Sequence record: NC_010153.1 | Strand: one strand, 5' to 3' | DNA: 36,895 bases | Shown: in pieces, positions 1 to 36,895 of the stretch | How the letters are laid out: each line of letters starts with the position of its first letter | Position numbering within the stretch: position 1 is the first letter of the stretch | Notes under the pieces: model-generated | Seen by the model: the letters and a program-made list of their open reading frames with translations, nothing else | Told to the model about the DNA's origin: nothing | Databases searched by the model: none | Position numbers and translations under genes: made by a program

Positions 1-340
1 TAAGTCATTTCCCCCTTTTATATATAAAGATACATATCACACACCCCCTATATACCCCCTCTTATCACGTATATCATTTATTCATTTTTCACATCACGTA
101 TCTTCACGCCGGGGAACATTTGTTTCCCGTTTTCTCGTATCTCGTTTATCATTTCCCGTATATTCATGTCCTATGTTATTTATTCTCGTTTTTGTTTCTC
201 GTTTTTTCGTATTTCGTTTCTCATTTTTTCGTCTGCGGTACCCTATGTTATTTATTTCGATTTTAAGTCCATTATGTTCACTATTATTCCCGTTACTAGA
301 TACGCCACTAGATAGACATACCCTGCTAGACACAATTTCC
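1..340. repeat. Left subterminal low-complexity region (pyrimidine-rich on +; TCTCGT/TTCGT and CTAGAYA motifs)
   Basis: Repeated tctcgt/ttcgt words; ctagatac 296-303, ctagatag 308-315, ctagacac 326-333. Composition mirrors the right end. Confidence 0.7.
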
Positions 341-608
341 CCGTCAGAATTACTATTGGAAAATTCCTACTAACTAGGTACATTAAGTCAATTTCTGATA
401 TCACTCCCAACGCGTTCACGATTAGAATTAGTCTTGCTTTGCCGTTTTGAATGTAATTTATCACGGACTCATATAAGCTCCAAAGTGAAAAAATGATGAT
501 TGTCGTATATACATACCACGATGGATAGCATGCATGAATTTCTATTCCCACTAACCATCCTGCTACTGGGTATATGCCCATTATGAATCGTAGTTCGTGA
601 GTTATCAT
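252..608 (-). CDS. Hypothetical membrane protein, 118 aa
   Basis: ORF track; several hydrophobic segments; last gene of the leftward operon. Confidence 0.65.
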   Translation of the reverse strand: MITHELRFIMGIYPVAGWLVGIEIHACYPSWYVYTTIIIFSLWSLYESVINYIQNGKARLILIVNALGVISEIDLMYLVSRNFPIVILTGKLCLAGYVYLVAYLVTGIIVNIMDLKSK

Positions 609-618
609 CTTCCTCGTA

Positions 619-858
619 TCACCTTATTATCTGCTCTTTTGTCTTTCTTAAAAATTCCGCTGGCGTTAGAATGTATGCCGTTCCCTTGTCTGTTGTCAAT
701 ATTATTCTTGCGAAATGTTCTGTATCTTCTAACTCGACATTTGTTATTTTTTCTTCGTGGTTATTGTACACGATGTATGCCTCTTTAGAGTTTCGTATTA
801 TGTCTAGTTTTTCCATAACTAGTTTTCTGATTAGGTTATTATGCATGGGATTTGGCAT
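619..858 (-). CDS. Hypothetical protein, 79 aa, with IILTTDKGTAYILTPAEFL motif
   Basis: ORF track; SD-like AAGGTGA upstream; motif shared with the adjacent broken reading frames. Confidence 0.75.
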   Translation of the reverse strand: MPNPMHNNLIRKLVMEKLDIIRNSKEAYIVYNNHEEKITNVELEDTEHFARIILTTDKGTAYILTPAEFLRKTKEQIIR

Positions 859-1285
859 TCATATCACCTTTGCTGTTTTGTATGCATCTAGGAATTCTCT
901 TTCCTTGTGAGTATACATTGTTCCGTCGGTCGTTCTTATTATTATCAGATGACTTCTTTTCTCATTTCCTCGACTTTTTTCCCCTTGTAATAGATGTTGT
1001 ATCCTTTTTTCCTTAGTTTGTCCATTGCTCCTAACATTTCTTCGACTCTTTTTTCAACGTCCTCGATCTTTTCTTTCTCCTCGATTATTATTTCTCTGTT
1101 TAGAAATTGTTCCCTCGTTAGTAATAATATTTCACCATCTCNGAAACTCTAACTAGAATCTACATTATTCAGCATCTCTATCCCCTTTACTGGTTTTACG
1201 CCTTGGGCTCTTCTCATTTTTACTGTTTTTCCTTCAGCTAGAAGTAGGATTATTTTANTTATTTTTTCTTCACAGCCTCCCTCAT
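859..1285 (-). pseudogene. Frameshifted or mis-sequenced Lys/Glu-rich coding region (one or more short ORFs)
   Basis: Manual translation gives protein-like segments in alternating frames (KIILLLAEGKTVKM; ILVRVS/DGEILLLTREQFLNREIIIEEKEKIEDVEKRVEEMLGAMDKLRKKGYNIYYKGKKVEEMRKEVI; IIIRTTDGTMYTHKEREFLDAYKTAKVI). Two breaks lie at or next to the N bases at 1142 and 1258. Confidence 0.45.
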
Positions 1286-1316
1286 ATGAGTATATAGGGG
1301 GTCGAAATATAAAAAA

Positions 1317-1559
1317 TTATCCATCTGCTTGTAGTATGTATTTCCCACTTCTTGTTATGATCAGTTCTTTTACGGTGATGTTTATTCCTAGCGTTGCTGT
1401 TGCTTCCTGGATTATTTTCTCCTCTATCTCTTTCAGTTCGTCTATTTCTTTCAGTCTTTCTGATTTTGTCAAGTTGATTTTCGTTGTCCCTAGTGCTTCG
1501 AAAATATCTTGTATCGTCGAGACGTCTATCTCTCCTTCAATCCTTATTTTCATTTTCAT
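1317..1559 (-). CDS. Hypothetical protein, 80 aa
   Basis: ORF track; overlaps upstream gene; followed by a T-run on the minus strand. Confidence 0.75.
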   Translation of the reverse strand: MKMKIRIEGEIDVSTIQDIFEALGTTKINLTKSERLKEIDELKEIEEKIIQEATATLGINITVKELIITRSGKYILQADG

Positions 1560-1827
1560 ACTCCCACATCAAGACAATTTTTCCTTCTATGGTTACTTTT
1601 CCTTTCTTAAATTTGACTAGTTCTGGTACTTTCTTCTTATAGAACGAGATGATGTCGTTTATGATTTCTTTCATTTCCTCGTTTTTAGTTATGTCTCTGC
1701 TTATTATCGTTGTTTCAGTGAATGATATTTCCTCTTTTCCTATTAGTTTTACAAGTGCTAGGAGAAATTTGCCTTCTTTCGTCTTTTTTGCATCATCATT
1801 TGTTCCAATTATCACATGCTTTATCAT
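1537..1827 (-). CDS. Hypothetical protein, 96 aa
   Basis: ORF track; SD AAGGTGA before ATG; abuts the Cas4-like stop. Confidence 0.75.
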   Translation of the reverse strand: MIKHVIIGTNDDAKKTKEGKFLLALVKLIGKEEISFTETTIISRDITKNEEMKEIINDIISFYKKKVPELVKFKKGKVTIEGKIVLMWEYENENKD

Positions 1828-1828
1828 T

Positions 1829-2440
1829 TTACTTCACCTTTGAGAACTGACATGATTTTCTTAACTCACAATACCTACATTCATTGAATGGTGCTATAAG
1901 TGTTTTTGCCATGTACCTCTCTATTTGTCTTTTTATCCATTCATCGTCCACGTGATATTGGGAGAAGAACATTTGTCCTGTCTCTATTTCTGTTACTTTC
2001 CCGTCTTCCACTATGAATTCTCTCATTTCATTATTCCCCACGTATACGATTACTCCTTTAGTTGCATTTATCATGTTCATGTAGATTAATACTTGGAATA
2101 TGTGTTCATCGTAGGGATGATCTGGTGGTTTTGCTACCGTCTTGAATTCTACTACGATGTTGTCTTCTGTTAGACCGTCTAGTCTTCCTATTAACGTGTA
2201 GTTCCCGTATTTTTTCCTTACTTCTTTCTCAAACTCTATCTTCTTTTCCCCGTATGTTGTTAGCAATTTCTCTAGTCCTTCGTGGAGTGCTACTCCTCGA
2301 ATTATTGCTGTGTCTGGTTCCTCTCTTCTTGGTCTTAATATGCAGTGTAAAAGGTCTGTAACGTAAATTTCGCCTTCTTTCTTTGGTGAATGTTCTTGTT
2401 GCATTTTCTTAAACGCCTTTTTAATTTCTTCCGTGATCAT
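1829..2440 (-). CDS. cas4: Cas4-like (RecB/PD-(D/E)xK) exonuclease, 203 aa
   Basis: N-terminal Cys (LHCIL), GxxxH (GVALHEGL), GRLDG...VEFKT catalytic motif, QxxxY (QVLIY), C-terminal CxxC-x5-C (CRYCELRKSC). ATGA overlap with the helicase stop. Confidence 0.85.
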   Translation of the reverse strand: MITEEIKKAFKKMQQEHSPKKEGEIYVTDLLHCILRPRREEPDTAIIRGVALHEGLEKLLTTYGEKKIEFEKEVRKKYGNYTLIGRLDGLTEDNIVVEFKTVAKPPDHPYDEHIFQVLIYMNMINATKGVIVYVGNNEMREFIVEDGKVTEIETGQMFFSQYHVDDEWIKRQIERYMAKTLIAPFNECRYCELRKSCQFSKVK

Positions 2441-4218
2441 CTACAGATCACCTCAACCATTTTTTCACCTAGTACCGACTTTGCCGTTGTCTTGTTTGTG
2501 CACAGTTCCGTCTTATTATGTATTCCAGCTCTCATTAACTGTACTGCTCTCTTTCTTCCAATACCCGGTAATCTGACCAACGCCAGCGCTTCGCTTGGGA
2601 CTCCATATCTAGTTTCTAGATAGAGCATTTGTAGCTTTTTCGCTAGCTCTACTTTCCCGAGTGCTTTTGATATTCTATATACACCGTATGTTTGCCATGC
2701 TAATGTTTCTACTAGTTTGTTCAAGTCATGTAGTGACATTCCTTTTGTGCTTTTCACGATGATCTTGTCATCAACTCCTTTTATCCAGTTTTCGAAGATT
2801 GTTCTCACGTTTTCGCCTTTTGACGCATCCATCACATTTCTGTTTTCTAATACTGCATTCACGATGTCTTCTACTGTTGCATTGTCTCTGTCCAACACGT
2901 CTTTGTATGCTATTGCGTCTCTAACGTCAAAGTATGATTCAGCAACAGCTCTTCCGTAAGTCGTTGTGTAATATCCTGTATTATCGTGTCCTAGAATTTT
3001 TGCTTCAACTAGTTTGTTTGTTGTCTCTATTATTTCGCCTTCGCTTAGGTCTTTGAAGGACAGGGTATATTTTGTGATTCTCTTTAGCTCATCTTCTTTC
3101 ATATACACGTATTTGGATACTGTTGCAAGTATGAAGTCCTCTAAAACGTGATGCGGTGTTAGACTTCCATAGTCTACGTTGAAGTAACGCCTTGCTAATT
3201 TCTCAGCTTCTTTTATGTCGGTTGCTTCAATTACGCAAAGTCCTTCTTCATCATAGCCTGGTCTTCCTGCACGTCCGCAAATTTGATCGAATTCGATTGG
3301 TGTTAGTGATCTCCATCCTATAAATCGTCCGTATTCGATGATAGGCAATTTTAGATCGTCGAAAATGACGGCATAGAATGGGAAGTTTACGCCTTGACCT
3401 AGGGCTGTTGTCGTGATGATGATGTTGTACTTACCAGCTTTTGTCTCCTCTAGTAGTCTCAGTTTTGCGTCAGGTTCTAATCCGGCATGGAAGAACGCAA
3501 CTCTTTCTCTGTATCTTTTATCGTAAATGAGGTAGAGTTCTTCAGCTTTTTTCCTAGTACTGGTGAAGATCATGACTACTTTTCCTTTTTTCGTTAGTTT
3601 TGTAACGAGGTCATCTTTCATTTCTATCTTATCACCGTCCTCGAAAAATAGTGTTTTTCCTATTTTTATTGCCTTGTAAATGGGAATTGGTCTTTCGTCA
3701 GTTTGTAATACTTCAGCATTTGTCACGTTTGCGATCTTGTCTATGTCAGGAATTGTTGCGCTCATCATTATCAATCGTATTCCTTCGTTCATTGCGTATG
3801 CCATGAGATTCTCGATTGCTTTTCCTCTTTCTTTGTCGCCAACGTTGTGTATCTCGTCTATGATAATCATTTTCACGTTATTTGTCCATCCGTAATGTCT
3901 CCTCAGTACTGCATCAGCTTTCTCGTACGTCGTGAAGATGATCTTGGCGTCAATGTTCTCGGGGTCTTCGTCGTAAACTTCGCTAGTTAACGCTGTGGTT
4001 GGTGTCGTTGTCGAGATTTTCTTCTGGAAGTCGTCGTTCAACTGTAGGGCTAATGCTTTCAAGGGGACTGTATAAAGTACTCTTCCGTTTGCTTCGTTGG
4101 AGAGAAGCATTGCTAGGAATGATTTTCCTGTGCCGGTTGGTGCCGAGATCAGTATATTCTTGTTTGTGTTGTGGAATACGTCAATCACTCTCTTTTGGAA
4201 TTCACTGAGCTTTACCAT
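2437..4218 (-). CDS. SF2 Ski2/Hel308-like helicase, about 593 aa
   Basis: Walker A APTGTGKS, DEIH, SAT, FFHAGL, QICGRAGR, C-terminal HhH LPGIGRKRA. Start moved to ATG 4218, after SD-like GGTGGGA. Confidence 0.92.
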   Translation of the reverse strand: MVKLSEFQKRVIDVFHNTNKNILISAPTGTGKSFLAMLLSNEANGRVLYTVPLKALALQLNDDFQKKISTTTPTTALTSEVYDEDPENIDAKIIFTTYEKADAVLRRHYGWTNNVKMIIIDEIHNVGDKERGKAIENLMAYAMNEGIRLIMMSATIPDIDKIANVTNAEVLQTDERPIPIYKAIKIGKTLFFEDGDKIEMKDDLVTKLTKKGKVVMIFTSTRKKAEELYLIYDKRYRERVAFFHAGLEPDAKLRLLEETKAGKYNIIITTTALGQGVNFPFYAVIFDDLKLPIIEYGRFIGWRSLTPIEFDQICGRAGRPGYDEEGLCVIEATDIKEAEKLARRYFNVDYGSLTPHHVLEDFILATVSKYVYMKEDELKRITKYTLSFKDLSEGEIIETTNKLVEAKILGHDNTGYYTTTYGRAVAESYFDVRDAIAYKDVLDRDNATVEDIVNAVLENRNVMDASKGENVRTIFENWIKGVDDKIIVKSTKGMSLHDLNKLVETLAWQTYGVYRISKALGKVELAKKLQMLYLETRYGVPSEALALVRLPGIGRKRAVQLMRAGIHNKTELCTNKTTAKSVLGEKMVEVICR

Positions 4219-4441
4219 TGTTCCCACCTGAGTAGAATTCTTTTTCGTCAATTCTTCGTATTACAGAAATTTTCGATATTTTGATGTATATTGGATTTCC
4301 TTGCTGGTCCTCACCAAGAATGTTATTATAGTCGTCTATCTCTACGATCTTTAGTCTGTATTTTCGTCCTTGAGCCAAGACCTCTATGATGTCTCCTACT
4401 GAGAATGATATTTTTCCGAGGACGAGCTGTTTTTTAGCCAT
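4202..4441 (-). CDS. Small beta-barrel protein, possibly Sm/LSm-like, about 79 aa
   Basis: VGDIIEVLAQGRKYRLKIVEIDDYNNILGED resembles Sm1; IYIKISKISVI resembles Sm2. Fold call is by eye. Confidence 0.55.
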   Translation of the reverse strand: MAKKQLVLGKISFSVGDIIEVLAQGRKYRLKIVEIDDYNNILGEDQQGNPIYIKISKISVIRRIDEKEFYSGGNNGKAQ

Positions 4442-4502
4442 TGTTTTATAGTAGCACATTCTAGAATTTAAGTTTTTTATTCCCCTTGTTCTAGTGTTGT
4501 TT

Positions 4503-4688
4503 ATGAGAGTCTTTGTTCACGTTGAGGGTGTTGTAGACGTAGAAGAATCTTGTAATGATGAGTTGGAATGTCTTCTGATATACTCTGAAATGCTTGAGAA
4601 GTATGGTGATGAGTTAGGTTATTGTTACGGACTGAGTTTGCAAGAAAGAGTTAAGTGTTCTCATGGATATGTGGAGATAAAAAGGTAA
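4503..4688 (+). CDS. Small acidic Cys-containing protein, about 61 aa
   Basis: ORF track (ATG 4503); fills the gap between minus-strand genes; protein-like composition. Confidence 0.55.
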   Translation: MRVFVHVEGVVDVEESCNDELECLLIYSEMLEKYGDELGYCYGLSLQERVKCSHGYVEIKR

Positions 4689-4700
4689 AAAAATTTATTT

Positions 4701-5246
4701 TTACTTTAATGCCTCATACTGTTTTTTTAGTGATAAGAGCTGGCTAGGGTGTACAAGGACTAGCATTGGTTGCGGGTAGTCGGATTGTTGGTATGCTATC
4801 CCGACGATTACGGCGCCTTGTTTTAGCTTTGGTACCACTGATCTCAATAACGAGTAGTATACTCCTTGTGATGTTGAGAATAGATAGACTTCCTTCTTCT
4901 TACTATTTATTTCCTTTACTAGTTCAATTGGTAGCGTTTGTTGGTCTTGTATTACGTTGGTTATTTTTTCTATTAACTGATCGTCAGTAATTACGTATCC
5001 GTCGATATAACTCACCTGTCCTGCCTGGTTAGTCTTATTGAATATGACGTCCCTAATTTCCACTTTCTTTACAATTAGCAATTTCCATACGTACTTGTTT
5101 AGATTTTCTCTCTGGAATGGTAACACAAATTCTTCCGATTTTGCTTCCTCTTGTAATTCTACTTTTTGTACTTGTGTTTCTTCTGGCATTTCGTCAGTCT
5201 CTTCGTCTTCTTTCAATTCCTCTTTTATTTTGCTCTTTTCTACCAT
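4701..5246 (-). CDS. Hypothetical protein, 181 aa (acidic N-terminus; possible ssDNA-binding protein)
   Basis: ORF track; SD GAGGTGGTGA; lies in the helicase/nuclease operon. Confidence 0.8.
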   Translation of the reverse strand: MVEKSKIKEELKEDEETDEMPEETQVQKVELQEEAKSEEFVLPFQRENLNKYVWKLLIVKKVEIRDVIFNKTNQAGQVSYIDGYVITDDQLIEKITNVIQDQQTLPIELVKEINSKKKEVYLFSTSQGVYYSLLRSVVPKLKQGAVIVGIAYQQSDYPQPMLVLVHPSQLLSLKKQYEALK

Positions 5247-5389
5247 TTTCTCACCACCTCTTTTATCTCTTCAGGATATGTATCCCAAAGTTGACAGAAT
5301 TCTAAAAAAACTTTTTCCGAACTGCTTAATGCCTCCAAGGGTAACCCTTGGGGGTTGATTATTTTTTCGCATTCCTCGAAGCTGGGCAT
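5240..5389 (-). CDS. Unannotated 49-aa ORF MPSFEECEKIINPQGLPLEALSSSEKVFLEFCQLWDTYPEEIKEVVRKW
   Basis: Manual translation; TTTAAATA TATA box at about 5420-5427; stop overlaps the start of the 181-aa gene; below the ORF-track cutoff. Confidence 0.65.
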   Translation of the reverse strand: MPSFEECEKIINPQGLPLEALSSSEKVFLEFCQLWDTYPEEIKEVVRKW

Positions 5390-5479
5390 TTTCTCGCCTA
5401 TTGTAGAATGTAGTAAAACAAATATTTAAACATTTCCCCTCATTAAGCTTTATATACTAGTTTGTAGTACTATATTTTA

Positions 5480-5719
5480 GTGGTTCAAATGGAGAAAAAC
5501 ATTGAGGAGGAAATTAAAGAAAAGATAAAAGATAGGATAACGCATGATGGGTTCTTTAGTTCTAGTATTTTGTTATTTAAAATAGATGAGAAGGCGGGAA
5601 TTTTTTATGTCTTGGCTGAGACAGAATCATGTGTTGCTGTAATAGAAAGGGGAAAATACGTCGTTTCTGGAAATTCGTTTTTTATAGAACTTAGTACGGG
5701 AGAAAAATTTTATATCTAA
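5480..5719 (+). CDS. Hypothetical protein, 79 aa
   Basis: ORF track; TTTATATA box at about 5449-5456. Confidence 0.7.
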   Translation: MVQMEKNIEEEIKEKIKDRITHDGFFSSSILLFKIDEKAGIFYVLAETESCVAVIERGKYVVSGNSFFIELSTGEKFYI

Positions 5720-5722
5720 AAG

Positions 5723-6157
5723 TTATTTTATTCTTATTTTTTTGAGTATCCTTCTTGTTAATATGTATATTGTTCTAATTGCTTTTTTCTTTTCGTTTTC
5801 ATCATCAATTTTCTGTGCTAGTTCCGCTAATGTGTTTATCATCGTTATTATTTCATCAATCTCTTTTTTCTCAATTTCATAAGTGTATCTTAGATCTACT
5901 GCGATTTCGTAAGCTTTCTTGATTTCTTGTTGTAGTTTTAATGTTGTTGCTATTTTTTCTCCTTGTTCAGTTAACAATGCGATATCTTGTAATTTGTTTT
6001 TCTCTTTATCAAAATTTATTTTTATTTCTGTCAATCCTTTTTTTATCAAGCTATTTATTATTCTCCTTGTTTTTCCTTCTCTAATTTCAATTTCTTTTTT
6101 ATCAAATAAGTAAATAAGAATTCGTTTTTCGCCGTTTGACAATTTTGTTTCCAACAT
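5723..6157 (-). CDS. Winged-helix (MarR-like) DNA-binding protein with helical C-terminus, about 144 aa
   Basis: LSNGEKRILIYL...IINSLIKKGLTEI...ALLTEQGEKIA is a wHTH pattern; SD AAGGTGG before ATG 6157. Confidence 0.7.
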   Translation of the reverse strand: MLETKLSNGEKRILIYLFDKKEIEIREGKTRRIINSLIKKGLTEIKINFDKEKNKLQDIALLTEQGEKIATTLKLQQEIKKAYEIAVDLRYTYEIEKKEIDEIITMINTLAELAQKIDDENEKKKAIRTIYILTRRILKKIRIK

Positions 6158-6198
6158 AGTACCACCTTTAGTTTGTAAGAAATAGGAATAGAAAAAAA

Positions 6199-6528
6199 TT
6201 ATTGAATTTCGAATAACCAAAGTTCATATCCTATTTTTTCCAGTTCTTCTGTCGTTTTAATTACGACACCTTCTGGTAACCTTTGCTTTAAAGAAAATGC
6301 TATAATTTTGTCTCCGTGCGTTGCTCTGATGGCTATTCGGTTTACTGGGACATTAACTCCTAAGACGTTTGTAAGCAATTCTGCTGTTGCTTGGTGACCT
6401 ATAGCGGACGTGAAGTTCTCTTTTTTCACTAATTCTCTTGCTTCTTCAATGCTTATCTGTCTTGCCTTTACGGTATACTCCTCCCCTGGTTTTAGGGGGA
6501 GGATTTGGGCATTTAAAATGTATAGCAT
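6199..6528 (-). CDS. acrIII-1: AcrIII-1 family viral ring nuclease (DUF1874, AFV3-109-like), 109 aa
   Basis: MLYILN start, SAIGH45QATA catalytic GH motif, VNR and QRLPEG motifs typical of the family. Confidence 0.9.
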   Translation of the reverse strand: MLYILNAQILPLKPGEEYTVKARQISIEEARELVKKENFTSAIGHQATAELLTNVLGVNVPVNRIAIRATHGDKIIAFSLKQRLPEGVVIKTTEELEKIGYELWLFEIQ

Positions 6529-6647
6529 ATGTTGTAGTGTATTTTTGAGATATATAAATTTTTCTTTAGCCGAAAAACGGAAGAATCTTTGTTTTCGTTC
6601 TTTATGAAGAGAAAAAGGGAAAAATAAAAAAAGGGAATGACTTTTAA

Positions 6648-7319
6648 TTAATCCGCTTTCCTAACGGGTGGGTGAACGAGTAGATAAATACCTTTCTCTA
6701 GTACTATGGGATTATGGTCTTCGCTTTTGATCTCTAGTTTATCTTCTACGTTTACTAGTATTCCGTCACCAGCATGAATTAATTTTACTTGCCCTTCGGC
6801 ATAATGGTTGTATAAGATTAACGGATAGTCGTAAAATTCTAGGTAGTCCGGTATCGATTCTACCTTGTAAATCTCCAAATGCCCTTGTTCTATGAACGGT
6901 TCCGATACATAGGTTGGCGCTTTGTGCGCTAGGTATACTGTTATCCCGTAATTAGTAAACGTTACTAAATATTTTCTTCCTGTCGTTAGTGTTCTCAGAA
7001 AGTTTCCAAATGTTTTTAGAAACACTTCAGGGATTACTAGCTTGTCTCTTGTGAACTTGCTATCGCTCTCAACATATAGTTTTTGCCAATCCTCAATCCA
7101 TAATCCTCTCACTATTTTCGCTTCAATATTTCCGTTTTCGTCTATCCAAATTCTGTAACATCCTTCACTACTCATTCCACTATTACTGATGTATAATTTG
7201 CAGTCTATAACGTTCCTGTCGTTGCCTATTTTAATTTTGTAGATCCATCCAGTCTTCCCTTTTAATTGGAAAACCGGGGGTTCCGGTAGTTCCGGTACTC
7301 GAATTTGTTGAGACTCCAT
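6648..7319 (-). CDS. Hypothetical protein, 223 aa, C-terminal HxxH/IxLxxGxY...D motif
   Basis: ORF track; own promoter and SD GGGGATAGT; C-terminus IKSEDHNPIVLEKGIYLLVHPPVRKAD resembles the 122-aa RQGD protein. Confidence 0.85.
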   Translation of the reverse strand: MESQQIRVPELPEPPVFQLKGKTGWIYKIKIGNDRNVIDCKLYISNSGMSSEGCYRIWIDENGNIEAKIVRGLWIEDWQKLYVESDSKFTRDKLVIPEVFLKTFGNFLRTLTTGRKYLVTFTNYGITVYLAHKAPTYVSEPFIEQGHLEIYKVESIPDYLEFYDYPLILYNHYAEGQVKLIHAGDGILVNVEDKLEIKSEDHNPIVLEKGIYLLVHPPVRKAD

Positions 7320-7369
7320 ACTATCCCCTCCACTTATAAATTAGGAAAAAAGGATATATAAATGTTTCT
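7317..7369 (-). promoter_or_regulatory. Promoter/5'UTR cassette shared with the gene at 8660-9013
   Basis: ggatatataaatgtttct is identical at 7352-7369 and 9044-9061; catactatcccct is identical at 7317-7329 and 9011-9023. Confidence 0.8.
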
Positions 7370-7445
7370 TCTGTGGTTTATTTCAAGAAGATGAGAGAAA
7401 TAGAAAAGATAGAAGATATGAGTTGATAGAAAAACAAAAAATGTC

Positions 7446-7931
7446 TTAAGCTTCAGAAAGTTTTATGATTCCAAACCCTTTGTTCTTTTTTGCCCCTATT
7501 TTCAATAAAATCGGTAGTTTTATTTCTTGATTAAATATCAGTGTGGTGTTAGTCTTTGATCCTGCAATCAAATATTCATAGTTTGTCAGTGAATTGACAA
7601 CTTTCCTTGTTCCTATTCTCACATAATCTTTGGGGAATGTTATTATTCCTGAAACCACTGCATTTTGATATTGTGGGTATTGTGTTCTTAATGCTCCAGT
7701 TATAGTAAATGATGGTATGATGATGTTGCATAATGCGTCTCTGTCAAAGGCACGGTCTACATGGTCAATAAGTTCATGAAATTCTTCAGGGTAGCACTTC
7801 TTTAGATCTTGCAATTGTAATTTTTTCATCGCTTTGTTGGGACTCAGCGAAGGTGCAATCACTGGCGTTAATATTTCGATTATAATATTTTTCGTAAAGT
7901 TGTTGTTTTGTTTATTGTTAGTTTGTGCCAT
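7446..7931 (-). CDS. Minimal RAMP-superfamily (Cas7/Csm3-like) protein, 161 aa
   Basis: Three RAMP hallmarks in order: beta1 IIIEILTPV; VD59RAFDRD...IIPSFTITGALR (cf. Csm3 D..vrd...IPGSSLKGxxR); C-terminal G-rich loop IG146AKKNKG152FG154IIKL. Confidence 0.82.
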   Translation of the reverse strand: MAQTNNKQNNNFTKNIIIEILTPVIAPSLSPNKAMKKLQLQDLKKCYPEEFHELIDHVDRAFDRDALCNIIIPSFTITGALRTQYPQYQNAVVSGIITFPKDYVRIGTRKVVNSLTNYEYLIAGSKTNTTLIFNQEIKLPILLKIGAKKNKGFGIIKLSEA

Positions 7932-7953
7932 ACGTTTATATTAGTAGAAAAGC

Positions 7954-7968
7954 TATATAAGCTTTTTG
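7954..7968 (-). promoter_or_regulatory. BRE-TATA promoter of the RAMP gene (probably leaderless)
   Basis: Minus strand AAAAAGCTTATATA ends 22 nt upstream of ATG 7931. Confidence 0.7.
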
Positions 7969-8012
7969 CGAGTGGTTTTCGAAAACTTTATAAGATTCTG
8001 AGTGTATATTTT

Positions 8013-8111
8013 GTTGCCCGAAAGAAGATGAGGGCGTGAGAGTTGCGATTTATGTCATCGTTGCTATTCCTCTTGACGTGAACCCCGGCGTTGTGGGGCG
8101 ATATGTCTTTT
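8013..8111 (+). ncRNA. Putative small RNA 1 (8 hexamers, 8036-8083)
   Basis: TGCCC/GGGCG 5' stem; T at 8037, 8043, 8049, 8055, 8061, 8067, 8073, 8079; CCCC/GGGG 3' stem; T-run 8108-8111. Ends are inferred. Confidence 0.72.
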
Positions 8112-8147
8112 ATCCGAAAGTTTTATAAGATTCTAAGCGCATATCTT

Positions 8148-8252
8148 ATCGCCCGATAAATGATGAGGGCGTGAGAGTTAAGGTGTATGTTATCGTTATT
8201 TTGACCGTTCACATGACCATGAACCCCGGCGTTGTGGGGCGATAATTCTTTT
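8148..8252 (+). ncRNA. Putative small RNA 2 (9 hexamers, 8171-8224)
   Basis: CGCCC/GGGCG stem; T every 6 nt from 8172 to 8220; 3' stem; T-rich end. Ends are inferred. Confidence 0.75.
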
Positions 8253-8291
8253 CTTTAACGAAAGTTTTATAAGATTCTAAGCGCATATCTT

Positions 8292-8385
8292 ATCGCCCGA
8301 TAAATGATGAGGGCGTTGTGATTTGTGTTGTTATTACGATACACGTTCTCATGAGCCCCACTTCCGTGGGGCGATATGTCTTTTT
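8292..8385 (+). ncRNA. Putative small RNA 3 (7 hexamers, 8315-8356)
   Basis: Same 5' stem; T every 6 nt from 8316 to 8352; perfect GCCCCAC-ttcc-GTGGGGC hairpin; T5 at 8381-8385. Confidence 0.75.
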
Positions 8386-8423
8386 CATGACGAAAATTTT
8401 ATAATATTCAAAGTTAAAGTGTT

Positions 8424-8520
8424 ATCGCCCGATAATAGATGAGGGCGTTGCGATTCGTTTTGCTTTTGTGGTACACGTTTTCATGAACCCCACGGGGGTG
8501 GGGCGATAATTCTTGTTTAT
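8424..8520 (+). ncRNA. Putative small RNA 4 (7 hexamers, 8447-8488)
   Basis: Same 5' stem; T every 6 nt from 8448 to 8484; CCCCAC-gggg-GTGGGG hairpin; T-rich tail; no in-frame start codon near the putative 5' end. Confidence 0.75.
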
Positions 8521-8659
8521 TCCCTTTTTTTCTCACTTTGCAAATATTTTTACTATTCTGGACTTTGAAAAATATTGAAAGATAGAAGAAAGAATAAAGT
8601 AGAAAAAATATCCAAAAAGTGAAAAAAATGAAGTATAAAAAATAAAATAGGGAAAAAAA

Positions 8660-9013
8660 TCATTTGACTTGAATCCATCCTTTGTTACTTTTGAATACGT
8701 AGAAATATGTGTCTTTCCATTCTTCGTGATCCGAGTCTTCAGTTACTTTTATTACAACTTCTCTTGTTTTTGGAATTATGGCAACGTCTCTTACTAACGT
8801 TTTTCCGTAATTCTCTTCTTTCTCTTTCAATGTTATTGCGATAACGTCTCCGTATAGTATACTGTATTTCCTAACGAACCAGTCGAAATTACTAGTGTCG
8901 TCTATTGTCTCTATTTCCAGAATAAAGTTTCTCTCCGGCTCATTTTTTTCTGCTTTTTGAATTAATTCTTTTAGTTCTTCTTCGCTTATTTCATTATTTA
9001 GTTCCTGTTGCAT
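8660..9013 (-). CDS. Acidic hypothetical protein, 117 aa (anti-defence candidate by context)
   Basis: ORF track; promoter/SD cassette identical to that of the 223-aa gene. Confidence 0.85.
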   Translation of the reverse strand: MQQELNNEISEEELKELIQKAEKNEPERNFILEIETIDDTSNFDWFVRKYSILYGDVIAITLKEKEENYGKTLVRDVAIIPKTREVVIKVTEDSDHEEWKDTYFYVFKSNKGWIQVK

Positions 9014-9187
9014 ACTATCCCCTGCTAATAATATATAGCAAATGGATATATAAATGTTTCTCTATTATATTCTCTTTTTAAAGAGAGGGGGATATTCTCT
9101 TTTTCTCCTTTCTCTGAAAGAAAAATTGGATTGATAATAGTATCATGATTTTTGCTTTAAATAGTATTACTGTGTAATTATCTAATT

Positions 9188-9340
9188 ATGAGCCTAGAAT
9201 ATGAAATTCTAAAAGTTGAGTGCAAAGAAAATAACTGTTTTATTACCTTGAAGTTAATAAGAAATGGCACAGTAGAGATTTTCAACTCTGTACCAATTGA
9301 AAATATAAACAAACTGATAGAGAATTTCTCATTTTTTTAG
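9188..9340 (+). CDS. Unannotated 50-aa ORF MSLEYEILKVECKENNCFITLKLIRNGTVEIFNSVPIENINKLIENFSFF
   Basis: Manual translation; TTTAAATA at 9156-9163, 24 nt upstream; T-run at the stop. Confidence 0.6.
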   Translation: MSLEYEILKVECKENNCFITLKLIRNGTVEIFNSVPIENINKLIENFSFF

Positions 9341-9399
9341 TCGAAAAATAATTTTTGATTCTGTGTAATACTGAATTGGTTTTCTTTACATATAGGAAA

Positions 9400-9725
9400 A
9401 AGTTTACACTTATCTTATCACAATTTTACTAGTTGTACTTATACTTTAGTAATCTAGTTTACACTTAGTTTTTTTGAAATGTTATCGGTGTGCTCATTTT
9501 TTATTCCAAGAGGAGAGATTAATTAACGTTTGTCTGCACAAAATTCTACTATTCTAGTTTATACTTTTGTAGGCAAATTTAAATTGTAAACCAGGCGGGA
9601 AAGTCTTGTAATTGTCAAGTTTGAATTATAATAAAAGAATTGAGAGGATTAGAAAATTATGAAGAGGAGTGAGATCAATTAACGTTTGTCTGCACAAAAA
9701 CCTACTAGACTTACTTATACTTTAC
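9400..9725. repeat. Intergenic direct repeats (candidate origin or protein-binding sites)
   Basis: 23-nt exact repeat aattaacgtttgtctgcacaaaa at 9521-9543 and 9677-9699 with similar flanks; RYTTAYACTT motif at 9402, 9437, 9457, 9557, 9713. Confidence 0.7.
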
Positions 9726-9964
9726 TATTCAGATATACGCTTAGCTGATTTACAATTAATATAGAAATTTTATTACAAAAATTTGAAAAATTGCTTATGA
9801 ACTTACTTATTGCCCCAATTTAGGGTATTTTCTCACTCTAGAACAAAGTTTTTAAGCAATTTTTATATTATACATGATATATTTTGTAAAGCGCAATAAA
9901 GTGATCTTAATGTGGAGAAAAAGATATATAAGCTTATAATCAAATATATATAGTAGGGGAGAGT

Positions 9965-10219
9965 ATGCAAGAAGGAAACGTGACAATAAAAGTGACTGAA
10001 GAGGAAACAAGAAAGAGATTAGAAAAAGAATTAGAAAAACTAGAAAAGGTAAACGAAATTTTAGATAATGTAAATAAAGTTATGGCGGAGTTAAGTGATA
10101 CATGTCATATGGCGATAGAGTCAATGCCAAGCGTAAGAAAAGAATTAATAGAACAGTGTTCAAATGTTCAGAAACAATTATACAAACTATATGATATAAT
10201 TTCTGATACAGTATATTAA
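9965..10219 (+). CDS. Coiled-coil hypothetical protein, 84 aa
   Basis: ORF track; TATA boxes and SD GGGGAGAGT upstream; T-run terminator downstream. Confidence 0.8.
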   Translation: MQEGNVTIKVTEEETRKRLEKELEKLEKVNEILDNVNKVMAELSDTCHMAIESMPSVRKELIEQCSNVQKQLYKLYDIISDTVY

Positions 10220-10412
10220 AGTCAATTCTCTTTTTTTTATTCTTCTTTCATTCTTGATGGAGAGAATTCTGAGTTATACTATTATACATATATTATATAT
10301 ATGAATTATGTGTTTTCTCTCATTCTTGATGAAGAGAATGAGACAACATGCATTATTCATATATATAATATATGTATAATAGTTGCCAGAAAAAGTTCAA
10401 GGAAAAACGATT

Positions 10413-12092
10413 TTATTTTGATTCAAAAATTATACCTTCATATTCTTTCATTACAAAGCTATATCTTTGGTCAAACTGTCTCTGAAAGATTTCGTGATTA
10501 TATGCTATATCTAATATTATCCCTTTCTGTTTATTTTTATACGGGCGCATTACCCGCCCTATCCTCTGGACCAACTTTATTCGGCTTTTCCCTTGTGATA
10601 GTAATATAATCAATTTTAGATTTGGAATGTCCAGCCCTTCATCCGCAAGACTTGTAGCTATTAATGTTTGTATTTTGCCATTTTTCAGATTTTCTATTTT
10701 TCTCATTCTTTCCTCAAGTTTTGTTTGAGAAGTTACGTAATCCGCACTAATTCCATTTTGGTTAAACAACTCTGATAATTTCTTAGCAGTGCTAATTCTT
10801 CTAACAATTATTAGTGCCGGATACGAGTTTATTTCTTTTATTTTTTCTAGTATTTGCATGTTTGTACCTGGCGAATTTTCAAATAACCTCAGCAATAATG
10901 AGTAATATTTTGCAAATTCCATGTCATCTTTTTCTTTTTCCAATTTCTTTATTTTCTCTTTCAATTTCTTTGGAACTTCTGGTACAAATGGAATGTACTC
11001 TAGAGGCACTAAATAGTGATTTTTAACTAGTTCCTGATAATTAATGGAATATGATATTCTTCCTAGTAATCCTGTAATTTCTAAATCTCTTCCGTCTTCT
11101 CTGAAGGGAGTGGCGGTTAAGCCTAGGCGTATTGAATTTGGCGCATCAACTAGCAAAGATTTGATACTACTGGTGGGCGTATGGTGTGCCTCGTCTATTA
11201 TTATTAAGTTCGAATTATTAATAATATCTCTAAGCTTATCGTTTTTTCCTCTTTTCTTTTGCGAATAATAGTAAGATATTGATAATGCTATAAGATTGCT
11301 ATCTTTTTCTTTTTTCAATTCATTAATTTCACCTGATACTATCGCAAAGTCTAGATCTTCTCTTTTTGCAAACTGTTGAAATTGTTTCAAGAGTGTAGTT
11401 GAATTTACTGCGTATACAATTTTAGAATTTTTCTTGTTTTTCAGCATTTGTAACGCTGATATTATTGCAATTACAGATTTTCCAGAGCCCGTTGGAGCTT
11501 TTATTATTCCAGTGCCAATTATGTTAACATCAGAAAGCCATGATCTTATTGAATTTATCTGGTAATCTCTTAACTCAAAGTTTTTCAATGTAATGTCGTG
11601 AAAACTGAAATTGGCAAATGGTTTTATTTTTATCTCATTGGTATTTAACAATCTCCAGTATAACCCTCTATAAGTTACGAAGAAATTGTAATGTTCCCAT
11701 GCTAACAATATTTCTTCTTCTTCATATTTTCCTCTGTCATAATCGAATTTCTTTAGCTTATATGTCAATAATTTTTTGTATTTCTCAAGATCATCGTAAA
11801 TATAAATATAGTTCCCTTTGATTTTGGCAAACACAATTTCTTTCGTAGAATTAATGTAAGGCGATAATATATTGTAAATTTCTTCTCCGATATAATCTTT
11901 CAAGAAATCCGCAATTCTTTTCAATTCTTCTTTTTCAATCCTGGAAATTTTAAGCTCGTTCAAATACCAGGTCTTGGTACTTGGATCAAAGTCCGCAATT
12001 TCTTTTATCGCTAGTAGGTATTCTCTAAATTCGTCTTTCTCTAAATACTTTGTTAGTTTAGGGATAGGAATTTTATTATTGTTAAAAGACAT
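10413..12092 (-). CDS. SF2 helicase, XPB/Rad25/UvsW-like, about 559 aa
   Basis: LRDYQ Q-motif, APTGSGKS, DEAHH, GLTATPFREDG, EGLDIP, QRIGRVMR. Start placed at ATG 12092 after SD GGTGA (ORF track uses GTG 12107). Confidence 0.92.
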   Translation of the reverse strand: MSFNNNKIPIPKLTKYLEKDEFREYLLAIKEIADFDPSTKTWYLNELKISRIEKEELKRIADFLKDYIGEEIYNILSPYINSTKEIVFAKIKGNYIYIYDDLEKYKKLLTYKLKKFDYDRGKYEEEEILLAWEHYNFFVTYRGLYWRLLNTNEIKIKPFANFSFHDITLKNFELRDYQINSIRSWLSDVNIIGTGIIKAPTGSGKSVIAIISALQMLKNKKNSKIVYAVNSTTLLKQFQQFAKREDLDFAIVSGEINELKKEKDSNLIALSISYYYSQKKRGKNDKLRDIINNSNLIIIDEAHHTPTSSIKSLLVDAPNSIRLGLTATPFREDGRDLEITGLLGRISYSINYQELVKNHYLVPLEYIPFVPEVPKKLKEKIKKLEKEKDDMEFAKYYSLLLRLFENSPGTNMQILEKIKEINSYPALIIVRRISTAKKLSELFNQNGISADYVTSQTKLEERMRKIENLKNGKIQTLIATSLADEGLDIPNLKLIILLSQGKSRIKLVQRIGRVMRPYKNKQKGIILDIAYNHEIFQRQFDQRYSFVMKEYEGIIFESK

Positions 12093-12182
12093 ACTGCTCT
12101 CACTCACCTTAATATTATATAAGGCAAAAGGATATATAAATATTAACTATAAGAAGAACTAGAAAGAGAGATAAAAAAAGAA

Positions 12183-13205
12183 TTAGAATTCGAACATTTT
12201 TGTATTTTCATCTAATTGATAAGTATATCTATACATGTTTTTTATTTTCCAGTATCTCATATAATTGGAAATCCTAATGCACCACATTACGTCTCTATAA
12301 TCAACCCCGCAGAGTGCAGAGAACGCAAGGTCATTTACACTAAATCCTACTATTTTGAAAATTATTTGATTTGTGCCGTCGTAATCATAATCTATTACTG
12401 TGAAATTCTGAATTCTTCTAATCCCCTGTAGACTTATCCTGTCTCTATTAAATTTGTAGACGGGAGAAAGGAAGTATTGTATGTAAATAATGTCACTTAG
12501 CTTTAGCCTGTCTCTTAGTATCGTTTCTGGGAGTATTGTAAATTCCTCTTTTTTCACAATTTTCTTATTCATTAACATTTTCAGAATGGAATAGCTAATT
12601 TTTCTATTCCTAATCGCTATCTTGAGCGGTGTTGGCAACTTTCCATACCTCTCCACGTAGTATTTTCTTCCTTTGTTGCTTATTTTCATTAAAGTCAGGT
12701 ATTTTCCATTTATCTGATTCCTGGAGAAGTTAATTGAATTAGCAATTTCTCTCTCATCATTTGTTAATTTAAATTTTGCGTTAATTATTGCATTTACTCT
12801 TCTAGGAAACGTGTTAATACTGAGTTTCCTCTCGCTCATATTAATTTTAATATCTACGTATTTTATCCAGAAACTTAGAAACTCTTCAAATATTCTATTT
12901 AGAATAAATGCTATATGTATATCTTCAATTTTATTCACGTCGTCGAATGTTATATCTATTTCGTCTCCTTTTCTTTTCACTACAATTTCGTAATTATAAA
13001 CCCAAATCCTCATGATTCCAGTTATATATTTTCTCAAATAAAATTTAAAATCCTTTAAATGATAATTGTATTCCGCTACGTAAAATTCATCTTTATAATT
13101 ATCCCAATTTTCGATAATGTCTTCTATTCTTGGTATTTCTTCTAAAAGGATGTATCCTTTCTTTTTTGCTACTTTTTCTCCTTGCATAATATTTGCCACC
13201 CCCAC
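12183..13205 (-). CDS. Hypothetical protein, up to 340 aa, paralog of 13947-14858
   Basis: C-terminus ALCGVDYRDVMWCIRISNYMRYWKIKNMYRYTYQLDENTKMFEF aligns with its paralog. Confidence 0.85.
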   Translation of the reverse strand: MGVANIMQGEKVAKKKGYILLEEIPRIEDIIENWDNYKDEFYVAEYNYHLKDFKFYLRKYITGIMRIWVYNYEIVVKRKGDEIDITFDDVNKIEDIHIAFILNRIFEEFLSFWIKYVDIKINMSERKLSINTFPRRVNAIINAKFKLTNDEREIANSINFSRNQINGKYLTLMKISNKGRKYYVERYGKLPTPLKIAIRNRKISYSILKMLMNKKIVKKEEFTILPETILRDRLKLSDIIYIQYFLSPVYKFNRDRISLQGIRRIQNFTVIDYDYDGTNQIIFKIVGFSVNDLAFSALCGVDYRDVMWCIRISNYMRYWKIKNMYRYTYQLDENTKMFEF

Positions 13206-13266
13206 TATTATCTTGTGTAGAAAAGCTTATAAATTTGTGTTACTACATTTATATTAGGGAAAGCAA

Positions 13267-13635
13267 ATGCAAGTCCTACAAGTAGTCAAGGAAAAGCCAA
13301 AATTAAGTCAAGACGTGAATTTTTTAGCATCGTCAGTCTACGAAACCCACGACTTGAGAGACAAGATAAAGCCTGGGCAAAAGTTCGTCATTAGACAGGG
13401 CGATTTAATCGTGGCAAACTACTCTATAGACTATCCAAGAAGGCACGGATTACGTTCTGTAGACCCAGTAACGGTGAATATCAATGGAAGGTTAATTGAT
13501 GTGTTTAGAGATTCTCATTTTATTCTACATACTGAAGAGTTTATGTCAATATATCATTCCGAACACGGATTAGTGATAATACCAGCAAAGGGACAAAGGT
13601 TTAGCTACTACGTTATTAATGAAGCGATTGATTGA
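13267..13635 (+). CDS. RQGD...HxEH motif protein, 122 aa
   Basis: VIRQGDLIV, SHFILH, IYHSEHGLVIIP, C-terminal ...AID. Confidence 0.85.
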   Translation: MQVLQVVKEKPKLSQDVNFLASSVYETHDLRDKIKPGQKFVIRQGDLIVANYSIDYPRRHGLRSVDPVTVNINGRLIDVFRDSHFILHTEEFMSIYHSEHGLVIIPAKGQRFSYYVINEAID

Positions 13636-13669
13636 AAAATTTATATATTTTTTTTCCTTTTATCTACTT

Positions 13670-13945
13670 ATGACATACACTCTATACATTTCAAGAAAAA
13701 ATTTCCCTAGGTTGGATTCGCTGTGTAAGGAGTATTCGTCGTACAGAGAGTGTATTTTAAAGCTGGTCGAGAAGAAGTACGGAGTTAAATTTGAGAAAAG
13801 GTTCAATAATCACAAGAGGACAAAAACGGGGCAGTCTTTGTGTCTTCATCTATATGACGACGAGGTTGACGTTCTGAAGAAAATAGCAGAACAGGAAGGA
13901 ACGACGGTTCGAAAACTTGTTCTTAGTTTGTTAGGCGTAGAATGA
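13670..13945 (+). CDS. Tandem ribbon-helix-helix-like protein, about 91 aa
   Basis: MTYTLYISR...; SLCLHLYDDEVDVLKKIAEQEGTTVRKLV is an RHH pattern; TTTATATA at 13640-13647 supports ATG 13670. Confidence 0.75.
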   Translation: MTYTLYISRKNFPRLDSLCKEYSSYRECILKLVEKKYGVKFEKRFNNHKRTKTGQSLCLHLYDDEVDVLKKIAEQEGTTVRKLVLSLLGVE

Positions 13946-13946
13946 T

Positions 13947-14858
13947 TTAAAATTCGAATATTTTCGTTTTATCATCAAGTTGATAAATTTTTTTATACAC
14001 ACTTTTTATCTTCCAGTACATCATATATCTCGGAAGCCTGACACACCACATTCTGTCCGCATAATCAATCCCACAAAGTACAGCTTCTTTGAATAAAGGA
14101 GTGTACTGGAATATAAATTTAAGAAGAAGCTGATTTGACTTATCATGATCAACGTCGACAAGAATTAGACCGTTCGGTGGAAATAGCCTACCAAAATTTA
14201 TCTTATTGTGGTTGAATTCTAGTACATTTGAGAATGACCACGTCTCAGGTTTTGCGATGAGCCTCAGTACTTTTCTATACACGTTAACGTCAAAGTTTTC
14301 TCTCATTATTCCTTTCTGTAGTAACATTCTCATTACGTCATACTGTAATTTTCTGTTTTTCAAGAGAATGTACTCGCTAGTTGACATTTTCTCGAATTTT
14401 TTCTCAAAATAAGTTACATCTTTTCCATTTATCCTCACGATCCTGAATCCTGACAGGATGTCTAGGAAAATGTATCTTTTAGTGTTTTTGTCTGTCGCTA
14501 TTATTTCTAGATTCTCGTCGTTAAGTTTGTAAAATGAATTATTGTAAATCACTCCATACACTTTTTTCCCTATTTTAAAATTGCACCCGAGGAATGAATT
14601 CAGGTAACGTGCTTCAAATAAACTTTTCTCTCTGGTGATGTTGTTGACGACAATCTTAAAGTCGTTTTTTCTCTTGTAAACGTCGACCCTTGTTTTCACG
14701 ACGTCAATTGTCAACTTTCTCTCGTCGCTTTTCACGATTTTTACTGCAAAATCTGATATATTGGACACGTAGTCTGTCACATAAACTTCGTTAACATCTA
14801 CTTCGTTAAACTTGTTTAATATCGTGAAGACGTACGGAAAGACAATAAGATATTTCAT
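13947..14858 (-). CDS. Hypothetical protein, about 303 aa, paralog of 12183-13205
   Basis: C-terminus VLCGIDYADRMWCVRLPRYMMYWKIKSVYKKIYQLDDKTKIFEF; ATG 14858 forms an ATGA overlap with the upstream RHH stop. Confidence 0.85.
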   Translation of the reverse strand: MKYLIVFPYVFTILNKFNEVDVNEVYVTDYVSNISDFAVKIVKSDERKLTIDVVKTRVDVYKRKNDFKIVVNNITREKSLFEARYLNSFLGCNFKIGKKVYGVIYNNSFYKLNDENLEIIATDKNTKRYIFLDILSGFRIVRINGKDVTYFEKKFEKMSTSEYILLKNRKLQYDVMRMLLQKGIMRENFDVNVYRKVLRLIAKPETWSFSNVLEFNHNKINFGRLFPPNGLILVDVDHDKSNQLLLKFIFQYTPLFKEAVLCGIDYADRMWCVRLPRYMMYWKIKSVYKKIYQLDDKTKIFEF

Positions 14859-15157
14859 GCAGGAATCACAACTAATTCTTTCAGGAATCTGTTGAGGGTA
14901 GTTCCCCTCTTTTTCAGCTCTAGTCTTACCAACATTTCGTTTCTTTTTTCTAGTTTGCAATTTATTCTATAGTATTTCTTTCCGTTTACGACGATATAGC
15001 TACCTTCCAAATCTTGTCTTTTGTAATCTCTAGTTTTATCTTCGATGTTAAAGTACTCCTTCAATATTTTTCTGATTACTGCCGGTACACTAACGCCTTC
15101 TTCCTGTGCCTTCTTTCTTAGGAATTCAAACACTTCTTGTTCAACTGTTACCATCAT
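14855..15157 (-). CDS. Tandem RHH transcription regulator, 100 aa
   Basis: MVTVEQEVFEFLRKKAQEEGVSVPAVIRKIL and YRINCKL...KKRGTTLNRFLKEL. Confidence 0.8.
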   Translation of the reverse strand: MMVTVEQEVFEFLRKKAQEEGVSVPAVIRKILKEYFNIEDKTRDYKRQDLEGSYIVVNGKKYYRINCKLEKRNEMLVRLELKKRGTTLNRFLKELVVIPA

Positions 15158-15242
15158 GTTACATCATGACAATTATTTGTAGTGCAATATTTAAACCTTT
15201 CTTTTAAGTTAAATTTAAAAATGTGCTATCATAAAGTTTCTT

Positions 15243-15533
15243 ATGGAGCTTGTTAAGATTTCCGTAAGGTTTAATCAAAAGTTGAAACTTATTTTTGATA
15301 ACATAAAACCACGAGATAAGACTAACGACGGGTTTTTGCGTGAGCTTTTTAGCGAATGTAGTGACGTCGTCGAGAAGGTGAGTTACGATCTGGGTGAGAA
15401 TTTGAGACCATATTGCCTAAGGTTGTCTCCAGAACTAGTAAAGAGTCTTGACGGTCTAGGCGAGAAGCTAGGTCTGTCTAGGTCAGAAGTTATAAGGCGA
15501 TTGATTTATGCGAGGGCGAAGAAACTGTGTTAA
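15243..15533 (+). CDS. Tandem RHH/CopG-like regulator, 96 aa
   Basis: YCLRLSPELVKSLDGLGEKLGLSRSEVIRRLI is a CopG signature. Confidence 0.8.
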   Translation: MELVKISVRFNQKLKLIFDNIKPRDKTNDGFLRELFSECSDVVEKVSYDLGENLRPYCLRLSPELVKSLDGLGEKLGLSRSEVIRRLIYARAKKLC

Positions 15534-15584
15534 TTGCACAGGTGGTGAAACCTGGGTTCTACATTGACTATAAGGTGAGGAGCC

Positions 15585-15920
15585 TTGAAGATATCCCATG
15601 GCACTTCATCCCCTTCGTCAAGACAATCGGAGAAGAAAAATACGGGACAAACGATATGTGTTACGTTATCATTCGACTACGACGAATGGAGTCATCCGAT
15701 ATTCGTGGAGGGGACTATTTGCGAGCCACTGCAGGAGGGAAGGGAGAAGGAGCAGGTGAGGGAAATGATGGAGGAATTGGAGGATCAAATTCTGGACTTG
15801 TTCGGAGTGCAAGTTCTCCCTCTTCTCACAGACGAGGGGATTTGGTATGGTGGTGCAGTAGGAAAGAGGATTATTTGGTACCATCGCTATCCTTCGGACG
15901 GGAGGGAGTACACGTGGTAG
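15585..15920 (+). CDS. Acidic hypothetical protein, 111 aa
   Basis: Strong SD GGTGAGGAG before the TTG start; protein-like composition; stop overlaps the next start. Confidence 0.65.
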   Translation: MKISHGTSSPSSRQSEKKNTGQTICVTLSFDYDEWSHPIFVEGTICEPLQEGREKEQVREMMEELEDQILDLFGVQVLPLLTDEGIWYGGAVGKRIIWYHRYPSDGREYTW

Positions 15921-16330
15921 ATGCTAGGCAAGTTGTAAAACTAGACGTGGACGTGGACGTTACATGGTATGATCCAAACTGGTTACTGGAGAAGAAATTA
16001 TCGCTCTTGCACGCCCTAGGCTATAGAGAGGAGAAAGCCTGGTGGGAATTATCCCCGTCGGGAAGACATGTGCACCTGATAATTGTCCTTCCGAGTCCTC
16101 TCTCCACGAAGGAGCTCTTTGATCTTCAGTTTCTTCTAGGCGACGACCCAAAGCGTGTGGAGTTTAACTACTTGCGTTACAATGCCATTGGGGAAGATGC
16201 TATTCATTTTAACGTCCTCTATGCATACAAGAAGTCCTTAACACGGGTTGACAAGCTAAGGGCAATTTTCCGACATTGGGCGAGGTCTCTGCAATATTCG
16301 AAGAAGCGTAACGAGGGACAGATGACATAA
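15914..16330 (+). CDS. Candidate minimal replication protein (AEP primase-polymerase-like or HUH), about 138 aa
   Basis: GTG 15914 after SD GGGAGGGA; motifs LDVD, SPSGRHVH, LGDDPKR, LYAYKK. This is the C-terminal half of the 267-aa ORF-track call. Confidence 0.6.
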   Translation: MVDARQVVKLDVDVDVTWYDPNWLLEKKLSLLHALGYREEKAWWELSPSGRHVHLIIVLPSPLSTKELFDLQFLLGDDPKRVEFNYLRYNAIGEDAIHFNVLYAYKKSLTRVDKLRAIFRHWARSLQYSKKRNEGQMT

Positions 16331-16473
16331 TACAACACGCCCGGTATTTCCTCAACGATGGCGTATCTCACTTTTACATTCCCTACTTCTGCGAATCCTT
16401 CTTCCACAATTCTCATTTCATCTTTTTCTCTTGTGCAGATAAATTTAAATATTTTGTATCCTACCTTATACAC
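16219..16473 (-). CDS. Possible small protein (probable start at MRIVEEGF)
   Basis: ORF track; overlaps the convergent gene, so uncertain. Confidence 0.3.
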   Translation of the reverse strand: MYKVGYKIFKFICTREKDEMRIVEEGFAEVGNVKVRYAIVEEIPGVLYYVICPSLRFFEYCRDLAQCRKIALSLSTRVKDFLYA

Positions 16474-16833
16474 ATGGAAGAAGAAAAGAAAGAAGATGAA
16501 ATTCTCCTACCAGAAGAGAATAAGAGCGAAACAGAGAAAATTGTGGAGAGTATGATTTCCTCAATAGAAACTGATCTACCGTCGAACGTTGATTATGTGA
16601 CGGGAATAATGGTTGATGATGATAGGAACGTTATTGTAATAAAGAAGGGTAAAATATACGTTGGGAAGTCACTAGACGATGCTAAGCCAATAAAGGAATA
16701 CATGAAGAATGCAAACATGGCATTCTTGATAAATGCATTGTATATACTAAAGGAAATGGTGCCATCATACAAAGACATGTGGTCAGGGAAACTGGAAGAA
16801 GAATTCAGAAAAAGGTACAACGAGATATTCTGA
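16474..16833 (+). CDS. Hypothetical protein, 119 aa
   Basis: ORF track; TTTAAATA upstream. Confidence 0.8.
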   Translation: MEEEKKEDEILLPEENKSETEKIVESMISSIETDLPSNVDYVTGIMVDDDRNVIVIKKGKIYVGKSLDDAKPIKEYMKNANMAFLINALYILKEMVPSYKDMWSGKLEEEFRKRYNEIF

Positions 16834-16836
16834 ACG

Positions 16837-17217
16837 TCATTCCTCTTCTTCTCCTTCAAGGAATTTTTTCAATTTCTTTTTGCTCTTTTTCTTCAAGGGT
16901 TCAATCTCCACGTTCTCTTGTTGTTGCTTCTGGTTTACGAATTGTTGAGCTAGCATCATCTGTAGCCAGTTTGTTGTGGAGCCTTCCCCGGGTCTAATTA
17001 TTCCTGATTGCGTTAACAGCTGAACCATTTCATTAATGTTATTTAATGCAACCTTAACGTCATCAAGTGTCCATTTTCCTTTTAGGTGATTATCTAGAAT
17101 CTCGGCGACAGTCTTCACTGCTTTTTTCGTTTTATCTAGTTCTGCTTGTAGTTCTTCGATTTTCTTTTCTAGCTCCTCTATCCTCTGCTCTTCAGTTTTC
17201 TTTTCTTGCTCACTCAT
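16837..17217 (-). CDS. Coiled-coil protein, 126 aa
   Basis: ORF track; SD GGAGGTG; heptad pattern RIEELEKKIEELQAELDKTKK. Confidence 0.85.
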   Translation of the reverse strand: MSEQEKKTEEQRIEELEKKIEELQAELDKTKKAVKTVAEILDNHLKGKWTLDDVKVALNNINEMVQLLTQSGIIRPGEGSTTNWLQMMLAQQFVNQKQQQENVEIEPLKKKSKKKLKKFLEGEEEE

Positions 17218-17746
17218 TGTCTAACACCTCCTGGAGTTGTTTTCTCATGTCGTCGCTTTTCTGTGATTTCATGTAAATTACTACATACCCGTACTTCTCA
17301 TCATTACCAAATTGTACACGCAATGATCTCATGTGATTGCCTGCTCTTGTCTTGGTTTCCTGTAATGTCTTTTCTAGTATCCTTAGGATGACGTCACTTA
17401 ATGATACCATTACGACAGCGTCTCCGTCGTCAGTGACGTAAGCTCCTGAGTCAATCCCCATTTTCTTCAACTTTGAGAGGATCTTGTTGTTAACCTCTTT
17501 CAGATCAGCATCTACAAGCTCTTTCATACCGACTAGAAATAGCTTGCCGTTTTTCACCTTGGTGGACCATAACTCCTTGTTAATGTCAGCAGTCAATTGT
17601 TCCGAGAAATCTTGGAAGGGAATGGCAACAACCACAGACTTCTCGTTAATCGCTCCAGAGACTATTCGAATTCCCATATTTTCCAACGAAGAGACAAACA
17701 CCTTATACACGTACGCAACGGATCCTAGCAAACGAATTTTATCCAT
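17210..17746 (-). CDS. Hypothetical protein, 178 aa
   Basis: ORF track; overlaps the downstream start. Confidence 0.85.
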   Translation of the reverse strand: MDKIRLLGSVAYVYKVFVSSLENMGIRIVSGAINEKSVVVAIPFQDFSEQLTADINKELWSTKVKNGKLFLVGMKELVDADLKEVNNKILSKLKKMGIDSGAYVTDDGDAVVMVSLSDVILRILEKTLQETKTRAGNHMRSLRVQFGNDEKYGYVVIYMKSQKSDDMRKQLQEVLDNE

Positions 17747-17790
17747 AAACTAGAATTAGGGAAAAAAGTATAAAAATATATTATCCAAGT

Positions 17791-18288
17791 TCACGCTCTC
17801 TTTAGGAGTGCGTTTTCTATATCTGTCAACACTTTTGACATGTCTACGGTATGTGATTTCCCATCCTTTCCTATGAAGACGTAGACGTACCCAGATGATG
17901 TTCCTGGTGCGCCTATTGGCATTTTCTGCATTAACTCACGTAAATAGTTATCATGCATTTGAGTTAGTGGCTCACCTTTGTAGTCTAGGATATAGTTTGC
18001 AACAACTTTTTCAGCATACGCCATTAATAAACCTTGGAATGTGGGTGGTACGTTGTATTTTTCCGCTATCTGTTTCGTCACTTGCTTAGCTAGGTGAGAG
18101 GCTTGATAATCAGTTATCCAGTTGTATGTTTCTTGGTAAGAGAGTTGTTCTATTGCCTTGGCAACCATTGGATGTCCAGCAACTTCTTTCCCAAGTACAT
18201 GTGCAGTAGTGCCAACGTTCATTGTGAACCTCTTAGCATAATATCTCATTATAGAAGCTTGACTTAACCTCCTCTTTTTACCCGCCAT
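17791..18288 (-). CDS. Major capsid protein 1 (SIFV gp35-like), 165 aa
   Basis: Basic N-terminus; QETYNW.TDY..SHLAK, GLLMAYAEKV.ANYILDYKGEPL and VDMSKVLT motifs match the SIFV MCP as I recall it. Confidence 0.88.
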   Translation of the reverse strand: MAGKKRRLSQASIMRYYAKRFTMNVGTTAHVLGKEVAGHPMVAKAIEQLSYQETYNWITDYQASHLAKQVTKQIAEKYNVPPTFQGLLMAYAEKVVANYILDYKGEPLTQMHDNYLRELMQKMPIGAPGTSSGYVYVFIGKDGKSHTVDMSKVLTDIENALLKRA

Positions 18289-18299
18289 CTTTCACCACC

Positions 18300-18914
18300 T
18301 CATAATCCTCTCTCAATTTCTTCAAGCGCTGAATATGCACTTTCCATATTGGAGAATCCTTCAGTACCTTCGTAGTGTGGAGTCGTTGATACTCTTGCCT
18401 CTTGTAGTAAGATGCCAGCGTAAGAGTTTGGCAATGCTGGGTTCTTCGTCACGATACCGTCTACGACAGAGATTACATTACTCTCATCTAGAACAGTCTC
18501 ACCAAGTTCTTGAGCAACTGCTGGTACGATTCCCTTTAATGCGTTCCCAGTTTCTGCTATGATCTTCTTTATAACGTTTGGTTGTATACCTCTTGCTACA
18601 TACTTAGCGTAAAGGAAGGAGGCAGTCTCCTTATGCGTTAAGTAAACTGCGTATATCGCTTCATTTATTATCTGCCATAATGGGAACGTAGCTCCTGCTC
18701 CTGCTGAACTAACAAGAGTTGTTCTTAATAGATTGTGAACCTTGTTGTAAATGTTAACAAACACTTTCTCGTAATTGCTGTAAGCCTTCTCTACGAACTC
18801 TCTGGCATATTCTTCTCCCATCATGTTGACGAAGATACCATAGAGTTTACCCTTCCACCTTGTTGGTGTATCGTTCTTAATGTCAAACTTCCTATGTGCC
18901 TGTCTACCTGCCAT
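18300..18914 (-). CDS. Major capsid protein 2 (SIFV gp36-like), 204 aa
   Basis: MAGRQAHRKFD...TRWKGKLYGIFVN...SSAGAGATFPLWQIINEAIYAVYLTHKE closely matches the recalled SIFV MCP; tandem with MCP1. Confidence 0.9.
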   Translation of the reverse strand: MAGRQAHRKFDIKNDTPTRWKGKLYGIFVNMMGEEYAREFVEKAYSNYEKVFVNIYNKVHNLLRTTLVSSAGAGATFPLWQIINEAIYAVYLTHKETASFLYAKYVARGIQPNVIKKIIAETGNALKGIVPAVAQELGETVLDESNVISVVDGIVTKNPALPNSYAGILLQEARVSTTPHYEGTEGFSNMESAYSALEEIERGL

Positions 18915-18976
18915 ACTTCATCAATGTGTCTTCTTTTCACGCAAATATATAAACCTTTGGATACAAACAATATGTA

Positions 18977-19267
18977 ATGACGATAAAAAAGACGACGTTC
19001 ATCAGGTTGTGTTTTTGGACATTATCACAGGCTAGAATGTCTGGAATCAAGACGACGCCAAAAATAATGCTGTATTTTCTAGACGAGGTAAAGGTATCAC
19101 CACGAACCAAGGAGCGCCTACTTCTGCTCATTGACGAGTTAGATACGGGGAAGATAACGCCAAGGGAGTTCGCTCGTCGGCTGTTCTTGGAATACCCGCC
19201 ACCGACTAGAAAAGGGAGAGTGCTTTCGTTAAAGGAATTTAAACGTATAACATCCCTCGGCAAATAG
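18977..19267 (+). CDS. Hypothetical basic protein, up to 96 aa
   Basis: ORF track; start uncertain. Confidence 0.55.
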
Positions 19268-19447
19268 GTCAGACAATGACGAGGGAATATAAAGCACTTT
19301 CCTCTTTGCAGTTCTCACGCACTTGAGCGGAACGACTTTGTCTCCTACAACGACAGGGTAAACTTTCCCGACTTCGAAATTTGACTCTAAATATGCGGGA
19401 ATGTAAAGAACTAGTTTTCCCCCAATCTGCCTTAGACAAAGACTCAC
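19229..19447 (-). CDS. AbrB/SpoVT-like swapped-hairpin protein, 72 aa
   Basis: Internal repeat [10 protein letters not shown] / [10 protein letters not shown]; GTGA overlap with the upstream stop. Confidence 0.65.
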
Positions 19448-19911
19448 CTAACGATCACCCCGTGTATTCCGCAGTCAATCTTCTTGTTGTAGGTAAAGAC
19501 CAACTCGGCACAGTATCCAATAGAGTTTATTTGCATTGGATTCAAGTCGTCATAAGCCTCAAATGTGACGATAGGCTCACCGTCATCATTGTATCCCTTC
19601 GACGTTTTCTTCACTAGGACATGAGAATCAAGTCTCAACATTTTTCCTATATATACATACACGGCGTTATTGTAAAGGGTAAAGGGCGGGTTAACCTCGA
19701 TTTCTGTCGCACCGTTGTAGCCAAGTTCGGCTAGTAAGATGGGGACAAAAACCGGCGGGATCTTTTTAATGTGCTCGTAAGCTAACACGACATTGTAATT
19801 ATCCGTGCAAAGATCGTAATGATTATCGTACTCGTCTAGGAACTTGTACTCGTCGCCTCTGAGACAGACGTATTTTTTACCCGAGGCGAGATACAGCTCA
19901 TAGATTTCCAT
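19444..19911 (-). CDS. Hypothetical protein, 155 aa
   Basis: ORF track; coupled operon. Confidence 0.8.
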
Positions 19912-19912
19912 T

Positions 19913-20545
19913 TTAAGTCTTCCCCTCCTTAGATATAATTTCTCTGCACAAGTTGAAAAAGTCTCCTATTGTTGCTACGCATTCTGGCGAGGAACAACCC
20001 ATGGCAAGTGCATTCAGTGCTGACTCGGCAGTATCCCATTTCTTCGCATACAGTGAGTAAAGCAATGTCAGAGCTGGCTTATTGTAGTGGAAGTACTTCA
20101 CTATTTTGAAACATTCTGGGTAATGCGAGTGTACATAGTCTTTCGCCCTATAATACATTTCTCCTCTAGACTGTACTTTACCCGTTACCAAGTTTAGTCT
20201 AGTCAGGATAGTATCTAGATCTGCGTTCTGCGTGTTAGTTGGTAAAGACGGTGGTCCGGAAACGAGTTTCTCTAGTTCCTCGCAGAGATGCTTCGCCTCA
20301 GTGTAAAGTAGGAATGCGTTTGTTAACGTCTGGAATATTGGCATTGTGTATGCATGATACGTATTGAGGATGGGATCATAATACGTGTGCAGGTGATCCC
20401 CCTTGACGGTTATATTGACAGAGACGGGATTGCATTGCACGAGAGCAAAGCCACGAATGTAATAAGTGTTGTATCTCTTTTCCACTGGTATCTTTTTAGC
20501 GAGGTCTAGCAACTTGACCAATGTTGCTGGTGTCCAATTTCCCAT
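19913..20545 (-). CDS. Hypothetical protein, 210 aa
   Basis: ORF track; coupled operon. Confidence 0.8.
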   Translation of the reverse strand: MGNWTPATLVKLLDLAKKIPVEKRYNTYYIRGFALVQCNPVSVNITVKGDHLHTYYDPILNTYHAYTMPIFQTLTNAFLLYTEAKHLCEELEKLVSGPPSLPTNTQNADLDTILTRLNLVTGKVQSRGEMYYRAKDYVHSHYPECFKIVKYFHYNKPALTLLYSLYAKKWDTAESALNALAMGCSSPECVATIGDFFNLCREIISKEGKT

Positions 20546-20568
20546 TGTGTATATCTAGCAAAACCAGC

Positions 20569-20757
20569 TTAAAAAATTTGAACCAGTGATACCAGTCTAG
20601 ATAAAATAGGCGTTGAGAAGATGAACGAAATAACGTCACCAATAGGAACGATCAAGAGGAAAAGGTCGACATTTTCAGCAATAAAACGAGAGATATGCTC
20701 AAAGAATGATAAGACAGCGCAAGCAATGATAACTGTGACGTCAACTAAATTTGTCAC
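20569..20757 (-). CDS. Small hydrophobic protein, 62 aa
   Basis: SD GGTGAG, GTG start overlapping the GT stop; FIAENVDLF motif shared with the 71-aa protein. Confidence 0.65.
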   Translation of the reverse strand: MTNLVDVTVIIACAVLSFFEHISRFIAENVDLFLLIVPIGDVISFIFSTPILSRLVSLVQIF

Positions 20758-21593
20758 GTTATCTCACCTTCAATCACGTATTCCCTCGCACGTTTCTTAA
20801 CTTTTGCAACTAGATCTTCGTATTCGTCTTTGCCCATCGTCAAAGCGTGGTTAATCTCATAGCGAAGCTCGTGAAGACTAAAATCCCATACTTTGAAGAA
20901 ATTGACACCATCTGGCGTGTAAGTATACTCATCCACGGGGTCGACGGGAAGACCCACTAAGTTCTCACGATAGCCGTGAGCGTTCACGAAAATAGGGATA
21001 GTACCCACAGCCATTGCCTCCACGGGTGGCAGACCAAAGCCCTCACTCTTTGATAGTGCTAGGAAGAATTTTGCCCTAGCGTAAAGCTCATATTTCTGCC
21101 TCTCCGAGAGGGAGAAGGCGGGGTAGTCAGGATTCCCCAGATTTCCAACGACGATTGTCTGAGAACGTAAGCCCATTTCTCTAGTCATAGAGTCAACGAG
21201 AGTGAGGTTTTTCCTATCAAAGAATCTGCTTTCACCCAGCGTCACGAATAGTTTGTCCCTCTTTTCCTCCACTTGGATGGGACGAATGTGCCTCTTCTTG
21301 ACACCTTTAGGTGGAAAACCAGCCTTGACGAACATTTCAAAGTTCCACATCGACGCCGTGATAAAGTTGTCGTAATGAGCCATTTCCTTCACGTAATAAA
21401 GTGCATTATAGACAGTGTCTCCCCATAACACGCAGTGAATGTCGTCCATAACTCCTTTAATCCTCTTTAGAAAGAGTATGGGATCATCAATGCAAACTTC
21501 AGCCTCAAACAGATTTCTGGTAATGACGAACCCCTCATACCTCGCTACATTCTCGTAAGAGCATTTTTCGCATGGAACATATGCGAGAGTCAT
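20754..21593 (-). CDS. GT-B (GT4-like) glycosyltransferase, 279 aa
   Basis: LSKSEGFGLPPVEAMAVG (E-x7-E motif). Confidence 0.88.
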   Translation of the reverse strand: MTLAYVPCEKCSYENVARYEGFVITRNLFEAEVCIDDPILFLKRIKGVMDDIHCVLWGDTVYNALYYVKEMAHYDNFITASMWNFEMFVKAGFPPKGVKKRHIRPIQVEEKRDKLFVTLGESRFFDRKNLTLVDSMTREMGLRSQTIVVGNLGNPDYPAFSLSERQKYELYARAKFFLALSKSEGFGLPPVEAMAVGTIPIFVNAHGYRENLVGLPVDPVDEYTYTPDGVNFFKVWDFSLHELRYEINHALTMGKDEYEDLVAKVKKRAREYVIEGEIT

Positions 21594-21877
21594 GGGTTAC
21601 ACAATTTACTATTCTTCAGCTCTGGTATATAGGTGCATAGCACGAGAATTATCTGGTTTAATAACTTGGTCTGGGGACTCTCATTTATTGCCGTCTCGAC
21701 TATCTGCTTGATCTTTTCCTGAAATTCTTCGCTTTCCACGAGTTGCACTATGAGTTTGTGAAGTTTTTTATCCTCATCCTCTTTTCTAGACTTATTTAGT
21801 CTGTAAATGTACCATATCATGAGCAAAAATGACGCTATTTCGTAAGTTGCGAATTGGATATCTAGAATGATGGACAT
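21590..21877 (-). CDS. Probable virus-associated pyramid (egress) protein, SIFV gp43-like, 95 aa
   Basis: N-terminal TM helix, helical body, C-terminal Cys pair; seventh gene after MCP2, the position of gp43 relative to gp36 in SIFV numbering. Confidence 0.6.
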   Translation of the reverse strand: MSIILDIQFATYEIASFLLMIWYIYRLNKSRKEDEDKKLHKLIVQLVESEEFQEKIKQIVETAINESPQTKLLNQIILVLCTYIPELKNSKLCNP

Positions 21878-21976
21878 GGTTATATCTTCTCCAGACGGGA
21901 AAATATAAGTTTCTTCACAACTGTATCCTTAATCGTTATATATTTGTCAAGCGACAATAGTAATTAGTGAGTCGAC

Positions 21977-22192
21977 ATGTCCTACAGCCAGATAAGCTCT
22001 GCATTAACATCAGTAGCAACTAACCTAGTCGTAGCAATAAGCAACTTCCTATCTGGAATAGCGTCCTTTATTGCGAACAACGCCGACCTATTTGTAGGGA
22101 TCGCAATAGCAGGACTTGTAATAGGGCTAGTTGCAAAGTTCGCATCAAGCCTACCATTCGTAGGACAGTTCATGAGCTATCTAGGTTTATAA
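21977..22192 (+). CDS. Small hydrophobic (membrane/envelope) protein, 71 aa
   Basis: Almost uncharged helical sequence; own promoter; FIANNADLF motif. Confidence 0.8.
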   Translation: MSYSQISSALTSVATNLVVAISNFLSGIASFIANNADLFVGIAIAGLVIGLVAKFASSLPFVGQFMSYLGL

Positions 22193-22208
22193 AAAAAGTA
22201 AAGTTAGT

Positions 22209-23198
22209 CTACTTTTTTTCTAGGATTTTCTCCCACATTCTCGCAATTTCCAAGTAGTTATACTTCTCTCTATACAGGATTGCCCTACCCTCTAGGTTCT
22301 CCTTCTTCTTTTCTGGAGTCCAATCTGCAAGTGCGACGATAAGCTTCTGATAAGCGTCCTCATGATCAGGATCCAGAAAGCGACCTACATGATATGGATT
22401 AGTGTACCAGAATCTTTTAAGACCACGGCTTTTTATCCAATAAACGTCATCCTTGGACAGAATCCACTCACTCCAAGCTCCTCCTTCAGTGACTACAACG
22501 TCCAGACCCAAGGCAAGGGCTTCAATTACTGGAATTTCAAATGCTCCCCCTCTGACGGGATAAAAGAGAATGTCACAACCAGCGAACAAGCTGTAGTACT
22601 GCTCATCGGGGAGAGGAGCTTTCAGAACGTTTAGCCCAAAAAGGCGAGGATCTTTCGTGTTTATCGCCGTAACTAGTGTGTATGCCTTATATCCTGAATT
22701 AGCGAGTTGGTGAAATGCCCAAGTTACGATATCACCCCCTTTCCTATCCCAACTATGAGGAATTATTCCTATAACACAAGGATGAGGAACATTCGCAGGC
22801 TCATATTCAAACATTCTAGGATCGAGAGGATGGGGAATGACGTGAATAGGCTTATTTACGCCCACGAAGCCTTGTTTCGACCACTGAGACGGAGTTACGA
22901 TTTCGTCGACAGGTTGTTCTTTGAAGAAATACAATGCCAGATTGCTCAGTCTGTCAGTGTCAGATACTTCAAAAACTACGTTCTTCCCGTAATGGGGAAT
23001 TCCCTTCCAGAATAATGGAGAGTTAAAGACAGTATAGTAGACATAGGCGTCGAATGCCATTGGTAACATCATCTTCGTCGTTTTATCCTTGTCGAACTCT
23101 ACGACTGTATGACCAAGTTGTTTTAGGGAAAAACTAAGTAGTGATGCTTGACGACTAAATGAGCCCTCCTTGAAATCCCGTACCAGAACGATTCTCAT
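22209..23198 (-). CDS. GT-B glycosyltransferase, 329 aa
   Basis: VRGGAFEIPVIEALALG; DEIVTPSQWSK; RKGGDI. Confidence 0.85.
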   Translation of the reverse strand: MRIVLVRDFKEGSFSRQASLLSFSLKQLGHTVVEFDKDKTTKMMLPMAFDAYVYYTVFNSPLFWKGIPHYGKNVVFEVSDTDRLSNLALYFFKEQPVDEIVTPSQWSKQGFVGVNKPIHVIPHPLDPRMFEYEPANVPHPCVIGIIPHSWDRKGGDIVTWAFHQLANSGYKAYTLVTAINTKDPRLFGLNVLKAPLPDEQYYSLFAGCDILFYPVRGGAFEIPVIEALALGLDVVVTEGGAWSEWILSKDDVYWIKSRGLKRFWYTNPYHVGRFLDPDHEDAYQKLIVALADWTPEKKKENLEGRAILYREKYNYLEIARMWEKILEKK

Positions 23199-23240
23199 GA
23201 TATAAAGAGTTAAAACCGTGGGTATAAAATACTTTTTAGG

Positions 23241-23798
23241 ATGAGGATAGTAACGTTTGCAGGTAATTTAACTTACATAGATGAAGTAGTTGAGAAGGAT
23301 AAAGTAACGGATATTTACGTTGATAAGTCATTCCATTATCCAGAAGGGCGGGAGTTGCACGCTAACGGCGTCAACATCCACCTAGTTGATACTGGTATTC
23401 CGCCATCTGGAATGGAAGTAATATACAGAAGACTTAGGATAGCGAAAATGCTACTCTTTATACTAGAAGACATACACGATGATATATTTTTCGTGGATAG
23501 TGACGTCGTAGTTGAGAATATGCCACCTTTCGAGAAGTTTGACAATGTAACGCCCTTATGCATCCCCGCAATACTTAAGCCAACGTCGTTCGTGGGAGAA
23601 TTCTGTTACCCAACAACTTTTTACATGCCAGCTGACAAGCACGATCAGCTAGAGAAAGTGTTGACGGACTACGTGGAAAATGGGAAATACGTAACAGATC
23701 CCGTTGATATTTTCATCCACAGTAAGATGGGAAGCGTGCCAATAAGATACCCTGGAGTGTGTCATTATATAAGAGGAGAAAAGGTGTGTTTGAAATGA
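23241..23798 (+). CDS. Putative GT-A-like glycosyltransferase, 185 aa
   Basis: FFVDSDVVV DxD motif inside the GT cluster. Confidence 0.6.
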   Translation: MRIVTFAGNLTYIDEVVEKDKVTDIYVDKSFHYPEGRELHANGVNIHLVDTGIPPSGMEVIYRRLRIAKMLLFILEDIHDDIFFVDSDVVVENMPPFEKFDNVTPLCIPAILKPTSFVGEFCYPTTFYMPADKHDQLEKVLTDYVENGKYVTDPVDIFIHSKMGSVPIRYPGVCHYIRGEKVCLK

Positions 23799-24694
23799 TA
23801 ATCTCGAAGCAATGTGTTAATTGTAGTTTCGACGTCGTCGCTACCCAATTTTATGAATGGCTGAGACAGAAGACGAACGACGTCGTCCTGCAGAAAATAG
23901 GTTGTAATGCTGATATAGAATTTATAGACGTTAACCTGTGGTGGACTCAATGTCAGCCCATTGACGATCTAGAATCACCAAATAGCGTAATAAGAGGTGA
24001 TTCGCCTTACCTTTACCTTAATCCAGATGAAATACAAGAAAAGTCACACCACGTCCTAATTGTGCCGTCCAACTATAATAAGAGAATGTTTGAGAAATTC
24101 TTTCACCACGTGGAAGTAATACCCCACGCTTATGATCCACACGAATTAGAAGTGACAAGGAGTGTGAAAGAGAAAACTTACGACGTGATCACGATAGGAT
24201 ATAATACAAAGGATGATCACAAGGGCTTAACGATAGCTAGAAGGGTGGCAAAAGAACTGAAATTGCACTATCTAGAGATTAGTAACGAGTGCGACGGACG
24301 TGAAAACTGTATTCAATTCATGTCACTCCCCCGAGAGGAGGTGTACAGGCTGATTGCACGATCTCGCTTTTACCTCGCCCTCTCTCACACGGAAGGGTTC
24401 GGATTGCCAGTGTTGGAGGCAATGGTTGCTGGCGTTATACCAATATTCGTTGACGGTCACGCATTTCACGAATACGCACAGGGTGTGAGGATACCGGCAC
24501 AAGAGGTAAAAGGCAAGTTCTGGTATGATTATGAATATAAAGACGTGGTTGAGGCTGTGCGTTATGCTATTTCAATGAAAAAAGAGGAATACGAAGACCT
24601 CTCGAGCAGAGTGAGAGAAAAAATCAGGACTGACTTTGATCCTTCTCTTGTTTATTCTCGTTTACTGGAGTCTTTTTTACGACGATTATCTTGA
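23795..24694 (+). CDS. GT-B (GT4-like) glycosyltransferase, about 299 aa
   Basis: LSHTEGFGLPVLEAMVAG; ATG 23795 forms an ATGA overlap. Confidence 0.88.
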   Translation: MIISKQCVNCSFDVVATQFYEWLRQKTNDVVLQKIGCNADIEFIDVNLWWTQCQPIDDLESPNSVIRGDSPYLYLNPDEIQEKSHHVLIVPSNYNKRMFEKFFHHVEVIPHAYDPHELEVTRSVKEKTYDVITIGYNTKDDHKGLTIARRVAKELKLHYLEISNECDGRENCIQFMSLPREEVYRLIARSRFYLALSHTEGFGLPVLEAMVAGVIPIFVDGHAFHEYAQGVRIPAQEVKGKFWYDYEYKDVVEAVRYAISMKKEEYEDLSSRVREKIRTDFDPSLVYSRLLESFLRRLS

Positions 24695-24758
24695 CTTCAT
24701 CCTTGATCTTGATTTTACTCATACATTTTTATTCTTAATACGAGTATTTAAACTTGAA

Positions 24759-26387
24759 ATGAGTTTCCTTGCAGGCATAGAAAAGGAAATCACGAACTTT
24801 TTCAGTGGAGCAAGTGACACTTTCTCAGGAGTAGTTAACTTTGGCAGTAACATTGTGAACGGTGTGCAAAACGCAGTACAAGGCGTGTTACATAGCATTG
24901 GAAACATTGCCCAAGGTCTATATAACGGACTATTATCGATAGGAAATGACATAGCTAACATATTTGGTCAAATAGGTGGAGCAATATGGCATGGTCTCGT
25001 CAGCTTTGCGACGTCGTTTGGCACGTTCTTCTTTGAAGGTCTTCACACAATAGCGTCTGCCGTGTATGGTGCATTCCAACGTATAGGTAGTGCTTTAGAA
25101 TTTGTTGGAAAATGGATATGGAGTGGAATTACTCACGTTGGCGAAGCATTCGCCACACTAGGGCAATGGCTGTACAGCGGGATAAGGGAGATAGGAGCTG
25201 ATCTACTCCAGCTGGTTCCAGTTTTCCAAGCAATATACACTGACATTAAGGATTTTTTCATCACTATCTGGAATGGACTCGTTGCAGTAGGTGAAGATAT
25301 AGTAAACGCATGGGATGCTTATGTAAGGGCAGTTGAGGACGCATTCAACAATCTCGCTAATTTCGTTACGACTCCCCTTCACGAGATAATGTATGCGCCA
25401 GAAGAAATAAGCAAGTACGTTGCTTCAAAAGTATCCCAAGTATTACCTAGAGTGGTATCATACAACCTATTCTTCGAGGAAATGAAGGCACTAGACAGAC
25501 TAACAGAATCAATGGCTAGGGGTAATAACTCTCTTCGACCCTTGTTGGTGAAAATAGCCTCGCCATTCATAGCAGGATTCACTTCGTTAATGGCTGAAAC
25601 TGCACTAACGTCATTCTTTAATGAACTAACTGGTGTAACACCAACACCTAGAAAGACGTTACCAACTCCACCTACCTCGTCAATGGCTAGTAAAGTAAAG
25701 ACGCCAAACTTATTCAGCAAACCAATCCAGAGTTATACTCCAGTAACTGTTAGCCCACCATCACCAGCATCGAGCCAGTTATCGAGTGCAAAGACGTTTG
25801 AGAGATATGTTGTTGGAGTGAAAGAGATAGATGAAGAATTACTACTAGGCACACCAATCGTGAAGAACCATGTGATATCGCCATATCCTAACAGCGCAAC
25901 TAGCGTTGAGCAAGTGCTAGTAAACGGGTACATAATACAAACAAGCCTAGAATTTGTATCATTCAGTACTGTGAACAAGCTGTACATCATACCTTACGCT
26001 AGACTGAGGATAGTGTCGGCAAAAGAGACTACGACGGAAAAAGTAGGTTTCGCAGGCGGGATATCACTAGAGACTTACTTACTAGGTATACCATTCTGTC
26101 CATCCCCATCGACCTTGAGTAATCCGAATGAGATAGAGAGTCAAGTGCAAATATGCTTGGAGATAGGCAATGTGCCAGCAGATGACGCTTTCGCTAGCAT
26201 AGAGTCGTCAATAGGAGGTGGATTCCCAACTCCGCCAGATAATACGGTAACGACACAAGAGAAGCTGTTCCCATTGCCTGATGCATTCATAAGTCAAGCA
26301 TTCTTGACACCACCTAGCAATACGGTATCACCACAAGATACGCTTAATGTATCAATATCGCCTTACATAAGCACATCGCCACCGTGA
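24759..26387 (+). CDS. Virion protein with tape-measure-like amphipathic N-terminus and Pro/Ser/Thr-rich C-terminus, about 542 aa
   Basis: Roughly 11-residue F/W/G-periodic helices over the first ~210 aa; start placed at ATG 24759. Confidence 0.75.
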   Translation: MSFLAGIEKEITNFFSGASDTFSGVVNFGSNIVNGVQNAVQGVLHSIGNIAQGLYNGLLSIGNDIANIFGQIGGAIWHGLVSFATSFGTFFFEGLHTIASAVYGAFQRIGSALEFVGKWIWSGITHVGEAFATLGQWLYSGIREIGADLLQLVPVFQAIYTDIKDFFITIWNGLVAVGEDIVNAWDAYVRAVEDAFNNLANFVTTPLHEIMYAPEEISKYVASKVSQVLPRVVSYNLFFEEMKALDRLTESMARGNNSLRPLLVKIASPFIAGFTSLMAETALTSFFNELTGVTPTPRKTLPTPPTSSMASKVKTPNLFSKPIQSYTPVTVSPPSPASSQLSSAKTFERYVVGVKEIDEELLLGTPIVKNHVISPYPNSATSVEQVLVNGYIIQTSLEFVSFSTVNKLYIIPYARLRIVSAKETTTEKVGFAGGISLETYLLGIPFCPSPSTLSNPNEIESQVQICLEIGNVPADDAFASIESSIGGGFPTPPDNTVTTQEKLFPLPDAFISQAFLTPPSNTVSPQDTLNVSISPYISTSPP

Positions 26388-26419
26388 GAGTTTTTAACTT
26401 GAATTTCCACTTTATTATT

Positions 26420-27439
26420 ATGGATCTACAAGAGTTACTAGCGTCACCGAAGAAGAAGGACTTAAAGAGAATCAAGGTGAAAGTGTATGGCTTCGTGATT
26501 GTAAGGAAAGTAAAACCAGAGCTAAAGACGGAGAAGCTTGTTGCCGTTGTGAGAAATCAAATAACTGGTCTTTCTAACCTGCTTTATGGTTTGGCTGGAG
26601 CTACGCAGAATGTCCAAACGTCAAGTTACCCGCCTGGTGTGGTCTTGTACAACTCCGCTGGTCAAGTAATTACCAACTTGCCACTGGCTAATGTTGGGAC
26701 TAATCCAACGAGTACTGGTGCGACAGTGATTTTCCAAGTTTATGATAGTAGTGCTAACTCTTACACAGCAACGCAATTACAACTGATAAGTGAGGCAGGC
26801 GGTAAAGCGACACCAGTTGCTACAACAACAATGACGATAACGAAATCAGCAGATGAATGGTTGTACATTAACTGGTTGTTAGTGTTTTGTGTTGTGGAGA
26901 ATCCAGAAAACATAGTAATTGTACCTTCGATATCACCAGGAGGAGATTTTCAAAATTGTGTTTCATCTAGTTTATGTTGTCCTTCTGCATGCGGTCAAAC
27001 AGTTGTAAAAAGCAATGCAAATTCACAACCATCAGGTTGTGTAGGGGGACAAGTTGGTCAATATATGGGACAGAACCTAATAACATCGCTAATATTCTCA
27101 TTGATAGCATACAGTACGTCGTCAATAAGTTACGCCTACCCAGGTAATAATGCATTAGGGATAGCAGTAAGTATTTGTTGTGGTGTCTGTGCAACAGGTG
27201 CTTGTAACAGTTCACCACAAGATGTATCATTATCGTCAATGACAGTAACTATAGGTAAATGTGGCTGGGTTGTATATACAACAGTAACTTGCGCTAACGG
27301 TTCTAGTTCTTCAAATTATATTTGGTCTAGCAATCTTAGTGCTAGTTATCCTAGTGTTTTTATCATTGCGAATGTAACTGCAACAGTACAAGGATGCCCC
27401 CAAGTTTACGTAGGAGTACTAATAGAGTTCCAAACGTGA
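26420..27439 (+). CDS. Putative tail/terminal-structure protein with Cys-rich C-terminal half, about 339 aa
   Basis: Shared beta-domain motif DSSANSYTATQLQL...INWLLVF; about 12 Cys in the C-terminal half. Confidence 0.75.
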   Translation: MDLQELLASPKKKDLKRIKVKVYGFVIVRKVKPELKTEKLVAVVRNQITGLSNLLYGLAGATQNVQTSSYPPGVVLYNSAGQVITNLPLANVGTNPTSTGATVIFQVYDSSANSYTATQLQLISEAGGKATPVATTTMTITKSADEWLYINWLLVFCVVENPENIVIVPSISPGGDFQNCVSSSLCCPSACGQTVVKSNANSQPSGCVGGQVGQYMGQNLITSLIFSLIAYSTSSISYAYPGNNALGIAVSICCGVCATGACNSSPQDVSLSSMTVTIGKCGWVVYTTVTCANGSSSSNYIWSSNLSASYPSVFIIANVTATVQGCPQVYVGVLIEFQT

Positions 27440-27444
27440 CTCTC

Positions 27445-28683
27445 ATGATAATAAGAGGAGAAGTAACACTTAAGACAGTCGACGGAAGAATAATAAAGTC
27501 TAGAAACACTATCGTCAACTTATCCGTTCTTCTTAACATTATAGTAAGAACAACGTCGACACCATCGTCTCTGCTATCACCTTACATACAAACTAACGCT
27601 GGCGACGTGACAGTAACAACGAAAATAAGCACGTATGAGAACGGTTACCAATTCAGCTTTTCTGGATCATTACCAACACCGTCAAACATAATATCGATGT
27701 TCTTATACCCTGGATCTCTGTCCTTGTTCACTCTACCACTAGCATCAATAGTATACAGTCGTCCAGTAACGGGAGTAACGACAATAACGTGGGATATATA
27801 CGTGATAGATGAAACGGGGCTACTGTATAATGCACTGCTACCGCAAACCATACCATCAACCAACATATTGACAGCGCTGTATGCTGTGGATAATAACGTA
27901 AATGCATTACTTCCCCTACAAAGCTTTGAGAGATACGTTTATGCATACTTGTTTGACTCAGCAATTTTCAAACCAATCAGTTACGTTAATGCGCACTATT
28001 TCACATTCCTAGATTACACGACAGCTCCGACAGCGACAGTAATTTCGAATAGACCAGCATTACAACTCGTGCCAGCATCTGGATCTCAGTACAGCGTGTT
28101 CTATTTCCTCTCAAACTCCTCCACATTCGTAATGCAGTTCTCGTTCAGCTCTGGATCATCACCACCACAAGCAGATGGTTTCGCAATTTGCATGTTTTCT
28201 CAGACGCCACCAATAGCACTCAATACAGCAAGCGTAACTGGAATGCAGAATAGCACATTAGCTTACGGTCAAGGAGAGCAAGTATGTGTTGAATATGATC
28301 CTTACGATTCACAACCATTCTCAGTGACAATATGGAATTCAAATGGCTACGTACAGACAGTACTCTCAGTAAGTGGAGCTGGAAGTGGATCTGGACTAAC
28401 TGCGAATGATATCTACCAACTAGAGATACAAATTTCCGGGAACACATTATCAGTGACTGTCGTCGATTTAACTTCCGGAACAACAGTAGCATCAACTAGC
28501 GTTACACTACCGTTCTCGCCAACGCCACCTGGATATGTAATAGTAACTACAAGGACTAGTAGTAATTATGCTAACTGGTCGCTGGTTAACTTGCAGGCAT
28601 GGTATCCTTACAGCGTTCAGCTAGGTGTCAAGCTGACGGCGCCGAAAGTGTTACCAATAACGGCAATATTCGAGAGTGGGTGA
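27445..28683 (+). CDS. Putative tail protein with L-type (legume/ConA-like) lectin domain, about 412 aa
   Basis: QADGFAICMF and VCVEYDP echo the legume-lectin ADG and VEFDT motifs. Confidence 0.7.
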   Translation: MIIRGEVTLKTVDGRIIKSRNTIVNLSVLLNIIVRTTSTPSSLLSPYIQTNAGDVTVTTKISTYENGYQFSFSGSLPTPSNIISMFLYPGSLSLFTLPLASIVYSRPVTGVTTITWDIYVIDETGLLYNALLPQTIPSTNILTALYAVDNNVNALLPLQSFERYVYAYLFDSAIFKPISYVNAHYFTFLDYTTAPTATVISNRPALQLVPASGSQYSVFYFLSNSSTFVMQFSFSSGSSPPQADGFAICMFSQTPPIALNTASVTGMQNSTLAYGQGEQVCVEYDPYDSQPFSVTIWNSNGYVQTVLSVSGAGSGSGLTANDIYQLEIQISGNTLSVTVVDLTSGTTVASTSVTLPFSPTPPGYVIVTTRTSSNYANWSLVNLQAWYPYSVQLGVKLTAPKVLPITAIFESG

Positions 28684-28686
28684 AAA

Positions 28687-29436
28687 ATGAAGGTCAAGGG
28701 TTACGTGAAAATAGGAGATCACATCGTGAAGAATCAGATTCAGCCTAGCTTCGTATACTCAGTTATTCAGTACATGCTAACAGGAGGACAAGTAAGCAAC
28801 TACAAGTACGTCATACAGCTGATGAGTAACAACAACGTGATAGGAGCGTACTCTGGATCATTACAGTACAAGCAGGTGGGATCAACACTACAGTTAAAGT
28901 TCACTTTCATTATACCAAACGCAACATCGGCAATAACTTGCTTACAGTTGTATCTACTGAATTCACTAGGGAATTTCCTAGTTTCCATTGTGCAGTTATC
29001 AAAACCATTGCCATCTGGGACAATATCGATATGCTGGTTCTTGTGTTTTCAAATTTCTCCAGCCGACTATTTCACGCCTTACATAATATTCTCCCTTTTT
29101 GCCCCACCGTCGTCGAGTATACCATTCGTTGGAACACCATTACCTAATGTGCAGACGGCAATTAACGAAATAACAACGGTAGGGTACTTGACATCTCCAC
29201 CCACTTACTATTTCACGTACTCGGGGAATCAAGTGCAGTTAACGCCCCAGACGACGGCAAACTCATTCTTACTCACTTACAAAATTCTATCCAACAGTAG
29301 CCAGCAATTGACTAACGTTGGCATAATAGCCACCGCAAGTTCTGGTAACGTAACCCTAGTACCACAAGTGCCAACAGTTACGCTACAAGCAGGGCAAGTT
29401 CTTTTTGCAACGTATAGCGTACTATGGGAAACTTAA
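28687..29436 (+). CDS. Beta-rich putative virion/tail protein, 249 aa
   Basis: ORF track; paralogous beta-domain motif. Confidence 0.8.
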   Translation: MKVKGYVKIGDHIVKNQIQPSFVYSVIQYMLTGGQVSNYKYVIQLMSNNNVIGAYSGSLQYKQVGSTLQLKFTFIIPNATSAITCLQLYLLNSLGNFLVSIVQLSKPLPSGTISICWFLCFQISPADYFTPYIIFSLFAPPSSSIPFVGTPLPNVQTAINEITTVGYLTSPPTYYFTYSGNQVQLTPQTTANSFLLTYKILSNSSQQLTNVGIIATASSGNVTLVPQVPTVTLQAGQVLFATYSVLWET

Positions 29437-29470
29437 AAAGTTTTTTATCTGCCCGCCAAAATGATAAAAT

Positions 29471-29713
29471 ATGGGACTGACTGGACTAGGTAAAGTAGTT
29501 GCGCAGATGGAATATCAGATAGGTAAATTTATACGATGGATAGGAGACATGATAGTTAAGTTCATACGCTGGGTAATACATTATCTAGTATTGTTAGCGA
29601 AAGCAATATACCACTCACTCGAACGAGTATACCTAGAATTTCAACGTGACCCATTAAGATTCATGCAATTCGCAGGATCTCTAGCAATAATGATTTACTA
29701 CGGGTTATTATAA
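29471..29713 (+). CDS. Amphipathic/hydrophobic protein, 80 aa
   Basis: Internal 11-aa repeat KFIRWIGDMIV/KFIRWVIHYLV. Confidence 0.75.
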   Translation: MGLTGLGKVVAQMEYQIGKFIRWIGDMIVKFIRWVIHYLVLLAKAIYHSLERVYLEFQRDPLRFMQFAGSLAIMIYYGLL

Positions 29714-30111
29714 TGAGCGACGTAAAAAACGTGTTGTTACAGGCAATACAAGGAGGAGACATTGACGAACAAGGAAACCTAATAGCAAAACTATCAATCA
29801 TGAAATTATTCCAACAATTTTCAACAGAAATACAAATAGTAAAAGTAACACTAGAAGGTGACTATATAAACCTTTACGTGTCATCTAAGCCAAAAATTGA
29901 CCCAATACAAGTAGGAAACGGTGTCACGTTAGACATTGGGAAATACGTAGGTGTGGCAATAACTAAAATACCAATAAATAAAGCATTCCTAAGCGAACTG
30001 AATTTGCCAATAATTGGCGTAGAGGAAGTAAAAGTTGGAGACACAACAGACGTAGTACTAAAGATAAACACTGGGAAAAAGATGCCTACAACGGGGGCGA
30101 TTGACTTTTGA
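29713..30111 (+). CDS. Hypothetical protein, 132 aa
   Basis: ORF track; TAATG overlap. Confidence 0.8.
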   Translation: MSDVKNVLLQAIQGGDIDEQGNLIAKLSIMKLFQQFSTEIQIVKVTLEGDYINLYVSSKPKIDPIQVGNGVTLDIGKYVGVAITKIPINKAFLSELNLPIIGVEEVKVGDTTDVVLKINTGKKMPTTGAIDF

Positions 30112-30314
30112 GCTTATTCCAACCATTCCTCGAGTTATTATGTGCTGAGATGCAAATAAGATTTTATCACCAACAAGGTGAATATGTAGACGTCGCAGAT
30201 CTGCAAAGATTACTCGCAAAATGTTCGTCGACGCCAGACTTGTTGTTGAGAAAATTATTAGAAAGTGGTATAATTGGAATAACTGACAAACCAAACGTGG
30301 TGGTAATCAAGTGA
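30108..30314 (+). CDS. Hypothetical protein, 68 aa
   Basis: TTGA overlap; SD GGGGG. Confidence 0.65.
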   Translation: MSLFQPFLELLCAEMQIRFYHQQGEYVDVADLQRLLAKCSSTPDLLLRKLLESGIIGITDKPNVVVIK

Positions 30315-31078
30315 CATTGTCGGTAGAGTACCTATCAGCAGTATCAACAATGATAGTGTATGGACAAAACCAGAAAACCAGCGTGTATAATTACTACTAC
30401 TACTCGTCATCCGTGTTCCAAACATATCCACCAGACGGAATTGTAGCAGTACTAAAAAATAATGGAGCAACAGTTGCAACTCTCACAGGTTACCAAATAA
30501 GCGTAAGTACAGGTAGTGCACAGTTCTTCTTTTTCGACGCTAGCAACAAGTCGTACACTTTCGACGAAGTTGATATATACACAACGAAAGGAGGTTCTCT
30601 TTACTATCTCATATCTAGGAATGTCAACTTGTCATACAGCAAAAGTTCACAAGAAGTTGTCGTGATATATTTTACACTAGAAATCGAGCAAACGCCCTCC
30701 ATATTCGTGAACTACTGCTTCCTTTATTTACTAGTTCCAGGATTAATTGCACAAAAAGTGTTCAATTTTACCAACTATATTGGAATATCTAGTTACATGC
30801 TGTGTAATGTACCCGGAAAAGTACAGTTTACAGGAATTGGAGTTGGTCGATACTCTCTAAAAATATTCCTACAACTACAGGTTAACGGAGGCGGAACACC
30901 AGCAATAATAGCATTGACTAATACGTACACTGGCGAACCACCATTACAGACGCAAATAGGAACATGTAGAGTAGATTTTCATCAAGTAGTACTTTCTGTC
31001 ATCCTTTTCGTTAATTTACCAAACACTAGTGCAACGTATCCAATCGAAATAGGACTTGAGTACCAGGTGAGCTCATGA
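30311..31078 (+). CDS. Beta-rich putative virion/tail protein, 255 aa
   Basis: GTGA overlap; DASNKSYTFDEVDIY motif. Confidence 0.8.
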   Translation: MTLSVEYLSAVSTMIVYGQNQKTSVYNYYYYSSSVFQTYPPDGIVAVLKNNGATVATLTGYQISVSTGSAQFFFFDASNKSYTFDEVDIYTTKGGSLYYLISRNVNLSYSKSSQEVVVIYFTLEIEQTPSIFVNYCFLYLLVPGLIAQKVFNFTNYIGISSYMLCNVPGKVQFTGIGVGRYSLKIFLQLQVNGGGTPAIIALTNTYTGEPPLQTQIGTCRVDFHQVVLSVILFVNLPNTSATYPIEIGLEYQVSS

Positions 31079-31941
31079 TCTCCCACGAACTATTACTCAC
31101 AATACTAAACTATTTAGCAAACGGAGTGATTACCACACAGTCGTCAACAAGTGGCGCAATAACACAAATAGCACCATACCAAATAATAGTAATCATGAAA
31201 AACAATAACGTTACAGTATCAAGAACAACAGTAACGAGCGTAAATATAAGCGACGTCATAACAACGCAACAATCAGAAGTATTAACAATAAGATATAGCG
31301 CAACTGACGCATCACCATTTACCTACACCACAGACGAAATAGAAATATGGGCATCAACACAGTCAGCGCTGTTATACAGAATTGCTAGAATACCACTACA
31401 AAAACCACTCCAAAAAACAGAACACGACTACCTCACTATAGAATACGAAATACAAATAGTTGCAGGAGCAAGCTACGTAATACCTAGCTCATTGGCACAG
31501 TACGTGGATGTAGTAACTTTCAAGATATTAGTTTCGCCAATCCTATTCTTCTTTGGTTTATTCTTAGTTCCGTCATGGACTACGGCACTCAAACAAAATC
31601 CAACTTATCCCCAATCACAACTACTCAATTACATAGATGTGAATAGTTTCACGGGAATAAACGCAATGTACGCAGGTAGTGAAGAAGTCACGATAGTGTC
31701 CAAGTTAGTCGGGTTCGGAAACAATCAAGTAAACCTAGCAATAAACGGTCAAGTATCAACTCCCACGTCAAATGTACCCGTGATAGTAGGAATAACAACG
31801 CCACAAGGAATACTAGTCGTGGCGTACAGCTTCTACAGTGGAACAATAACTAAGTATGTAGCACTTGAAATACAAACCACTTATGGACCACCGACGACAG
31901 TAAATCAGTTCGAGACGAAGACGACTGGTGGATCATCATGA
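31075..31941 (+). CDS. Beta-rich putative virion/tail protein, 288 aa
   Basis: ATGA overlap; DASPFTYTTDEIEIW motif. Confidence 0.8.
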   Translation: MISHELLLTILNYLANGVITTQSSTSGAITQIAPYQIIVIMKNNNVTVSRTTVTSVNISDVITTQQSEVLTIRYSATDASPFTYTTDEIEIWASTQSALLYRIARIPLQKPLQKTEHDYLTIEYEIQIVAGASYVIPSSLAQYVDVVTFKILVSPILFFFGLFLVPSWTTALKQNPTYPQSQLLNYIDVNSFTGINAMYAGSEEVTIVSKLVGFGNNQVNLAINGQVSTPTSNVPVIVGITTPQGILVVAYSFYSGTITKYVALEIQTTYGPPTTVNQFETKTTGGSS

Positions 31942-32777
31942 CCGTCTCGAGAGAATACATAGCTCTACTCCAACAGATACTGACTGTAGGATACAAGCCC
32001 AGGTACTACTATTACAGTGGAGCTAGTTTCACTTTCAATTACCCTACGGGTATAATGATTGTTGCGAAACAAGGAGAAGCAGTAGTAGCCCAAAGCCTAG
32101 CCTCAATATCATCTATAGTAGAAAATGATGGCGAACTATCAGTAACGTTCCAAACAACATTCTCAGAAAGCTTTAGCGCAGACGAGCTAGACTTATACGC
32201 TGTAATCGGTACAACGGTTCTGTATAAGATCGCATATATTACCGGCTCATTCCAATCGTCAACGGAAAGCGTACTTCATGTGGAATGGACTATAGACGTG
32301 ACTGTCAACAACGTGTTTAACGTACCAGCACCAAACGGATTACAAACAATCACACTTCCCACCAAGGGTTGCCCAAATTTATCCGGTCAAATTATAATCT
32401 ACCCCTACCTCGTCCATCTGATTATCGCATTGACACTGATACCGTCAATAGCGTACGTCGTGCAGTCGCAATTCCCAAACATACCCCTAGCAAACATGGT
32501 AGCAAACGTACCAATACCTCCAACACCACAAGGATTAAATGGCATCACAGCATTCGCATACATGTGTAACGGAGAGATCGTCGGATGTTACCCTGTACAG
32601 AACGGAATTGGAATAGCGGTTATAACGTCAACTAGTAACTGTTCCTCAGTCAGCATGATAGTATTCTACCAGCTCCAAAACACATACATAGCGTACATGA
32701 CAACACCAATCACTGTACAATTCGTAACTGGAAAAACTTATAGTTACGAAATAGGAATAAATGTAACAACGGAGTGA
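31938..32777 (+). CDS. Beta-rich putative virion/tail protein, 279 aa
   Basis: ATGA overlap; SFSADELDLY motif. Confidence 0.8.
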   Translation: MTVSREYIALLQQILTVGYKPRYYYYSGASFTFNYPTGIMIVAKQGEAVVAQSLASISSIVENDGELSVTFQTTFSESFSADELDLYAVIGTTVLYKIAYITGSFQSSTESVLHVEWTIDVTVNNVFNVPAPNGLQTITLPTKGCPNLSGQIIIYPYLVHLIIALTLIPSIAYVVQSQFPNIPLANMVANVPIPPTPQGLNGITAFAYMCNGEIVGCYPVQNGIGIAVITSTSNCSSVSMIVFYQLQNTYIAYMTTPITVQFVTGKTYSYEIGINVTTE

Positions 32778-32781
32778 TACA

Positions 32782-32985
32782 ATGAATGGTGTTAATCAAC
32801 TAATAATAGATACAATAGCAGTAACTGGAGCAATAATAATAGCATCTCTTCTAATTCTAGTCGCATCAACAAATCCCTCACTATTCAATAACAGTAGCTT
32901 TGACAACATGTTAAATGAGCTCATCATAGCAATTGCATCAATAATTGCATATACTCTAGGTAAAAATTCAAGGGGACAACAATAA
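32782..32985 (+). CDS. Small two-TM membrane protein, 67 aa
   Basis: Two hydrophobic helices. Confidence 0.7.
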   Translation: MNGVNQLIIDTIAVTGAIIIASLLILVASTNPSLFNNSSFDNMLNELIIAIASIIAYTLGKNSRGQQ

Positions 32986-33404
32986 TGGGATTCGTTCGAC
33001 ATGATCCTAAAGAGTTAATATGGCAAAGCGACATCACTTTCGCACTAAACGCACCAGATGACTTTCTCGTCGTGAATGTAGCTAAGGAAATAGAGAACCC
33101 AAAAGCGAAAATATGGTTACAGTATGACGACTTCGTACCAATTGACGTTGAAGATCTACACCTAGTGGCAAAAATTGCCAAGACAAGGTTTGAAAGAGGA
33201 GAAAAAACGTTGATTCACTGTATCGCCGGAGCCCATCGTAGTGTAACATTCTCCTTAGCATCACTTATATACGTGTATAACGTTAAGATAAAGGAGGCAA
33301 TGAAAATGCTATGTCCACCATGCATTGACTTTAATACTTACGTGAACGAAGTACCATTCCATTTCCTATCATTGCAAGAGTTTTACACCAGATACATAAG
33401 GTGA
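32985..33404 (+). CDS. Dual-specificity/PTP-like phosphatase, 139 aa
   Basis: LIHCIAGAHRS (CX5R P-loop); upstream acid loop LQYDD. Confidence 0.85.
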   Translation: MGFVRHDPKELIWQSDITFALNAPDDFLVVNVAKEIENPKAKIWLQYDDFVPIDVEDLHLVAKIAKTRFERGEKTLIHCIAGAHRSVTFSLASLIYVYNVKIKEAMKMLCPPCIDFNTYVNEVPFHFLSLQEFYTRYIR

Positions 33405-33874
33405 GAGAAATGGAGGAGTATTTCAGAAAAAGAGAATGTGATTATTGGAGAGAATACCCACACGAATACGGCATGCTCGACGTGTATAGACGTAGTATAC
33501 AGATAGTGGGAGCTGATTGCGGGTCTTCGGCACTCTACTTCCTGTTAAGAGGTGCATCATTCGTCGTTCAGTATGAGAAAGAGGAGAAACTGAGAAAGAA
33601 ATGGGAAGAAGTCTGTTCCTATTTTAACATCTGTGACAAGGCTGAGATGAAGGAAGAATGGAATGGACAATATGATGACGTCGATATCTTTGTAATGGAT
33701 TGTGAAGGGTGCGAGGAAAAGCTAGACGTTTCTCAACTTAAGAAATACAAACAATGGTGCGTGGCAATACACGACTGGACGCATAACCGTGTAGAACTAC
33801 TAAGAAAAATGGAAGGAATGACCTTCACATACGTGAGTGATGACGGAAAAGAAATAGTACTTTGTAAAATTTAA
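33401..33874 (+). CDS. SAM-dependent methyltransferase, FkbM-like, 157 aa
   Basis: VGADCGSSALYF motif I; FVMDCEGCEE resembles the FkbM KxDxEGxE motif. Confidence 0.75.
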   Translation: MREMEEYFRKRECDYWREYPHEYGMLDVYRRSIQIVGADCGSSALYFLLRGASFVVQYEKEEKLRKKWEEVCSYFNICDKAEMKEEWNGQYDDVDIFVMDCEGCEEKLDVSQLKKYKQWCVAIHDWTHNRVELLRKMEGMTFTYVSDDGKEIVLCKI

Positions 33875-34578
33875 AACAGTCTTGCGATTTTTTTGAAGAA
33901 GTTTATTATATCATTCGCAATGTTAACGTCACTTTGTGGAATCACTAAAATTGTTCTTGGAGTAATGATTGTGCCTACTTCGTCGATGCCGAAACAGTAA
34001 GAAAAGACAACATAAGGATCTGGAGGCAACGCCACGGTAATTCTTGCCTCTAATTCATACTCGATGACCTCAGCATAATCATAAATGATCGCATACATGT
34101 TAATGGTACCAGGCTTCACCTCAACTAGACGACCACTTAACGAGACCAAGTTAACGAATCCGTATTCAGGAACACAAATCACTGAATTCGGAGGAAGAGA
34201 GAAGACGAAGCCAACAATATATTGACCAGATGCAGGCTTCAGAATCGCTAAAGAGTACAAGGGTATGTCATTCAAGTCGTTAATATAAGACGAGGCACCG
34301 TTACCGAAGTAAACGTCAGCAAAAGCATTACCAAAAATGTACTGTGGAACGACAATCTGCCGTCCGTCAATACTCAACACTGCACCCCTAAGTAGAGACA
34401 CAAGTTTGCGCATGGGAGTTTTATTAACGAAAATCCAAGTAACCTTGCCCTGACTAGAGTCATACGTGTAATAAAGAGCAAGACTATCATTCTCCCACAG
34501 CTTTGTAGCACCTTGAGGAATATTCTCAACAACCTTTATTGATTTCACATCTGCATGTAAACGCCTCATGTTCACCAA
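33871..34578 (-). CDS. Hypothetical beta-rich protein, 235 aa
   Basis: ORF track. Confidence 0.8.
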   Translation of the reverse strand: MVNMRRLHADVKSIKVVENIPQGATKLWENDSLALYYTYDSSQGKVTWIFVNKTPMRKLVSLLRGAVLSIDGRQIVVPQYIFGNAFADVYFGNGASSYINDLNDIPLYSLAILKPASGQYIVGFVFSLPPNSVICVPEYGFVNLVSLSGRLVEVKPGTINMYAIIYDYAEVIEYELEARITVALPPDPYVVFSYCFGIDEVGTIITPRTILVIPQSDVNIANDIINFFKKIARLF

Positions 34579-34626
34579 ATAAAATATAAATCCCTAGAGA
34601 GTAAAAAAGATTGTGGGTAAACGAAA

Positions 34627-34911
34627 ATGGTAAACTTATTTCACTTCAAAAAAGAGATTAAAACATCAAGATCACTTTTCGTGTCAACAAAAGCAGAAGT
34701 ACCACTAGTATTAATGGTAGCAATAGGAAAACGTCACGCAGTAGGAATTGGAGAAATAGACGATAAATCAGCAATAGTAGAGAAATTCATACCCCCATTC
34801 GGAGCTAAACCAACACCCGAAGAAATAGCAAGAGAATTACTTAGAAAACTAGATGTACCAAGCGATCAATGGGATGCAATATTAGCAACAAGAAAAGAGA
34901 TCATTTTTTAA
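34627..34911 (+). CDS. Hypothetical protein, 94 aa
   Basis: ORF track; codon usage like neighbouring genes. Confidence 0.75.
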   Translation: MVNLFHFKKEIKTSRSLFVSTKAEVPLVLMVAIGKRHAVGIGEIDDKSAIVEKFIPPFGAKPTPEEIARELLRKLDVPSDQWDAILATRKEIIF

Positions 34912-35536
34912 GCTCTTTCGCCCTCGAAATCGAACACATTATCTCAAACATATTTTCCCAGGATAATAAGTACTTGGGATTACCATGAAAAAGAAATACT
35001 GACTCGACATTATCGACAACAACCTCATTTCCGTAGTACACTTTTCCATCTCTGACGACGAATTTAGAAGGATAACGAGCCATAAGGCAAGCAATGTGAT
35101 ACATGTAAGGTGTAACATTAGGATCCAATGTAATTGTAGCATAAACTGGTTCACAGTAAAAATATTCACCATCAAGTTCATACATTGCAACATAATTATC
35201 AAGAAGCTTAACATAATCAGCGCCTAACAACTTGAGAACTCTACATGGATAACCAACAGAATTCATTGCAAGCTTCTTTGCATTCTGCACTGACGTAAAG
35301 CGCACTACTGGAAGTGAACCAAATAATGATATATCGTTGACGTCATATACGCAACCCTTCAGAACTTCCATGGCATACAAAATGAGCTCATTACCAGACT
35401 TATTAGTCGCAATCTTAACCATCGCAACAAAATTATCTGGTAATGTTGAACCATAGTAATAATTGAACCCTGAAGGAGTAATTATACCACCATAATATAT
35501 ATCACGTGAAGCAAGAAGTATGGGAACAATAGTCAT
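34901..35536 (-). CDS. Hypothetical protein, 211 aa
   Basis: ORF track; ATGA overlap with the upstream gene. Confidence 0.8.
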   Translation of the reverse strand: MTIVPILLASRDIYYGGIITPSGFNYYYGSTLPDNFVAMVKIATNKSGNELILYAMEVLKGCVYDVNDISLFGSLPVVRFTSVQNAKKLAMNSVGYPCRVLKLLGADYVKLLDNYVAMYELDGEYFYCEPVYATITLDPNVTPYMYHIACLMARYPSKFVVRDGKVYYGNEVVVDNVESVFLFHGNPKYLLSWENMFEIMCSISRAKELKK

Positions 35537-36264
35537 ATTTTCTCCTCCAACGTCTTTCTCATATTCTTTATACGTTCCTCACTCGTAACTTCACGATAAA
35601 CTGGAACTACCATATCAAACAACTCCAAAAGATCACGACCCTTTATCTTGTACTTAGTATTTGCAACAGGAAATTTATAACAACGAACCTCCATTTCCCT
35701 CATATATTTTATAGCGCCGTAATTATAAAGCTTACCGTTGACAATACCAGATAATTCTGACCTAACTAGGAAATAATCATCTGGTGAGCAGTACTTGGGA
35801 TCATATTTAGCAACGAGAACAACGGGCTTTGGTGCATCAATAGCAAAAAGAAGAGCAGACGCAGGTAGATAAGACCAATAAGTCAAATACGTATTCTTAC
35901 CACCAACAAGATGAACAAGCCCACTACTAGTATAGAAACCGTAGTTGTTGTTCTCTATATAATCCACCGATGTGCCACGATAAATATAAGCGCCTTGTAG
36001 AGAAATGGAATTCCACTCATTAACTAGGTCGTAAATCTCCTTAAATACATAACCATCAAACTTAGGAGATGCAGAAGGGTCATTGAGTAACAAATCGNGA
36101 AAAGTATTATTCATTAAATTAACGATATCAGAGGGCAAAACATAATCGATACTGTAATAATACGGGAGAAGGTGATATACTTTCTTCATGAAAGGTAACT
36201 TCATAATAACGTCAGCAACGACATCAGTAGGTAACATTATAGCCCAACTCATGCAGAACCTCAA
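35533..36264 (-). CDS. Tyr-rich hypothetical protein, 234-243 aa
   Basis: ORF track; start may be ATG 36237; N at 36098. Confidence 0.8.
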   Translation of the reverse strand: MRFCMSWAIMLPTDVVADVIMKLPFMKKVYHLLPYYYSIDYVLPSDIVNLMNNTFXDLLLNDPSASPKFDGYVFKEIYDLVNEWNSISLQGAYIYRGTSVDYIENNNYGFYTSSGLVHLVGGKNTYLTYWSYLPASALLFAIDAPKPVVLVAKYDPKYCSPDDYFLVRSELSGIVNGKLYNYGAIKYMREMEVRCYKFPVANTKYKIKGRDLLELFDMVVPVYREVTSEERIKNMRKTLEEKI

Positions 36265-36424
36265 TTATTTTCTTGAAAGCGTACTCATAATCATGCCCAG
36301 TATACTCGTAAAACATTTCAATCATGAGATTTAGCACGTGATGATCAATAGTATAACCATTGATGTAACGTGACAACTTAAGAGTTTCAATCATTTTCTC
36401 AACGAGTTCGAACTCATCAACCAT
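36224..36424 (-). CDS. Hypothetical protein, 66 aa
   Basis: ORF track; first gene of the rightmost leftward operon. Confidence 0.65.
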   Translation of the reverse strand: MVDEFELVEKMIETLKLSRYINGYTIDHHVLNLMIEMFYEYTGHDYEYAFKKIIEVLHELGYNVTY

Positions 36425-36479
36425 GTGTTAAATGAATGAAAAGGAGACTTAAAAACTTTGTCGAATAAATTGTAATAAA

Positions 36480-36895
36480 AATACAAAAGGTAGAACAAAA
36501 AATAAGATAGAGAGAGCAAATGATATAGGGCACGACGACACGAGATACAGACTGAGCAAACGAGAGCAAATGACGAGGAACGAAAGACGAGAAACGAGAG
36601 ACAAAGAAAGGGAAACAATGACATAGGGTACTACGAACGAAAATACGACAAACGATAAACAAAAGAACGGGAAATGAGAACGAGAAACAATGACATAGAG
36701 TACTAACGAACGAGACGTGAAGAACGAGAAAATGAGAGACGAGGAACGAAGAAGGAAACGATGACGTAGGATACTAACGAACGAGAAACAAGAAACGAGG
36801 AAATGAGAAACTAGAAACTAGATACTAAATACGAGATACATGACACGAAGATACGAGATACTAGATACGAGATACTAAGGAACTAGATACTAGAC
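36480..36895. repeat. Right subterminal low-complexity region with ~72-nt degenerate tandem repeats
   Basis: (A/G)ATGACRTAG.(G/A)TACTA.CGAACGA at 36617, 36689, 36760 (looser copy at 36519); many ACGAGA words; CTAGATAC at 36818, 36861, 36883. Confidence 0.8.

Follow-up and report, generated by a model that had tools for sequence, protein, structure and literature searches.

ORF161 of Acidianus filamentous virus 7 (AFV7) and the four repeat units that lie divergently upstream of it appear to form one virus-borne RNA-protein module, in which a minimal Cas7-type RAMP is associated with its own guide-like RNAs of ~100 nt. We give this reading a probability of about 0.6. The module is probably an RNA-guided, hexamer-coded ribonucleoprotein, similar both to the VIPR systems and to the Cas7 backbone. 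If confirmed, this would assign a function to a long-unannotated gene and to 550 bp of "intergenic" sequence in a cultured archaeal virus. The first-pass annotation knew of no description of this locus as a system, and we found none in the literature. All elements of the first-pass interpretation that are open to computational testing were upheld. The window analysed (36,895 nt, NC_010153.1) is the complete AFV7 genome, and the features relevant to the module are arranged in it as follows.

7405..7416, plus strand: left copy of a 12-nt direct repeat, AAAGATAGAAGA, bracketing ORF161 and the RNA array
7446..7931, minus strand: ORF161 (AFV7_gp13), open reading frame of 161 aa, predicted minimal Cas7-type RAMP
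7953..7961, minus strand: putative TATA box of ORF161, CTTATATAG (minus-strand letters), read from the sequence at the motif level
7987..8113, plus strand: RNA unit 1, with TATA 7987-7994, 5' hairpin 8015-8036 (UGCCC-GAAAGAAGAUGA-GGGCG), tract 8037-8082 (7 hexamers + UGAA), 3' hairpin 8083-8098 and T-run 8108-8111
8121..8256, plus strand: RNA unit 2, with TATA 8121, 5' hairpin 8150-8171 (CGCCC-GAUAAAUGAUGA-GGGCG), tract 8172-8223 (8 hexamers + UGAA), 3' hairpin 8224-8239 and T-run
8265..8388, plus strand: RNA unit 3, with TATA 8265, 5' hairpin 8294-8315, tract 8316-8355 (6 hexamers + UGAG), 3' hairpin 8356-8371 (CCCCAC-UUCC-GUGGGG) and T-run
8397..8530, plus strand: RNA unit 4, with TATA 8397, 5' hairpin 8426-8447, tract 8448-8487 (6 hexamers + UGAA), 3' hairpin 8488-8503 (CCCCAC-GGGG-GUGGGG) and T-rich terminator region
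8578..8589, plus strand: right copy of the direct repeat AAAGATAGAAGA, bracketing ORF161 and the RNA array
8660..9013, minus strand: ORF117 (AFV7_gp14, phrog_10536), candidate accessory protein of the module

ORF161 had been recognised as RAMP/Cas7-like from its sequence hallmarks, and structure prediction bears this out. The AF2 model (pLDDT 93.8) places an RRM (ferredoxin-like) core within a predicted Cas7-type RAMP fold, and the top Foldseek matches in the PDB were all Cas7 backbone subunits, namely type VII Cas7, Csm3 (III-A) and Cmr4 (III-B), with a probability of 1.0, E-values from 6e-5 to 1e-3 and a query TM of ~0.58; ORF161 resembles these three proteins above all else. With them it shares a helix-1 motif and a glycine-rich loop, the two elements through which the ORF161 family profile matches the Cas7 domain of 8s9t_A (E 3.4e-5), as the aligned motifs "xD-R-x-F-x-R ... 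P..(S/T)GALR" and "GAxKxKGxG". The helix-1 motif (P.IPGS.lkGaLR-like) corresponds to IIPSFTITGALR at residues 71-82 and is aligned with PYIPGKTLTGILR of 8s9t_A, and the C-terminal glycine-rich loop GAKKNKGFG (146-154) has GGKRRRGNG as its counterpart in that protein. It is precisely on this loop that the Pfam RAMPs family gives a weak match. Residues H57, D59, F62 and R64 (forming the HxDRxFxR motif), G95, E119, K151, G152 and G154 are invariant in the family alignment. Among them, D59 corresponds in the alignment to the Asp in the "LD...RD...P.IPG" segment of Cas7, which we take to be the site of the target-RNA-cleaving Asp of type III systems, and E119 is carried by a beta-hairpin (104-121) of the model, a candidate for the thumb that in Cas7 proteins intercalates at every sixth nucleotide. 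The family is small (~17 clusters at 50% identity), and no curated family for ORF161 was found in Pfam, NCBIfam or PHROGs.

Compared with the Cas7 effectors, ORF161 is much smaller, is located outside any cas operon and lacks Cas5, Cas6, Cas10 and Cas11 partners as well as CRISPR repeats or spacers. The first-pass annotation had described the window as lacking CRISPR repeats, Cas1/2, Cas5 and Cas6. No CRISPR-like array was found in the window, and the module is not accompanied by other backbone cas genes; no annotated cas gene occurs among the AFV7 genes flanking the module (5000-11000), and no cas Pfam family among the called genes of the fetched locus L011. That description has to be amended for one Cas-related gene encoded in the window, ORF203 (1829-2440), a Cas4-like nuclease. 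This gene belongs to the lipothrixvirus core, is shared with AFV3 and has no relation to the ORF161/RNA module.

The four tandem rightward units, noted earlier as starting about 55 nt upstream of the ORF161 ATG, are indeed present (7987-8530, plus strand), the first TATA-like motif being 56 nt from the ATG. These motifs read TTTATAAG/TTTTATAA in the four units, and the putative TATA box of ORF161, divergent from unit 1, would give rise to a near-leaderless mRNA. The array as a whole is a 132-144-bp tandem repeat and the sole large-period tandem array in the window. Each unit combines a 5-bp 5' hairpin having an invariant GA...UGA loop, a phased tract, a 3' hairpin and a T-run. The claim that units are individually promoted stands, at the motif level, for the AFV7 clade, in which promoter and terminator motifs accompany each unit, but does not extend to distant members, where units abut without per-unit promoters while the hairpin and the phased tract are kept; there, the units are presumably processed from one transcript.

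Full hexamers number 7, 8, 6 and 6 in units 1 to 4, each series being followed by a terminal TGAA or TGAG. Since this tetranucleotide and the first CC of the 3' hairpin make one more hexamer, the counts become 8, 9, 7 and 7, in agreement with the 7-9 hexamers per unit originally proposed. Of 27 AFV7 hexamers, all begin with T, 24 have T or G at position 2 and 23 end in a purine at position 6. The period-6 signal of the AFV7 tracts is strong (z=17.1, a value reached by 0/2000 shuffles) and the period-5 signal is absent (z=0.18), which upholds the 6-nt rather than 5-nt grammar first suggested. The same holds in the relatives, with period-6 z values of 6.2 in L011, 7.1 in L026, 4.5 in L010 and 21.8 in LAAV2; across all clades, period-6 z ranges from 2.0 to 21.8 and period-5 z from -0.8 to 1.5. 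The lowest value comes from the short tract of L025 (z=2.0) and has to be read knowing that the tracts are T-rich, so that weak phasing is easier to reach in short ones. The vrRNA of SUSP1, used as a control, gave the opposite result (period-5 z=11.6, period-6 z=-0.2). When 24 distinct units were pooled, 204 of 211 hexamers had a pyrimidine at position 1, and the register started straight after the 5-bp stem in 24/24 units. Related units differ in length by whole hexamers, and the number of hexamers across the family varies from 6 to 22. Between orthologous units, position 1 is never altered, whereas 29-40% of comparisons show a difference at positions 2, 3, 4 and 6; the guide tracts are fairly conserved among related viruses, not hypervariable.

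Over the family, the 5' hairpin is 97% paired and shows compensatory double changes in all five pairs, with a score matched by 0/500 shuffles. The 5' hairpin is the conserved element, the 3' hairpin being confined to some clades (AFV7 and L011 among them). AFV7 unit 1 has an ordinary folding energy (z=-0.6). For AFV7 units 2-4 the fold of lowest energy has a terminal 5'-3' stem, UUAUCGCCC/GGGCGAUAA, which was tried as an alternative conserved structure; it was rejected because the 5'-strand change in unit 3 of L006 and in L005 finds its compensation only in the local hairpin, and because both outer strands are G-rich in L011.

Consistent with the expectation that homologues would be found beside similar hexamer units, all homologue loci with enough flanking sequence carry the same 5' hairpin with a pyrimidine-phased hexamer tract after it, down to 25-30% protein identity. 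These loci comprise close relatives (L003-L007, 59-84% identity) and distant ones (L010, L011/L012/L013/L029, L025, L026 and LAAV2, 25-37% identity), and the RAMP gene is paired with units in archaeal viruses or mobile elements of three kinds or more. The number of units per element is 4 in AFV7, 5 in L011 and 7 in LAAV2, and in L011 the units are located both upstream and downstream of the RAMP gene. The RAMP stands alone, without a CRISPR array, in AFV7, in LAAV2 and in the L011/L029 element. A search for related loci returned AFV7 itself alone in IMG/VR and no relatives in species genomes.

The Cas7 subunits of the Cascade, Csm and Cmr structures bind 6 nt each, with every sixth base flipped, and the 6-nt periodicity of the AFV7 RNAs equals the number of nucleotides bound per Cas7 subunit. 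The RNAs of the AFV7 family are constrained to a pyrimidine at every sixth nucleotide, unlike crRNA spacers. The predicted fold, the phasing, the register rule, the hairpin covariation and the family-wide co-occurrence are what the analysis shows; how the module would be transcribed, assembled in a given stoichiometry, paired to a target and used by the virus we infer. Briefly, transcription of each AFV7 unit would start from its own archaeal TATA promoter and end at the T-run. The 5' hairpin, by its 5-bp stem and invariant GA...UGA loop, would nucleate assembly and set the register, from which ORF161 would polymerise 5' to 3', adding a protomer for each hexamer in the manner of Cas7, Csm3 and Cmr4 on crRNA. 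The pyrimidine at position 1, often followed by U, may be the nucleotide held or flipped at the subunit boundary, leaving the other 4-5 variable nucleotides of each hexamer exposed for base pairing, and, in the clades of AFV7 and L011, the 3' hairpin may cap the filament. Once loaded, the filament would presumably be a programmable particle with each hexamer bound by one protomer, and would contain 7-9 protomers in AFV7 and up to ~22 in a relative. Its most likely ligand would be a complementary nucleic acid, either from a competing mobile element or from the host, and the invariant HxD motif suggests that the bound target may also be cut.

Possible targets were searched for under several pairing rules. 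When 15 guide tracts were compared by blastn with 50,697 records of phages and archaeal viruses, AFV7 itself was the only match, and zero-skip concatenations of positions 3-6 or 2-6 gave chance matches at E>=3, or none. A gapped local scan under 14 read-position/target-period rules, covering the complete genomes of AFV7 and AFV3, the LAAV2 and L011 loci, central 20-kb stretches of AFV6, AFV8 and AFV9, and a viral contig of 45 kb, produced scores equal to those of column-shuffled guides. An RNA-pairing scan allowing G-U wobble scored no better than column-shuffled guides on six lipothrixvirus sequences (AFV7, AFV3, the 20-kb regions of AFV6, AFV8 and AFV9, and the 45-kb viral contig). Exact period-6 patterns of all four AFV7 guides recovered only the array itself in IMG/VR, and period-5 guide patterns had no match. 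An L011 guide found only another copy of the L011 array in the metagenome collection, and the AFV7 unit 3 guide had no match among 185,579 species genomes.

That no target was found under any pairing rule would also be expected if the same ribonucleoprotein performed no base-pairing target search and were instead a decoy or anti-CRISPR mimicking the Cas7-crRNA backbone of the host and sequestering its type I/III subunits, or had a structural or regulatory role in the virus. The moderate conservation of the guide tracts among related viruses agrees with such a role, as does the fact that the nearest structural neighbours of ORF161 are type III and type VII backbone subunits. We nevertheless regard it as unlikely. 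Coverage of hot-spring viruses and of Acidianus in the target databases is thin, and the negative search is therefore weak evidence. Moreover, each virus keeps several units with differing variable positions, not one optimal binder, the number of hexamers is far from fixed, and positions 2-6 diverge while position 1 alone is fixed, which is expected if the sequence carries information.

The reading of the units as guide RNAs brings them close to the VIPR systems, with which the first-pass annotation had compared them. The VIPR literature exists and concerns pentamer RNAs only. VIPR systems (a Vipr protein and a vrRNA), reported in 2026, are virus-borne, pre-CRISPR RNA-guided machines with a pentamer code, in which one protomer binds each repeat and a pyrimidine is held in a purine-excluding pocket; the conserved bases are sequestered, and gapped pairing (1-nt skip) with the dsDNA of competing elements leads to triplex formation and transcriptional silencing (bioRxiv 10.64898/2026.04.26.720920, 10.64898/2026.04.26.720927). 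The AFV7 family shares with them a solitary minimal viral RAMP, without CRISPR array or other backbone cas genes, beside one or several ~100-nt repeat RNAs that may be located upstream and downstream of the gene. It differs in its 6-nt repeat (5 nt in VIPR), in a fixed part reduced to one pyrimidine and a U-biased neighbour (GGY in VIPR), in 4-5 variable positions per repeat (2 in VIPR), in a register set from the conserved 5' hairpin with its GA...UGA loop (VIPR has a conserved 3' tail) and in its occurrence in thermoacidophilic archaeal viruses. Given that the pairing of ORF161 and units recurs in distant relatives, the module looks like an undescribed 6-nt cousin of the 5-nt VIPR: the same idea in another grammar, with the 6-nt step of every Cas7-crRNA backbone and a hairpin-set frame.

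One may ask whether the module is rather a divergent member of the published VIPR family, working in the same way and hence already covered by the VIPR papers. These papers do report VIPRs in archaeal viruses, as well as repeats whose consensus is non-canonical (bioRxiv 10.64898/2026.04.26.720920, 10.64898/2026.04.26.720927), the L011 units flank the gene on both sides as in SUSP1, and conserved and variable positions alternate in the short repeats of both. Such membership seems to us improbable, as the vrRNA variants described (YNNGG, NNNGG, YNNNG, NNNNG, GAC/NN and so on) are all pentamers (bioRxiv 10.64898/2026.04.26.720920, 10.64898/2026.04.26.720927), and the periods listed in a survey of periodic intergenic arrays are 5, 18 and 60-79 nt, together with a few cases of 7, 8 and 10, whereas 6 is not mentioned. 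The tracts of the ORF161 family have a strong period 6 and no period 5, their fixed element is a 5' hairpin and not a 3' tail, and one pyrimidine, not three nucleotides, is conserved per repeat. Finally, the ORF161 family has no detectable sequence similarity to the SUSP1 Vipr (hhalign with the family profile, probability 0.2%), in a comparison with a single representative and among RAMPs that diverge beyond sequence detection.

We put forward, as a tentative extension of the guide-RNA reading, a separate RAMP-RNA guide lineage with its own hexamer code, in which one pyrimidine would be held and 4-5 nt read per protomer. This code would take a place between that of VIPR (5 nt) and the Cas7-crRNA backbone (6 nt, unconstrained), possibly with Csm3-like cleavage via the invariant HxD motif. 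If true, such a lineage would supply a missing link in how class 1 CRISPR effectors originated, and hyperthermophile viruses would be the source of a new programmable scaffold. Confirmation would provide a concrete intermediate for testing the origin of the CRISPR backbone from viral RAMPs, a second programmable code, more densely read (4-5 positions for each protomer), and a thermostable minimal system made of 161 aa and a 100-nt RNA.

Viruses of the Sulfolobales carry mini-CRISPR arrays, short guide-like arrays to which a role in inter-virus conflict is attributed. The arrays of LAAV2 and L011 are superficially repeat-spacer-like as well. In contrast to mini-CRISPR arrays, the repeats of the AFV7 family are not host CRISPR repeats, the RAMP is supplied by the virus, and the "spacers" are 6-nt phased and evolve by mutation, not by acquisition. 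The AFV7 units, 132-144 nt long with their own promoter motifs, are likewise distinct from CRISPR arrays, which combine 23-50-nt direct repeats with unconstrained unique spacers.

The units could also be small RNAs unrelated to ORF161, such as C/D-box-like or L7Ae-binding guides, next to the gene by coincidence. AUGAUGA, a perfect C box (RUGAUGA), occurs in the loop of AFV7 units 2 and 3, and tandem G.A/A.G pairs are possible beside the stem in all loops. We hold this to be very improbable: box C/D sRNAs have their C box near the 5' end, a D box (CUGA) near the 3' end and a terminal stem joining the two, whereas the units have no D box and no C'/D' symmetry, no Rfam family matches the AFV7 units even at E<=5, and the units track the RAMP gene over 25-84% protein identity, in varied virus backbones and on either side of the gene. 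A function of the repeats at the DNA level, be it as promoter arrays, iterons or sites for protein binding, to which the strong TATA/BRE-like motif of each AFV7 unit and the tandem arrangement could point, is hardly credible, since the compensatory stem changes include G-U pairs, on which several 5' hairpins depend and which are workable only in plus-strand RNA, the 6-nt phase does not fit the DNA helical repeat, and distant members retain hairpin and phased tract where per-unit promoters are missing.

The homology of AFV7 with AFV3 stops at ~7392, and the ORF161/RNA module is not found at the syntenic site in the complete AFV3 genome. The direct repeat AAAGATAGAAGA that brackets the module has just two copies genome-wide in AFV7. 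Beyond its right copy lies ORF117, whose AF2 model (pLDDT 86) predicts a mostly-beta fold with no match below E 0.04 in the PDB and no recognisable DNA-binding or nuclease fold. No ORF117 homologue was found in the complete AFV3 genome or in the central regions of AFV6, AFV8 and AFV9; homologues adjoin the RAMP gene in L004, L005 and L011, and the two genes co-occur in 4 loci.

The window is the full genome (36,895 nt) of Acidianus filamentous virus 7 (AFV7), Betalipothrixvirus pezzuloense (records AM087122 / NC_010153; host Acidianus convivator). Its ORF161 is separated from the next gene by a 730-nt gap that is unannotated in the record. This gap contains four tandem units, all on the plus strand, with 56 nt between the first of them and the start codon of ORF161. 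They constitute the sole large-period tandem array of the AFV7 genome, are crossed by no ORF of at least 60 aa and match no Rfam family, even at E<=5. The features are as follows.

Features of the AFV7 locus
7405-7416 and 8578-8589: 12-nt direct repeat AAAGATAGAAGA, only two copies genome-wide
7446-7931, minus strand: ORF161 (AFV7_gp13), annotated as hypothetical protein only
7987, 8121, 8265 and 8397, plus strand: TATA starts of the promoter-like elements of units 1-4, BRE/TATA-like GAAA(R)TTTATAAGATTC
Each unit: 5' hairpin, 5-bp stem and 12-nt loop, (U/C)GCCC-GAnnnnn(A/G)AUGA-GGGCG
8037-8082, 8172-8223, 8316-8355 and 8448-8487, plus strand: hexamer tracts of units 1-4
3' part of each unit: UGAA/UGAG leading into a CCCC...GGGG hairpin, then CGAUA and a T-run
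8660-9013: ORF117, next gene beyond the array

By sequence, ORF161 gave sub-threshold Pfam matches to RAMPs (E 0.05, on its C-terminal G-loop) and Cas6_C (E 0.08), and none in NCBIfam or PHROGs. An exhaustive HMMER search over 1.84 billion representative proteins recovered a small family of 160-215 aa proteins (19 matches at E<=1e-3, about 17 of them true members). In an alignment of 21 sequences, the residues H57, D59, F62, R64, G95, E119, K151, G152 and G154 are invariant and make up an HxDRxFxR motif and a GAxKxKGxG loop. The AlphaFold2 model obtained with this alignment (pLDDT 93.8, pTM 0.84) was compared with the PDB using Foldseek, and its top matches were solely Cas7-type backbone subunits: the best was the type VII Cas7 8yhe_J (E 5.9e-5, query TM 0.58), accompanied by Csm3 from several type III-A complexes and by Cmr4. 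Among viral structure models, the only close ones were ORF161 itself and its homologue from Los Azufres archaeal virus 2 (LAAV2), with a few phage RAMPs next. Moreover, the family profile matches by sequence the Cas7 domain of the Cas7-Cas5-Cas11 fusion 8s9t_A (E 3.4e-5), where 'lDraFeRdaeCnpfipgtvlsgaLr' aligns with 'LDSVVQRDGDNLPYIPGKTLTGILR' and the family G-loop with GGKRRRGNG. From these structural matches and this profile match, we conclude that ORF161 is a minimal Cas7-like RAMP, and the assignment which the first-pass annotation had read from sequence is thereby borne out. The invariant D59 falls on an Asp of the 8s9t_A segment, a position which we take, as a lead only, to be that of the target-RNA-cleaving Asp in Csm3 and Cmr4.

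The order promoter, 5' hairpin, hexamers, 3' hairpin and T-run is present at motif level in all four AFV7 units, with the TATA starting 29-30 nt ahead of the hairpin GCCC in each. With the register counted from the nucleotide that follows the stem, all 27 hexamers have T at position 1, 24 have T or G at position 2 and 23 have a purine at position 6. The likelihood-ratio periodicity statistic supports the claimed 6-nt period (z=17.1, reached by 0/2000 shuffles) and gives no signal at period 5 (z=0.18); the control, vrRNA1 of SUSP1, a genuine RNA of the published VIPR systems, gave z=11.6 at period 5 and z=-0.2 at period 6. Units 1-4 contain 7, 8, 6 and 6 full hexamers, or 8, 9, 7 and 7 when the terminal UGAACC is included, which reproduces the initial count.

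The association of RAMP gene and hexamer units, fixed beforehand as a test of the proposal, was found at every homologue locus with usable flanking sequence; L009 and L024 were the only two that gave no information (contig end or abutting gene). The five closest relatives (L003, L004, L005, L006 and L007; 59-84% identity, on short metagenomic contigs) all carry the same divergent units upstream. LAAV2 (locus L002; 30% identity) is a virus of another kind and carries fusellovirus-like genes; immediately downstream of its RAMP gene lie seven units that abut one another, composed of AUCCGGAnCnnUGAAGGA and hexamers with C at position 1 in 48/55 (period 6, z=21.8). A 20-33 kb element with virus-like genes (L011/L012/L013/L029; about 35% identity) has three units downstream of the RAMP gene and two upstream, built as AGGGG-GAUAUCAAGAUGA-CCCCU, Y-phased hexamers and UGA-CCCC-loop-GGGG; the first unit of its upstream array (L011 3945-4020) has a variant stem, AGGGU/ACCCU, and continues without a 3' hairpin directly into the next. 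Phased tracts were also found at L010 (one unit, about 15 phased hexamers), L025 (UACCC-GAACGGUGA-GGGUA and 9 hexamers, U first in all) and L026 (25% identity; CACCC-GAACUAUGAUGA-GGGUG and 22 consecutive pyrimidine-first hexamers). When 24 distinct units are pooled, 204 of 211 hexamers have a pyrimidine at position 1, the exceptions lying beyond tract ends, and the register starts at the nucleotide after the stem in every unit, LAAV2 likewise; period 5 was significant in none of the tracts. The family appears rare and limited to hot-spring viruses and mobile elements: a screen of 185,579 species-representative genomes yielded no member, and AFV7 itself was the only one in IMG/VR. The L005 contig (JAPNUP010000006.1, 1.3 kb, GCA_026627345.1), which carries a RAMP of 59% identity together with one unit and a homologue of ORF117, has been assigned to a 'Firmicutes bacterium' MAG and is probably a mis-binned archaeal-virus fragment.

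The 5' hairpin is conserved as a structure. Across 21 distinct sequences its five stem pairs are 97% paired, with compensatory double changes at all five (GCCC/GGGC, GGGG/CCCC, ACCC/GGGU, GCCA/UGGC) and a covariation score matched by 0/500 column shuffles; shifting the partner by 1-3 columns lowers pairing to 40-60%. The loop nucleotides G6, A7, U15, G16 and A17 are invariant. Since several of these stems depend on G-U pairs, the alignment points to RNA of the unit strand. The 3' hairpin covaries at pairs five and six (CCCCAC/GUGGGG, CCCCGU/ACGGGG, CCCCG/CGGGG); it is absent from LAAV2 and none was seen in L010, L025 and L026. Between related units, length differences are whole hexamers, and in 13 orthologous unit pairs the mismatch fractions at positions 1-6 were 0, 0.31, 0.29, 0.30, 0.12 and 0.40, so that position 1 is fixed and the remaining positions drift. 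The tracts are not hypervariable, blocks such as UUUAUG-UCAUCG-UUGCUA being kept across five viruses.

A further pairing was rejected as a conserved structure. The ViennaRNA minimum-energy fold of units 2-4 (8145-8254, 8289-8387, 8421-8518) contains a terminal stem of 9-10 bp between 5' UUAUCGCCC and 3' GGGCGAUAA, which evolution does not support: 5'-strand changes in L006 unit 3 and L005 are compensated only in the local hairpin, and in L011 the outer strands are unable to pair. This stem could represent a closed state peculiar to the clade, or it could be a side effect of the two hairpins having stem sequences in common. Separately, the 5'-hairpin loops at 8155-8166 and 8299-8310 read GAUAAAUGAUGA, which includes a perfect C-box AUGAUGA and could stack tandem G.A/A.G and U.U pairs on the stem in a K-loop-like manner; it is a possible binding site for L7Ae, the archaeal K-turn protein, and no D box is present in these units.

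The viral RAMP and GGY/NN-repeat RNA literature to which the first-pass annotation referred proved real. In VIPR, a Vipr RAMP binds vrRNAs of 9-16 YNNGG pentamers, one protomer per repeat. The protein sequesters GGY, placing Y in a pocket that excludes purines, and NN pairs with double-stranded DNA in a pattern that skips 1 nt; the systems silence competing phages and satellites, and all reported variants are pentameric (YNNGG, NNNGG, YNNNG, NNNNG, GAC/NN and similar) (10.64898/2026.04.26.720920, 10.64898/2026.04.26.720927). A language-model survey of periodic intergenic arrays gives periods of 5, 18 and 60-79 nt and a few of 7, 8 and 10, its text containing neither hexamers nor 6 nt. The SUSP1 vipr gene (KT454805 28474-29061) has YNNGG arrays on either side, and the AFV7 family profile showed no detectable similarity to this one Vipr (hhalign probability 0.2%). 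The AFV7 module departs from VIPR as published in two defining features, having neither a pentamer repeat nor a 3' tail, and from CRISPR Cas7 in one, the cas/CRISPR context. Our literature searches on AFV7, ORF161 and RAMP/Cas7 in archaeal viruses found no description of the locus, in line with the first-pass annotation; the PSI-BLAST set of the VIPR authors may contain ORF161. The observation is real and non-random, and the first-pass interpretation survived every computational test run. We describe the module as a virus-borne RAMP-plus-coded-RNA system with a hexamer grammar, which would work like both VIPR and a Cas7 backbone.

From the Cas7 fold, the 6-nt step and a hairpin that sets the frame, taken together, we propose that a Cas7-like filament forms. 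In it, the 5' hairpin, closed by the GA...UGA loop, would be the counterpart of the crRNA handle and nucleate assembly, after which protomers would be added one per hexamer. The fixed pyrimidine would be held or flipped by the protein at each subunit junction, in the way that Cascade, Csm and Cmr flip out one base in six and that VIPR pockets Y3, leaving 4-5 positions per hexamer presented for pairing. AFV7 units each have their own promoter and terminator motifs, whereas those of LAAV2 and L011 abut and so are presumably released from a precursor, either through cleavage by the RAMP (its invariant His/Asp pair would be suited) or through a host nuclease. If VIPR and virus-borne mini-CRISPR arrays are a guide, the likely role is conflict with other viruses or plasmids that co-infect the cell, or else regulation of host genes, which is the weakest step of the proposal. 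Searches for guide targets under contiguous, 5+1, 4+2, 4+1, 4+0, 3+n or wobble rules found none in sequenced archaeal viruses, in IMG/VR, or in single scans of metagenomes and of genomes. The negative is weak, given the low sensitivity of exact-match scans of the collections and the poor sampling of mobile elements from hot springs. This failure under these pairing rules keeps alive a non-guiding role, as decoy or anti-CRISPR, which we consider improbable.

The syntenic site of AFV3 (from the ORF223/227 gene to the ORF564 helicase) has neither ORF161 nor array, and AFV7-AFV3 DNA similarity stops near 7392. Because the two AAAGATAGAAGA copies enclose exactly ORF161 and the array, the arrangement suggests an inserted cassette, for which the repeat may be a scar or recombination site. 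ORF117 (phrog_10536) sits just beyond the right copy. Homologues of it adjoin the RAMP gene in L004, L005 and L011, and none was found in four RAMP-less relatives (AFV3 as a complete genome; AFV6, AFV8 and AFV9 in the central regions that were fetched), which makes ORF117 a candidate accessory gene; no PDB match to its predicted beta-rich fold (pLDDT 86) was informative. ORF203 (1829-2440), annotated as CRISPR/Cas-associated (Cas4-like nuclease), belongs to the betalipothrixvirus core genes, occurs in AFV3 too and has no relation to the module. Purine-rich low-complexity tracts, pyrimidine-rich on the other strand, adjoin the arrays in AFV7 (7340-7445, 8531-8660), LAAV2 (L002 8080-8420) and L011 (4130-4200, 5790-5900). 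The short tandem repeats at the AFV7 ends (186-232, 22-nt unit; 36781-36894, heptamer AGATACT with 22- and 50-nt units) are taken as lipothrixvirus terminal-repeat structure. Finally, in another clade of the family, L009 (144-893) and L025 (1-684) encode a 227-249-aa protein of no known domain (27% identity between the two loci). Its gene ends directly ahead of the RAMP gene, with an overlap of the start codon in L009 and a gap of about 35 nt in L025, and may represent a second type of accessory gene.

Follow-up and report, generated by a model that had tools for sequence, protein, structure and literature searches.

The window, a stretch of 36,895 nt (NC_010153.1), corresponds to the whole genome of Acidianus filamentous virus 7 (AFV7). 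ORF161 (AFV7_gp13) lies on its minus strand at positions 7446–7931; it begins with ATG, encodes 161 amino acids and is annotated as a "hypothetical protein". The segments that a first-pass annotation of this DNA had quoted from the gene (NIIIEILTPV, HVDRAFDRDALCNIIIPSFTITGALR and IGAKKNKGFGIIKL) are all present in the translation, and the residue numbering is correct. A TATA-like box, AAGCTTATATAGCTTTT (7948–7964, minus strand), can be read some 30 nt upstream of the ATG and is probably the promoter of a leaderless ORF161 mRNA. The identical 17-mer recurs before ORF84, at 9919–9935.

On one side of ORF161, on the plus strand and divergent from it, are four repeated units (U1–U4), each of which has a separate TATA box and a T-rich end. 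On the other side is ORF109 (6199–6528, minus strand), a homologue of the AcrIII-1 (DUF1874) viral ring nuclease that matches Pfam PF08960 (STIV_B116-like) with an E-value of 9.4e-31. ORF161 is not itself a DUF1874 protein. The gap between the two genes is 918 nt, in agreement with the distance of about 900 nt first given for a ring-nuclease gene, and in contig L013 a further AcrIII-1 homologue and the ORF161 relative are 2 kb apart. The anti-type III context of ORF161 is correct as circumstantial evidence. In an all-against-all BLAST of neighbors, homologues of ORF117 were the only recurrent proteins (AFV7, L010 and L022). ORF117 was considered as an obligate partner of ORF161 and rejected, because rudiviruses without ORF161 also carry it.

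The ORF161 family, as aligned here, has 24 members with identities of 23–84%. Scans for further relatives returned AFV7 itself as the sole match among IMG/VR proteins, none in the JGI metagenomes, none in NCBIfam, a chance-level match only in PHROGs, and no rudivirus relative by tblastn. When 185,579 reference genomes were searched with query A1, a single family member turned up, on a 1,342-nt MAG contig that is probably mis-binned. Neither AFV7 nor any contig with an ORF161 relative contains cas genes or CRISPR arrays: cas10, cas5, small subunit and cas6 genes are all absent from the vicinity of the family genes, as is a CRISPR array.

Fold class and conserved residues of ORF161

ORF161 had been read as a RAMP-like protein, and structure prediction bears this out. 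AF2 models built from six and from 24 sequences reached a pLDDT of 87.7 and 94.3 (pTM 0.85), respectively. For the six-sequence model the best 50 Foldseek matches in the PDB are RAMP subunits of type III and type VII complexes only; for the 24-sequence model all of the best 50 are type III or VII Cas7 chains, 26 of them with E≤1e-3, and Cas6 chains are absent from the best 50 of either model. The best match is the type VII Cas7 chain 8yhe_J (E 8e-5, TMq 0.59); others to the 24-sequence model include Csm3 (9g9k_I and 8do6_E), Cmr4 (6s91_G) and Cas7-11. The TM-scores, at 0.5–0.6, indicate similarity at the level of fold only, and identity to solved Cas7 proteins is 10–15%.

Profile searches point in the same direction at lower significance. 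The Pfam RAMPs family (PF03787) gives a partial match to residues 141–156 that, at 14.5 bits, is below the gathering cut-off of 22.1; sub-threshold matches to this family are found in seven of the 24 members (best E 1.7e-4). PADLOC matches across the family are almost all to type III Cas7, Csm3 or Cas5 models (Csm3/Cas7_IIId E 5e-5 to 1e-2). Matches to Cas6 models are weak, both in Pfam (Cas6_C, residues 10–157, E 0.08, 14.2 bits against a cut-off of 23) and in PADLOC. HMMER searches of all PDB sequences, with the single ORF161 sequence or a seven-sequence profile, revealed no relevant similarity. Taken together, the predicted structures support the view that ORF161 is a miniature RAMP of the Cas7 (Csm3/Cmr4) kind, in which an RRM core, a loop aspartate (D59) and a C-terminal glycine-rich loop are kept in the order seen in Csm3. 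To call it one of the smallest RAMP-like proteins is fair: members of the family comprise 149–215 residues, compared with 185–300 for the matching PDB Cas7 chains, and ORF161 is about 25% shorter than cellular Cas7 proteins.

Seven residues (H57, D59, F62, R64, E119, G152 and G154) are invariant in all 24 family members, and G146 and K151 are conserved in at least 90%; D59 sits in the family motif H-x-D-R-x-F-x-R. In Csm3 it is a loop aspartate (D32 in Staphylococcus epidermidis) that cleaves target RNA. An hhalign comparison of the ORF161 family with S. epidermidis Csm3 (the sequence used is identical to PDB 7uzw_A) is co-linear, with probabilities of only 6–8%, and pairs D59 with D32, R64 with R37, IIIPSFTITGALR with IIPGSSIKGKMR, E119 with E140, and G-loop with G-loop. 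All of these elements are encoded on the minus strand. Residues 57–64 (H-V-D59-R-A-F-D-R; 7740–7763) form the loop before helix alpha-1 and align with the Csm3 catalytic loop I-D32-S-P-V-V-R-D; within it the codon of H57 is at 7761–7763, that of D59 at 7755–7757 (gtc on the plus strand, GAC on the minus strand) and that of R60 at 7752–7754. Residues 70–82 (7686–7724), the counterpart of the Csm3 segment, make up a short strand and helix alpha-1 (strand 70–73 and helix 74–84 in the model). E119 (7575–7577) aligns with the glutamate of the Csm3 PRQIERV motif, and residues 146–154 (G-A-K-K-N-K-G-F-G; 7470–7496), the C-terminal glycine-rich RAMP loop, align with the Csm3 G-loop LGGGGTRGNG. The first-pass annotation had placed D59, or else D63 or D65, at the position of the catalytic aspartate. 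The sequences favor the first of these, D59 being the residue that both aligns with D32 and is invariant; D63 is variable across the family, and D65 pairs with D38 of Csm3. The putative equivalence of D59 and D32 is supported at the sequence level, by the profile alignment together with the succession of secondary-structure elements.

A Cas7 fold in a viral protein encoded close to AcrIII-1 would be compatible with a dominant-negative mimic, the alternative raised in the first-pass annotation, which might replace Cmr4 or Csm3 in host backbones, or cap the filament, and thereby poison type III complexes; the neighboring RNAs would then be irrelevant, or decoy crRNAs. Precedents exist in AcrIIIB2, which binds Cmr4, and AcrIIIA1, a protein–RNA type III anti-CRISPR, and Cmr modules are present in Acidianus hosts (PMC3119797). 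An interface mimic, however, is expected to be close to the host protein, whereas ORF161 has the low identity to solved Cas7 proteins noted above, no PDB similarity by HMMER, and is without some 50–120 residues of the Csm3/Cmr4 periphery. Moreover, at identities down to 23% the family has kept an apparent active-site cluster and an RNA motif of its own, neither of which a passive mimic needs. Because of this extreme divergence, the reduced length, and the presence of the RNA motif in nearly every genomic context, we favor a self-contained viral ribonucleoprotein and consider a subunit mimic unlikely.

K-loop hairpins beside the gene

The four plus-strand units of AFV7 are similarly built. U1 (8010–8112) has a TATA-like box at 7987–7994, a K-loop hairpin at 8015–8036 (UGCCC-GA-AAGAAGAU-GA-GGGCG; 30.1 bits), a G/U-rich middle, a second hairpin at 8083–8098 and a T-rich end. 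U2 (8145–8256) has its TATA-like box at 8121–8129, its K-loop hairpin at 8150–8171 (CGCCC-GA-UAAAUGAU-GA-GGGCG; 30.9 bits), a second hairpin at 8224–8239 and a T-rich end. The corresponding hairpins are at 8294–8315 and 8356–8371 in U3 (8289–8386), which also has a T-rich end, and at 8426–8447 (CGCCC-GA-UAAUAGAU-GA-GGGCG; 32.8 bits) and 8488–8503 in U4 (8421–8535), where the T-rich end is long. The predicted RNAs would begin with a 5′ K-loop hairpin and continue into 40–60 nt of low-structure sequence. The layout of the hairpin – GC stem, GA, a loop ending in R-U, GA, stem – is that of a K-loop-type motif, and on the 3′ side of the loop the sequence is often (A/U)GAUGA, which is C box-like. 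The K-loop element stands by itself: the partner RNAs are devoid of D, C′ and D′ boxes, of an ACA box and of a pseudouridylation pocket. An Rfam scan of the whole window at E≤1 returned no family for the RNA units and one chance-level match elsewhere.

Some further features of the units were considered. A terminal stem pairing 5′ UUAUCG with 3′ CGAUAA was dropped, having no RNAalifold support and not being conserved in other clades; a second K-turn at the base of hairpin 2, likewise not conserved in other clades, was dropped as well. A terminator-like match in U3 (8355–8372) came from a bacterial promoter and terminator scanner that is inapplicable to archaea and gave chance-level counts. The unit tail GATAAT...CGAAAG may resemble a CRISPR repeat of Sulfolobus, but the simpler explanation is the terminator of one unit followed by the BRE/TATA of the next.

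In 13 of 14 distinct genomic contexts, one to eight copies of the hairpin adjoin the ORF161 family gene. The motif is beside the gene in AFV7 (four copies), L003 (two), L022/23 (four), L010–12 (five) and L031/32 (four), and also in L009, L014–16, L019/20 and L021; a short form occurs in L017 (four copies) and in L002, which is Los Azufres virus 2 (eight), and weaker variants in L008 and L005. In the L013 context no K-loop hairpin is recognizable. L033, which was left out of training, gave an independent match (23.8 bits, E 4e-4). Among isolated viruses the gene and the RNA array are both confined to AFV7, and a scan of IMG/VR with the AFV7-type hairpin pattern found AFV7 and six single matches that are probably due to chance.

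The motif is concentrated around the family genes, and its stem shows strong covariation. Under a strict definition it occurs 21 times within 1.25 kb on either side of the genes (30 kb in total) as against three times in the 77 kb that make up the rest of these genomes and contigs; shuffled sequences gave 1.2 on average and never more than six. Across the alignment 85.7% of stem cells are paired, compared with 57.6% in shuffles, and double-sided stem changes number 26 compared with 5.7, a value reached by none of 500 shuffles; all slid registers score far lower. In L032 the single loop UUUARAGAU is found in four copies on four different stems.

The position of the hairpin relative to the gene varies: it may be upstream and divergent, upstream on the same strand, or downstream, and at several loci a stop codon directly precedes or overlaps it. 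This last arrangement would suit hairpins that serve as L7Ae-binding stabilizer, terminator or regulatory elements of viral transcripts and have nothing to do with the activity of ORF161. The motif does fit the general K-loop consensus, which is bound by archaeal L7Ae, and one source indicates that K-turns in UTRs let L7Ae regulate mRNAs (PMC5539422). However, the motif is all but missing from the remaining 77 kb, and it accompanies the gene through different arrangements; in AFV7, moreover, the hairpins head separate promoter-bearing units on the opposite strand and therefore lie outside the ORF161 mRNA. On these grounds we regard the explanation as very unlikely.

Repeat units measure 65–140 nt across loci. 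The arrays of L010 (97-nt period) and L002 (period of about 65 nt, eight repeats) show no visible internal promoters and would therefore need processing, which raises the possibility that ORF161 is itself the processing enzyme: a Cas6-like, metal-independent nuclease cutting arrays at the K-loop hairpin, or the harmful RNase of a type III toxin–antitoxin-like pair that is neutralized by its repeat RNAs, as in ToxIN. Tandem arrays immediately beside the gene are reminiscent of toxI–toxN and of Cas6 with CRISPR repeats, the invariant His, Asp, Arg and Glu could form an active site, and there are the weak Cas6 matches noted above; in addition, the Cas7.1 domain of Cas7-11 processes its own crRNA. 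Yet the fold is unrelated to that of ToxN/AbiQ and retrieves no Cas6 among the best 50 structural matches, several loci have a single hairpin only, and the units of the AFV7 clade need no processing, as each is equipped with a TATA box and a T-rich end. A processing or toxin–antitoxin function accordingly seems improbable to us.

Possible function of the protein and its RNAs

The analysis establishes the fold class, the conserved motifs, the proximity of gene and hairpin and the covarying stem; expression of the RNAs, binding, cleavage and a biological role are inferred. On balance, we think it probable that the virus encodes in ORF161 a mini-Cas7 which, with dedicated K-loop small RNAs, binds RNA and possibly cuts it. 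The pairing of this gene with predicted small RNAs outside any CRISPR–cas locus suggests an undescribed, virus-made protein–RNA machine. ORF161 would attach to the small RNAs at their hairpin or else, in the manner of Cas7 subunits, along their single-stranded part, to give a small viral ribonucleoprotein. Alternatively, the hairpin may serve to recruit host L7Ae and not ORF161, K-loops being classic sites for this protein. The invariant cluster of H57, D59, R64 and E119 could cleave RNA, be it the precursor of the partner RNA or an RNA paired to the partner. A role in virus–host or virus–virus conflict is suggested by the position in the variable left arm by AcrIII-1 and by the patchy spread of the family among viruses; a counter-defense role is likely given the proximity of the AcrIII-1 gene, and the foremost candidate is action against type III CRISPR.

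A more specific proposal, and one that we hold to be doubtful, is that ORF161 and the K-loop RNAs constitute a minimal, CRISPR-independent system for RNA-guided RNA targeting. Several mini-Cas7 subunits would coat the 40–60-nt segment that follows the hairpin, and D59 would slice complementary transcripts of the host or of rival viruses (defense mRNAs, for example), making this a "Cas7-only" effector in which hard-wired guide genes replace the CRISPR array; the 5′ hairpin handle may be capped by host L7Ae. Searches for targets were negative. The four AFV7 middle segments were no more complementary (Watson–Crick and G–U) to the remainder of the AFV7 genome than shuffled sequences were, blastn detected no antisense matches of the AFV7, L010 and L002 arrays among 50,697 virus records, and no exact match to the conserved U1 core was present in the 185,579 reference genomes. 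These negatives carry little weight, because type III-like pairing tolerates mismatches and because the host, Acidianus convivator, may be absent from the collections.

To our knowledge, every Cas7 protein described so far is a subunit of a multi-protein CRISPR effector and has its gene in a cas locus. Here hot-spring archaeal viruses carry a stand-alone Cas7 of three-quarters the usual size in which the putative catalytic-loop aspartate is conserved, and its link to predicted, promoter-bearing small RNAs with a K-loop handle would, if true, be a new combination of RAMP and RNA. We know of very few type III CRISPR inhibitors, and one possible outcome is a new class of protein–RNA anti-CRISPR against type III systems. 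Another is a viral RNA-processing or toxin–antitoxin-like module built on a RAMP. A third is a remnant, or a side branch, of the simplest Cas7 machine guided by RNA, which, if true, would bear on the origin of type III effectors and could provide a very compact programmable RNA-binding scaffold. With a protein of 161 amino acids and RNAs of about 100 nt, the hypothesis is open to direct test.

Comparison with known systems

Csm3 and Cmr4 share with ORF161 the fold class (Foldseek E down to 8e-5, TMq about 0.6) and the order of motifs: beta-1, loop Asp, the I-I-P-x-S/F...G..R helix, the conserved Glu strand and the C-terminal G-loop. In the profile alignment the catalytic aspartate also has a putative counterpart, D59, which is invariant throughout the ORF161 family. 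They differ in size, being 214–300 residues long and possessing much periphery that ORF161 does not have. ORF161, for its part, carries an inserted helical hairpin (residues 33–55) that separates beta-1 from the Asp loop, and an additional invariant His precedes the Asp by two residues; the protein is viral, located outside a cas locus, adjoins predicted RNAs that are not CRISPR RNAs, and falls below the Pfam RAMPs threshold. The type VII Cas7 proteins (of the Cas14–Cas7–Cas5 system; 8yhe, 8z4j and 9j9e) are the best structural matches and, at 185–199 residues, the nearest in size. In type VII it is Cas14 that cuts, the Cas7 backbone not being the nuclease, and these proteins, unlike ORF161, come from cas operons accompanied by CRISPR arrays.

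The locus also has parallels outside the Cas7 family. Like Cas6 with CRISPR repeats and ToxN with ToxI, it places the gene of a small RNA-binding or RNA-cutting protein (a predicted property in the case of ORF161) beside tandem hairpin repeats; it differs from these in the Cas7 fold of the protein, in a hairpin that is a K-loop with tandem G–A pairs, and in units of 65–140 nt that in AFV7 are predicted to be separate transcription units. The hairpin itself resembles the K-loop and K-turn RNAs of archaea bound by L7Ae (box C/D and H/ACA sRNAs) in its sequence of stem, G–A, loop, N-R-U, G–A and stem, whereas the AFV7 RNAs have neither the D, C′, D′ and ACA boxes nor the pocket of those sRNAs, and no Rfam match. 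It is presumably unlike a Sulfolobales CRISPR repeat, and hence unlike the Racr RNAs. Racrs are solitary repeat units, RNA anti-CRISPRs that mimic host CRISPR repeats (PMC10651486), and AcrIIIA1 is a protein–RNA complex with host t(m)RNA fragments (PMC11662646). AcrIIIA1, in contrast to ORF161, is not a RAMP, and AcrIIIB2 is reported from SIRV3 only, without homologues. Racr and AcrIIIA1 are best seen as conceptual precedents, in which virus-encoded small RNAs or a protein–RNA complex are directed against CRISPR effectors.

The ORF161 gene, its family and its predicted fold

The window is the complete linear genome of Acidianus filamentous virus 7 (AFV7; Betalipothrixvirus pezzuloense, host Acidianus convivator; AM087122 / NC_010153, 36,895 bp), to which positions 6000-9200 align by megablast with 100% identity. 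ORF161 (AFV7_gp13, annotated as 'hypothetical protein') occupies 7446..7931 on the minus strand; it starts with ATG, encodes 161 aa and contains every segment quoted in the first-pass annotation. The GAC codon for D59, read from the sequence, lies at 7755-7757 on the same strand. The ring-nuclease gene placed by that annotation some 900 nt away is ORF109 (6199..6528, minus strand; Pfam STIV_B116-like/DUF1874, E 9.4e-31), which is separated from ORF161 by 918 nt. A 17-nt TATA-containing element, AAAAG(C/A)TATATAAGCTT, lies 5' of ORF161 at 7948-7964 (minus strand) and again 5' of ORF84 at 9919-9935 (plus strand), which points to a promoter type common to both genes and perhaps to co-regulation.

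The family has few members: five close relatives of ORF161 are present among 5.8 billion clustered proteins, one relative (orf18) is found in the isolate record of Los Azufres archaeal virus 2, and a complete HMMER search of 1.84 billion representatives returned 19 family representatives, every one of 111-215 aa. In an alignment of 24 members, with 23-84% identity to ORF161, residues H57, D59, F62, R64, E119, G152 and G154 are invariant, and P27, K36, G95, G146 and K151 are conserved in at least 90%.

Searches with the single sequence are nearly blind: Pfam gave sub-threshold matches to RAMPs (E 0.052, G-loop only) and Cas6_C (E 0.08), NCBIfam gave no match, and HMMER against PDB sequences gave nothing relevant. 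Structure prediction reached a pLDDT of 87.7 with six sequences, and of 94.3 (pTM 0.85) with 24, where all five models scored at least 93. For both models, the best 50 Foldseek matches in the PDB are exclusively RAMP subunits of CRISPR effector complexes, with no Cas6 chain among them (best E 8e-5, query-normalised TM-score up to 0.60, 26 matches at E<=1e-3). For the better model these 50 comprise type VII Cas7 (8yhe, 8z4j, 9j9e), Csm3 from Enterococcus italicus, Staphylococcus epidermidis, Lactococcus lactis, Streptococcus thermophilus and mycobacteria, Sulfolobus Cmr-beta Cmr4, SsoCsm Cas7 paralogues and Cas7-11. A viral structure library gave strong matches only to ORF161 and its Los Azufres homologue, followed by a phage 'RAMP superfamily' protein (E 9e-3). 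Weak profile matches converge on the same assignment: seven of the 24 family members match Pfam RAMPs (best E 1.7e-4), and the PADLOC models matched are Cas7_IIId, Cas7_IIIg, Csm3 and Cas5_III (best 5e-5) and almost no others. On the basis of the confident model, the RAMP-only structural matches and the converging profile matches, we assign ORF161 to the Cas7-type RAMPs, as a very divergent and very small member, which bears out the RAMP-like reading first given to it.

The same reading had left the putative catalytic Asp as D59 or D63/D65. As reference we used the S. epidermidis Csm3 sequence, confirmed to be identical to PDB 7uzw_A over residues 1-214. Aligning the family profile to this sequence with hhalign gave a single local alignment that sets D59 on D32 (LIDHVD59RAFDRDAL-CNIIIPSFTITGALRTQY on MIGAID32SPVVRDLQTKLPIIPGSSIKGKMRNLL), a residue whose mutation abolishes cleavage of target RNA. 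Against a Csm3 profile of 16 sequences the two best local matches are the G-loop (IGAKKNKGFG with LGGGGTRGNG) and the D-loop with alpha-1. A relaxed alignment to this profile is co-linear across ORF161 residues 12-161: beta-1 falls on beta-1, D59 on D32, R64 on R37, D65 on D38, E119 on E140 (PRQIERV) and G-loop on G-loop, and the 20-residue insertion in ORF161 corresponds to two predicted helices (residues 33-55). Since the statistics are weak (probability 6-8%, pairwise E 0.004-0.006) and the alignment is one of profiles rather than of coordinates, we consider it likely, and no more than that, that D59 is equivalent to the catalytic D32. Of the three candidates D59 is thus preferred: D63 varies across the family, and D65, mostly Asp or Asn, pairs with D38.

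Probable small-RNA units and the K-loop hairpin

In the 730-nt gap 5' of ORF161, four units of 132-141 nt follow one another in tandem. Read on the plus strand, each comprises a BRE/TATA-like box, CGAAA(A/G)TTTTATAAG; about 25 nt past it a hairpin, (C/U)GCCC-GA-N5-GAU-GA-GGGCG; then 40-50 nt rich in G and U; another hairpin, CCCC-N8-GGGG; and an end of the form CGAUA(A/U)(U/G)UCUUUU. Because box, hairpins and U-rich end recur in every unit, these are probably four separate small-RNA genes, divergent from ORF161. Rfam contains no family for them. Among isolated viruses, both the gene and the RNA array are unique to AFV7.

We scanned the genomic contexts of ORF161 relatives for the first type of hairpin (stem-GA-loop-GA-stem, here K-loop hairpin). 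Close relatives have an AFV7-like arrangement, upstream and divergent, with two copies in L003 and four in L022/23. More distant relatives carry one copy 14-170 nt past the stop codon on the same strand (L009, L014-16, L019/20, L021), or three downstream with a 97-nt period and two upstream (L010-12). At 30% identity, L031/32 has four copies flanking the gene, with the loop UUUARAGAU in common and four different stems, and Los Azufres virus 2 has eight short-form copies directly 3' of the gene. The most distant member (L017) has four short-form copies (3-4-bp stem, 5-nt loop), upstream on the same strand. The sole context without the hairpin is L013, a Zestosphaera MAG contig. A covariance model trained on 21 long-form hairpins and run over 114 kb found no further strong match beyond the known copies; its extra cases are a variant that overlaps the L008 stop codon, a hairpin in L005 and, 5' of the L033 relative, a match from outside the training set (23.8 bits, E 4e-4). 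Within +-1.25 kb of family genes, 30 kb in all, the strict motif is present 21 times; the other 77 kb contain it three times. In shuffled sequence the mean was 1.2 and the maximum six. Given the copies beside the gene in such varied arrangements, we conclude that gene and hairpin RNA behave as one module, repeatedly rearranged yet kept together.

The hairpin stem covaries. Variants include CGCCC/GGGCG, AGGGG/CCCCU, UUCCC/GGGAA, CACCC/GGGUG, GUCC/GGAC and GUCG/CGAC; two-sided changes fill 26 cells compared to 5.7 in shuffles (a value matched by 0/500 shuffles), 85.7% of stem cells are paired compared to 57.6%, and all slid registers are much worse. Two G-A dinucleotides, and an R-U immediately preceding the second of them, are invariant. 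Together they make up a K-loop or K-turn signature: tandem sheared G.A pairs beside a Watson-Crick stem, with an N-R-U bulge. Elements of this type are bound by archaeal L7Ae.

Several further features were noted. The Los Azufres copies are repeats of about 20 nt, (A)UCCGGAnCnnUGAAGGACU, at 7481-7955, spaced 53-72 nt in a CRISPR-like layout directly after orf18; the outer pair of their stem varies in a compensatory way (U-A, G-C, A-U), and orf19, annotated on the opposite strand over part of the array, is probably spurious. In AFV7, the noncoding gap 9340-9965 contains three copies of a 67-nt repeat (9395-9461, 9515-9581 and 9671-9737; 63-79% identity, spacing 120 and 156 nt), which have neither a K-loop motif nor an Rfam match and could represent additional small transcription units or repeats with a regulatory role. 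The interval from ORF84 to the 3' terminus of the helicase gene ORF564 contains a large AT-rich inverted repeat at 10278-10383 (49-nt arms, 90% complementary, 8-nt spacer), a candidate cruciform, origin-like element or bidirectional terminator. Short tandem repeats with periods of 7, 14, 22 and 50 nt (for example AGATACT and GACGAGAAACGAAA) lie at 36572-36895 and 186-232, as is typical of the ends of linear lipothrixvirus genomes. ORF117 (8660-9013, minus strand; phrog_10536, unknown function) has homologues at 9355-9717 in L010 and 4977-5126 in L022, so that three loci of differing arrangement have it close to an ORF161 relative; SIRV1 variant XX and ARV2, both devoid of ORF161, also carry it close to their ends, which marks it as a frequent neighbor, not an obligate partner.

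Possible roles of the module

The Cas7 fold binds RNA and grips single strands; Csm3 and Cmr4 cut the paired target. Because the loop Asp, the neighboring His, two Arg and the Glu stay invariant down to 23% identity, the family is likely to possess an active site or else an RNA-binding site of high specificity. In the simplest model, ORF161 would assemble with the neighboring K-loop RNAs into a viral RNP and would cleave RNA: either the precursor of its partner (as Cas6 or ToxIN) or a base-paired target (as Csm3). That units of the AFV7 clade have their own promoters counts against a need for processing; that the arrays of L010 and Los Azufres virus 2 have no visible internal promoters counts for it. 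No targets of the middle segments turned up in AFV7 itself, in sequenced viruses or, with the U1 core as query, among reference genomes; a guide function is accordingly speculative.

A role in counter-defence is suggested by the AcrIII-1 gene next door in AFV7 and less than 2 kb away in L013, by the location of the module in the variable left arm and its patchy distribution, and by the Cmr modules of Acidianus hosts (PMC3119797). L013 also carries an Hjc gene and, at 6900-7100 and 7990-8260, two proteins that have long stretches of Thr/Pro-rich repeats and resemble each other in their hydrophobic C-terminal tails; the contig appears to be viral or proviral, not chromosomal. Counter-defence could alternatively operate through ORF161 as a dominant-negative mimic that poisons host Cmr/Csm complexes. 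We rank this lower: the protein is too distant from cellular Cas7 for detection by HMMER and lacks many of the peripheral parts through which filament contacts are made; it conserves residues of catalytic type and has an RNA of its own.

Searches of full-text literature, the AFV7 genome paper excepted, yielded no account of ORF161, stand-alone viral Cas7 proteins or lipothrixvirus K-loop RNA arrays. We regard ORF161 as a new, highly divergent Cas7 RAMP, and the pairing of a viral Cas7 RAMP with dedicated K-loop small-RNA genes appears to be undescribed. Precedents exist for an RNA anti-CRISPR (Racr, PMC10651486), for a protein-RNA anti-CRISPR (AcrIIIA1, PMC11662646) and for an anti-CRISPR that binds Cmr4 (AcrIIIB2). 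AcrIIIB2 is reportedly confined to SIRV3 and without homologues, and tblastn with ORF161 matched no rudivirus; none of the three appears to be related to ORF161.

Follow-up and report, generated by a model that had tools for sequence, protein, structure and literature searches.

The closest described counterpart of the locus analysed here is VIPR, which combines a viral single-RRM RAMP protein (Vipr) with adjoining RNAs of about 100 nt, the vrRNAs, which are expressed and co-purify with Vipr (bioRxiv 10.64898/2026.04.26.720920,.720927, 2026.10.15.759431). Each vrRNA consists of 9–16 pentanucleotide repeats, in which GGY is conserved and NN is variable, and of a structured tail; Vipr protomers polymerise along it, hiding GGY and presenting NN, and the particles silence competing elements by means of a one-base-skip code (bioRxiv 10.64898/2026.04.26.720920,.720927). 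In the VIPR preprints the family was collected by PSI-BLAST seeded from X1U2U4 and comprises 670 Viprs, mostly viral and with archaeal viruses among the cases; all vrRNAs described there are built on pentanucleotides, and the repeat classes given in the methods are five-letter only (YNNGG, NNNGG, YNNNG and NNNNG). The reference VIPR locus of phage SUSP1, which we inspected, contains clear YNNGG runs.

The sequence studied here (the window) is the complete linear 36,895-bp genome of Acidianus filamentous virus 7 (AFV7; Betalipothrixvirus pezzuloense; AM087122/NC_010153). Its ORF161 and the array of four units beside that gene resemble VIPR in being virus-encoded, in joining a small single-RRM RAMP with a G-loop and a thumb-like hairpin to several RNAs of about 100 nt (predicted in AFV7) in the intergenic DNA next to the gene, and in the absence of cas genes and of a CRISPR array. 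The likeness extends to a tandem short repeat in which conserved and hypervariable positions alternate, with cores that differ between units and strains, and to a conserved structured end that caps the repeat tract, represented in AFV7 by a 3' hairpin that covaries. In contrast, the AFV7 repeat is of 6 nt (U-K-N-N-N-R, three conserved plus three variable positions) instead of the 5 nt of VIPR, the units add a conserved 5' hairpin to the 3' one, every unit is equipped with an archaeal promoter and a terminator of its own, AFV7 infects a hyperthermophilic crenarchaeon, and neither a target nor a skip rule was found for AFV7 in 187 kb of virus genomes or with exact patterns in IMG/VR. At the sequence level, ORF161 is not significantly similar to the Vipr profile of the SUSP1 clade either: when the 25 sequences of the ORF161 family were compared by hhalign with a profile of 25 sequences from that clade, the result was Prob 6.7% and E 0.0054, over the N-terminal strand and helix only. 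As judged from sequence features, the AFV7 locus is VIPR-like in every testable feature except the 6-letter repeat, the 5' hairpin, the promoter per RNA and the protein profile.

Compared with class 1 CRISPR crRNA systems (Csm3, Cmr4, type VII Cas7), AFV7 has neither a direct-repeat/spacer array nor adaptation genes, and no Cas5, Cas6, Cas10 or Cas11 genes (Cas6, Cas5 and Cas10 were not found among the AFV7 ORFs scanned). Moreover, crRNAs have no base requirement at every sixth position, whereas in AFV7 the U is invariant and its neighbours are constrained, and the AFV7 RNAs would be made singly, with no precursor to be cleaved. Another comparison is with virus-borne mini-CRISPR arrays and RNA anti-CRISPRs, which duplicate the CRISPR repeats of the host and depend on its Cas proteins. 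Like the AFV7 array, they are short non-coding loci with repeats, they occur in viruses that infect the same hosts, and an inter-virus or anti-defence role has been proposed for them; the AFV7 units differ in carrying distinct hairpins of their own and in being accompanied by their own RAMP.

The reading that we favour, with somewhat better than even confidence, is that the four units are individually promoted RNAs that load onto the mini-RAMP ORF161 as a VIPR-like guide system. The data on which it rests are the anatomy of the sequence, covariation in each of the two hairpins, the 6-nt code of the cores, the RAMP fold of ORF161 and the co-occurrence of gene and RNAs.

Organization of the array and its promoters

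The array lies in a 728-bp gap without annotated genes, between ORF161 (7446–7931, − strand), a predicted single-domain Cas7-like RAMP transcribed divergently from the array, and ORF117 (8660–9013, − strand). A coding reading of the gap was ruled out, as its longest ORF is of at most 43 aa. Four head-to-tail units (7979–8520, + strand) start 135, 144 and 132 bp apart, and all of them are described by a single parsing expression that runs through a BRE (GAAA plus two bases), an 8-nt TATA box, a 19-nt spacer, two bases, GCCC, a 12-nt loop (GA, five variable bases, R-ATGA), GGGC plus one base, a core of 40, 46, 34 and 34 nt in units 1 to 4, YRTGARC, a CCCC...GGGG hairpin, CGATA..TC and a T-rich tract. 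The loop-plus-stem word occurs in the four units and nowhere else in the AFV7 genome, and the array is absent from every other sequenced lipothrixvirus. At both ends of the genome there are short tandem repeats of 7, 22 and 50 nt (36781–36894 and 186–232), which are probably the repeat-bearing terminal regions of a linear genome.

The promoter of unit 1 (7981–7994, + strand) is composed of the BRE GAAAAC and the TATA box TTTATAAG; counted from the start of the TATA box, −6 is G and −3 is A. Its predicted RNA of about 96 nt would span 8016–8111 (+), with putative start and end, and would comprise the 5' hairpin (8016–8035; GCCC, 12-nt loop, GGGC), the hexamer tract (8037–8084), the 3' hairpin (8083–8098) and a tail plus T-run up to 8111. 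Unit 2 has its promoter (BRE and TATA, assigned on sequence) at 8116–8129 (+) and a predicted RNA of about 102 nt with putative ends at 8151 and 8252 (+), made up of the 5' hairpin (8151–8170), the hexamer tract (8172–8225), the 3' hairpin (8224–8239), the tail CGATAATTC and a T-run. For unit 3 the corresponding BRE and TATA are at 8260–8273 (+), and the RNA, predicted at about 91 nt and probably extending from 8295 to 8385 (+), contains the 5' hairpin (8295–8314), the hexamer tract (8316–8357), the 3' hairpin (8355–8372) and a tail plus T-run. Finally, unit 4 has a BRE and the TATA box TTTATAAT at 8392–8405 (+), and its predicted RNA, of about 86–105 nt and placed at 8427–8520 (+) with both ends presumptive, is formed by the 5' hairpin (8427–8446), the hexamer tract (8448–8489), the 3' hairpin (8488–8503) and a tail with interrupted T-tracts.

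Five close homologues of ORF161 (59–84% identity) were found, on short metagenome contigs, and all five contigs carry one to three homologous units directly upstream of the gene and divergent from it, in the same layout as AFV7. The alignment used here contains 15 units, four from AFV7 and 11 from these contigs. Scans of IMG/VR and JGI metagenomes with hairpin patterns gave chance matches only (unrelated GC-rich or freshwater contigs), and ORF161 relatives were not found by protein-pattern scans of IMG/VR, JGI metagenomes and GTDB genomes.

An earlier note on this DNA had pointed to a constant distance between the TATA box and the first base of the stem. This holds in all four AFV7 units, where the 8-nt TATA box (TTTATAAG or TTTATAAT; at 7987, 8122, 8266 and 8398) is followed by exactly 19 nt and NNGCCC, and it is equally correct that the spacer sequence varies between units, most strongly in unit 4. 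Despite this drift in sequence, the spacer is free of indels in 14 of the 15 aligned units and is 1 nt off in the remaining one. All 15 BREs have A at −3 and 13 have G at −6, which are the positions preferred by TFB in strong promoters of Sulfolobales viruses (PMC11065993). The first base of the stem is a purine preceded by a pyrimidine in every aligned unit, and the T-rich tract after the 3' hairpin is kept across the units of six related viruses.

The promoter word GAAANNTTTATAW is present in eight copies in the 36.9-kb AFV7 genome, against 0.13 expected; four of them are in front of the units and another three in front of ORF109, ORF223 and ORF117, which are nearby. The RNA genes look like members of a single group of strongly promoted, monocistronic genes. 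BRE/TATA words of this type were located outside the array at 6552–6564, 7356–7368, 9048–9060 (−) and 13634–13646 (+). A scan with a sigma-70/intrinsic-terminator model, which is not applicable to archaea, returned one terminator-like match only.

The same promoter word precedes ORF109, whose ATG is found 30 nt from the start of its TATA box, and leaderless mRNAs are common in Sulfolobales. If the ORF109 mRNA is leaderless, transcription of the units would begin at the G of GCCC, at 29 nt from the start of the TATA box. By this calibration the most likely starts are 8016, 8151, 8295 and 8427, 3 nt further downstream than those predicted in the earlier note (near 8013, 8148, 8292 and 8424). The proposal made there that each unit is an independent cassette gains support, by inference, from the BRE/TATA, fixed spacer and T-tract found per unit across six related viruses, and the presence of a BRE/TATA and a T-tract in each 132–144-bp unit argues, as had been suggested, against CRISPR-style processing from one precursor. 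In any case, individual promoters for the units are confined to the AFV7 clade, since a distant relative represented by two contigs (L040 and L041) has three promoter-less head-to-tail units; such promoter-less arrays in relatives show that individual promoters are not essential to the RAMP-RNA system.

Two local hairpins in the predicted RNAs

The earlier note had also proposed a two-state RNA that toggles between a closed panhandle, formed by 5' UUAUCGCCC with 3' GGGCGAUAA, and an open two-hairpin form, thereby controlling the access of protein to the core. The pairings on which this proposal was built are real: ATCGCCC can pair locally with GGGCG, the 9-bp complement TTATCGCCC/GGGCGATAA is present in units 2 and 4, and the 3' hairpin keeps its CCCC/GGGG stem with loops TTCC and GGGG, G.U replacing A-U in units 1 and 2. 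Both the local and the 9-bp pairings share bases with the 3' hairpin. The covariation check that had been suggested on homologous loci came out in favour of the two local hairpins and against the panhandle.

In the two-hairpin form, five pairs show compensatory change among the 15 units, a number reached by none of 500 shuffles, and 92.7% of the cells are paired, compared with at most 65% when the partners are slid, although these cell counts overstate the number of independent events because the 15 units go back to a small number of ancestors. Independent examples of compensation are the replacement of G-C by A-U, together with a U-A closing pair, in the third unit of contig L036, and of C-G by A-U in contig L038; in the second unit of L036, a C-G pair of the stem has become U.G. 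The 3' stem is extended or rewritten in relatives, as CCCCGU/ACGGGG or as the 9-bp CCCUGCCCA/UGGGCAGGG of L038, and across the wider family the 5' stem is rewritten as GCCC/GGGC, ACCC/GGGU, GCCA/UGGC, AGGGG/CCCCU, AGGGU/ACCCU or UUCCC/GGGAA while the loop GAU..GAUGA stays constant. The G.U pairs are consistent only with an RNA of the + strand. An RNA of the − strand was ruled out by its weaker folds and by the G.U pairs turning into A.C.

For the panhandle, none of the pairs has changes on both sides in the 15 units, a result identical to that of the shuffles (500/500). The stem changes in L036 unit 3 and in L038 preserve the local hairpin and destroy the panhandle. Moreover, the panhandle pair G39-C140 is broken in 3 of the 15 units. 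C to G changes at the panhandle partner are found in units 1 and 2 of contig L034. The change C8240G, at the panhandle partner of unit 2, is dominant in one metagenome run and common in two more, and no compensating change accompanies it among the differences listed for the metagenome contigs; these variant data come from contigs of four hot-spring or vent metagenome runs of one study, aligned to the array.

Folding energies give the closed form some support, as unconstrained minimum free energy folding of the AFV7 units picks the terminal stem and, when the leader is taken into account, the panhandle of units 2 and 4 is favoured over the two-hairpin form by 3.6–6.5 kcal/mol at 37 °C. At 75 °C, near the host temperature, it is the two-hairpin form that is better, by an average of 1.6–1.9 kcal/mol over 13 units, and under constrained folding the energies of the two forms come close to each other in units 2 and 4 of AFV7 alone, and there only on condition that the leader UUAUC is part of the transcript. 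A start at the G of GCCC would leave the panhandle with at most four pairs, removing five of its nine, so its outer half is probably located upstream of the transcription start. In addition, the ends are not cross-complementary in distant relatives (L042). Taken with the covariation, these results do not support a two-state RNA, and we regard a panhandle switch as improbable: on the aligned sequences its complement, real as it is, behaves like a side effect of having two G/C-rich stems and a conserved tail, and not as a selected state. The open two-hairpin form is the functional fold in what we consider the best explanation of the locus, held as a whole with the same rather-better-than-even confidence as the guide reading of which it is part. 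In practical terms, modelling and probing of the RNAs should assume open two-hairpin molecules starting at the G of GCCC, and not panhandle switches.

The constant loop could instead make the units L7Ae-type K-loop or C/D-box-like RNAs, whose GA...AUGAUGA loop would be bound by the L7Ae of the host and which would serve to guide modification or as chaperones. AUGAUGA, a perfect match to box C, is found in units 2 and 3, and all units have GA...GAUGA in the loop and RUGA ahead of the 3' hairpin. Archaeal C/D box sRNAs, in contrast, are defined by RUGAUGA, CUGA, a terminal stem and a K-turn within 50–70 nt, whereas the box C-like word is limited to two of the four AFV7 units, which contain no CUGA box D and no terminal stem adjoining the boxes, and RNAs of about 95 nt far exceed that length. 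By inspection, the possible registers of the loop give no tandem sheared G.A pairs next to a canonical stem, and the Rfam search of the units produced nothing relevant at the gathering threshold, nor any match of this kind with E up to 10. We consider this explanation very improbable.

The repeats could also act at the level of DNA, as protein-binding sites or an origin and not as genes, given their tandem arrangement inside the 728-bp gene-free gap and the palindrome TTATCG-CC-CGATAA at the 5' end of units 2–4. However, the G.U wobble substitutions keep the stems on one strand only, the BRE/TATA and the T-tracts are strand-specific, the stems covary while the loops are fixed, and a 6-nt phase with an invariant U does not fit the helical repeat of DNA. 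A DNA element is, if anything, even harder to credit than a K-loop RNA.

A six-nucleotide phase in the core

When 14 units were read from the base after the 5' hairpin, U occupied the first position in all of their 103 hexamers, at a U content of about 0.45. Position 2 is K (G/U) in 74% and position 6 is R (A/G) in 74% of the hexamers, positions 3–5 being variable, and the phase of the U extends into the conserved UGAAC that precedes the 3' hairpin. Core lengths in the family are 34, 40, 46 or 52 nt and the gaps in the alignment are of 6 or 12 nt. Period 6 is significant and no other is, period 5 included. The units of L040, next to a protein 35% identical to ORF161, have the same U phase in 6/8 to 7/7 of their hexamers.

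In the metagenome contigs the flanks of the units are retained and the cores are replaced by other sequence. Within AFV7 7932–8660, many short contigs have shared flanks and different cores, and assemblies break there; from the breaks and the varied cores together, the array appears to be highly polymorphic in nature.

The guide reading envisages the four units as separate + strand genes for small non-coding RNAs of about 90–100 nt, or about 86–105 nt going by the positions of promoters and T-tracts, each of which would be driven by its own strong BRE/TATA promoter and would most likely end in the T-run after the 3' hairpin. The RNA would open with a 5' hairpin of 4–5 bp and a conserved 12-nt loop (GA, five variable bases, R-AUGA), continue as a single-stranded tract of 7–10 hexamers (U, mostly K, three variable bases, mostly R) and be closed by the 3' hairpin. 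By analogy with Cas7 backbones and Vipr filaments, one copy of ORF161 would bind each hexamer, holding the R-U-K bases and presenting the three variable ones, and the hairpins would set register and ends. The resulting particle would recognise its target in a nucleic acid, probably one belonging to a competing virus or to the host. What we infer in this scheme is that the units are transcribed, where the transcripts end, that ORF161 binds the RNAs and that they act as guides. Its most specific version is put forward tentatively, at somewhat less than even confidence: a hexanucleotide-coded VIPR-like system in which a 161-residue Cas7-like protein reads U, with the flanking R and K, every six bases and presents triplets. 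Such a system would be a natural intermediate between the code of VIPR, with five letters, and the Cas7-crRNA backbone of class 1 systems, with six, and would operate at about 80 °C in a crenarchaeal virus with guides made from individual promoters.

Should the RNAs indeed load onto ORF161, AFV7 would be the first cultured archaeal virus in which a VIPR-like system has been worked out, and the system would be the first with a six-letter repeat, the same period as that of CRISPR Cas7 backbones. It would then be directly relevant to the idea that the RAMPs of CRISPR are descended from guide-RNA systems of viruses, and would provide a very small, heat-stable protein-RNA pair to test.

A role without guiding was considered as well, in which the RNAs, with or without ORF161, would mimic crRNA-Cas7 backbones and titrate or poison type I/III complexes of the host. 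RNA anti-CRISPRs are known in phages, which counts for such a decoy, and ORF161 resembles Csm3/Cmr4, which the Sulfolobales hosts use. The locus is, moreover, placed among monocistronic genes with the same strong promoter word, which is a predictor of anti-defence genes in PMC11065993. Against it, hypervariable cores in strict alternation of conserved and variable positions fit information-carrying guides better. The 5' hairpin and the tail of the units are also, we presume, unlike the CRISPR repeats of Sulfolobales. We consider a decoy or anti-CRISPR unlikely.

Possible targets were searched for with 14 cores and 12 pairing rules (positions 2–6, 3–5, 2–5 or 3–6, with 0–3 skipped target bases) in 187 kb of co-occurring or related viruses (AFV7, AFV3, ARV1, 50 kb of ATV, AFV2 and the LAV2 fragment). 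No rule was clearly above shuffled cores in this space, the best z being 2.4, and four exact gapped patterns of the type 'three read, one skipped' had no match in IMG/VR. The best match, of 16 of the 18 triplet bases of unit 3 with one base skipped, is at AFV7 14635–14657 (+), inside ORF337, and is within chance after multiple testing.

ORF161 and its relatives

ORF161 matches folds of the Cas7 family, resembles Csm3/Cmr4 and is a stand-alone minimal RAMP (a single RRM, G-loop and thumb-like hairpin) that is found outside any CRISPR-Cas locus. Pfam searches with its family gave matches to RAMPs in 8 of the 25 members, all of them sub-threshold. An HxDRxFxR motif, the E of YEY and a G-rich loop (G..K-G-x-G) are invariant in all 25 members, corresponding in ORF161 to residues 57–64, E119 and residues 146–154 (G..KGxG), respectively. 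These residues are candidates for a U-binding pocket or for catalysis, and ORF161 is the probable protein partner of the RNAs.

Five more distant relatives were examined, and in three of them there are hairpin-loop units beside the gene. The homologue of L040/L041 (35% identical) is accompanied by five units. Their stem is AGGGG/CCCCU or AGGGU/ACCCU, the loop being GAU..GAUGA and the 3' hairpin GACCCC/GGGGUC; three promoter-less units follow the gene and two more are upstream (L040 4508–4800 and 2939–3110; L041 3095–3400). Such an arrangement would point either to one transcript covering several units or to processing, and RNA cleavage is a testable activity for the protein with its invariant His/Asp/Arg motif. 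The homologue of contigs L042–L044 has one unit, UUCCC-GAUCCAAGAUGA-GGGAA. In the third case, Los Azufres archaeal virus 2 (LAV2; KF547927; L033 3476–3990), eight repeats of about 20 nt (consensus approximately ATCCGGATCCATGAAGGAC), spaced 53–72 nt, are located directly downstream of orf18, a 30%-identical homologue of ORF161, without a promoter per unit, which is a CRISPR-like layout beside a solo mini-RAMP. On the contig of P0007 (L045; 54% identical), no such unit was found in the 160–190-nt flanks. As far as the sequences indicate, RAMP-RNA pairing is common in the ORF161 family and not universal among the loci examined, L045 having no units.

The fifth of these relatives, L050, and one further locus contain other elements near a family member. 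Downstream of the RAMP homologue of L050, in a contig binned to a Zestosphaera MAG (4499–4720), a GNRA-type hairpin from which the AUGA loop is absent lies about 25 nt beyond each of two BRE/TATA-like sites. Upstream of the family member P0025 (L051 1680–2320), an 800-nt C/A-rich gene-free stretch contains four copies of GCUGAAAGRUGAAGCAC, spaced 156–267 nt, which possibly represent a further type of unit.

Follow-up and report, generated by a model that had tools for sequence, protein, structure and literature searches.

The genome of Acidianus filamentous virus 7 (AFV7, Betalipothrixvirus pezzuloense) contains an unannotated gap of 728 bp between ORF161 and ORF117, and this gap is filled by four tandem units of ~132–144 bp, in which a T recurs at every sixth base of a core that is flanked by conserved ends. 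The question raised by this locus is what such a six-base rhythm is for, and in particular whether it reflects codons, a guide sequence or an element that is bound by a protein. The window analysed here, 36,895 bp long, is the whole AFV7 genome and is identical in sequence to AM087122.

A viral system built on a periodic RNA, Viral Interference Programmable Repeat (VIPR), was first described in 2026; it was presented as a code of pentamers, from which the CRISPR RAMPs may descend (10.64898/2026.04.26.720920; 10.64898/2026.04.26.720927). It consists of a viral RAMP of ~20 kDa (Vipr) and ~100-nt RNAs (vrRNAs) that are made up of 9–16 YNNGG pentamers (10.64898/2026.04.26.720920; 10.64898/2026.04.26.720927), and the vrRNA genes are found in arrays beside the Vipr gene (10.64898/2026.04.26.720920). 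Each repeat is bound by one Vipr protomer, whose pocket for the Y does not admit purines (10.64898/2026.04.26.720927), whilst the NN bases pair with dsDNA, with one target base skipped, and the targets are competing phages (10.64898/2026.04.26.720920; 10.64898/2026.04.26.720927). In the main texts of the two preprints, all vrRNA repeats reported, including the non-canonical ones, are pentamers (YNNGG, NNNGG, YNNNG, NNNNG and GAC/NN, among others), and these main texts make no mention of Acidianus, Sulfolobus or a 6-nt form (10.64898/2026.04.26.720920; 10.64898/2026.04.26.720927). A step of six is established for the Cas7 backbone, in which each protomer spans 6 nt and every sixth base of the crRNA is displaced (cited in 10.64898/2026.04.26.720920).

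The AFV7 locus

The features of the locus are collected in Table 1. Each unit has the order TTTATAA, ~24 nt, UAUCGCCC-GAUAAAUGAUGA-GGGCG, variable core, CCCC-N8-GGGG-CGAUA and T tract; the conserved RNA module begins ~24 nt downstream of the TATA box. The placement of TTTATAA agrees with the known promoter geometry of Sulfolobales, and its putative promoter role is derived from this agreement. Taken together, the TATA position and the T tract would fit an archaeal promoter and terminator for each unit. From these features we infer that the region 7975–8530 probably comprises four independently promoted non-coding RNA genes, whose predicted transcripts would be ~95–105 nt long.

Table 1. Positions of the predicted RNA units, putative promoter elements and flanking genes in the AFV7 genome.
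Feature	Position	Strand	Description
ORF161 (AFV7 gp13)	7446..7931	-	minimal single-domain RAMP of the Cas7/Csm3/Vipr kind (predicted fold); proposed RNA partner
TATA box TTTATAA, unit 1	7987..7993	+	putative promoter element
RNA unit 1 (predicted, ~100 nt)	8011..8110	+	5' hairpin 8015-8036; core 8036-8083 (48 nt, 8 hexamers); 3' hairpin 8083-8098; CGAUA; T tract
TATA box TTTATAA, unit 2	8122..8128	+	putative promoter element
RNA unit 2 (predicted)	8146..8252	+	5' hairpin 8150-8171; core 8171-8224 (54 nt, 9 hexamers); 3' hairpin 8224-8239; CGAUA; T tract
TATA box TTTATAA, unit 3	8266..8272	+	putative promoter element
RNA unit 3 (predicted)	8290..8384	+	5' hairpin 8294-8315; core 8315-8356 (42 nt, 7 hexamers); 3' hairpin 8356-8371; CGAUA; T tract
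TATA box TTTATAA, unit 4	8398..8404	+	putative promoter element
RNA unit 4 (predicted)	8422..8520	+	5' hairpin 8426-8447; core 8447-8488 (42 nt, 7 hexamers); 3' hairpin 8488-8503; CGAUA; T tract
ORF117	8660..9013	-	candidate accessory gene; homologs adjoin ORF161 homologs

The predicted 5' hairpin consists of a 5-bp stem and a conserved 12-nt loop (GA-N5-7-RAUGA), and the 3' hairpin (CCCC-N8-GGGG) is followed by the U tract. In units 2–4 the 5' sequence UUAUCGCCC could alternatively pair with the 3' sequence GGGCGAUAA, which would compete with the predicted fold. A search of the region against Rfam returned nothing relevant, either at the gathering threshold or at E values up to 10. The GA...GAUGA loop was also considered as a K-turn, K-loop or box C/D element; this reading was set aside, as the geometry is unfit and there is no CUGA beside the terminal stem.

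In AFV3, AFV6 and AFV8, which are sister viruses of AFV7, ORF85/86 and ORF162 take the place of the module in this slot, which marks the region as a cassette that can be exchanged. Near the AFV7 module neither cas1 nor cas2 was seen, and no other recognisable cas gene is present among the six neighbouring ORFs covered by the protein-by-protein scan. ORF117 has no informative match in Pfam-type and PADLOC searches; its homologs are found beside ORF161 homologs at the metagenomic loci L043 (53% identity), L046 (43%) and L056 (22%, E 1e-6).

Periodicity in AFV7 and its close relatives

On recount, the coordinates and counts given in the initial annotation are exact: T occupies position 2 in 31/31 AFV7 hexamers, 27/31 have a purine at position 1, 28/31 have T or G at position 3, and the four core lengths (Table 1) are all multiples of six. 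When each core was shuffled, an all-T phase was obtained in 130, 15, 1400 and 2282 of 200,000 trials for units 1–4 respectively. The AFV7 genome is 32.5% T and contains 27 period-6 T runs of at least seven on the + strand; a single T run is thus only modestly unusual in this genome. The units are also homologous, so that the 31 positions are not independent, a caution that had been raised at the outset and with which we agree. As a lone run is unremarkable and the units are not independent of one another, the case had to rest on relatives.

Close homologs of ORF161 were found on five short metagenomic contigs, and all five (5/5) carry one to three like units divergently upstream of the gene. 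AFV7 and four metagenomic relatives together give 14 diverged units, in which the T is kept in 119/119 hexamers; core lengths of only 42, 48, 54 and 60 nt occur, so that 14/14 AFV7-clade units have a core that is a multiple of six. The composition over these 14 units is G63/A32/C13/T15 at position 1 and T63/G32/A19/C9 at position 3. Between orthologous cores, the pairwise differences at positions 1–6 are 0.49, 0, 0.32, 0.28, 0.32 and 0.14, which makes position 6 the second most conserved position of the hexamer.

These figures bear on the earlier description of the pattern as a constant, protein-bound RUK element followed by a triplet that varies freely. A protein-bound periodic RNA element still fits best, but only one pyrimidine is general, and in relatives this is C or a mixture of C and U. 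A purine at position 1 and T or G at position 3 occur in ~77% of AFV7-clade hexamers; in other clades these preferences are weak or missing. Free variation of the triplet does not hold, since its last base, position 6, differs least after position 2 (see above). Relative to the periodic base, position +1 leans towards U, position −1 leans towards purine in the AFV7 clade only, and position −2 is relatively conserved.

Pattern and nucleotide searches reached little beyond AFV7. BLASTN of the region against phages and plasmids returned AFV7 records only, and exact hairpin-pattern scans of IMG/VR gave AFV7 and chance matches only. Scans with an ORF161 protein pattern recovered only AFV7 in IMG/VR and nothing in JGI metagenomes, and among 185,579 cellular species genomes (GTDB) a single mis-binned viral contig was found. 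Against these cellular genomes, the ORF161 family is found only in viral and metagenomic DNA.

Gene–array linkage and register in distant relatives

A full HMM search with the ORF161 family gave 19 clusters of proteins of 160–215 aa. Among the distant homologs, P0009, P0010, P0011, P0012, P0013 and orf18 of Los Azufres archaeal virus 2 (LAAV2, KF547927), at 29–37% identity, have an array directly adjoining the gene; the loci with an array beside the gene are L052, L053, L055, L056-59, L060-63 and LAAV2. The gene and the periodic RNA occur together in every lineage with enough flanking DNA except that of P0007, whose homolog (loci L047-L049) has no recognisable unit within 2.4 kb. Candidate partner genes beside the distant homologs, including one for a 249-aa protein at L051, gave no family match and bear no similarity to ORF223 of AFV7.

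The 5' hairpin with its GA-N5-7-RAUGA loop is common to all arrays, with the variant CCGGA-N4-5-RUGAAGG in LAAV2. Its stem covaries at all five pairs (CG/AU/GC, CG/UG/GC, CG/GC, GC/AU/UA and UG/CG/UA/AU), and in L056 the stem is fully swapped (GGGG...CCCC) while the loop is kept. The hairpin also defines a register: pyrimidines fall at 6, 12, 18 and so on after the end of the GAUGA loop, the first of them at the foot of the stem. This register is held, across independent lineages, in 23/24 units from AFV7 and the metagenomic loci and in 8/8 LAAV2 units, and the 32 units in phase all have a period of 6. In a unit of L060 it breaks off after the second step and is taken up again one base later (+1 shift).

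The number of consecutive pyrimidine steps is 10, 11, 9 and 8 in AFV7, 8–12 in four AFV7-like loci (L042-L045), 5 in L046, 15 in L052, 14 in L053 (ten C, then four U), 21, 31 and 7 in L055 (mixed C/U) and 9, 10 and 8 in L056. In LAAV2 it is 7–11 when counted from the hairpin (6–10 by another count), and 88% of the periodic bases are C. In the other five phases the pyrimidine runs are 0–5 and never exceed 5, and of 20,000 fixed-phase shuffles per unit, between 0 and 620 reached the observed run. As C or C/U replaces U in the relatives, the constraint acts on RNA chemistry and not on codons.

The arrays differ in layout. In L055 and LAAV2 one unit directly follows another as in a repeat-spacer array: each has a conserved hairpin of ~20 nt and a variable tract of 36–186 nt, and there is no separate 3' element. 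A 3' hairpin is present in the AFV7 clade and in that of L056. ORFs have been called over such arrays by gene-finding programs, as in L055 and in orf19 of LAAV2, and the long open frame called over the L055 array is largely due to the fact that NYN codons are never stops.

The predicted fold of ORF161

Searches of ORF161 against the PDB by sequence, with the single sequence and with a profile, found nothing. Its Pfam matches, to RAMPs and Cas6_C, are weak and sub-threshold, and its weak PADLOC matches are to type III RAMPs only. ORF161 was modelled with AlphaFold (pLDDT 87.7), and in a Foldseek search of the PDB the top matches of the model are type VII Cas7, Csm3 and Cmr4 (E 1e-3 to 1e-2, probability ~1.0, TMq 0.5–0.57). 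The C-terminal G-rich loop has the sequence GAKKNKGFG.

For comparison with Vipr, the VIPR locus of SUSP1 was found at 27.5–29.5 kb of KT454805 by its YNNGG runs, and the structure used was a model of a 99%-identical Vipr (pLDDT 92.3). The best matches of the ORF161 model in BFVD, outside its own family, are three phage RAMPs. The SUSP1-type Vipr model finds the same three phage proteins first, followed by ORF161 (E 7.6e-4) and LAAV2 orf18 (E 2e-3), and in the reverse direction ORF161 finds the SUSP1-type Vipr at E ~1e-2. Both models share the element order β1, two-helix insert, helix, β-hairpin, G-loop and β; the ORF161 model is without the long helix that leads into the G-loop. In structure, ORF161 resembles Cas7 and Vipr to a modest degree (TM 0.4–0.57, E ~1e-3).

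The Vipr family was gathered by its authors via PSI-BLAST from X1U2U4 (10.64898/2026.04.26.720920; 10.64898/2026.04.26.720927). In our own comparison, which involved one Vipr clade, hhalign of the ORF161 family (22 sequences) with the SUSP1-clade Vipr family (20 sequences) gave a probability of 0.15% and an E value of 0.38. RAMPs share little sequence. The predicted fold assigns ORF161 to the RAMPs of the Cas7/Csm3/Vipr kind, as a minimal one with a single RRM.

Target searches

Targets for the variable cores were sought with 24 pairing rules and 14 guides in 266 kb from seven co-occurring Acidianus viruses (AFV7 with its array masked, AFV3, AFV6, AFV8, ARV1, ATV and ABV), with hexamer-shuffled guides as controls. 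The gapped or 5-of-6 pairing suggested in the initial annotation, or pairing with a skipped base as in VIPR, gave no enrichment over the shuffled guides under any of these rules in the seven viruses. BLASTN against GenBank phages found no target for the AFV7 RNA cores, and neither did two exact pattern scans of IMG/VR. As the search was confined to viral genomes, a missing target does not refute a guide role.

Comparison with known systems

The AFV7 module resembles VIPR at several levels. It contains one small viral RAMP outside any CRISPR locus, in a module of one or two genes, with an optional small accessory gene, and the predicted RNAs, of ~100 nt, are single or arrayed and adjoin the gene. 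Each contains at least seven short repeating units, with one pyrimidine held constant and variable bases in between, and carries a structured end that is conserved. In the ORF161 model, as in Vipr, β1 is followed by a two-helix insert, then by a thumb-like hairpin and then by the G-loop, and the structural matches between the two are reciprocal within viral proteins. In contrast to vrRNAs, the period of AFV7-type RNAs is 6 nt rather than 5 nt, each unit has one fixed base and no GG, and the conserved module that sets the register is a 5' hairpin rather than a 3' tail or pseudoknot like that which caps the repeat tract of vrRNAs. ORF161 is also shorter (161 aa versus ~190 aa for Vipr), its model lacks the long helix that precedes the G-loop in Vipr, and it has no detectable sequence homology to SUSP1-clade Vipr.

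Class 1 CRISPR backbones (Cas7, Csm3, Cmr4) provide the best solved-structure matches of ORF161 and have the same 6-nt period as AFV7-type RNAs, with which the binding step of ORF161 would by analogy agree; the LAAV2 and L055 arrays, in addition, resemble repeat-spacer arrays. Unlike class 1 CRISPR, the AFV7 module has no host-type CRISPR repeat, each unit has its own putative promoter and terminator, and the periodic base is restricted to pyrimidine, a restriction of which acquired spacers are free. ORF161 itself, at 161 aa, would be a bare single RRM.

Archaeal box C/D sRNAs (L7Ae K-turn RNAs) are small, abundant RNAs of Sulfolobales with RUGAUGA near the 5' end. AFV7-type RNAs are similar in having a RUGAUGA-like motif near the 5' end and variable tracts between conserved parts. 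They differ in that they have no box D, C' or D', the GAUGA is located inside a hairpin loop, and the hexamer periodicity has no counterpart in box C/D sRNAs.

Proposed mechanism

RAMPs of the kind to which ORF161 is assigned bind RNA in fixed short steps, and the gene is linked to the periodic RNA; the periodic element is therefore read as the constant part of a non-coding RNA, to which the protein would bind, and this explanation fits best. The module probably encodes a ribonucleoprotein of the Vipr/Cas7 kind, in which non-coding RNAs with a hexamer tract would be bound by one ORF161 protomer per hexamer through a purine-excluding pocket, and would probably serve as hard-wired guides; stoichiometry, pocket and targeting are here derived from the related systems.

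By analogy with these systems, ORF161 would polymerise along a single-stranded tract of 7–9 hexamers, one protomer per six nucleotides, with the 5' hairpin setting the register of the filament. Each protomer would hold one uridine, or a pyrimidine in the wider family, in a purine-excluding pocket that may be compared to that of Vipr for the Y of GGY, and the pocketed base would be comparable to the sixth crRNA base that is displaced by the thumbs of Cas7. The other five bases of each step would be left variable, most likely as a hard-wired guide to nucleic acid of a competing virus or of the host, and pairing could either run unbroken over the five bases of a step, in the manner of class 1 CRISPR, or be limited to a shorter block with gaps, as happens in VIPR. 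It is conceivable, although we are doubtful of it, that the module is related to VIPR, keeps a hexamer register and reads its targets as class 1 CRISPR does: at each protomer five bases would pair and one pyrimidine would be displaced, the guides would be hard-wired in the genome, and the 5' hairpin would be a handle that resembles a repeat.

Alternative explanations

The pattern could in principle arise from translation, if the units encoded small hydrophobic peptides such as VRVAIYVIVAIPLDVNPGVVGR, in which the T would be the second position of alternating Val/Ile/Leu/Met/Phe codons of an amphipathic β-strand. In frame, every second codon of the AFV7 clade is indeed NTN, no stop interrupts the core in 13/14 units, and in most units the frame ends at TAA or TAG directly after GGG-CGA. 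Yet the first core codon is GTG, GTT, GTA, TTA or ATT, so that no start is conserved, and the frame has none upstream either, as far as the TATA box; 4/14 units read through into the TATA box of the next unit. In-frame stops interrupt L044 unit 1, L053 (codon 8) and L056 unit 1, and the periodicity runs on across them. The supposed wobble position, position 6, is the second most conserved (0.14), which is the opposite of a wobble pattern, and a periodic C or C/U would alternate the hydrophobic residues with Ser, Pro, Thr or Ala. Covariation of the hairpin, up to the full strand swap, would moreover rewrite any residues encoded there. The peptide model, which had been entertained as the alternative in the initial annotation, is rejected on these start codons, stops, position-wise variation, C-for-U replacement and covariation, and we regard it as scarcely credible. 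A tmRNA-like RNA or an attenuator leader, each with an open frame that lacks a start codon, was dropped as a candidate on the C-for-U replacement and in-frame stops of the relatives.

The main rival to a guide role is that of a decoy or anti-CRISPR, in which the particle of RNA and ORF161 would mimic the Cas7-crRNA backbone of type I or III systems and soak up Cas5, Cas10, Cas11 or host Cas7. This would accord with the best solved-structure matches of ORF161, which are backbone subunits of type III and VII effectors, with the absence of the family from the 185,579 cellular species genomes and its presence in viral and metagenomic DNA, with the cassette's position in a variable genome slot, and with the negative searches for targets of the RNA cores in the seven Acidianus viruses and, by BLASTN, in GenBank phages. 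The crRNA handle of Sulfolobales is an 8-nt tag, AUUGAAAG; against a decoy, AFV7 RNAs carry neither this handle nor the Sulfolobales CRISPR repeat. Nor does a decoy need several diverged cores per virus; the cores turn over faster than the handles, and VIPR, the nearest characterised analogue, is a guide system. We consider a decoy unlikely. A still less probable reading, to which we give little credence, is that another factor binds the periodic RNAs, such as host L7Ae at the GA...GAUGA loop or a host Cas7, and that the adjacency of ORF161 is irrelevant to the periodicity. The loop does have a RUGAUGA-like box C motif and the potential for tandem G-A/A-G pairs beside the stem, but Rfam finds no C/D-box or other family, and the hairpin has neither box D nor the geometry of a 3-nt bulge. 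The co-occurrence of gene and array down to 29% protein identity, and in differing gene orders, is hard to explain without a functional link between ORF161 and the RNA.

Implications

If the proposed ribonucleoprotein of ORF161 and its hexamer RNAs is real, it would provide a function, in an archaeal virus that is in culture, for an unannotated gap and for two genes labelled "hypothetical", and would add a rule of RNA–protein recognition, namely one fixed pyrimidine per six bases. Beside the pentamers of VIPR there would be a second register, of six nucleotides, which is the step of every Cas7 backbone, in an even smaller protein. The proposed transition from VIPR to CRISPR would thereby gain a concrete and testable intermediate; on the more doubtful reading, with pairing as in class 1 CRISPR, the module would be a living intermediate, in viruses of Sulfolobales, between the pentamer filaments of VIPR and the Cas7-crRNA backbone.

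Conserved residues of ORF161

Within the family of ORF161, the minimal RAMP protein proposed to be the partner of the periodic RNAs, residues H57, D59, F62, R64, E119, G152 and G154 are invariant in 22 members that share 23–84% identity with ORF161. The HxDRxFxR motif of the family is located after the helical insert, and could serve either as an RNA-contact site or as a catalytic site.

Possible alternative RNA conformers and handle variants

The RNA units of AFV7 have the potential to form a 9-bp terminal stem, in which 5' UUAUCGCCC pairs with 3' GGGCGAUAA (window 8146–8154 with 8236–8244), and which is also available to units 3 and 4. This terminal stem and the two local hairpins of a unit are mutually exclusive; the minimum-free-energy fold favours the stem over the hairpins in units 2–4. 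In unit 1 the stem is retained via G-U pairs. It is not conserved in L046, the locus of an ORF161 homolog on a metagenomic contig. The terminal stem could signal processing, or could be a conformer in which the RNA is closed or stored.

A different arrangement is read from the sequence of another homolog locus, L060 (876–960), where the loop GAUCCAAG is complementary over 8 bp to CUUGGGUC just 3' of the hairpin, and the pyrimidine register (a pyrimidine every sixth base) shifts by +1 directly after this complementarity; the handle here is possibly a pseudoknot variant. The L060 contig also encodes a protein that weakly matches a Cas12f/TnpB-type domain.

RNA arrays overlapped by called genes

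LAAV2 (KF547927) contains eight abutting units without promoters at 7487–8040, resembling a repeat-spacer array, the first of which is overlapped by the deposited orf19. Similarly, a called 169-aa ORF spans three units in L055 (746–1255), and both ORFs are probably false genes over RNA arrays.

Other features of the AFV7 genome

Short tandem repeat runs with periods of 7, 14, 22 and 50 nt are found at the right genome end (window 36572–36894), and a 22-nt repeat lies near the left end (186–232); presumably these form the repeat structures at the termini of the linear genome. ORF109 (6199–6528, minus strand) is clearly STIV B116-like, matching at Pfam E 9e-31; its annotation in the record goes no further than "conserved hypothetical protein".

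The neighbouring gene ORF117

Homologs of ORF117 are located beside ORF161 homologs in three further loci, in differing gene order.

Coordinates of the ORF161 conserved sites, ORF117 and its homologs
Feature	Position	Strand	Identity
ORF161 conserved sites	residues 57–64, 119, 146–154 (gene at window 7446–7931)	(-)	
ORF117	window 8660–9013	(-)	
ORF117 homolog	L043 987–1319		53%
ORF117 homolog	L046 884–1228		43%
ORF117 homolog	L056 9388–9711		22%

One of these loci is on JAPNUP010000006.1 (L046/L054), a 1.3-kb contig on which the ORF117 homolog is accompanied by an ORF161 homolog and a single RNA unit. The contig, from a Solfatara sample, was binned as a Bacillota MAG; almost certainly, this binning is an error and the contig is a fragment of an archaeal virus.

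Family matches for ORF117 were uninformative. ORF117 is likely an accessory gene of the ORF161/RNA module and can be compared with the vap genes of the VIPR viral guide systems.

Follow-up and report, generated by a model that had tools for sequence, protein, structure and literature searches.

A nested +1-frame gene and a candidate AEP-like mini-domain within ORF267 of the archaeal filamentous virus AFV7

Introduction

AEP Prim-Pols such as pRN1 ORF904, the CRISPR-associated Prim-Pol 7NQF, LigD PolDom and the AEP-TOTE proteins share motifs I−III, trailing basic residues and an RRM-like core, and possess an N-terminal α/β module of ~60−100 residues. Motif I is a DxD/E on a β-strand, motif II an sxH (SGxGxH) in a β-hairpin, and motif III a run of hydrophobic residues and an Asp, the third metal ligand. 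A different kind of small replication protein is the rudivirus Rep (SIRV1 ORF119, PDB 2X3G), an HUH rolling-circle nickase of ~120 aa, likewise RRM-like, from a virus family related to that of AFV7 (Ligamenvirales). HUH enzymes have two His with a hydrophobic residue between them and a conserved catalytic Tyr (YxxK or similar) on a C-terminal helix. Gene overprinting is known from genes B, K and E of phiX174 and from the overlapping ORFs of RNA viruses. In phiX174-type overprinting the whole of one gene is contained in another, read in a shifted frame, and constraint is asymmetric, with a folded domain in one frame and a disordered segment in the other.

In a global survey, typical replication proteins were not found in AFV1 or AFV2, and the helicases found in AFV6 were only uncertain ones (PMC4889955). 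Here we analyze the ORF267 locus of the archaeal filamentous virus AFV7 (NC_010153.1; the window analyzed is the entire genome, 36,895 nt). We consider it fairly likely that the 804 nt of this locus are triple-coding, specifying a long ORF, a nested gene and possibly a short AEP-like product that acts in viral DNA replication.

Results

The ORF267 locus

Coordinates of the features are collected in Table 1. The stop codon of the upstream gene, ORF96b, overlaps the start of ORF267 (GTGTTAA), and the two genes therefore probably form a single operon. The presence of an RHH gene upstream of ORF267 resembles the layout of the pRN1 orf56/orf904 replication operon (PMC4234260).

All sequence features described in an earlier note on this DNA were found where it had placed them. 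The note regarded the region as locally GC-richer, which holds relative to the left neighbor (GC of 0.416 for 15001−16000 compared to 0.35 in the adjacent kilobase on that side) but not relative to the right half of the genome, where GC is 0.39−0.44 throughout.

Table 1. Features of the ORF267 locus in the AFV7 genome
Feature	Coordinates	Strand	Description
ORF96b	15243..15533	+	CopG-type ribbon-helix-helix (RHH) regulator; Pfam RHH_1 28 bits, cut-off 20.5
ORF267 (AFV7_gp24)	15527..16330	+	annotated ORF, 804 nt, GTG start, 267 aa
ORF267 N-terminal segment, aa 1−41	15527..15649	+	conserved; found only in lipothrixvirus-like genomes
SD of nested gene, AAGGTGAGGAG	15572−15582	+	Shine-Dalgarno-like, 5′ of TTG 15585
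Nested gene	15585..15920	+	+1 frame, TTG start, TAG stop, 111 aa
ORF267 linker, aa 42−129 (88 aa)	15650..15913	+	Gly/Arg/Ser-rich, poorly conserved, predicted disordered, pLDDT 21−34
Internal start GTG 15914	15900..15916	+	candidate; SD-like GGGAGGGAG at 15900−15908; 138-aa product
C-terminal AEP-like mini-domain, aa 130−267 (138 aa)	15914..16330	+	putative, from motifs, family profile and model
Motif I, LDVDVD	15944−15952	+	DxD = D140/D142
Motif II, SPSGRHVH	16052−16075	+	H183 invariant
Candidate motif III, GDD	16139−16147	+	followed by R210, N214, R217

A conserved gene is nested in the +1 frame

The proposal in the earlier note of a further SD-led gene with its start at TTG 15585 is borne out. 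Judged from sequence comparison, this nested gene is a real gene. In each of the 15 related genomes examined its reading frame is free of stops, and the overall pattern exceeds chance by far. Both the TTG and the AAGGTG of its SD are invariant in the 12 betalipothrixvirus-like genomes, and SSFV3 retains GGTGA-N5-TTG despite different frame-0 residues. The 22-codon leader of the nested frame would remain open by chance with a probability of 0.03−0.25 per genome (about five lineages), and a start codon in it would be kept by chance with a probability of 0.15−0.31. Across the nested core, variation by frame-0 codon position is 133/57/37, the maximum falling on third positions of +1-frame codons. 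Thus, purifying selection passes to the +1 frame at about 15650. Over 15651−15917 the nested frame is better conserved than the annotated one: nested-frame products are 54−91% identical, whereas frame 0 is poorly conserved over the same stretch.

The first 22 residues of the nested product make up a disordered leader, while residues 23−111 (15651−15917) correspond to a conserved β-β-α-β-β domain. Its AlphaFold model, although based on just 13 sequences, has a mean pLDDT of 77, rising to about 90 at residues 21−100; the same stretch read in frame 0 is predicted to be disordered. The frame-0 linker sequence is dictated by the nested gene. The low-complexity run GGKGEGAGEGNDGG noted earlier is present in frame 0.

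The nested domain also occurs as a free-standing protein in two related elements, L027 and L030. The L030 homolog (2083−2418, minus strand, 111 aa) matches the nested family with an hhalign probability of 97.4% (E = 1.5e−11). The 115-aa protein of L027 is similar to the L030 protein (BLASTP E = 1e−12), and its homology to the nested family is established only via this intermediate, since the direct comparison gives an hhalign P of ~0.02, with 4 of 300 shuffles reaching the score. Neither free-standing homolog has the N-terminal segment of ORF267; both begin right at the conserved core. ORF166 of AFV1, located upstream of the AFV1 mini-AEP gene, displays a weak match to the nested family (P = 0.014, 28 columns).

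Pfam and NCBI-style scans with the nested product retrieved nothing beyond the family's own PHROG, phrog_12608. Polysacc_deac_1, an Atlas language-model lead, was corroborated by neither fold nor profile and probably reflects the LSFDYDE motif. DUF7030 was hit by a single relative, weakly and under the cut-off (25.1 bits). None of the seven reference betalipothrixvirus records examined (AFV3, AFV6, AFV7, AFV8, AFV9, SIFV and SIFV2) annotates the nested gene.

The sharp move of constraint from frame 0 to the +1 frame at about 15650 could also be produced by a programmed +1 frameshift, which would join the 41-aa N-terminus to the nested domain, maybe with a second shift back to frame 0. We consider this highly improbable. 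There is no conserved slippery site at the switch, the preceding Gly codon being GGG, GGA, GGC or GGT depending on the genome. Moreover, a frameshift is at odds with the invariance of TTG 15585 and its SD, with the leader being kept open, and with the free-standing homologs that start at the core.

The long frame is retained

According to the earlier note, ORF267 is a mis-called frame with an N-terminal half of low-complexity filler, better explained by two genes. In its strict form, this model has the locus producing only the 111-aa and 138-aa proteins, the 267-aa ORF being an annotation artefact. The arrangement in L027, where each of the two products has a homolog encoded by a gene of its own and the mini-AEP starts at a separate ATG, agrees with it, as do the SD-led starts at 15585 and 15914 and the stand-alone nature of most members of the C-terminal domain family. 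However, the long frame does not behave as an artefact. ORF267 is open in 15/15 relatives examined, and its start codon, which overlaps the ORF96b stop, is always ATG, GTG or TTG. Across the nested core, frame 0 contains no stop codon in any of the 15 genomes (88−103 codons); when the nested protein was resampled synonymously in 10 of these genomes, 4.2−5.9 frame-0 stops were expected, with P(0) of 0−0.006 in each. In addition, two genes alone cannot account for the conservation of the first 41 residues, in which variation is concentrated at the third codon position of frame 0 (7/9/26 for gene nt 4−57 and 18/12/34 for nt 58−123). Selection therefore acts on both frames of the locus. Because frame 0 is kept free of stops and its first 41 residues are under frame-0 selection, ORF267 is not a mis-call, and we regard the strict two-gene model as very unlikely. 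In keeping with the restricted distribution of the N-terminal segment, no tblastn match to it was obtained in L027 or L030.

A candidate internal start for the C-terminal part

The remaining gene suggested in the earlier note, an SD-led one from GTG 15914, is supported in part: the signals are present, and stand-alone homologs start at the equivalent place, but such a gene does not replace ORF267. GTG 15914 overlaps the stop of the nested gene (GTGGTAG), and a start codon lies at or adjoins the nested stop in all 12 betalipothrixvirus-like genomes. The variants are A/GTGGTAG and ATGGTAA; in a third, CTG/TTG precedes the GTG of GGTGA and AAGGTG lies upstream. In SSFV3 the overlap with the nested stop is absent, and there is no clear conservation of the internal start. 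A short 138-aa isoform is probably made from GTG 15914 by re-initiation. A search for RNA sequencing runs containing the AFV7 sequence found none.

The C-terminal part belongs to a family with conserved catalytic-type motifs

Variation in the C-terminal domain is again governed by frame 0 (89/43/216 by codon position). A profile search with this domain collected 64 cluster representatives, most of which are stand-alone proteins of 100−150 aa that begin at the DxD strand, 3−12 residues before DxD. The family occurs in betalipothrixviruses and AFV1 (ORF144) and, as models suggest, probably also in AFV2, SBFV3 and HHIV-2. Its divergent members are only 21−48% identical, yet residues of catalytic type are invariant or nearly so (D140, D142, H183, D207, R210, N214 and R217). 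D140 and D142, assigned to the predicted strand 136−141, are invariant in 56/56 aligned members. H183 is also invariant and is part of the consensus SxSxxGxH (SxSG(+)GxH), placed in a hairpin between strands 170−175 and 182−187. The candidate motif III reads LLGDD; D207 is present in at least 90% of members, whereas R210 and R217 are invariant. The predicted core of the AFV7 domain is β-α-β-β-α with pLDDT of 70−88; beyond residues 133−215 the ORF267 model is of poor quality, and hence so in the region following motif III.

These motifs raise the possibility, put forward in the earlier note, of an AEP-like enzyme. The pattern of catalytic motifs is indeed conserved, but no AEP profile is matched above threshold and no N-terminal AEP module is present. 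Among 56 family members, 18 have AEP Pfam hits, all of them sub-threshold (11 to AEP-TOTE, 5 to DNA_primase_S and 2 to LigD_Prim-Pol). The best relative, P0112, reaches 23.8 bits for DNA_primase_S (cut-off 26.8) and 22.2 bits for AEP-TOTE (cut-off 27). The best PDB match of the domain profile is 7NQF (E = 0.13), and this alignment pairs both the DxD and GxH motifs, with the H183 motif placed against GYH of 7NQF. Atlas leads for the domain are likewise to families of the AEP-like, AEP-TOTE and LigD kinds. For AFV7 itself, neither ORF267 nor its 138-aa part matched an AEP Pfam model in Pfam and NCBI-style scans (just phrog_12608 was retrieved), and neither PF24387 nor PF22548 had a match in a six-frame search of the AFV7 genome. 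A PDB sequence search with profiles A1 and A5 returned nothing useful, the sole A5 match being to the WSHP of a Strep-tag. Taking motifs, profiles and model together, an AEP-like nature of the 138-aa part appears moderately supported, with membership in the AEP superfamily itself staying below the profile thresholds.

Comparison with AEP Prim-Pols makes both the likeness and the differences apparent. The mini-domain resembles them in motifs I and II, a candidate motif III, trailing basic residues and RRM-like core, and its motif spacing of ~40 and ~25 residues is similar to that of pRN1. However, at 100−150 aa, it has neither the N-terminal module nor a zinc stem, helix-bundle or PriL-like domain. 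In AEP-TOTE and LigD profiles DxD is located at about positions 87−99, whereas in ORF267 the 130 residues ahead of the domain consist of the 41-aa segment and the disordered linker. The lipothrixvirus version is thus peculiar in being joined via an overprinted linker to a group-specific N-terminus. The missing module and the failure of any match to pass the Pfam threshold would also fit a ferredoxin/ACT/RRM-like module that is not a primase and has no catalytic function but binds a ligand or nucleic acid, such as an AEP-derived regulator or origin-binding protein. We consider this unlikely, because the invariance of DxD, His, Asp, two Arg and Asn in very divergent members argues for a retained active site.

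The earlier note offered as a second option an HUH rolling-circle Rep like that of rudiviruses, with HVH binding metal and the tyrosine of YAYKK performing cleavage. In AFV7, HVH is indeed followed by hydrophobic residues and, ~50 residues later in the C-terminal part, by YAYKK; the fold is RRM-like, and Foldseek gives weak matches to Rep domains (9pqf, E = 0.038; a rudiviral Rep, E = 0.017). AFV7 also shows a similar G-x-H-x-H-hydrophobic strand and a Y-x-Y near the C-terminus. Within the family, however, invariance is limited to the second His; the first may be H, Y, L, V, F or W, and Y232/Y234 are replaced by F/R in SSFV3 and by F, S, T, K and others elsewhere. Comparison to rudiviral Reps by hhalign yields a probability of 2.3% over 21 columns. 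Furthermore, DxD and GDD, invariant in the AFV7 family and absent from rudivirus Rep, would be left without a reason. Since neither the first His of HVH nor the Tyr of YAYKK is conserved across the family, we reject the HUH/YxxK reading, which seems barely credible.

Genomic context in related elements

In L027 the gene for the nested-family protein is followed by the overlapping mini-AEP gene, two small genes, an SF2 helicase and Cas4, and in L030 the mini-AEP gene overlaps the helicase gene. Thus, the mini-domain adjoins a helicase in related elements, a further point of resemblance to the pRN1 operon. AFV7 encodes homologs of the L027/L030 helicase, of an 83-aa protein and of Cas4 at 1844−4432, the SF2 helicase gene lying at about 2473−4212 on the minus strand. 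Co-folding of the nested domain with the first 45 aa and the C-terminal domain gave a score of 0.00, which counts neither for nor against binding.

Discussion

The triple-coding reading of the locus may be envisaged as follows. Initiation at GTG 15527, coupled to translation of the RHH gene, would produce the 267-aa protein, in which the 41-aa N-terminus is connected by the 88-aa disordered linker to the AEP-like mini-domain. Initiation at TTG 15585 from its own SD would give an independent 111-aa protein with the compact β-β-α-β-β domain. Within the nested core purifying selection is exerted on the +1 frame, the long frame merely being held stop-free. Ribosomes reaching the nested stop probably then re-initiate at GTG 15914, preceded by a G-rich SD, and release the mini-domain alone, the form usual in relatives. 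Through DxD, His and GDD the mini-domain would bind divalent metal and nucleotide, and it may serve in the initiation of viral DNA replication as a primase or nucleotidyl-transferase of a minimal AEP type, its putative partners being the nested protein and the SF2 helicase of the virus.

As an instance of overprinting, the locus resembles the phiX174 type both in the complete inclusion of one gene in a shifted frame of another and in the asymmetry of constraint. It differs in that here the nested product is the one that folds and is strongly constrained, and in that this product has free-standing homologs. The nested gene is therefore probably the older one, and the long ORF appears to have been extended across it.

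A more far-reaching version, which we consider quite unlikely, is that lipothrixviruses and their relatives possess a split minimal AEP primase. The mini-domain would contain the whole active site, and the nested protein would substitute in trans for the missing N-terminal module; together with the SF2 helicase they would constitute the replication initiator of those filamentous archaeal viruses, AFV1 among them, that have no recognizable polymerase or primase.

A search of the openly accessible literature revealed no link between betalipothrixviruses and primases and no account of the ORF267 overlap. Nor did the literature searched contain such an overprinting case for an archaeal dsDNA virus.

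For annotation, these results mean that a conserved, well-folded nested gene is missing from the reference records. For archaeal dsDNA viruses, they provide a case of gene overprinting. The mini-AEP family represents a testable candidate for the protein that starts lipothrixvirus replication. If active, the mini-domain would be among the smallest primase-type enzymes and would show how far the AEP fold can be reduced.

Layout of the ORF267 locus

The window corresponds to the entire genome of Acidianus filamentous virus 7 (AFV7; Betalipothrixvirus pezzuloense, NC_010153; 36,895 bp, 100% identity). The earlier note had replaced ORF267, considered a mis-call, with two genes starting at TTG 15585 and GTG 15914, the second encoding an AEP-like (archaeo-eukaryotic primase-like) or HUH enzyme. 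The hidden gene and the primase-like motifs stand, but not the HUH alternative or the dismissal of the long ORF. The starts, SD-like stretches, motifs (LDVDVD, SPSGRHVH, GDD and YAYKK) and low-complexity frame-0 run that it listed are all present in the AFV7 locus, and the stretch described as GC-richer is so only relative to its left-hand neighbour.

Features of the AFV7 genome considered in this section
Feature	Position	Strand	Description
ORF96b			Directly upstream of ORF267, its stop overlapping the ORF267 start (GTGTTAA); CopG-type RHH domain (Pfam RHH_1, 28 bits vs cut-off 20.5)
AFV7_gp24 (ORF267)	15527-16330	+	Annotated as hypothetical protein
Nested +1 ORF	TTG 15585 to TAG 15918-15920	+	111 codons; AAGGTGAGGAG before TTG
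GTG	15914	+	GGGAGGGAG before GTG; overlaps TAG of nested ORF
Cas4-like nuclease, 607-aa SF2 helicase and 83-aa-like small gene	1844-4432	-	Clustered; syntenic with L027/L028 block
Second ResIII/SF2 helicase	11100-11579	-	Within 577-aa ORF; E = 1.3e-28

A gene nested in the +1 frame

Orthologous loci were gathered from 15 genomes, including the reference viruses AFV3, AFV6, AFV8, AFV9, SIFV, SIFV2, two IMG/VR contigs, five metagenomic contigs and the distant relative SSFV3 (42-52% identical). In all 15, both frames stay open: the frame-0 ORF has 252-309 codons and the nested +1 ORF 109-141. In the alignment, frame-0 conservation of ORF267 is high for residues 1-41 and 130-250 and low for residues 62-129; over this poorly conserved middle the +1 frame has a highly conserved translation running from QTxCVTLSF through EYTW-stop. 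Variable sites in 12 genomes, tallied by frame-0 codon position (1/2/3), number 7/9/26 in the N-terminus before the TTG, 18/12/34 in the 22-codon overlap with the nested leader, 133/57/37 in the nested core, where the peak corresponds to the third position of the +1 frame, and 89/43/216 in the C-terminal domain (C-domain). This pattern therefore indicates purifying selection that passes from frame 0 to the +1 frame and back to frame 0.

The nested TTG and an AAGGTG six to eleven bases 5' of it are invariant in the 12 betalipothrixvirus-like genomes, and SSFV3 retains GGTGA-N5-TTG despite having different frame-0 residues there. Given the frame-0 protein, the leader would be open by chance with P of 0.03-0.25 per genome and a start codon would occur at this site with P of 0.15-0.31; both are retained in about five diverged lineages. 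AlphaFold2, supplied with only 13 sequences, predicts a hairpin, a long helix, a short helix and a hairpin following a disordered 20-residue leader (mean pLDDT 77; about 90 at residues 21-100). Metagenomic contig L030 encodes a free-standing 111-aa homologue (2083-2418, minus strand) that has the conserved core at its very N-terminus; it matches the profile of the nested family (hhalign Prob 97.4%, E = 1.5e-11) and the AFV7 product (tblastn, 31.5% identity over 92 residues), and a 115-aa protein of contig L027 matches it in turn (BLASTP, E = 1e-12). On metagenomic contigs, the nested ORF was already among the predictions of some gene callers (P0001, P0002). Family scans and PDB, structure and Atlas searches found no known fold or family for its product.

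A programmed +1 frameshift would account for the sharp switch in constraint, but is disfavoured: there is no conserved slippery site (the Gly codon preceding the switch varies between GGG, GGA, GGC and GGT), conservation extends to the start signals and leader of the nested ORF, and no N-terminal segment occurs in the free-standing homologues. Thus, +1-frame selection, start signals, confident fold and free-standing homologues bear out a hidden SD-led gene at TTG 15585: the nested gene is real.

Probable translation of the long frame

When synonymous codons of the nested protein were resampled in 10 genomes, 4.2-5.9 frame-0 stops were expected over the 88-103-codon core (P of no stop, 0-0.006 per genome), versus none across the nested core in any of the 15 genomes. 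The third frame has 2-10 stops over the core in the 10 simulated genomes. In addition, the first 41 residues of ORF267 are under frame-0 purifying selection and its start codon is ATG, GTG or TTG in every case. Judging from this openness, N-terminal selection and retained start, frame 0 is evidently translated from 15527 onwards, across the linker, predicted to be disordered (pLDDT 21-34), into the C-domain.

All 12 betalipothrixvirus-like genomes also have a start codon at the stop of the nested ORF or beside it (A/GTGGTAG, ATGGTAA or, in one lineage, CTG or TTG then GTG within GGTGA), each time with a G-rich SD-like stretch 5' of it; the overlap is absent in SSFV3. Stand-alone relatives of the C-domain begin 3-12 residues ahead of the DxD strand, the same position as GTG 15914. 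The conserved start and this match make it plausible that termination-reinitiation produces a free 138-aa protein.

Gene callers split the locus inconsistently (L026:4635-5420, L008:2404-3189; in L026 into a 139-aa protein and a 75-aa fragment), and the SSFV3/SSRV2 locus is called as two overlapping ORFs; public annotations of ORF267-type loci are therefore heterogeneous. SIFV0031, an annotated 65-aa ORF antisense within the conserved C-domain of SIFV0030 (L003:2189-2386, minus strand), has an annotated counterpart in none of the six other viruses, and the call is probably spurious.

An AEP-like C-terminal domain

A search of 1.84 billion cluster representatives with the C-domain profile matched 64 proteins at E ≤ 1e-3; almost all are 100-150 aa long and align over the full domain. 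In the family alignment (56 sequences, 21-48% identical to AFV7), D140, D142, H183, R210 and R217 are invariant, and Q201, G205, D207, N214 and L231 are conserved in at least 90% of members. Motif II has the consensus SxSxxGxH, many members having SSGKGLH or SGRGVH, and by its sequence is the sGxGxH motif of AEPs. The primase-like motifs had thus been recognised correctly: the DxD, the His of SxSxxGxH and the Asp of GDD are conserved across the family.

Evidence of AEP kinship is consistent but sub-threshold. AEP-TOTE, DNA_primase_S and LigD_Prim-Pol matched 11, 5 and 2 of the 56 members, respectively, below threshold (best scores 23.8 and 22.2 bits vs cut-offs of about 27), and one member matches a PHROG annotated as DNA polymerase/primase. 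The top two PDB sequence matches of the family profile are CRISPR-associated Prim-Pol structures 7NQF and 7NQD (E = 0.13), with coinciding DxD and GxH motifs. An Atlas feature search retrieved the PF24387 "AEP-like" cluster (0.91, 171 shared features), and among the results of the shape search are AEP-TOTE and LigD Prim-Pol; searches of solved structures returned generic ACT/RRM folds only. Residues 133-215 are predicted to form a beta-alpha-beta-beta-alpha, RRM-like core (AlphaFold pLDDT 70-88). Other AEPs have an N-terminal module ahead of DxD; as this is missing here, we call the family AEP-like rather than file it as a demonstrated AEP member.

The first His of the AFV7 HVH and both Tyr of YAYKK are not conserved in the 56-sequence alignment (SSFV3 has F and R in place of the two Tyr), which rules out an HUH/Tyr nickase. 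The hhalign comparison with rudiviral Rep (2X3G family) was not significant.

Genomic context and relatives

Three metagenomic contigs of 16-21 kb (L027, L028 and L030), tied by source names to MAG records of Metallosphaera and Desulfurococcus, have at least five gene families in common with lipothrixviruses. The parts of them that were retrieved show no capsid genes, and the contigs may represent a related virus or plasmid group. On L027 and L028 (20.8 kb, linked to Metallosphaera), genes for a 193-aa protein, the nested-family protein (115 aa), the mini-AEP, i.e. the C-domain counterpart (127 aa, 23-nt overlap), 83-aa and 53-aa proteins, an SF2 helicase and a Cas4-like nuclease follow each other on one strand. 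On L030, the mini-AEP gene overlaps the helicase gene and the nested-family gene is on the other strand. AFV7 encodes homologues of the L027/L028 helicase (38% identity, E = 8e-135), 83-aa protein and Cas4, and the block syntenic with their cluster comes directly after the nested-family and mini-AEP genes in L027 and L028; the arrangement in AFV7 may be a dispersed replication module. A primase-like gene with a helicase gene for a neighbour and an RHH regulator upstream is reminiscent of replication modules such as pRN1 orf56/orf904 (PMC4234260).

In a published survey, neither AFV1 nor AFV2 yielded typical replication proteins (PMC4889955). AFV1 ORF144 (L034:4235-4669) falls in the mini-AEP-like family (hhalign Prob 97.7%, E = 2e-12), to which AFV2 ORF116 (Q573B9), SBFV3 A0A3S8NF03 and HHIV-2 H9AZY6, BFVD matches by predicted fold only, probably also belong. 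Immediately 5' of the AFV1 mini-AEP gene, and overlapping it, ORF166 (L034:3748-4248) has a weak C..Y..HP..C.P pattern like that seen in nested-family proteins (hhalign P = 0.014 over 28 columns).

AFV7_gp24 is most likely a triple-coding locus. Catalysis by the mini-AEP, a short isoform and a physical partnership are each inferred. ORF267 would tether its N-terminal segment to the mini-AEP, the nested frame would supply a separate 111-aa protein, and a free mini-AEP would possibly be a third product, all of which would act in replication initiation.
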